The position numbers and the translations under genes are program-made. Positions 1 to 26,987 of a DNA stretch of 26,987 nucleotides are shown one piece after another. Location: positions 1-26,987 of IMG/VR virus record IMGVR_UViG_3300032281_000325; one strand, 5' to 3'. Positions within the stretch are counted from its first letter, which is position 1; each line of letters opens with the position of its first letter. This stretch comes from a virus (Duplodnaviria > Caudoviricetes). Below the pieces are notes generated by a model. It searched no databases, was not told the origin of the DNA, and saw only the letters and a program-made list of their open reading frames with translations.

Positions 1-756
1 AATGATGATCATATCTTTATCGATAGTAATTTAGACATGGTTGAAAGTGCTATCAATTGGTTAGATTTGGATCCAGATCCAAATGCCGTGATGTATTATA
101 GCCATTGGCCTGAACAGATGCGCATGAGCAAATACTACAACGGTGAACTTACCAGTGATGGCGACTTTATCCGTTACGATTGGGAAACCTATGATGGTAT
201 TATGATGCTGAAAGCTGGTAGGCTTAAGAAGTATTGGGATCGTGACTACGGTAATGCACTGATGTTTAAAGTTGACTATCTGGGCGCACATCACGGATAT
301 GTATGTCCTGGACCAGTCTATGCCCCAACTAAAGAAATAGTCCGTCACTATGAAGGTTATAGTCATGTTAACGACAACATGGCACAGACCTTAGAAAATA
401 TCGTTCCGCCTATATTCATTCCACCGGGCTTCTTTGAGGGTGATCTTAAGATCGCTATAGGATTCTATGAACGTGATGACAGCTGGACTAATTTTAACCC
501 AGCCGCAGAATGGTTATATAATGCCAAAACTTCAGGTACAGACTACCGTTGGGTAGCGGAAGATATTCCCCTATTTTGGAAGAGTAGATTAGGTAAAGTT
601 ACACACAGTCCAGATTACGATCAACAGCTAAATTACCAAGCTCGTGATACCGCTATGTTGGTCTCTACCCGGGTTCCTATGAAGTGTTATAACATAGAAT
701 TTACCCACGAAAATCACCATCCAAAAGAGTTTTTTTCCAAGCACTTTTTAGCATAA
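1..756 (+). CDS. 5'-truncated hypothetical protein, possibly glycosyltransferase-like
   Basis: Frame 1 is open from base 1 (NDDHIFIDSNLD-MVESAI), so the gene starts before the window. The NDDH could be a DxD-type motif, but this is weak. Confidence 0.6.
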   Translation, partial: NDDHIFIDSNLDMVESAINWLDLDPDPNAVMYYSHWPEQMRMSKYYNGELTSDGDFIRYDWETYDGIMMLKAGRLKKYWDRDYGNALMFKVDYLGAHHGYVCPGPVYAPTKEIVRHYEGYSHVNDNMAQTLENIVPPIFIPPGFFEGDLKIAIGFYERDDSWTNFNPAAEWLYNAKTSGTDYRWVAEDIPLFWKSRLGKVTHSPDYDQQLNYQARDTAMLVSTRVPMKCYNIEFTHENHHPKEFFSKHFLA

Positions 757-761
757 TTTGG

Positions 762-790
762 TTGACTTTTTGGTTGTTTGAGTGTATAAT
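762..790 (+). promoter_or_regulatory. sigma70-type early promoter
   Basis: TTGACT (762-767), 17-bp spacer, TATAAT (785-790), upstream of the GGAG RBS and ATG at 825. Confidence 0.85.
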
Positions 791-824
791 GTTACACATA
801 GACAATAAGAAATGGAGCTAAAAT

Positions 825-1034
825 ATGTTTGAAACCTGTGTAAAACAACTGATAACAATTACCCTGGACAAGCCCGTGACTACGGAGTTCTATAATGGAA
901 CCCTGTTTGTCAGCACTATTACTGAAGACCAAGCCCGTAGGGTGTTCCATGCACTAAGCAAGAGCTTGGGTTTGGGTAAAGTCCAAGTGAGCCCCATTGG
1001 TGATACGGGCGAATTTGCCTATGATTTCGTGTAA
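825..1034 (+). CDS. small early hypothetical protein (69 aa)
   Basis: ORF with its own promoter and a GGAG RBS at 814-817. Confidence 0.8.
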   Translation: MFETCVKQLITITLDKPVTTEFYNGTLFVSTITEDQARRVFHALSKSLGLGKVQVSPIGDTGEFAYDFV

Positions 1035-1037
1035 TAA

Positions 1038-1050
1038 AATCAATGACTTA
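1038..1050 (+). promoter_or_regulatory. IHF-consensus site
   Basis: AATCAATGACTTA matches WATCAANNNNTTR exactly and lies 17 bp upstream of a -35 box. Confidence 0.5.
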
Positions 1051-1067
1051 CAAAGCCAAATTACCGG

Positions 1068-1096
1068 TTGACAACGGGCGATTTTGGTGCTATAAT
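1068..1096 (+). promoter_or_regulatory. perfect-consensus sigma70 early promoter with extended -10
   Basis: TTGACA (1068-1073), 17-bp spacer, TG at 1088-1089, TATAAT (1091-1096). A leader hairpin AAGCAG-ACCA-CTGCTT follows at 1112-1127. Confidence 0.9.
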
Positions 1097-1160
1097 ACTA
1101 CTATAATAAGAAAGCAGACCACTGCTTCACAAAGTTAAACTGACATAGGAGCAATAGACA

Positions 1161-2165
1161 ATGCAAGGTTTCGTAAAAATCAAGAACGGTAGTTACCGTA
1201 ATCAAGAAGTAAAAGATGAAGTGTTTCCACTCATCAAACAATTCCAATTAGGTTCAAAAGGTGGGTATATCACAGTAGACGGCACTGGTCGTTTTGGTAA
1301 AGACAAAATCCGTGTCACGGTAGCAACACCTACAGATTATGAATTGGTAGAAGACCCAGCGACGGCGGTTGAAGCTGTAGACCCAGCAACAGAAGAACAA
1401 CGTATCAGTGAAATCGCAGAACGTTTTGAAATCTTAGATGACATGACCAAGGCAGTATTAAACGGAGATATCCGTGCTATGATCGTAGCAGGACCTCCAG
1501 GTGTTGGTAAGTCATTTGGTATTGAAGCACAGTTAGAAAAAGCAAACCTCTTTGATCAGATCTCTGGCCGTAGAGTTAAATCGGAAATGATCAAAGGTAC
1601 GGCATCCGCATTAGGTATGTATAAGGCACTTTACAAGTATAGTGATAGTAATTCAGTTGTGGTATTTGACGACTGTGACAGCATTTTACTTGATGATGTA
1701 TGTCTTAACTTGCTTAAAGGCGCACTTGACTCAGGTAAAAAACGTAGGATCTCATGGTTAGCAGATAGCCATAGCCTACGCAACGAAGGTATTCCAGACC
1801 AGTTCGATTTCAAAGGCGGAGTTATCTTTATCACAAACTTAAAGTTTGATCAAATGAAATCGCAAAAAACACGTGATCACTTGGATGCTATCCAATCACG
1901 CTGTCACTATTTGGATCTGACTTTAGACACTATGCACGATAAGATCTTGCGTATCAAACAGATCGCTCGCACAGGTGTATTATTTGAAGACTATGACTTT
2001 GATCAAATCCAACAGGATGAAATCATTGACTTCATGGTCACTAACCAAAACAAGTTACGTGAAGTATCATTGCGTATGGCTATCAAGATCGCTCAGTTAC
2101 GCAAGAGCTTTCCGTTGAAATGGTCTGCGCTGGCTTCAACAACTTGTATGAAATCATCAGTTTAA
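1161..2165 (+). CDS. AAA+ ATPase
   Basis: Walker A GPPGVGKS, Walker B VVVFDDCD, sensor-1-like FITN, arginine-finger SRC motif. RBS TAGGAG at 1146-1151. Confidence 0.85.
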   Translation: MQGFVKIKNGSYRNQEVKDEVFPLIKQFQLGSKGGYITVDGTGRFGKDKIRVTVATPTDYELVEDPATAVEAVDPATEEQRISEIAERFEILDDMTKAVLNGDIRAMIVAGPPGVGKSFGIEAQLEKANLFDQISGRRVKSEMIKGTASALGMYKALYKYSDSNSVVVFDDCDSILLDDVCLNLLKGALDSGKKRRISWLADSHSLRNEGIPDQFDFKGGVIFITNLKFDQMKSQKTRDHLDAIQSRCHYLDLTLDTMHDKILRIKQIARTGVLFEDYDFDQIQQDEIIDFMVTNQNKLREVSLRMAIKIAQLRKSFPLKWSALASTTCMKSSV

Positions 2166-2176
2166 GGAGAAACAAT

Positions 2177-2347
2177 ATGTATGACAAATTTAGAACGTGG
2201 ATGTATATAAACTCAGTGCAGGTTACTTGGTTCCTAATAGGTTTATTTACAGCGTTTGGTATCCGAGATTTAGATATCAGTAATTGGGTTGGTGCTGGAC
2301 TTAATTTTGGTCTTGCCTATATCAATTATCTTTTAAGAAAGATCTAA
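2177..2347 (+). CDS. small membrane protein (56 aa, two hydrophobic segments)
   Basis: AAGGAG RBS at 2164-2169 favours ATG 2177 (MYDKFRTW) over the track start at 2120. Hydrophobic segments VTWFLIGLFTAFGI and WVGAGLNFGLAYINYLL. Confidence 0.75.
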   Translation: MYDKFRTWMYINSVQVTWFLIGLFTAFGIRDLDISNWVGAGLNFGLAYINYLLRKI

Positions 2348-2392
2348 TATCAAAACTGCGCGATCAGTATAAACTAAAAATTAAATATTTGT

Positions 2393-2472
2393 ATCAATTT
2401 CTATCGCACTTTTTATTGTCTAGCTCCTAGTGCGATAGCCTCAAAGCCCAAATAATATTTGGGCTTCTTTTT
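2393..2472 (+). ncRNA. candidate small regulatory RNA with anti-RBS loop (5' end approximate)
   Basis: TAAATA at 2382-2387, then a 10-bp perfect stem CTATCGCACT/AGTGCGATAG (2401-2410/2429-2438) around an 18-nt loop complementary to the upstream gene leaders, then an intrinsic terminator. Confidence 0.5.
2444..2472 (+). terminator. Rho-independent terminator
   Basis: Stem AAGCCCAAAT/ATTTGGGCTT (2444-2453/2457-2466) followed by CTTTTT. Confidence 0.85.
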
Positions 2473-2487
2473 GAGATATATATTAGT

Positions 2488-3054
2488 ATGTTAAAACCAT
2501 ATCATGAACTTGACTGCCCTAATCAGGAAATAATTTCTGCTAAGGTGTTAGAATACTTACAACCGTATCTAAATTCTTTACCAGATCAGGAAGTTGAATT
2601 ATGGCACAAATTAAACACCATTGAATTAGTAAGAGCAGTACCAGAATTAGTTTCTTGGTATAAAGATCTTAATTTGATAATAAAAGAATGTAGCATTACT
2701 GTAGTTAAAGAAAAGAAAAGCGTTGGGTTGCATATTGACGAATTGCCGGTGGTGGCTAAAATTAATTTTCCTATACTTAATACCGCTGGTAGTTATAATC
2801 TTTGGTATCATGTACCTGAAAATATCCTTAAAGAAATTCCTCAGATAACTAATCATTTTGGTAATAAATTTTACGATCTAGGCAAAGTAGATCTTAATTT
2901 CTGTGATGAAATAGGACGGATAGAATTAACTAAACCAATAGTTTTTAATTCCCAACTACCGCACGCTGTTGAGCTTGGTTCATCAGCAAAAGTGCCAAGA
3001 ATTGTATTAGCCTGTACATTTTTTAAAGAGCCAATTAATCTTTTAATGTCTTGA
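2488..3054 (+). CDS. putative 2OG-Fe(II) oxygenase / cupin-fold protein
   Basis: HxD...H metal triad pattern (GLHIDE ... LPHAV) and a distal Arg in PRIVL. Confidence 0.55.
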   Translation: MLKPYHELDCPNQEIISAKVLEYLQPYLNSLPDQEVELWHKLNTIELVRAVPELVSWYKDLNLIIKECSITVVKEKKSVGLHIDELPVVAKINFPILNTAGSYNLWYHVPENILKEIPQITNHFGNKFYDLGKVDLNFCDEIGRIELTKPIVFNSQLPHAVELGSSAKVPRIVLACTFFKEPINLLMS

Positions 3055-3079
3055 CAACCAATACTAACCATCGTATACT
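3051..3079 (+). promoter_or_regulatory. sigma70-type promoter for a leaderless transcript
   Basis: TTGACA (3051-3056), 17 bp, TATACT (3074-3079). The ATG is only 6 nt downstream and there is no SD sequence. Confidence 0.8.
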
Positions 3080-3085
3080 AATAGT

Positions 3086-4204
3086 ATGTTAACCTATCCT
3101 CACGTGGAAGACTATTTGGAATATCTCGCTGGCTATGATCCAGGTCTTATGGCTATAATATCTCCCACTACACCAGGTAGAATTAGCCTGGCACGCTATG
3201 ACATACAGATAGTTGATAGTATGGCCAATACCACAGCTTTTGGTACGGCATTAACTGATCGCCAAGCTGAACTAGCAGTTAAATTGATACTAAAATACCG
3301 CAGACAGTTTGCCAAATTGGGCATAGATGTTATGCCAGTTGATAATCCTGTGTTTCGTATGGCTCCACGTAAGATGGATCGTACTAAGAGCATTTGGATA
3401 GATGATGGCAGTATCCATGTTAAATTTCCTTATGATAATGTCCTGATCAAAGATTTGCAGACATTCCGTGAAACCAGTCAAGGCCGTGCTCACTACGATC
3501 GAAACAGCAAGGTATGGTATCTGGCCCTAACAGAATATAATATCAATTGGATAGTGCCATGGGGTAACACAAATGGATTTGAAGTTGATAACATGGTGCG
3601 TGAAATATTCTATCAGATACTTGAGTGCGAACAGCAACCTTTTGAGATTAAACTGGTCCAAGACAAGAAAGGTTATAAAATAATTAACGCACCTAATAGT
3701 CTAATAGAATATATCGATATCCATGCAGGCGGCTTTGGCTTAGATAATTTAGTTAAATTAATTGATCATGCTGGCCTATGTGGTTACATTATAGACGATG
3801 CTATTAATGTTCCTGACCCGGCGTTAAGATACATCGGCAGTAAGCACAGCATTCATTTACCACCAAGTCCAGAAAATCTAAATATGATATTTGATTATGC
3901 TGAAATAACTAACCGTTATCCTATTTGCATTTATAACCCTACACTGTTTGATATTGACCTATCAAGATTTGAAGAGGACGACATAGTACGATTTGATAGA
4001 AATGGTAAGACAAAGACTAGCGAATATGATCCATATCGTGTTAAAGTAGTATATGCTCAGAAGATTCCTGCGACCTGGGACTTTCCTGTACCCTTGTTGG
4101 TGACTACATTTGAGATGATGTTTGGTGGACGCAAGATGGACTGGACTCGTAGAGCAGAAAAAATTATCTACTACGGCACAACACAAATAAGAGAAACAAA
4201 TTAA
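3086..4204 (+). CDS. hypothetical protein with possible HARP-like domain
   Basis: 372-aa ORF with its own promoter. The segment VKFPYDNVLIKDL...YDRNSKVWYL resembles the HARP pattern. Confidence 0.7.
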   Translation: MLTYPHVEDYLEYLAGYDPGLMAIISPTTPGRISLARYDIQIVDSMANTTAFGTALTDRQAELAVKLILKYRRQFAKLGIDVMPVDNPVFRMAPRKMDRTKSIWIDDGSIHVKFPYDNVLIKDLQTFRETSQGRAHYDRNSKVWYLALTEYNINWIVPWGNTNGFEVDNMVREIFYQILECEQQPFEIKLVQDKKGYKIINAPNSLIEYIDIHAGGFGLDNLVKLIDHAGLCGYIIDDAINVPDPALRYIGSKHSIHLPPSPENLNMIFDYAEITNRYPICIYNPTLFDIDLSRFEEDDIVRFDRNGKTKTSEYDPYRVKVVYAQKIPATWDFPVPLLVTTFEMMFGGRKMDWTRRAEKIIYYGTTQIRETN

Positions 4205-4767
4205 TGCATTTGAGATTAAAAGATCCTAACAAAAAGATCATTATTAAGTCAGATGGATCATTATATAAATGGGCTAAAAGGTGGCATCACACACAAAAGA
4301 AATTTTTTGTTGAACCTATAAAAATTAGAAGAGAAAAACAAATAGAAGATTTTATCTTGCTTAACGGATTTACAAAAATCAAGTTTGAAATTGACTGTGA
4401 CGTATTTGTTGAATTTGATTCAGTTGAACGATGCCAACATAGTCAGGATGCTGACTTAACCGTAATAACTGACCAAAAATTTAGTCGTTATCCTTGTAAA
4501 ACATTAATTGAAAAGATAAGAGAACAAATAATTAAGTGTCCAAGATTATATCTATGTCTAAATAGCTGCTATATTAATATTGATAATAGTTATCATGACA
4601 AAACTCTTAACAATAATATCCATATAGCAATCACGCAGTGGTTAAAGACATCATTATCTGAACTTGATATCATTGATCTTAGTCTCGATTGTATAGAATA
4701 TGGTGAGAGTTTTACTTGGGTTATCCCCGATAAACATTACTATATAAAGACCAGGGCTATTCAATGA
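4204..4767 (+). CDS. hypothetical accessory protein
   Basis: 187-aa ORF coupled by a TAATG overlap. AT-rich. Confidence 0.7.
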   Translation: MHLRLKDPNKKIIIKSDGSLYKWAKRWHHTQKKFFVEPIKIRREKQIEDFILLNGFTKIKFEIDCDVFVEFDSVERCQHSQDADLTVITDQKFSRYPCKTLIEKIREQIIKCPRLYLCLNSCYINIDNSYHDKTLNNNIHIAITQWLKTSLSELDIIDLSLDCIEYGESFTWVIPDKHYYIKTRAIQ

Positions 4768-5459
4768 CTAAAATAGTTGAGGTCTTTAATCAAAGTTCAA
4801 TAAAATCAGATTGGAAAGTACAGTATGTAAGATATCGATTTGGAAGATTAAAACATCAATATTGGCTATGGAATCGCAAGCACACAGATCAAACTTTGAT
4901 AGATGCATACGACTATAAGATACTTAAAAATTGTCAACCCGGTGTTACAGCATTTTTTGCCAGCGCAGGATACTATCTTAAAGATATATATCCTGAGATT
5001 CGTGTGATAGAAATGCACCCTATAGTGAAGACATTTTATGCAGATCTTTACATTTGCGAGCATAGAAATAACCTTCCAGATGCTATACCCTTTAAGGTAG
5101 ACAATTTCGCTGTAGTAAATAATAGATCTGATCATTGGGTTGATGTTAACGGATTATCTAACCATCTTAAAAATTATTCTAAAATTATGAATCCGGGTTG
5201 TAGGGTATTTTATAGTTTTAGAGACACTCAGATATATGTCAATCGATTGACTACAGATATGGAACAACATTTTTTAGATTGGGCCAAGGATTTAGAGAAA
5301 ACTCATGATCTCAAACTAACATGGTATGACATAGACTTTCGAAAAAAGTCGCCTGATGCCAATGGACAGTATGATCAACTTGAAAATCCTGACTCAACTA
5401 ACGGTAATTTAAAATTTTGGTTTGTATACAAAGGAACGCCTTGGGCCATCCAGCAATGA
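4764..5459 (+). CDS. hypothetical protein, possibly degenerate SAM-methyltransferase fold
   Basis: ATGA overlap. KIMNPGCRVFYSF resembles the LKPGG motif, and FFASAGYY...RVIE could be motifs I/II (weak). Confidence 0.55.
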   Translation: MTKIVEVFNQSSIKSDWKVQYVRYRFGRLKHQYWLWNRKHTDQTLIDAYDYKILKNCQPGVTAFFASAGYYLKDIYPEIRVIEMHPIVKTFYADLYICEHRNNLPDAIPFKVDNFAVVNNRSDHWVDVNGLSNHLKNYSKIMNPGCRVFYSFRDTQIYVNRLTTDMEQHFLDWAKDLEKTHDLKLTWYDIDFRKKSPDANGQYDQLENPDSTNGNLKFWFVYKGTPWAIQQ

Positions 5460-5998
5460 TAATTTGTTATATGGGAGGAACCTGTGGTGATCTTCTTACT
5501 GCGTTGATTGATCCTAAAGATGCAGTTTTAGATAATACCAAGGTAATCTTAACCCCCGAACGTCAGAGATTTAAAAAGCCACATACATTTAATTCTAATA
5601 GAGAAAAAACTCAATATTTAAAAAATATATCTAAACAATATAATAGCATTCCCAGCCACGACATTGAATTTCATTTAAAGAAAAAACATCAATTTGTTGG
5701 TATCACTGTTGAGAAATTTGACACAGCACTATGGGCCGCTAAAAGATTTAAAAATATGCATCAAATCCACGTCTGGAAAGAAATGCAACAAGCCTGCGGG
5801 GGCAGTACCACAAAAGAATATGCTCAAATGATAATGAGTTGTAGCTATATGATTTTACAAAATACACAAAAGACTGTATCATTAGAAAGTATATTAGAAG
5901 GATACGCGATTGAAGAATTAAAACCATTTGTACCCAACATAGCCGGGGAAGAATTTTATCACATGTGGTTAAAGGCACAAAATTATGAGTTTAGCTAG
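5456..5998 (+). CDS. hypothetical protein, possibly sulfotransferase/P-loop-like
   Basis: The ATGA overlap at 5456-5459 gives the start MIICYMGGTCGDLL, an N-terminal strand plus Gly-rich loop. Function is weakly inferred. Confidence 0.6.
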   Translation: MIICYMGGTCGDLLTALIDPKDAVLDNTKVILTPERQRFKKPHTFNSNREKTQYLKNISKQYNSIPSHDIEFHLKKKHQFVGITVEKFDTALWAAKRFKNMHQIHVWKEMQQACGGSTTKEYAQMIMSCSYMILQNTQKTVSLESILEGYAIEELKPFVPNIAGEEFYHMWLKAQNYEFS

Positions 5999-7442
5999 AT
6001 TAATAATCAAAGATGAAGTTAATGTAAAGATAGAAGGTTTAGATTTACATGAACGCAAAGAACTTAGCAATATGTTTAAGTTTGAGATTCCCGGAGCACG
6101 TTACTTGCCAGCAGTACGTTTAGGACGTTGGGATGGCAAAGTAGCATTCTTCCAGCTTGGTGGCAGCACATATATTAATCTATTACCAGAAATAATCACC
6201 TACTTAGACAATCAAGGATACAGTTTAGAAGTAGAAGATCTACGTGAATATAAAACACAATATACCTTTGACGAAGTAGATGAAAACACGTTCAGTCATA
6301 TTACATGGCCAGCTAAACATCCAATGGCAGGACAGCCAATCGTTCTACGTGATTATCAAATTGAAATCATCAACAAATTCTTAGCCAATCCACAATGCCT
6401 ACAGGAAGTTGCTACAGGCGCAGGTAAAACATTAATCACAGCCGCATTAAGTTATAGCTGTGAACCACATGGTAGAACTATCGTCATCGTTCCAAACAAG
6501 AGTTTGGTCACACAAACAGAAGCAGACTACATCAACATGAGACTTGATGTTGGTGTGTATTTTGGAGACCGTAAAGAGTTTGGCAAGACGCATACTATCT
6601 GTACTTGGCAGAGCCTAAATATCTTACTCAAAGGATCACGTAATCATGAAGTGGATATCACCATCGGTGAGTTCCTACAAGATGTGGTCTGCGTTATGGT
6701 TGATGAAGTACATATGGCCAAGGCAGATGCGCTTAAAACACTGCTCACTGGTGTAATGGCACATATACCTATACGCTGGGGATTAACTGGCACGATACCT
6801 AAGGAAGACTACGAATTTGTCAGCCTAAAGTGTTCAATAGGTGATGTTATCGGCCGGTTAAGTGCTAGTGAATTACAAGAGCAGGGCGTACTTGCTAACT
6901 GTCATGTAAACGTCCTACAGTTAGTTGACCATGTAGAATATAAAGATTATCAAAGTGAGTTGCGATACTTGCTTGAAACAGAAGGCAGATTAAATTATAT
7001 CGCTCAATTAGTAGAGTCAATTCGTAAAACGGGCAATACGTTGGTGTTGGTAGATCGTATCGCTCCGGGGCGTGCTCTAATAGAAAAAATTAAAGATGCT
7101 GTATTCGTGTCAGGAGGCACTAAAGCAGATGATAGAAAAGAACAATATGACGACATTGCGACTATGGATGACAAGGTTATTGTTGCCACTTACGGTGTTG
7201 CTGCTGTTGGCATTAACATTCCTCGTATTTTTAATCTTGTGCTTGTTGAGCCTGGTAAGAGCTTTGTTAGGGTCATCCAAAGTATCGGGCGTGGCATCCG
7301 TAAAGCGGAAGACAAAGACTTCGTCCAAATCTGGGACATAACATCAACATGTAAGTTTGCCAAACGGCATTTAACTAAAAGAAAGCAATTTTACAAGGAG
7401 GCTAACTACCCATTCGTTGTTGAAAAGACCGACTGGCGATAA
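5985..7442 (+). CDS. uvsW: UvsW-like superfamily 2 DNA helicase
   Basis: Q-motif LRDYQ, Walker A ATGAGKT, DEVH, motif III GLTGT, motif VI QSIGRGIR, and a T4 UvsW-like N-terminus (WDGK). Confidence 0.9.
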   Translation: MSLARLIIKDEVNVKIEGLDLHERKELSNMFKFEIPGARYLPAVRLGRWDGKVAFFQLGGSTYINLLPEIITYLDNQGYSLEVEDLREYKTQYTFDEVDENTFSHITWPAKHPMAGQPIVLRDYQIEIINKFLANPQCLQEVATGAGKTLITAALSYSCEPHGRTIVIVPNKSLVTQTEADYINMRLDVGVYFGDRKEFGKTHTICTWQSLNILLKGSRNHEVDITIGEFLQDVVCVMVDEVHMAKADALKTLLTGVMAHIPIRWGLTGTIPKEDYEFVSLKCSIGDVIGRLSASELQEQGVLANCHVNVLQLVDHVEYKDYQSELRYLLETEGRLNYIAQLVESIRKTGNTLVLVDRIAPGRALIEKIKDAVFVSGGTKADDRKEQYDDIATMDDKVIVATYGVAAVGINIPRIFNLVLVEPGKSFVRVIQSIGRGIRKAEDKDFVQIWDITSTCKFAKRHLTKRKQFYKEANYPFVVEKTDWR

Positions 7443-7445
7443 GAT

Positions 7446-7946
7446 ATGTATATATTAACATTAGAAAACACAGCATACGAGATGAACGAGATCCCAGATG
7501 AAGTCGAAGATCTACGCTTCGCTATATTAGATAATAGCGATCCAAAGAATCCAGACTACTTCTTTATTCCATTGATCTTCTTAGAAAGTTTTAATAGCCC
7601 TGCGCTGGTATTACGTATAGGTGACAATTTAGTTAAAATGCCAGTCGATTGGCAGGTATTGATTGGAGAACAGGATTTTGGTGATTTAGAAGTTATACCG
7701 TTGACCAGTATCAATGATCGAGGATTTAGTGCTTTTACATTTAATCCATTAGACAGCTTTAAACCAGAATTCCATCCGATTGAGATAGTGGATATCTATC
7801 AAGATGTTAAATGGTATTTTCCAAAACTACGTCCAGGGCAGATGTTGGCTGTGCCTATCACTGAAGGCGAGCACCCGCTGTGTGCATATTTTGTTAAAGA
7901 TATATCAAGGCAAAGCGAAGTCGTGGACTATGGAAAAATATGGTAA
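7446..7946 (+). CDS. hypothetical beta-rich protein, possible degenerate Hint fold
   Basis: 166-aa ORF directly after uvsW. The pattern resembles Hint blocks without catalytic residues. Confidence 0.7.
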   Translation: MYILTLENTAYEMNEIPDEVEDLRFAILDNSDPKNPDYFFIPLIFLESFNSPALVLRIGDNLVKMPVDWQVLIGEQDFGDLEVIPLTSINDRGFSAFTFNPLDSFKPEFHPIEIVDIYQDVKWYFPKLRPGQMLAVPITEGEHPLCAYFVKDISRQSEVVDYGKIW

Positions 7947-8104
7947 AGAATAAGATTTGGCACATTTGGGCTAAAGCCCTTGGACAAAAAGAAGGACGCA
8001 CAGATGATGAAGCAGATCGTATCGCACTAATTCGTTCGATGATCGTGCTATTTTATATTATTACTAACCTGTTTATCATAGCAGGGGTTATCAGGCATTG
8101 GTAA
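7940..8104 (+). CDS. small membrane protein (54 aa), absent from the ORF track
   Basis: MVKNKIWHIWAKALGQKEGRTDDEADRIALIRSMIVLFYIITNLFIIAGVIRHW fills the gap exactly, has one C-terminal TM helix, and its TAA abuts the next ATG. Confidence 0.8.
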   Translation: MVKNKIWHIWAKALGQKEGRTDDEADRIALIRSMIVLFYIITNLFIIAGVIRHW

Positions 8105-8362
8105 ATGGGTAATCTAAAACCAGGCGCAACTTATATCTATGAAAGCTCAGACAGCGGTGAAACAGTCTATGCCCGAGAGATGGGTGCGCCACCAGAATCT
8201 CGTGTAATGATTGGACAAAGTTGGTTAGCTAAAGAACAGATAGAAAAGCGTATGTGGGCTGACATATATTCAAAAAAAAACTTGAATCCGGCATTGACAG
8301 AAGCCGTAGAAAAATGTATAATTATATATAAGCTCTCAGAGGATTATAAAGATGGCATTTAA
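8105..8362 (+). CDS. hypothetical protein (85 aa)
   Basis: Tightly packed ORF in the operon. Confidence 0.75.
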   Translation: MGNLKPGATYIYESSDSGETVYAREMGAPPESRVMIGQSWLAKEQIEKRMWADIYSKKNLNPALTEAVEKCIIIYKLSEDYKDGI

Positions 8363-8591
8363 CCCAGACCAATTTAAACAGAAAAAGAAACGAGCAGTAG
8401 ATCCTAATGCACCACCACGCCCAAATCTAATGAGTCATGACAAGACTATCCGTGAAGGTCAACAGGCATTCACACAATTAGAAGATCGTGTGCATAGACA
8501 AGCAGATGAATTGGAAACACTAAAAAACAAATATGCTGACTTACAGCAAAGCGTAGCACAAATACTTAACTACTTACGCAAAGGTCGCTAG
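8352..8591 (+). CDS. small coiled-coil protein
   Basis: Basic N-terminus and heptad pattern LEDRVHRQADELETLKNKYADLQQSV. Confidence 0.7.
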   Translation: MAFNPDQFKQKKKRAVDPNAPPRPNLMSHDKTIREGQQAFTQLEDRVHRQADELETLKNKYADLQQSVAQILNYLRKGR

Positions 8592-9061
8592 TGAGTAATT
8601 CAGATCCATTATATATTGGCAATGAAATGGCGGCATTTGATCGCAAGGATCGTGCGTACTATGACAAGTTTACAGATGAACAACGTAAAAGTTTTTCAAC
8701 TTATCTCATGCTGAAGTATGGTGCTAATGTTGGTGGTAGTGCAGACATGCAGGCCTATTATCTAATGGCCACTAACGAGTGTGTAAATAAACACTTCTTT
8801 GATATCAATAAACATCCTAAACTACAGTGGTTGGCCTGCACATCAGTTAGTCCGGCAATGGGTAATCAATTTCATTATTGGTTAAAAGCAAAGAAAAAAG
8901 AAGGAGACAATAAAAGTCAGAAGTTTTTGGCTAAAATATATCCTAATATGAAACAAGATGAAATAGAACTAATGGCAAAAATTAATGATGTAAAAAGTAT
9001 AAAAGATCTAGCAAAAAAAATGGGAATAGAAGATAAAGATATCAAAAAGGATTTAGGTTGA
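8591..9061 (+). CDS. putative clamp-loader small subunit (T4 gp62-like)
   Basis: Size, replication context and pattern (FSTYLM...MATNE...HYWLK...KFLAKIY) recall gp62. GTG start. Confidence 0.5.
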   Translation: MSNSDPLYIGNEMAAFDRKDRAYYDKFTDEQRKSFSTYLMLKYGANVGGSADMQAYYLMATNECVNKHFFDINKHPKLQWLACTSVSPAMGNQFHYWLKAKKKEGDNKSQKFLAKIYPNMKQDEIELMAKINDVKSIKDLAKKMGIEDKDIKKDLG

Positions 9062-9768
9062 AACATTTAGTGATAAACGGTTGCAGTTACGGCCGTTCAT
9101 GGACTAATGCTACTCAATTGTCTGAACGATTAGCAGTAGATAAAATGTTTAATTTATCACGTCCGGGTTCTTCCAATGATCGCATATTAAGAACTACATT
9201 TGAATATGTAATAAGAAATCCTGATGTTGATTTTATTATTATCATGTTAACTCACAGTACACGATATGAAGGTCCATGGAGAATCAATAGGGGTACAGAA
9301 GAAGGTGATTGGATCAGCTACTCGCCTACAGGTATATCAATCAATTGTCGAGATGATGAAGTTAATATAGATACAGAAGTTGTAGAAACTAAATTTATAA
9401 AGAATAAGTATGTCTATGATCACAATCATGCTTATGTAGAAAAAACTCTAATAAATTTATTCTTATTAATCAATTGGTTAGATTCTTTAAATATCAATTA
9501 TTGTATTTTTAATACCTGTGATAACATTTATAAAGAACCAGGATTTATAAATGTACAATCTTTTAAATCTAAGTTAGATCTTATATCAAAAAATAAAAAA
9601 GTAATTGACTTGTTAACTTTTATATCAAATCAATGGATGTACGATCAAGGCGCGATAATTCCGAATTCAGAAATTGGAATAGATCCCAGAATCGTGCATT
9701 ACGGTAAAGATGGATATACATTATTAAATGATTTCTTGTATAATTATATCAATGAATACTGTTTATGA
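9058..9768 (+). CDS. SGNH/GDSL hydrolase-like protein
   Basis: Block I GCSY, block II NLSRPGSSN, C-terminal His (IVHYG). TTG start overlapping the upstream stop. Confidence 0.65.
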   Translation: MKHLVINGCSYGRSWTNATQLSERLAVDKMFNLSRPGSSNDRILRTTFEYVIRNPDVDFIIIMLTHSTRYEGPWRINRGTEEGDWISYSPTGISINCRDDEVNIDTEVVETKFIKNKYVYDHNHAYVEKTLINLFLLINWLDSLNINYCIFNTCDNIYKEPGFINVQSFKSKLDLISKNKKVIDLLTFISNQWMYDQGAIIPNSEIGIDPRIVHYGKDGYTLLNDFLYNYINEYCL

Positions 9769-10511
9769 TAGATGAAATTTTAACTACTTGGCAAGAAGGA
9801 CAAGATTTAGTGGAAACAAAATTAGGTCCATATTATAAGTGTCGCTATTGTAGTAAAGAGTTCCGTAAGGAATCAACCCTTGCTGCGCACCTTTGCGAAG
9901 AAAAAAGACGCTGGCAGGAAGAAAAAGAAACTGGCGTACAGTTTGGACTTCAGGCATATCTACGCTTCTATGAGCTAACACAGGGCTCAGCCAAGATGAA
10001 ATCATATGAGGATTTTGTTAAGAGTCCTTATTATAAGGCCTTTGTCAAATTTGGTCGTCACATGGTAGGTATCCGGGCTGTTAATCCAAAGATGTTTATA
10101 GACTATGTAATCAAAGAAAATAAAAAACTTGATCATTGGACACATGAACGAGTTTACTTAGAATATCTTAAAACATACATGCGTAAAGAAGCTGTCCAAG
10201 ATGCTCTTGAACGTGCCCTAAAGGAGATGCAGGATTATGCAGACGAACATGGAGAGTTTAAAAATGGATTTAGTGATTATTTTAGGTTTGGCAATCCTAA
10301 TCGCGTGTGTCATCACATCGCTAATGGTAGGGTTAGTCCTTGGATTGTGTTTAATTGCGATACCGGTGTTGACTTTCTTGATGCTCTTAATGATGATCAA
10401 ATTGGTCTTATTCTTCCTTGGATAGATCCAGAATATTGGCAACAGAAATTTAAAGATTATGTGGCGGACACTGAATGGGTAAAACAAATATTGAAGGAGG
10501 CGAACTTATGA
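9765..10511 (+). CDS. Zn-finger protein, probable gp59-like helicase loader
   Basis: N-terminal YKCRYCSKEFRKESTLAAHLC (C2H2/C2HC-type finger). The helical remainder resembles T4 gp59 by eye. Confidence 0.55.
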   Translation: MIDEILTTWQEGQDLVETKLGPYYKCRYCSKEFRKESTLAAHLCEEKRRWQEEKETGVQFGLQAYLRFYELTQGSAKMKSYEDFVKSPYYKAFVKFGRHMVGIRAVNPKMFIDYVIKENKKLDHWTHERVYLEYLKTYMRKEAVQDALERALKEMQDYADEHGEFKNGFSDYFRFGNPNRVCHHIANGRVSPWIVFNCDTGVDFLDALNDDQIGLILPWIDPEYWQQKFKDYVADTEWVKQILKEANL

Positions 10512-10729
10512 TCGCTGATGAATTACGAGAGTTATTTGATGAACTCAAGACTGAACTTATATTATTGCGTGCAGATGTTATATTAATCAATCACGATATT
10601 ACAAAAGTACGTGAACAATTAGATAAAATTGAACAAGGCATTTATGTACAGAATCAGGAACCTATAGGTATCGCACCAGGTACCCCACCGGCAACTTTTA
10701 TACCTCCAGGTAGCATGAATGAATTTTAA
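10508..10729 (+). CDS. small coiled-coil protein with Pro-rich tail (73 aa)
   Basis: AAGGAGG RBS at 10494-10500 and an ATGA overlap support the start at 10508. Confidence 0.7.
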   Translation: MIADELRELFDELKTELILLRADVILINHDITKVREQLDKIEQGIYVQNQEPIGIAPGTPPATFIPPGSMNEF

Positions 10730-11291
10730 GTCAGATATTGATATAGATCTTGCTGATCGTCAACAGGTATTAGACTTGTTGAACGTCATCCCAGCTAGCA
10801 TTATCCGTGATGGTAAATTAACTCGACACAATACGGGTATATATGCTACCGATATACCTGTAGATCCATTCTCGGGATCAGCTAGTTTGGATTATCAGGC
10901 CGCAGAAGATCGTGGATATATGAAACTAGATTTGCTGAACGTTCATGTATATAAACAAGTTAAGAGTGAAGAACACTTAATTAAACTCATGCAAGAACCT
11001 GATTGGGCTAAATTGTATGATCCCGCAATATGTGCGCGGTTAATTCACATCAACAATCACTACGATACTTTACTTAGAATGCCTGAACCTGTGGATACTA
11101 TTCCTAGACTGGCTATGTTTTTAGCAGTTATACGTCCAGGTAAACGCCATTTAATTGGTAAGACATGGAAAGATGTCAGTGTTACTGTATGGGATAAGGT
11201 CGAGGGTGAATATAGTTTTAAGAAAGCACACGCGATCGCCTATGCTCAACTAGTAGTGGTAAATCTTAACTTACTTTGCGAACAAGTGTAA
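10719..11291 (+). CDS. dnaE: minimal DNA polymerase III alpha (DnaE, family C) catalytic-core protein
   Basis: Motifs in order: SDIDID (cf. PDxDxD), RHNTGIY (cf. HAxGVV), GYMKLDLL (cf. KxDxLG), LAVIRPG (cf. ALYRPG), YSFKKAHAIAYA (cf. YGFNKSHAAAY). Confidence 0.8.
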   Translation: MNFKSDIDIDLADRQQVLDLLNVIPASIIRDGKLTRHNTGIYATDIPVDPFSGSASLDYQAAEDRGYMKLDLLNVHVYKQVKSEEHLIKLMQEPDWAKLYDPAICARLIHINNHYDTLLRMPEPVDTIPRLAMFLAVIRPGKRHLIGKTWKDVSVTVWDKVEGEYSFKKAHAIAYAQLVVVNLNLLCEQV

Positions 11292-11640
11292 TACTACGAC
11301 GCTTTGATCTCTTATTTGATATTTCTTTAAGGCTGATGTAAGGACCGTGTTTGATTTCCACGTCCTTGCTGTTAAATGTTTTCAAACAAACCCTAAACTC
11401 TACCCAATCCTGCTTTAAAAACACGTTGATAGGCACCAGTCTATTGCTTTCCCACCACCATTGATCCGCTAGTTCTAAGTATGCTGTCTTCTGTGCTAGG
11501 GTGCGTAGAGCCGCATAGTCATAGATAGTTGTAATAACTTCGTCTGAATTTTGGATGATACCGATATAATCGTTACCGCCATAGGTTATATAGCTGATAA
11601 ACGGGTATTGATCTAAGAGTTTCTTGTAGCTATCTTCCAT
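11266..11640 (-). CDS. hypothetical protein (124 aa), only credible minus-strand gene
   Basis: Fills a gap with no + strand ORF, has protein-like composition and a basic C-terminus, and has a late promoter upstream on the minus strand. Confidence 0.8.
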   Translation of the reverse strand: MEDSYKKLLDQYPFISYITYGGNDYIGIIQNSDEVITTIYDYAALRTLAQKTAYLELADQWWWESNRLVPINVFLKQDWVEFRVCLKTFNSKDVEIKHGPYISLKEISNKRSKRRSITLVRKVS

Positions 11641-11647
11641 GTGTACC

Positions 11648-11664
11648 GCGATAAATATACTAAA
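11648..11664 (+). promoter_or_regulatory. T4-like late promoter
   Basis: GCGATAAATATACTAAA contains the TAAATA core and is identical to 24654-24670. It precedes the structural genes. Confidence 0.75.
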
Positions 11665-11678
11665 GGATCAAAGCAAAA

Positions 11679-12173
11679 GTGCCAATAATCACAAGTTATT
11701 TATATGAAAATAAGTTCACCGTCCAAATTCTGGAAGATGATCCTACAATTAAAACGAGGAACCGTGTCGTGTATCAAAGACCAATCGAAATCTACCGTGG
11801 TGCAGATAACCCTATAACTATCTTTTTTAAGAATCAAGATCAAAAAGCCGCTAATATCGCCGGTGTTACATTCCAAGGGTACATCATTGATTACTTAAAA
11901 GGCAATGTAGTAGCCAACGTGGCAGTTACTATCAGTAACGTGTCAGCGGCCACAGCCAACGTCATGCTCACTGATACATTCTTAAATACCTTACCTCAAA
12001 ACAAATACAAACTGGCATTCTTAAAGAGTGATGGCACATTTAATACTCCTGTGTATGCTGATGATAATTTTAAAGTCTATGCAGAACTTAATGTTAATCC
12101 AGCTTATAACACAGACATGTTTACTACCAGCACCACAGACTACAGTGGTGACGTTGATCTAGGCACAATATAA
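11679..12173 (+). CDS. virion structural protein, Ig-like (BppU N-terminal-like) domain
   Basis: IEIYRGADNPITIFFKNQDQK pattern, beta-rich composition, position at the head of the fibre cassette. GTG start after AAGGA. Confidence 0.6.
   Translation: MPIITSYLYENKFTVQILEDDPTIKTRNRVVYQRPIEIYRGADNPITIFFKNQDQKAANIAGVTFQGYIIDYLKGNVVANVAVTISNVSAATANVMLTDTFLNTLPQNKYKLAFLKSDGTFNTPVYADDNFKVYAELNVNPAYNTDMFTTSTTDYSGDVDLGTI
11697..11704 (-). promoter_or_regulatory. T4-consensus late promoter TATAAATA on the minus strand
   Basis: Plus-strand TATTTATA lies about 57 nt upstream of the minus-strand ATG at 11640, embedded in the codons for SYLY. Confidence 0.6.
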
Positions 12174-14627
12174 ATGGCATATCCTTCACCACGCAGGCTA
12201 CAATTAAGACGAGGTAACGCAGCTGCGATCGCTAGTTATCTAGGCTACACAGGAGAACTAGTAGTTAATACTAGTGCCTGGACCTTATACGTGCATGATG
12301 GTGTCACTGTGGGTGGATATGCGGCCACAGTAAACACAGCAGTAATCACAACTCAAATAACATCCGTAAATGCAAACATAACCATAGCCAACGTGGGCAT
12401 GAAAGGCTACGTTGATCAAGGCAATAGTATACAAGCGGCAGCTATCACCAGTTCTAACATAGGTATGCGTGGATATGTTGATGCAACTATCAGGGCTAAT
12501 ATCGCTAATATAGCAGTAGCATCAACATACAGTAATGTTAATGTACGTACATACCTAGGTTCATTTGACGGTAACATCATTCCCAGTGCTAACAATGTTT
12601 ACAGTCTAGGTAGCGTAACCAACCAATGGAAAGATTTGTTTGTCAGCAACAATACGATTTATGTGGGCGGAGTTCCTCTAGGCATCGATGCCACAGGTAA
12701 TCTTACAGTCAATGGCAACGTTATTCCTACTATAAGTTATGTTAATACTGTAGTTGCTAATGTCGTTGTTGATCTAAGTTCTTATGCCCTGAATGCTAAT
12801 GTCACAGCGGCCAATGTAGGACTAAAAGGTTATGTAGATCAAGCTAACACGATCCAAGGTGCGCAACTTACATCTGCGAACTTAGGTATCATTGGCTACA
12901 TAGACCAAGCCAACACTATTCAGTCAGCACAGATTTCTGCAGCCAACGTTGGGTTAAAAGGCTATGTAGATCAAGCCAACTCAATACAGTCAGCGCAGGT
13001 GGGTGCAGCTAATCTTGCTATCACAGCGGCCAATGTAGGCATGAAGGGCTACGTCGATAGTCAATCATTCTACAGTAACGTTAAGGTAGCGACATACCTA
13101 CCAACATATGATGGCAATATTGCGGCTAACATTAGCAAAGCAGGCTACACTTGGACCTTTGGCACAGGTGGTACTACACAATTTCCTAATAGCTTAATAC
13201 TAGCACCAGTTAGTCAAAGTATCACTATGCAGAGTGATCAATATTCACAGTTGATGTGGGAAAACGCTAATCTAACCGTGGCCCCAAATATGGCTATTAA
13301 CTCAAACTTCTATGTAGCACAAAACAGTGCTACTTTGGACATTGGCTATCGCGACGGTAGTAGTACCCAACTAATCAAATCGTGGTATTGGAGTGTAGAT
13401 GGCAATCTAAAATTACCAAGCGGTGGATATATCCTTAACAGTGACGATTCAATCTATGGTGCCGGTAGTAGTTACAGCAACGTTGAAGTTGCCACATACT
13501 TACAGTCAGGCAATATCGCCAACGTCTCAGTGGCAGGTAATGTAACCGCTACTTACTTTGTAGGTAATGGTGCATTCTTAACTGGTGTCGTAGGCAGTGC
13601 TAGTAACTATGGCAACATTGATGTAAAAGCCTTCTTAGGAACCGATGCTGGATTTGCTGATGGGTATCAGCGTGTGATCGAAGGTTACTATGCTAACATA
13701 ATACTTGGTGATACTACAAAATTATTTTCATATGGCAGTAGTGCAAAATCTTATTTTGGTCATGAAGGTTCAGGTAATACACAGATAAACTATGTTCGCG
13801 CAGACAATGGTGATGTTAGGATAGCGACCAACAACGCAGCTTATACCTGGATATTTGATAATGGTGGTAATCTAACATTATCAGGCAATACATTCTCAGT
13901 TAATTATGCTAACGGCACACCAGTCACATTTAGTAGTAGTAGTTACAGCAACGTCCAAGTAGCCGCATATCTAAACACACAGGGCTACAACTTATATTCA
14001 AACGTTAACGTAGCAAGTTATCTAAGCACAGCTACTATCAACACCACAGGTAATATTACAGCCGCAAACTTTGTAGGTAATATTTCAATCACAGGCAATG
14101 TAACAGGCACAAGTGCTAATGTAACTTTGGTAGCTGGTAGTTATAGTTCAATCTTTGATAATCAAGGCAATGTAACAGTACCTCGACTATTTACAGCTGG
14201 CAATATACAAACAGCAGGTTACTTCGTTGGTAACGGCACACTCTTAACTGGTGTTGCTATCAAAACAACTGGTAGCTGGACAGTGCCTACAGGCAACAGC
14301 ACCCAGAGTTTCACTGTTCCAACAAGTGGTACATATCAGTTGTGGGTTGATTGCAATATCCCCAATGGTATCTTGGCTTGGAATGCCATTGCCACGGTAA
14401 CCAACAGCAATGTGCCTGTGGTAGGTCAGCAATTTGCTTGGGTCTACAACGGTGGTGGAACGCCCATCGACTTTACCAGCATACCTAATCAGTTTGTGGG
14501 CACTGGAAACACCATAGTTCGTAGCAGTGTTTCTCCAAGTGTAACTACCAATAGATTTGACTTTGGTATCAACAACACCAGCGGTGGTAATGTTACTGTG
14601 TCATACGGTTATGTCAAGATATCATGA
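12174..14627 (+). CDS. tail fibre-like protein with Mtd-type N-terminal domain
   Basis: N-terminus LQLRRG...GELVVNT...LYVHDGVTVGG, KGYVD and YSNVxV repeats, rich in G/N/T/S. Confidence 0.8.
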   Translation: MAYPSPRRLQLRRGNAAAIASYLGYTGELVVNTSAWTLYVHDGVTVGGYAATVNTAVITTQITSVNANITIANVGMKGYVDQGNSIQAAAITSSNIGMRGYVDATIRANIANIAVASTYSNVNVRTYLGSFDGNIIPSANNVYSLGSVTNQWKDLFVSNNTIYVGGVPLGIDATGNLTVNGNVIPTISYVNTVVANVVVDLSSYALNANVTAANVGLKGYVDQANTIQGAQLTSANLGIIGYIDQANTIQSAQISAANVGLKGYVDQANSIQSAQVGAANLAITAANVGMKGYVDSQSFYSNVKVATYLPTYDGNIAANISKAGYTWTFGTGGTTQFPNSLILAPVSQSITMQSDQYSQLMWENANLTVAPNMAINSNFYVAQNSATLDIGYRDGSSTQLIKSWYWSVDGNLKLPSGGYILNSDDSIYGAGSSYSNVEVATYLQSGNIANVSVAGNVTATYFVGNGAFLTGVVGSASNYGNIDVKAFLGTDAGFADGYQRVIEGYYANIILGDTTKLFSYGSSAKSYFGHEGSGNTQINYVRADNGDVRIATNNAAYTWIFDNGGNLTLSGNTFSVNYANGTPVTFSSSSYSNVQVAAYLNTQGYNLYSNVNVASYLSTATINTTGNITAANFVGNISITGNVTGTSANVTLVAGSYSSIFDNQGNVTVPRLFTAGNIQTAGYFVGNGTLLTGVAIKTTGSWTVPTGNSTQSFTVPTSGTYQLWVDCNIPNGILAWNAIATVTNSNVPVVGQQFAWVYNGGGTPIDFTSIPNQFVGTGNTIVRSSVSPSVTTNRFDFGINNTSGGNVTVSYGYVKIS

Positions 14628-15361
14628 TAATCCAAGGTGTAACACTTAACGGAGTATATGTGGTAGATACACTGCCGTCTGCGGTCACAGCTAACCTTGT
14701 GATGAGTTTAGATGCGGGAGTGACATCAAGTTATCCAGGATCAGGAACCGCTTGGACTGATACTGTTGGAAGCAAAGTATTTACTTTAGCAGGCACTATC
14801 GGTGCACCAACATATAGTTCATCCAATGGTGGATACATAAACTTCACTGCCTCCGCTGGGCACTATGGTTCGGCCACAAGTTTTGCTTCGGTCTTATCTA
14901 CATACACGGTGGAAGTATGGCATCTGTTCAACGGCACATCAACTGGTGCCGCACCTGTGTTATTTGGCGAAGGTCGAGCATCTTATAGTAATTTCATGGT
15001 AGGAACAGGGGCTGTAACATCGCCACTTAAAATACAGGGTGGATTTTGGAACGGTGCTTGGCAACAAGGCACGAGCAATCCAGGTGATTACTTCCAACCC
15101 TCAAATGGTTGGTATCAATTTGTCAATACCTACGATGGCGCAGAGATCAAGTTCTATGCCAATAACATACTACGAATAACCAAAACTCCCAGCGACTTTA
15201 CGATAGGACGCAGTGGACTTGGTCTGAACATAATGCGCCGCCAAGATGTGCTTAACTACTGGGGCGGCGGAGTGAGCATTATTAGAGTGTATGATCGTGC
15301 CCTGACAGCAGAAGAAATCAACACCAATTACCAAGCAGCGAGAACCAGACACGGATTATAA
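14624..15361 (+). CDS. LamG/concanavalin A-like lectin domain protein
   Basis: LDAG...SYPGSGTAW, YTVEVW, WYQFVNTYDG, IRVYDRALTAEEI are typical phage LamG motifs. Translationally coupled to the fibre gene. Confidence 0.85.
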   Translation: MIIQGVTLNGVYVVDTLPSAVTANLVMSLDAGVTSSYPGSGTAWTDTVGSKVFTLAGTIGAPTYSSSNGGYINFTASAGHYGSATSFASVLSTYTVEVWHLFNGTSTGAAPVLFGEGRASYSNFMVGTGAVTSPLKIQGGFWNGAWQQGTSNPGDYFQPSNGWYQFVNTYDGAEIKFYANNILRITKTPSDFTIGRSGLGLNIMRRQDVLNYWGGGVSIIRVYDRALTAEEINTNYQAARTRHGL

Positions 15362-15374
15362 TACTGTAAAACTA

Positions 15375-15384
15375 ATAAATATAC
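15375..15384 (+). promoter_or_regulatory. T4-like late promoter
   Basis: ATAAATATAC, the same 10-mer as at 11651 and 24657. Confidence 0.7.
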
Positions 15385-15402
15385 AAATAACAGAGAAAAA
15401 CT

Positions 15403-18400
15403 ATGACGCAACAGATTATTAACATTGGTACAGGTCCTAGCACAGGTGATGGTGATCCGTTACGCACCGCGTTTAATGAAGTTAACAGTAATTTCACTGA
15501 ACTTTACGGCACAATCAATGGCCAAGCAGTAACTTTTTCTAACGTCAGTGGTGTTACTACCAGTTTAGGAAATGGTGCTACTTTTGATGTCATTAGATAT
15601 GTCAATAGTTACGCTCCTGTGATCAATCGAGCAGGTACTGGGTACAGCGTTGGCAATGTCATTACTATCTACGGTAACCTAATAGGCGGAGCATATTCTG
15701 CACAAGACTTGACTATCACAGTGGCCAGTCTAGGCAATGCTACATTAGGTAATATCGCAACAGTTACGTTTTCAGGAATTCCAGCACAGCCAGTGACATC
15801 AGTGGCTGGGCGTACAGGTAATGTTGTATTAACTGTAAATGATATCATTGGACTCAGCAATGCTTATGCTATTGCCAGTTCAACTGCCACTGCCAACGTA
15901 GCCATGCGTGGTTATGTTGACACTAAAATAGCCGCTAACATTGCCGCACTAATCAACGGTGCTCCAGGCGCACTAGACACCTTACAAGAACTTGCGGCTG
16001 CATTGGGTAATAATGCTAGTTTTTCTGCTACTATTATCAACAGTCTAGCCACTACTAATAGTAATCTCATATTATCCAATACCACAACAAGAGCTTATGT
16101 AGACGGACAAATTATTGCGGCCAACTCAGGCGTTGCATCAGCTGTGACATTGGCCAACACTGGCTTAAAAGGCTACGTTGATTACACTAACTCAGTACTA
16201 GGTACAGAAATTGCCACTGCTAACATTGGTTTAAAAGGTTATGTAGATCAAGCCAATACTATACAATCAGCACAGGTAAATGCGGCTAACCTAGCCATCA
16301 CAGCCGCTAACATTGGATTAAAAGGTTATGTAGATCAAGCCAATACTATACAATCAGCACAGGTAAATGCGGCTAACCTAGCCATCACAGCCGCCAATGT
16401 GGGATTAAAAGGTTATGTTGATTTTACTAATTCAGTACTAGGTACAGAAATCGCCACTGCTAACATTGGTTTAAAAGGTTATGTAGATCAAGCTAATAGC
16501 ATACAGTCAGCACAGATCGCGGCAGCTAACATTGGCCTAAAAGGCTACGTCGACCAAGCCAACACAATACAAAGTGCGCAACTTACATCTGCGAACTTGG
16601 GTATCATTGGTTACGTTGACCAAGCCAACACTATTCAGTCAGGTCAAATAGGAGCTGCAAATCTAGCTATAATTGCGGCTAACTTGGGTATGAAAGGTTA
16701 TGTTGACAGCGTGGCAACATTATCTATCTACAGTAACGTAAATGTCAAAGCCTATACTGAAACTATGGGCTTCCAAAACTACAGCAATGTCAATGTTGCG
16801 GCTTATGTGACCACAGCTAACTCAGCTATCTTAGGATATATTGATCTCGCCAATACTATACAATCAGCACAGGTAAATGCGGCTAATTTAGCTATCACTG
16901 CTGCCAACGTAGGTATGAAAGGCTATGTTGATAGTCAATCATTCTATAGTAACGCAAAAGTAGCTACATATTTACAAGCAGGTAATATCAGTAATGTTAG
17001 TCTAGCCGGCAATGTCACTGCTACATATTTCTTAGGTAATGGTGCGCTACTAACAGGTATTTCAGGTGGTGTCAGTAGTTACAGCAATGTCCAAGTGGCG
17101 ACTTACTTGCCAACATACAGTGGTAATATTGCTAATATCAGAATTGGTACATCAGGTGCATTGACATTCAGTGATGGCACGACACAGACCACAGCCAGTG
17201 CAGGTGGTGGCAGCAGTTACAGCAACGTCAACGTTGCGGCTTATTTAAACACAACTGGTTATAACTTATATTCAAACACTAATGTTATCGCATATTTAAA
17301 TGCCACTGGCTATAACTTATACAGCAACGCCAATGTAGCAAGTTATCTACCAACATATTCAGGTAACGTCGCCAACATCAGACTTGGTACATCAGGCATA
17401 TTGACATTCCCAGATGGTACTACGATGACTACTGCGGCCACAGGTGGTGGTAGCAGTTACGGTAATGCTAATGTCACTGCTTACACAGTTTCAATGGGCT
17501 TTACTAACTACAGTAACGTAAATGTATCAGCATTGATAACCACAAATGGATTGACTAATTATAGTAACGTCAACGTCAAAGCCTATGCTGAAACCATGGG
17601 TTATCAAAACTTTGGTAATGTTAATGTTGCGGCTTATGTGACCACAGCTAACTCAGCTATCATTGGTTATATCGATCTAGCCAATACTATACAATCAGCA
17701 CAGGTAAATGCGGCCAATTTGGCTATCACCGCAGCCAATTTGGGCATGAAAGGATATGTTGACAGTGTAGCTAGCCAGTCAATCTACGGTAATGGTAATG
17801 TTAAATCTTACCTAACACAGTTCGATGGCAACATCGTCCCCAGTGCAAATGTAACCTATAGCTTGGGTAACGTTACTAATCGATGGAAAGATCTATATCT
17901 CAGCGGTAATACTATATTCTTAGGTGATTCTACTATCACTACAGAAGGTGGTAGATTAGTTACCACAGGTGCGGCAATCAGCCCACCAACAGGTGCGGTT
18001 GGATTTGCTAATGTGCAACTTGAAGCACCTACAGATTTTGCCCAGATACGCAGTTATTATGTAGACAATAACTTTGGATATACTGCAAACTTAAAAAATT
18101 ATGCGTCAGCTCCTATAGTATGGGATGAACTAAGAAGTGCTAAATTTTATGAAAATAGTCTCATAATTGGAGGCGCTACACCAGGTTTTTCAGCATTAGA
18201 TACGTCAGGTGGTAGATTCGCCAATGCTGTTGCAACTATAGATGCCACTGGTAATATTGCCAGCTTGACTATCACAGATGGTGGCGTGGGCTATGATTCC
18301 TACTATCCATACTATGCAACAGATCCTACCGGTTATGACAGTAACCATATTGGGAGATCTTTCACAGGCGCCCCAACAGGCAAGAGCTATAGACGTATCA

Positions 18401-19623
18401 GCCTAATCCCAACAACAGCCAGTGATGTTGGCAATATAACAAGTATTGCAAGTTTTAACAGATATAGCGGATTACCCACAGTAGGATCCAATTCATATAC
18501 ATGGACAGGCAACACCGGAACTACGATTAGTTTCACTGTAGACTGGAGCAGCAATACCGTAACCAGTTACACATATACTCCAACACTACCAGCATTGACA
18601 TCAGCTAATGATTGGCAGAATTGGATATTGGACTATCAAAACACCAACGATTATGGTTGGTGGATAGGTAGTGGAGGCAGTCAGAGTCTCAGTGTGTCTT
18701 CATCATCAGCAATATATGACTATCTATTCAGAGAGGCACTGCCAAGTAGTTTAACTTATGATCTAAGCAATACCACTTGGTATCCTGGTAATCTATTAGT
18801 CAATAATAGTGCAAGCATAGCTACACTTTCATCTCAGACAATGTTTGTCTCATTTAATAGAACTGCTATAGGCTGGGCTAAGGTAGAAAACAGCTATGGT
18901 AATCCAGTCTACTGGTTACGTGGATTAACTGCTGACAGCGGTATAAGCACTGGTGGTGACATGACCGTAGCAGGCGACCTGAGAGTTGCGGGTGACTTGT
19001 ATGTCAGCCCAACCAGTATCTACATGGGCAATCTAAGAATCAGTGCAGCTGATGGCAACCTAACAGTCAACACTGGAGTTAAATTCAGCGATGGTAGTGT
19101 ACAGTCTTCTGCTTATAGTAATGTAAAGGTCAAAGCCTACACTGAAAGCATGGGATATCAAAACTATGGTAATGTAAACGTTGCGGCATTGATAACTACA
19201 AATGGATTAACAAACTACAGTAATGTTAATGTCATAGCTTATCTGGCTGGTAATATCACAGTGGGTAACATCGCAGGCAGTGTCAACGGTTTTAGTATTG
19301 GTTATAGAGATGTTCCACAGATCACAGTGGCTAACTTGACATTGATCGCCAGCGACGCAGGCAAACACTACTATGGTGCTAACACGAATCCAACCACTAT
19401 AACCATTCCAACTAATGCTAACGTGGCATTTGGTAACGGTACTGCTATCAGTATCGTCAATCAAGGCACGGGTAATATCACTATTGCTAATGCCGCAAGC
19501 GTTTTACTTTACTTGGCAGGTAACTCAACAGCAGGCAGTAGAACACTTACCAGTTATGGTATGGCGACACTAATTAAAGTTCAAGTCAATACTTGGTTCA
19601 TCAACGGTACAGGTGTAGTTTAA
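15403..19623 (+). CDS. long tail fibre / baseplate-attached protein (1406 aa)
   Basis: T4 gp9/gp10-like N-terminus INIG...GDGDPLRTAFNEVNSNFTELY, fibre motif APGALDTLQELAAALGN, many KGYVD repeats. Confidence 0.85.
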   Translation: MTQQIINIGTGPSTGDGDPLRTAFNEVNSNFTELYGTINGQAVTFSNVSGVTTSLGNGATFDVIRYVNSYAPVINRAGTGYSVGNVITIYGNLIGGAYSAQDLTITVASLGNATLGNIATVTFSGIPAQPVTSVAGRTGNVVLTVNDIIGLSNAYAIASSTATANVAMRGYVDTKIAANIAALINGAPGALDTLQELAAALGNNASFSATIINSLATTNSNLILSNTTTRAYVDGQIIAANSGVASAVTLANTGLKGYVDYTNSVLGTEIATANIGLKGYVDQANTIQSAQVNAANLAITAANIGLKGYVDQANTIQSAQVNAANLAITAANVGLKGYVDFTNSVLGTEIATANIGLKGYVDQANSIQSAQIAAANIGLKGYVDQANTIQSAQLTSANLGIIGYVDQANTIQSGQIGAANLAIIAANLGMKGYVDSVATLSIYSNVNVKAYTETMGFQNYSNVNVAAYVTTANSAILGYIDLANTIQSAQVNAANLAITAANVGMKGYVDSQSFYSNAKVATYLQAGNISNVSLAGNVTATYFLGNGALLTGISGGVSSYSNVQVATYLPTYSGNIANIRIGTSGALTFSDGTTQTTASAGGGSSYSNVNVAAYLNTTGYNLYSNTNVIAYLNATGYNLYSNANVASYLPTYSGNVANIRLGTSGILTFPDGTTMTTAATGGGSSYGNANVTAYTVSMGFTNYSNVNVSALITTNGLTNYSNVNVKAYAETMGYQNFGNVNVAAYVTTANSAIIGYIDLANTIQSAQVNAANLAITAANLGMKGYVDSVASQSIYGNGNVKSYLTQFDGNIVPSANVTYSLGNVTNRWKDLYLSGNTIFLGDSTITTEGGRLVTTGAAISPPTGAVGFANVQLEAPTDFAQIRSYYVDNNFGYTANLKNYASAPIVWDELRSAKFYENSLIIGGATPGFSALDTSGGRFANAVATIDATGNIASLTITDGGVGYDSYYPYYATDPTGYDSNHIGRSFTGAPTGKSYRRISLIPTTASDVGNITSIASFNRYSGLPTVGSNSYTWTGNTGTTISFTVDWSSNTVTSYTYTPTLPALTSANDWQNWILDYQNTNDYGWWIGSGGSQSLSVSSSSAIYDYLFREALPSSLTYDLSNTTWYPGNLLVNNSASIATLSSQTMFVSFNRTAIGWAKVENSYGNPVYWLRGLTADSGISTGGDMTVAGDLRVAGDLYVSPTSIYMGNLRISAADGNLTVNTGVKFSDGSVQSSAYSNVKVKAYTESMGYQNYGNVNVAALITTNGLTNYSNVNVIAYLAGNITVGNIAGSVNGFSIGYRDVPQITVANLTLIASDAGKHYYGANTNPTTITIPTNANVAFGNGTAISIVNQGTGNITIANAASVLLYLAGNSTAGSRTLTSYGMATLIKVQVNTWFINGTGVV
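16160..16950 (+). repeat. in-frame tandem repeats encoding KGYVD units (about 22 and 29 aa)
   Basis: 16231-16307 is identical to 16318-16394 (87-bp period). 16201-16253 matches 16441-16493 with 1 mismatch. Array limits are approximate. Confidence 0.9.
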
Positions 19624-19624
19624 C

Positions 19625-20389
19625 ATGACCGGCATAATGATGGGGTTAATGACTAATGTTCAACCTCAGAACGTTGTGATTGTAAATTATACACCACTTG
19701 CAGGTAGTTTGCAGTTTAATGGCACTAGCCAGTTTCTCAGTCTGTCCCCAGGCTTTGCATTAGGTACCAGTGCTTACACTATAGAAGGTTGGTTCTACAA
19801 CAATGTCAACTATACCGCCACAAGAGCGTTGGTTGCTCCACAGCACCCCAGCGGTGCTTCAAATGCCCTAAGCCTATTCACCAATGATGCACAGTCATTT
19901 ACCTTGGACGCATATGGCGGTGGCGGTGTTAGGACTAATAATTTTCCCACTAATACCCTGCAGATCAACAAGTGGCATTATATCATACTAAATCGCAATG
20001 CCAGCACCTCGGTAGAAACCATGTGGGTGGGAACCTTTGTCAACAATACATCATATGTTACTTGTAGTCGTGCTACCAGTGCTTCAGGCGGAACCAGTAT
20101 CGTAGGCGGCACACAGGTCAATACACTGAATTACTCAGGTGTGTGTAACAACATAGGCAAATACTATGGTGGCTATTGGCCTGGCTTCATCACCAACTTC
20201 CGTGCCACCGTAGGCTCAGCAGTTTATGACAGCACCAGTAGCACAGTCACAGCACCTACAGAACCATTGGCATCTTTAGCCAACACCAAATACTTAATGT
20301 TAGGTGCTAATGTGACCCTGGACACCTCGGGCACACAAACTGTTACCAACAATAACACAGTGACGCAGAGTGCTACTGTACCATTCTAG
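19625..20389 (+). CDS. LamG/concanavalin A-like lectin domain protein
   Basis: SLQFNGTSQFL, YTIEGWFY, KWHYIILNR, GFITNFR motifs. Follows the second fibre gene. Confidence 0.8.
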   Translation: MTGIMMGLMTNVQPQNVVIVNYTPLAGSLQFNGTSQFLSLSPGFALGTSAYTIEGWFYNNVNYTATRALVAPQHPSGASNALSLFTNDAQSFTLDAYGGGGVRTNNFPTNTLQINKWHYIILNRNASTSVETMWVGTFVNNTSYVTCSRATSASGGTSIVGGTQVNTLNYSGVCNNIGKYYGGYWPGFITNFRATVGSAVYDSTSSTVTAPTEPLASLANTKYLMLGANVTLDTSGTQTVTNNNTVTQSATVPF

Positions 20390-20399
20390 TCAAAAACTC

Positions 20400-20428
20400 T
20401 TGATTTAACCAAAAAATCAGTGTATAAT
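20400..20428 (+). promoter_or_regulatory. sigma70-type promoter for a leaderless primase transcript
   Basis: TTGATT (20400-20405), 17 bp, TATAAT (20423-20428). The ATG is 7 nt downstream and there is no SD. Confidence 0.75.
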
Positions 20429-20435
20429 ATAGTAT

Positions 20436-21428
20436 ATGCTGAATATCATAAGTGACTTTATACGATCAATCTTACCTGCGAAGAAGAAAACCACACCCAG
20501 TGGTTGGACCAGCTTCAATGGTGTGTGTTGTCCACATAATGGTGAAAGTGCAGATACCCGTGGACGTGGTGGACTGACAGCCAATCCAGATGGCAGTGTC
20601 AGCTATCATTGTTTCAACTGTAACTTCAAAGCCAGCTATCAACCTGGTCGTCACCTAACATTCAAATTCCGTAAGCTATTAAAATGGTTAGGCGCTGATG
20701 ACACTGACATCAAAAGATTGGTTATCGAAGCTATCCGCGTCAGAGAATTGGTTAATCCAGAAGAGGTTAAACAAGAAGCTGAAGAAGAAAAGATTGATTT
20801 CAAAGTCCGTGACCTGCCAGATGATGCAGAGAATTTGGTCGCATTGGATTATGTCCATCCAGCATTGGAATATTGTGTGGCACGCAAAATTGACATAACC
20901 AAATATCAGTTTTACGCAACTCGTCAAGCGCAATATAATCTACACAAGAGAATCATCATACCGTTCATCTGGCAAGGTAGGACCATTGGTTATACTGCCA
21001 GAGCCATCGAAGAAAACGTTAAACCAAAATATCACAGCAACTATGAACCAAACTTTGTGTTTAACATCAACAATCAACACGCAGACAGCAAGTTCGTCAT
21101 AGTCTGTGAAGGACCGTTTGATGCTATGAGCATAGATGGTGTAGCAGTGTTGAACAATGAGTGTAATGAAACACAAGCAGACATTATCGAAAGTCTAGGT
21201 AAGGAAGTGATAGTAGTGGCAGACCGGGATCGTGCTGGTGCTAAGATGATTAACAATGCTATCGAATATGGGTGGAGTGTAAGTTACCCTGTATGGCTGG
21301 AAACTTCAAAAGACGTAAATGAAGCAGTGGTGAAATATGGCAAGTTATTTGTGCTAAAAACTATCTTAGACAGCAAACACTCGAGCAAACTCAAGATAGA
21401 ACTTATGAAAAAGAAACTGTATAATTAA
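20436..21428 (+). CDS. dnaG: DNA primase (T4 gp61/DnaG-like)
   Basis: Zn ribbon (CCPH...YHCFNC), RIIIP...GYTAR, TOPRIM CEGPFD and DRD, KDVNE. Confidence 0.9.
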   Translation: MLNIISDFIRSILPAKKKTTPSGWTSFNGVCCPHNGESADTRGRGGLTANPDGSVSYHCFNCNFKASYQPGRHLTFKFRKLLKWLGADDTDIKRLVIEAIRVRELVNPEEVKQEAEEEKIDFKVRDLPDDAENLVALDYVHPALEYCVARKIDITKYQFYATRQAQYNLHKRIIIPFIWQGRTIGYTARAIEENVKPKYHSNYEPNFVFNINNQHADSKFVIVCEGPFDAMSIDGVAVLNNECNETQADIIESLGKEVIVVADRDRAGAKMINNAIEYGWSVSYPVWLETSKDVNEAVVKYGKLFVLKTILDSKHSSKLKIELMKKKLYN

Positions 21429-21434
21429 TAGTAT

Positions 21435-22187
21435 ATGACAAAATTTACATTTATAGGATGTTCGATTACACGAGGTGAAGGATTATTTAACAAAGAATCA
21501 GATGAAAAAAATTATGCCAATATAGTTGGAAAACATTTTAATGCAACAGTAAAAAATTTATCAAAATCTGGAAATAGTAATTATAATATTTTTATATCTG
21601 GGTTAAATGAATTGTTGTATAATAAACCCGATATGCTATTGTTACAATGGTCTGGACTACAAAGACATTGGTTATATCCTAATTTAGATATTGAATTTCC
21701 AATAGTTAATGATACTGCAATAACAGAAATTAATTATTTGCAAACAGTATTTTCTAAGAAATTTCTAACAAACTTTGTAGAACAATTTTTGTTGTTAAAT
21801 CATGACTATCATAATATATTGGCACTATTAAATTATTGTAAAATTTTAGAAACTATTGCGCAAGAACAAACACGATTAGTTTTTATAAATGGAATAATTC
21901 CTTGGACAGAAGAAATACAATATAAACAATCAACAAAAGATCCAATGAAAAATTTCAGTAAATACACTAAAGATCTTTTAAGTATTAATATGTTGCCAGA
22001 TGAGGATATTGTATTATTTTTTGATAAAATTTATAATGCATTAGATCAAATTGATAAAAACAAATGGCCTAATATGTTTCAAAGTTTAATTGATTTACAA
22101 ATTGATTATGGAATAGATAATATTCATCCAGGGCCAGAAAGTCATAAAAAAATAGCAGATATAATTATTAATCACATTAACAAATGA
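21435..22187 (+). CDS. SGNH/GDSL hydrolase-like protein
   Basis: GCSIT, NLSKSGNSN, and a catalytic DxxH in DNIHPG. Very AT-rich. Confidence 0.75.
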   Translation: MTKFTFIGCSITRGEGLFNKESDEKNYANIVGKHFNATVKNLSKSGNSNYNIFISGLNELLYNKPDMLLLQWSGLQRHWLYPNLDIEFPIVNDTAITEINYLQTVFSKKFLTNFVEQFLLLNHDYHNILALLNYCKILETIAQEQTRLVFINGIIPWTEEIQYKQSTKDPMKNFSKYTKDLLSINMLPDEDIVLFFDKIYNALDQIDKNKWPNMFQSLIDLQIDYGIDNIHPGPESHKKIADIIINHINK

Positions 22188-23575
22188 CAAAAGAATACTC
22201 TCCAGAACTACAGAAACTATTTTTAGAAATGATGCTACAAGATGCACAGAGCTATGTGCGTGTGCAGAACATCTATAATCCAGAAAACTTTGATCGTAGC
22301 TTGCGTGAAGTAGCCAAGTTCATCAAGACCCATACTGATGATCATAAAGCCATGCCCACTGCCGAACAAGTAAAAGCAGTAACAGGCGTAGAATGTAAAT
22401 CAGTGCCGGATCTCACAGAAGATCACTACAGCTGGTTCCTGGCAGAGTTTGAAGGATTTACTAAACGTAATGAACTTGAACGTGCGATCCTTAAAGCCGC
22501 AGACATGTTGGAAAAAGGTGAGTATGATCCTGTAGAAAAACTTATCAAAGATGCGGTTCAAATATCATTGACTAAAGATCTAGGCACAGAATACTTTGAA
22601 GATCCCAGAGCAAGATTAATGGCAATTAAATCTAATAACGGACAAGTAAGCACTGGCTGGCCAACTCTTGATAAAAGATTGTTTGGTGGTATGAACAGAG
22701 GTGAACTAAACATCTTTGCAGGTGGATCTGGTAGTGGTAAAAGTTTGTTCATGCAGAATATCAGTATCAATTGGGTAACGCAAGGACTTAACGGTGTATA
22801 TCTAAGTTTAGAGTTGAGCGAAGGATTGTGTGCTATGCGTATGGACAGTATGGTGGCCAACGTTTCAACCAAAGAAGTATTTAAAGAACTAGATACAGTT
22901 GAAATGAAGATTAAAATGACTGGTAAGAAATCCGGTAGCCTGCGTATCAAATACATGCCAGCACAGTCAAACGTAAATCAGATACGTAGTTATTTAAAAG
23001 AACTACAGATACAGACAGGTAAGCGTTTAGACTTTATCATGGTAGACTATTTAGACTTGGTCATGCCAGTGAGTGCCAAAGTCAGCCCAAATGATCTGTT
23101 TGTCAAAGACAAATATGTGTCAGAAGAACTGCGTAATTTGGCTAAAGAACTTAATATCTTAATGATCACAGCTTCACAATTAAATCGTGGTGCTGTAGAA
23201 GAAATTGAATTTGATCACAGTCATATCGCAGGTGGGTTGAGTAAGATCAACACAGCAGATAATGTGTTTGGTATCTTTACGTCACGTGCTATGCGTGAGC
23301 GTGGACGTTATCAACTACAGCTTATGAAGACACGTAGTAGTTCTGGTGTAGGTATGAAGGTGGACTTAGAATATGACATTGAAACACTACGTATCACTGA
23401 CCCAGGTGAAGAAGCACAAGAAAGTGGATTACGTGGGGTCGGTGCTACTAATATATTAAGTCAGATTAAAACTGGTAGTAGCGTAACACCAGCAGAAGAT
23501 ACTCCTAAAATACAAGCCGGTGTAGACAGCAGTAAACTCAAAAGTATGTTGGCTGGACTTAAGAAAGTAGAATGA
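22184..23575 (+). CDS. dnaB: replicative DNA helicase (T4 gp41/DnaB family)
   Basis: STGWPTLD, Walker A GGSGSGKS, LSLE, VDYLDL, TASQLNR, KTR motifs. Confidence 0.92.
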   Translation: MTKEYSPELQKLFLEMMLQDAQSYVRVQNIYNPENFDRSLREVAKFIKTHTDDHKAMPTAEQVKAVTGVECKSVPDLTEDHYSWFLAEFEGFTKRNELERAILKAADMLEKGEYDPVEKLIKDAVQISLTKDLGTEYFEDPRARLMAIKSNNGQVSTGWPTLDKRLFGGMNRGELNIFAGGSGSGKSLFMQNISINWVTQGLNGVYLSLELSEGLCAMRMDSMVANVSTKEVFKELDTVEMKIKMTGKKSGSLRIKYMPAQSNVNQIRSYLKELQIQTGKRLDFIMVDYLDLVMPVSAKVSPNDLFVKDKYVSEELRNLAKELNILMITASQLNRGAVEEIEFDHSHIAGGLSKINTADNVFGIFTSRAMRERGRYQLQLMKTRSSSGVGMKVDLEYDIETLRITDPGEEAQESGLRGVGATNILSQIKTGSSVTPAEDTPKIQAGVDSSKLKSMLAGLKKVE

Positions 23576-23634
23576 TTTAATAAATGCATTGCCTTTTAGA
23601 ATAATAACTATTCGAGCTAAGGTAACAAGATAGT

Positions 23635-24660
23635 ATGAATTATCCTACAATAACCCCCCACACTACATCTTTAGATAGTAAGTTCGTTCGCAGTGATATA
23701 ATATTTGTTGTAGATCATATGCCTATGGTTAGTGATGCACGAATACATATAAATGGTAAAGAAGTTTATTTTAAAAATACCATTTTTGATTTATTTCAAT
23801 CAGCCAATATTGATCATACTAAAAAGATTTTTGTGTTTGATAGTTATATGTGTTTTGATGACTTTTCTAAAGAACAAGCGGTATACACAAATAATTTTTT
23901 AATTACAGAATCTAAAAAGTTCTTAACGAAGTTTCCGGATTGGACAAGTGTACCAACTATTAGACCTACAAAAAAATTAACCGCCATGATGAACAAAATT
24001 AGACCTAATAGACAAATTTTGTCAACTACATTAGCTAATTTGATATCTCCACAAGATATATTATATTCAACTGACGAATGTAATAAAATAGCCTTAGATG
24101 AATTTTTACATGGAACTGACTATGCTATCGATACGTCAAATACGCTATCTAAACGTTGGATAGGCCAAGGTGACCGTAAGGCCAGCGGGTTTCATGATAG
24201 TATGTTAGATAATACTGCTGCATTTGATCAATGTTTGTATAATCAGTTATTTAAAGATGCGACACTATCATTAATAACAGAACCCACATTTTTTGAAAAT
24301 GGTAATCATCTTAGTGAAAAAACTATTATGTCTATATATTCAGGACATTTTTTAATTTGGGTAGGAGGATGGAAGTCAGCTGAAACAGCCGCTAAACTTG
24401 GATTAGATATATTTGACGATATCATTGATCATAGTTATCAATATATTGAACATCCAGGAAAACGATGTGTAGAAGCAGTATTAAGAAATTTAGATTTAAT
24501 CAATGATTTAGAGAGTCAAATAGTACTTAAGGAACAATTCTATGATCGATTAAATCAAAATCTTACATTAATTAGAAATATTTCTAAATTAGAATACATG
24601 AATAAAACTTATCTCAATGATCATATATTATATGATAAAGTAAAATCTATCTTGCGATAA
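23635..24660 (+). CDS. hypothetical protein, glycosyltransferase (GT-B/GT10-like) C-terminal pattern
   Basis: SLITEP...LSEKT...LIWVG...FDDIIDHSY recalls the E...TEK motif of GT10-like folds. Function is inferred. Confidence 0.5.
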   Translation: MNYPTITPHTTSLDSKFVRSDIIFVVDHMPMVSDARIHINGKEVYFKNTIFDLFQSANIDHTKKIFVFDSYMCFDDFSKEQAVYTNNFLITESKKFLTKFPDWTSVPTIRPTKKLTAMMNKIRPNRQILSTTLANLISPQDILYSTDECNKIALDEFLHGTDYAIDTSNTLSKRWIGQGDRKASGFHDSMLDNTAAFDQCLYNQLFKDATLSLITEPTFFENGNHLSEKTIMSIYSGHFLIWVGGWKSAETAAKLGLDIFDDIIDHSYQYIEHPGKRCVEAVLRNLDLINDLESQIVLKEQFYDRLNQNLTLIRNISKLEYMNKTYLNDHILYDKVKSILR

Positions 24661-24670
24661 ATATACTAAA
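24654..24670 (+). promoter_or_regulatory. T4-like late promoter
   Basis: 17-bp exact copy of 11648-11664, overlapping the upstream TAA stop. Confidence 0.75.
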
Positions 24671-24684
24671 TTGGAGTAAAAACT

Positions 24685-24933
24685 GTGCAGAAACGCACCC
24701 GTAGCATACTTACAGAGCTTGACGAATTACTCACGCATAAAGACAAGGATAACCTCCTAGAGTCTCGTGCTAATAACATCATCAATGGTGCTATTAATCT
24801 AATCAAGTATATCCGTGAAAACTATGAAGCCGAACAAGCCCTTGAGCTTGAGCGCCGTCTTCTTAATGCTATCAAGGGACAAGATCCTGCAAAATTTACC
24901 AGAGGCATTAGGAAGATCAGCAATGAAGATTAA
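24685..24933 (+). CDS. late hypothetical protein (82 aa)
   Basis: GGAG RBS, GTG start, late promoter upstream. Confidence 0.8.
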   Translation: MQKRTRSILTELDELLTHKDKDNLLESRANNIINGAINLIKYIRENYEAEQALELERRLLNAIKGQDPAKFTRGIRKISNED

Positions 24934-25603
24934 TGAAATTATCACAGAAGGTGCTATAAGCCCACAGACCTGGAACAGCTTAACTCCACAACAAAAACAA
25001 GAAATTTCAGGATATATTAATGATCTAACTGGTGTTGGTGATGCAGGAAAATATATCCAACCTAAAACCACAGCCACTGATTATGTAGGAGATGTCGCTG
25101 GTGCTATAGCTGGTCAATCAGGTGCTACTAGCATGTTTAAGCAAGCTAAGGCCCCAACTATTCCATCTGCTCCAGTGAATGCCAAAGTGCAAACCAATAG
25201 TGGAATTTATACTAAAACTAATCAAGGTTGGTCTGATGCTAATAACAGAATAGCCAATGCTACAGTATCACAGACATTAGATAAAAAGTGGTATACTGAT
25301 TATCAAAATAAACTTAAACAACAAACTCCAATCCGACAGCCAACAACTACGGCAAAAACACCAAAATCAACAACACCTAAAGTAGTACCAACACAAACAG
25401 CAACAGCAGCAACTATGCCACCGCCTACAGCACAACCCACTGTACAAACAGCAACATCAGCTACTATGACTCCAACTACAGCGGCCGCGGCTATACCCAA
25501 AGTAGCTCCAGCAAAAAATCCTGGCGCACCCACTCCACAAGAGTATGCAAATCTGCAGGCAAAACTACAAGCAGCATTAAAAGCACAGCAAGGACAGCAA
25601 TGA
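24923..25603 (+). CDS. Pro/Thr/Ala/Gln-rich probable internal head protein
   Basis: Start moved to ATG 24923 (after AGGA) giving MKINEIITE, which resembles T4 capsid-targeting leaders. Confidence 0.65.
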   Translation: MKINEIITEGAISPQTWNSLTPQQKQEISGYINDLTGVGDAGKYIQPKTTATDYVGDVAGAIAGQSGATSMFKQAKAPTIPSAPVNAKVQTNSGIYTKTNQGWSDANNRIANATVSQTLDKKWYTDYQNKLKQQTPIRQPTTTAKTPKSTTPKVVPTQTATAATMPPPTAQPTVQTATSATMTPTTAAAAIPKVAPAKNPGAPTPQEYANLQAKLQAALKAQQGQQ

Positions 25604-26844
25604 AACTATTTGAAATAAAAGGTCAGACTCCGGAATTTCTGCTTACAGAAAGCAAGAACGTCCACCTCGAGCATCTTGAAGATCTAATCTTTAATCGTGG
25701 CTATGCAGGTGCTGAAGAAGCTCTTAACTATATAGACGGCCTACGCCACATGTTGGCAGAAGGCACAGGAACGACCACACAGCTAACAGTTAAATGGGAC
25801 GGAAGTCCGGCTATCATCTGCGGCACCGATCCCGCTGACGGTCGTTTTTTTGTGGGCACCAAAGCAGTGTTTAGCAAGGGCGAACCCAAGCTCTGCAAGT
25901 CAGCGAAAGATATACAAAACTTCTATGGTGATCGACCTGAGCTAGCAGAAATATTACTATCAGCACTGAAATATCTCAGCAAGTTAAATATTGGTGGAGT
26001 AGTACAAGGTGACTTGATGTTTACTCCTGGTAAAGTCACTACGGTATCAGTTAACGACGAAGACTGCTATGTATTCACTCCTAACACTATTACCTATGCA
26101 GTGCCGATTAACAGCCACCTAGGCGAACGTATCGCAGGTGCACAATTAGGTATCATATTCCATACTACTTATTCGGGTGCTAATACAATAGAAGAAATGA
26201 CTGCTAGTTTTGGAGTAAACGTAACAGGATTTACGCAGACCAAGGCAGTATGGTTCGATGATGCTACATATAAAGACTATACAGGTATTGCTAGTTTAAC
26301 TCCTACAGAAGATGCTAAAATACAAAAATATCTATCAGCAACTGCTAAGACCATGCAGAAAATTGGACAGCAACGCTTTGATATCATTTTACAAGACAAA
26401 GAATTTAGTAGAATGGTTAAACCTTTTATCAATAAACAGATACGTGCAGGCAGCCAGGTAGTAGACCCCACAAAATTCTTACAGGATTTTATCAACCACT
26501 ACGAACAAGAAATGATGAAAGGTATTGAAGAATTATCAGGTGGACCACAAGGACGTGCAGCACAGGGCAGACTAGCCAAGATCAAAGCCAAAGAACAATG
26601 GATCGCCGACAACAGTAATAATTTAACAGGTATATTAGCCACATATAAACGTATTATAGAGCTCAAAGGCATGCTGTTACGCAAACTACAACAGGTAGAA
26701 GGTATAGGAACATTCCAAAGGACCAATGACGGTTACAAAGTAACTGCTCCTGAGGGCTTTGTGGCTATAGGACACAATGGCGGTGCTGTTAAACTAGTGG
26801 ATCGACTACAGTTCTCTAGGACGAATTTTTTATCAAAAGCATAA
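25600..26844 (+). CDS. ligase/nucleotidyltransferase-fold phage protein (DUF6267-like)
   Basis: HLEHLED, motif I TVKWDG, VQGDL, EGFV, VKLV in ligase-superfamily order. Confidence 0.65.
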   Translation: MKLFEIKGQTPEFLLTESKNVHLEHLEDLIFNRGYAGAEEALNYIDGLRHMLAEGTGTTTQLTVKWDGSPAIICGTDPADGRFFVGTKAVFSKGEPKLCKSAKDIQNFYGDRPELAEILLSALKYLSKLNIGGVVQGDLMFTPGKVTTVSVNDEDCYVFTPNTITYAVPINSHLGERIAGAQLGIIFHTTYSGANTIEEMTASFGVNVTGFTQTKAVWFDDATYKDYTGIASLTPTEDAKIQKYLSATAKTMQKIGQQRFDIILQDKEFSRMVKPFINKQIRAGSQVVDPTKFLQDFINHYEQEMMKGIEELSGGPQGRAAQGRLAKIKAKEQWIADNSNNLTGILATYKRIIELKGMLLRKLQQVEGIGTFQRTNDGYKVTAPEGFVAIGHNGGAVKLVDRLQFSRTNFLSKA

Positions 26845-26867
26845 ATAATTACATGCGCGAAAGCGTA
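26841..26867 (+). promoter_or_regulatory. late promoter plus 5' GAAA-tetraloop hairpin
   Basis: ATAAATA at 26841-26847, TGCGC-GAAA-GCGTA at 26854-26867, RBS TAGGAG at 26875-26880. Confidence 0.65.
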
Positions 26868-26889
26868 CAAACTTTAGGAGAAATATAAA

Positions 26890-26987
26890 ATGGCAACAAT
26901 TTCACGTACAAACGGTGGTGCACGTAATCTAGGCACAGATGCAGCTAATATTGCAGTTACAGGCCGCACGCTTACACACTACACAGT
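26890..26987 (+). CDS. 3'-truncated late, probably structural, protein
   Basis: MATISRTNGGARNLGTDAANIAVTGRTLTHYT is open to the window end, with a strong RBS and a late promoter. Confidence 0.75.
   Translation, partial: MATISRTNGGARNLGTDAANIAVTGRTLTHYT

Follow-up and report, generated by a model that had tools for sequence, protein, structure and literature searches.

A conserved hairpin-terminator element behind a phage ATPase operon as a candidate trans-acting antisense RNA

The 26,987 nucleotides analysed here, referred to as the window, are a 27-kb fragment of an uncultured jumbo-type phage. Immediately behind an early operon that encodes an AAA ATPase, the window contains a hairpin followed by a terminator. 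The hairpin loop shows complementarity to the ribosome binding site of the ATPase gene, which raises the question whether this element specifies a small RNA and, if so, which leaders are its targets. An earlier note on this DNA had proposed a late-expressed small RNA with a loop antisense to the ribosome binding regions of all three upstream early genes. The positions given there for the TAAATA motif, the stem, the loop and the leaders of all three genes were verified in every case, and the features considered in this study are the following.

762..790, plus strand: sigma-70-type promoter of the small gene 825, TTGACT-17-TATAAT
799..820, plus strand: leader of gene 825, a possible weak target, in which 10 nt match the 5' half of the loop and the Shine-Dalgarno (SD) sequence is GGAGCTA
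825..1034, plus strand: early gene of 69 aa, function unknown
1068..1096, plus strand: consensus sigma-70 promoter of the ATPase operon, 12/12 match
1146..1163, plus strand: SD sequence and start codon of the ATPase gene, the best-supported loop target in the window
1161..2165, plus strand: AAA ATPase, phrog_1250, 334 aa, 40% identity to a PA5oct protein
2177..2347, plus strand: gene of 56 aa, function unknown, whose leader is an unsupported target
2382-2387, plus strand: TAAATA, phage promoter core, with a start predicted at A2393 from the spacing
2393..2472, plus strand: predicted small RNA of about 80 nt, from promoter spacing and folding
2401..2438, plus strand: perfect 10-bp stem (2401-2410/2429-2438) around the 18-nt anti-RBS loop 2411-2428
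2444..2472, plus strand: intrinsic terminator (2444-2466) plus T tail

The element, its promoter motif and the early leaders of the window

The segment 2388-2475 folds as a 10-bp stem with an open 18-nt loop, followed by the terminator. The folding energy of -27.4 kcal/mol (z -5.81) was reached by none of 200 shuffled sequences, so that the hairpin proposed in the earlier note is clearly stable in comparison with shuffled controls, and the loop 2411-2428 was predicted to be unpaired to 76-100% in three sequence contexts. The element accordingly combines a conserved structure, an accessible seed and an intrinsic terminator, which are the features of a trans-encoded base-pairing sRNA. A search of the window against Rfam 15 yielded no match at the gathering threshold, in agreement with the earlier impression that no described family is represented; the best weak match was SdsR_RyeB with 25.8 bits versus 38 needed, and the 16-nt loop region lay outside the model alignment. 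Likewise, a literature search covering articles without their supplements revealed no published description of the element. Directly 5' of the TAWATA motif, the window carries an additional small and variable hairpin (2355-2368), the loop of which often contains GTATA and which has a counterpart at the equivalent place in the loci L001, L002, L005 and L008. A minus-strand promoter and a small open reading frame in the loop were also considered and, judged from the sequence, dropped as not conserved.

The claim that all three early genes are addressed by the loop held to a different degree for each of them. The ATPase leader, which reads TAGGAGC-AA-TAGACAATG at 1146-1163, paired with the loop at -18.9 kcal/mol and ranked first among the 33 leaders of the window; an equally good pairing was obtained with 4 of 1000 shuffles that preserved the anti-SD core, and this leader is thus above chance in the comparison with shuffled controls that the earlier note had suggested. 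The leader of gene 825, with TAGACAATAA at 799 and GGAGCTA at 814, was borderline (-12.2/-12.7 kcal/mol, rank 3 of 33, p about 0.05). Of 22 homologous leaders, 19 retain its 10-nt match TAGACAATAA. With structure included, however, cofolding gave a net gain of -3.8 kcal/mol, near the values of two control leaders (-0.7 and -3.0 kcal/mol); the corresponding gains were -11.2 kcal/mol for the ATPase leader and -2.5 kcal/mol for that of gene 2177. The start of gene 2177 is preceded by AGGAG and ACAATA. Since the loop pairs with this leader at chance level (-10.4 kcal/mol, p 0.35) and the extra ACAATA match is present in only 3 of 41 homologous leaders, gene 2177 was rejected as a target. Apart from these pairings, the ATPase leader contains a 5' hairpin at 1112-1127 that is preserved by paired changes in L011-L013, and the AGACA seed occurs in two to three copies in the leaders of L019, L025, L027 and L028.

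The TAAATA motif was evaluated in 18 contigs comprising 2.74 Mb. The first ATG after TAAATA was located at offsets 4, 5, 6 and 7 in 66, 61, 23 and 35 cases, respectively, and at each of the offsets 0-3 and 8-14 in 1-8 cases; this sharp peak of leaderless starts 4-7 nt downstream indicates that TAAATA behaves as a promoter core. It also precedes the tail-tube gene of contig G036 and resembles the late promoter core of T4, which is given as TATAAATA in a review of T4 (PMC3014915); the arrangement TAAATA-N5-A in the window fits such a T4-type late core. In the loop class of the window, 19 of 22 distinct upstream sequences contain TAWATA-N5-purine before the stem (0.38 in shuffles), 12 of these 19 being the TATATA variant that is devoid of a start peak elsewhere. 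The motif was present in 2 of 27 upstream sequences of other loop classes, and the position of the TAAATA promoter is kept only in the clade of the window and one sister group. In the other classes the hairpin often starts 5-45 nt after the stop codon. Many loci have a U-rich stretch ahead of the stem. An own promoter of the element is thus likely in the clade of the window, as far as the DNA sequences tell. Late expression, as originally proposed, is plausible for this clade only. A gp55-like sigma factor was not named among the 75 G036 proteins of 135-215 aa, and a phage Hfq protein was found in none of five contigs.

Among contigs from RNA libraries the element was detected once, in a 151-nt piece that begins some 30 nt upstream of the predicted start and is compatible with read-through or with DNA. 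In ten RNA runs (shares 0.05-0.10), assembled contigs cover the ATPase gene of relatives. Many genes of these phages look leaderless, in that TAAATA precedes the ATG by 4-7 nt or TATAAT by 5-6 nt; examples in the window are 2477-2490, 3051-3088 and 26842-26855, and others occur throughout the 18 contigs. An anti-SD RNA would not be able to act on mRNAs of this kind.

Conservation of the element and concerted change of loop and leader

The conservation of the element was examined in 161 loci, comprising the window and 160 related ATPase loci (the best 80 of 369 and the best 80 of 521, with duplicates between the two collections), by a hairpin scan that was blind to the leader sequence. A terminator was found in 141 of the 161 loci, and in 109 of these 141 a hairpin with a large loop is located just before it. 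The scan missed a few visible hairpins, and its pick in L063 was wrong and excluded from later counts. A separate pattern scan resulted in 47 hits, of which 33 have the ATPase gene upstream, seven were cut short and six lack the stem. The remaining hit, L222, is a full hairpin with terminator, and the ATPase gene is absent from the 1063 nt upstream of it. The position at the 3' end of an operon along with complementarity to a ribosome binding site of the same operon is the arrangement known from RNAs of the OppZ/CarZ type.

An alignment of 19 elements of the window's loop class revealed compensatory changes in five of the nine predicted stem pairs and an almost invariant 3' part of the loop. 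Moreover, the own loop paired better than the median loop of foreign classes in 42 of 45 distinct pairs of loop and ATPase leader, a comparison that did not separate the two closest loop classes. The changes between loop classes include the SD sequence itself, with GGGCTAGAAA leaders being paired with TTTCTAGCCC loops, and in G039 the loop has a 12-nt match that is located upstream of the SD sequence. According to a quick ATPase tree, the same loop classes appear again in different branches, and no element was seen in about a dozen lineages, the rows L109, L115 and L116 that are labelled 'none' in this tree being detector misses. These data clearly indicate that the element is a real, conserved RNA element: its structure, its complementarity and the joint variation between loop and leader are apparent from the sequences themselves, and the pairing partners are supported by covariation. 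The expectation of a conserved antisense element in related phages was thereby borne out.

Tandem copies of the loop, two to three in each case, are present in G037, G038 and G048. In the respective loci L511, L510 and L509 these hairpins with the same anti-leader loop follow right after the ATPase stop codon, and the last hairpin also serves as the terminator in G037 and G038. On the minus strand, such tandem hairpins with GGA-containing loops resemble sponges of the CsrB/RsmZ type, and the functional molecule might then be a decoy from the opposite strand that carries a copy of the leader motif and titrates an RNA-binding repressor. The energies of single-hairpin folding are compatible with this as they favour neither strand (24:23). 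However, the covariation term is -3.04 for the plus strand versus -1.22 for the minus strand, the terminator carries its U-tract on the plus strand in the loci listed, the plus strand is also that of the promoter-like motif, and GGA is absent from the motif of G039. Terminator polarity and the covariation term thus favour the plus strand, and a decoy appears extremely improbable. The count of G-U versus A-C oppositions (32:5) was set aside as strand evidence, because the finder allows G-U on the plus strand.

Matches on other transcripts in long relatives

No distal target is visible within the window; the reach of the loop was analysed in long contigs of relatives. Whole-contig sliding RNAduplex scans were swamped by G-U-rich noise, so that a ranking of leaders only was used; the gene starts come from a simple in-house caller and some of them are wrong, such as that of phrog_18771 in G039 and the cut ATPase gene in G017. 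The 201-kb contig G008, reached through the pattern scan, has a loop identical to that of the window. The top leader among 289 in this contig belongs to csgF (PF10614), located 55 kb from the ATPase gene, and shows a perfect 14-nt match across SD sequence and AUG versus 8 nt for the own ATPase leader. This 14-mer is unique among the sense positions of the 201 kb. However, AGGAGCTAGACAATG, as the 15-mer matched in G008 reads, occurs frequently at gene starts of viruses that are not related (about 210 stretches), and the match in G008 is therefore weak when taken alone. With a different loop, csgF again provided the top leader among 187 in G019 (13 nt versus 8 for ATPase). The leader of phrog_18771 matches 14 nt of the loop in G037, or 17 nt with stem bases, versus 6 for ATPase, and csgF matches 12 nt versus 7 for ATPase in G048.

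A ranking over 181 ortholog families placed csgF, the ATPase, a curlin-like exported protein, phrog_18771 (a 93-aa membrane protein) and DUF4337 at the top. The phrog_18771 leader was among the top six in seven of nine long contigs (184-551 leaders each) and that of csgF among the top two in five of eight; in the six long contigs fetched after the choice of families, the respective numbers were four and three. Permutation of the loops among genomes, which like the Fisher values ignores relatedness, G019, G037 and G048 being one clade, gave p values of 0.0024 for phrog_18771 (nine contigs), 0.0014 for csgF (eight contigs) and 0.0008 for the ATPase, and the curlin-like family was not significant (p 0.24). 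Complementarity to putative targets on other transcripts, conserved by covariation, was found in G008, G019, G036, G037, G042 and G048; it was weak in G009, the closest relative with csgF (6-nt match only, rank 5 of 83), and failed in G038 and G039. More precisely, a csgF match is missing in the long relatives G017, G036, G038 and G039, and a phrog_18771 match in G038 and G039. The ATPase leader is the sole clear match in G002-G005 and likewise in G039, and in the 210-kb contig G001 the element was not found.

In several relatives the strongest matches belong to TAAATA-led genes for membrane or exported proteins that are far from the ATPase operon. The gene of phrog_18771 is located directly upstream of csgF-csgG in the phages Melnitz and HTVC008M, where it heads the csgF-csgG cluster (L614 and L615; a YvrJ-like signal is weak), and csgF and phrog_18771 are on these grounds likely to form one functional module. 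A role in the timing of lysis has been proposed for phage CsgFG (PMC9004378). Neither an ATPase match nor the element was found in these two phages, and PA5oct, where the ATPase is present, showed no matching hairpin. These negatives are weak, since the top rows of the de novo scan also lacked the elements already known from G008 and G038. PA5oct ncRNA004 has no match to the ATPase leader (6 nt), and the PA5oct homologue of the ATPase (L081, 2995-4149) is labelled 'thioredoxin' in GenBank. All nine csgF leaders that were folded (G008, G009, G017, G019, G022, G036, G037, G042 and G048) contain a hairpin occluding the SD sequence, which in eight of them includes TAAATA, as in T4 gene e. The strongest of these hairpins was observed in G036, whose loop is without a csgF match.

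Early leaders provided a further class of matches. In genomes whose loop predicts this seed, the combination of GGAG with CGA was present in 34 of 390 SD leaders, versus 2 of 357 elsewhere, and that of GGAG with CCA in 7 of 122 versus 8 of 625, whereas the seed class of the window, GGAG with CTA, was not enriched (3 of 235 versus 4 of 512). The predicted seed was also enriched behind sigma-70 promoters, with 7 of 20 leaders in G037 and 11 of 19 in G048. The earlier view of early-gene leaders as a target class is consequently supported in relatives, where sigma-70 early leaders share the seed of their lineage. Long inverted repeats extend over several early promoters in G038 near 365,000-369,200.

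One alternative is that the element acts in cis only, in that the ATPase operon mRNA stays intact and its 3' end folds back onto its own ribosome binding site as in icaR. This would agree with the link of the element to the ATPase operon in 33 of the 47 pattern hits, with the folding of the loop onto the leader in a naked 1103-2472 RNA and with the lineages in which the hairpin follows the stop codon by 5-45 nt and is devoid of a promoter motif; moreover, it is still compatible with G002-G005 and G039. However, the best match is on another transcript than that of the ATPase in four of the nine long contigs (G008, G019, G037 and G048), where pairing within a single mRNA cannot select 12-17-nt matches exceeding that of the own operon. 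Nor can it select an invariant loop while the ATPase leaders of the same clade drift, and an exclusive action in cis is therefore unlikely.

The complementarity might also be passive, with early promoter cassettes of the PeSL type recombining under a bias for strong SD sequences and the hairpin being an accessory of the terminator into which a piece of leader has been copied. Such cassettes homogenise early promoter and SD regions in T4-type phages according to PMC2839356, and the 15-mer matched in G008 is common. A passive origin gives no account, however, of why the copy is inverted, lies in an unpaired loop and follows every leader change, nor of why two non-homologous TAAATA-led genes share one 12-14-nt leader, and it is rated as very improbable. 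Better distal matches than those of the own ATPase, the advantage of the own loop and the shared early seed together point to a trans-acting, multi-target antisense sRNA. This reading, suggested for the window itself, gained support from the relatives, in which the own loop pairs better than swapped loops (p about 0.002) and distal families appear, but not from a distal target in the window.

Proposed mechanism and comparison with known systems

We consider it fairly probable that the hairpin and terminator at 2401-2472 specify a trans-acting antisense sRNA of about 80 nt that covers SD sequences and start codons and blocks ribosome loading. In the window, the free RNA would be transcribed from the TAAATA promoter at 2382 with a start near 2393; in lineages without the TAAATA motif the early ATPase mRNA may release it from its 3' end. 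The loop would nucleate on the SD region, extend across the start codon and prevent binding of the 30S subunit. Pairing with the ATPase leader would provide feedback on the own operon, and further predicted targets are the sigma-70 early genes with the leader seed of the lineage as well as a TAAATA-led envelope module of csgF, the curlin-like exported protein and the phrog_18771 membrane protein, to which some genomes add DUF4337 and a holin with three transmembrane segments. As the RNA accumulates, early translation would be damped and membrane-active proteins would be kept below a threshold, which may help to time the disruption of the envelope or lysis; this threshold would act on leaders that are also closed by cis hairpins in the style of T4 gene e. 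The release of the RNA, the sign of the regulation and the timing of lysis are those steps of this scheme that we infer.

Pairing in trans might also be real without being simple repression, in that the RNA shields GGAG leaders against nuclease attack, directs processing or is itself titrated by abundant early leaders. The RegB nuclease of T4 is described to cut early mRNAs in GGAG (PMC3014915), and the occurrence of early and TAAATA-led targets together is a poor fit to one repression schedule. Against this, the duplex covers the SD sequence and often the AUG, and matches to the RegB or RegA families were absent from five contigs in searches run without a positive control. These non-repressive roles are regarded as improbable.

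The timing of translation in lytic T4-type phages is generally attributed to proteins and cis hairpins. Tentatively, and with somewhat less than even confidence, we suggest that a family of lytic phages of about 360 kb possesses a self-encoded sRNA regulon with a lineage-specific loop 'postcode' that has been re-tuned repeatedly, and that this regulon silences sigma-70 early genes and restrains a curli-pore/holin-like module as a developmental or lysis timer replacing RegB/RegA of T4. The element is in any case a candidate trans-acting sRNA with named targets and natural compensatory alleles, and can for this reason be tested in E. coli reporters without phage culture. Used as a probe, the loop predicts that csgF, the curlin-like protein, phrog_18771, DUF4337 and the holin form a single co-regulated module. 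This is relevant to the role of the phage-encoded CsgFG proteins, for which the timing of lysis has been proposed (PMC9004378).

The element probably represents a new family of sRNAs that are encoded by phages and act in trans against ribosome binding sites. The C4 antisense RNA of phages P1 and P7 likewise directs single-stranded regions against the ribosome binding sites of own genes; the element described here differs from C4 in fold, size and position and is without an Rfam match. In T4, leader hairpins of the genes e, soc, 49 and I-TevI time late and lysis genes by SD occlusion (PMC3014915). The csgF leaders of the present phages are SD-occluded as well, and the shut-off of early mRNAs in T4 also acts through GGAG, but the T4 devices are cis structures or a protein nuclease, unlike the trans RNA predicted here. 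According to the 2010 review that describes them, T4 had yielded no functionally characterised small RNA that regulates in trans (PMC3014915).

An RNA with several targets is SviR, the trans-acting sRNA of the PLE satellite that lowers translation of the lytic phage (bioRxiv 10.1101/2022.04.08.487710). SviR acts for the satellite against the phage, whereas the element here is a predicted RNA of the phage itself, and the two are likened by description. In icaR of Staphylococcus aureus, an anti-SD motif in the 3'-UTR pairs with the SD sequence in that mRNA's own 5'-UTR (PMC3868564). Unlike this short motif in one mRNA, the present loop has a lineage-specific match of 8-17 nt that is best on other transcripts in four relatives. 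OppZ and CarZ of Vibrio cholerae are autoregulatory sRNAs derived from 3'-UTRs (PMC7398697). Like these, the element occupies the 3' end of an operon, extends as far as the terminator and is predicted to pair with its own transcript against translation; unlike them, it is encoded by a phage, displays its seed in a closed 18-nt loop and has its own promoter-like motif and predicted distal targets. By analogy, the element would thus resemble OppZ and CarZ in position and self-targeting, and a multi-target trans-acting sRNA in reach.
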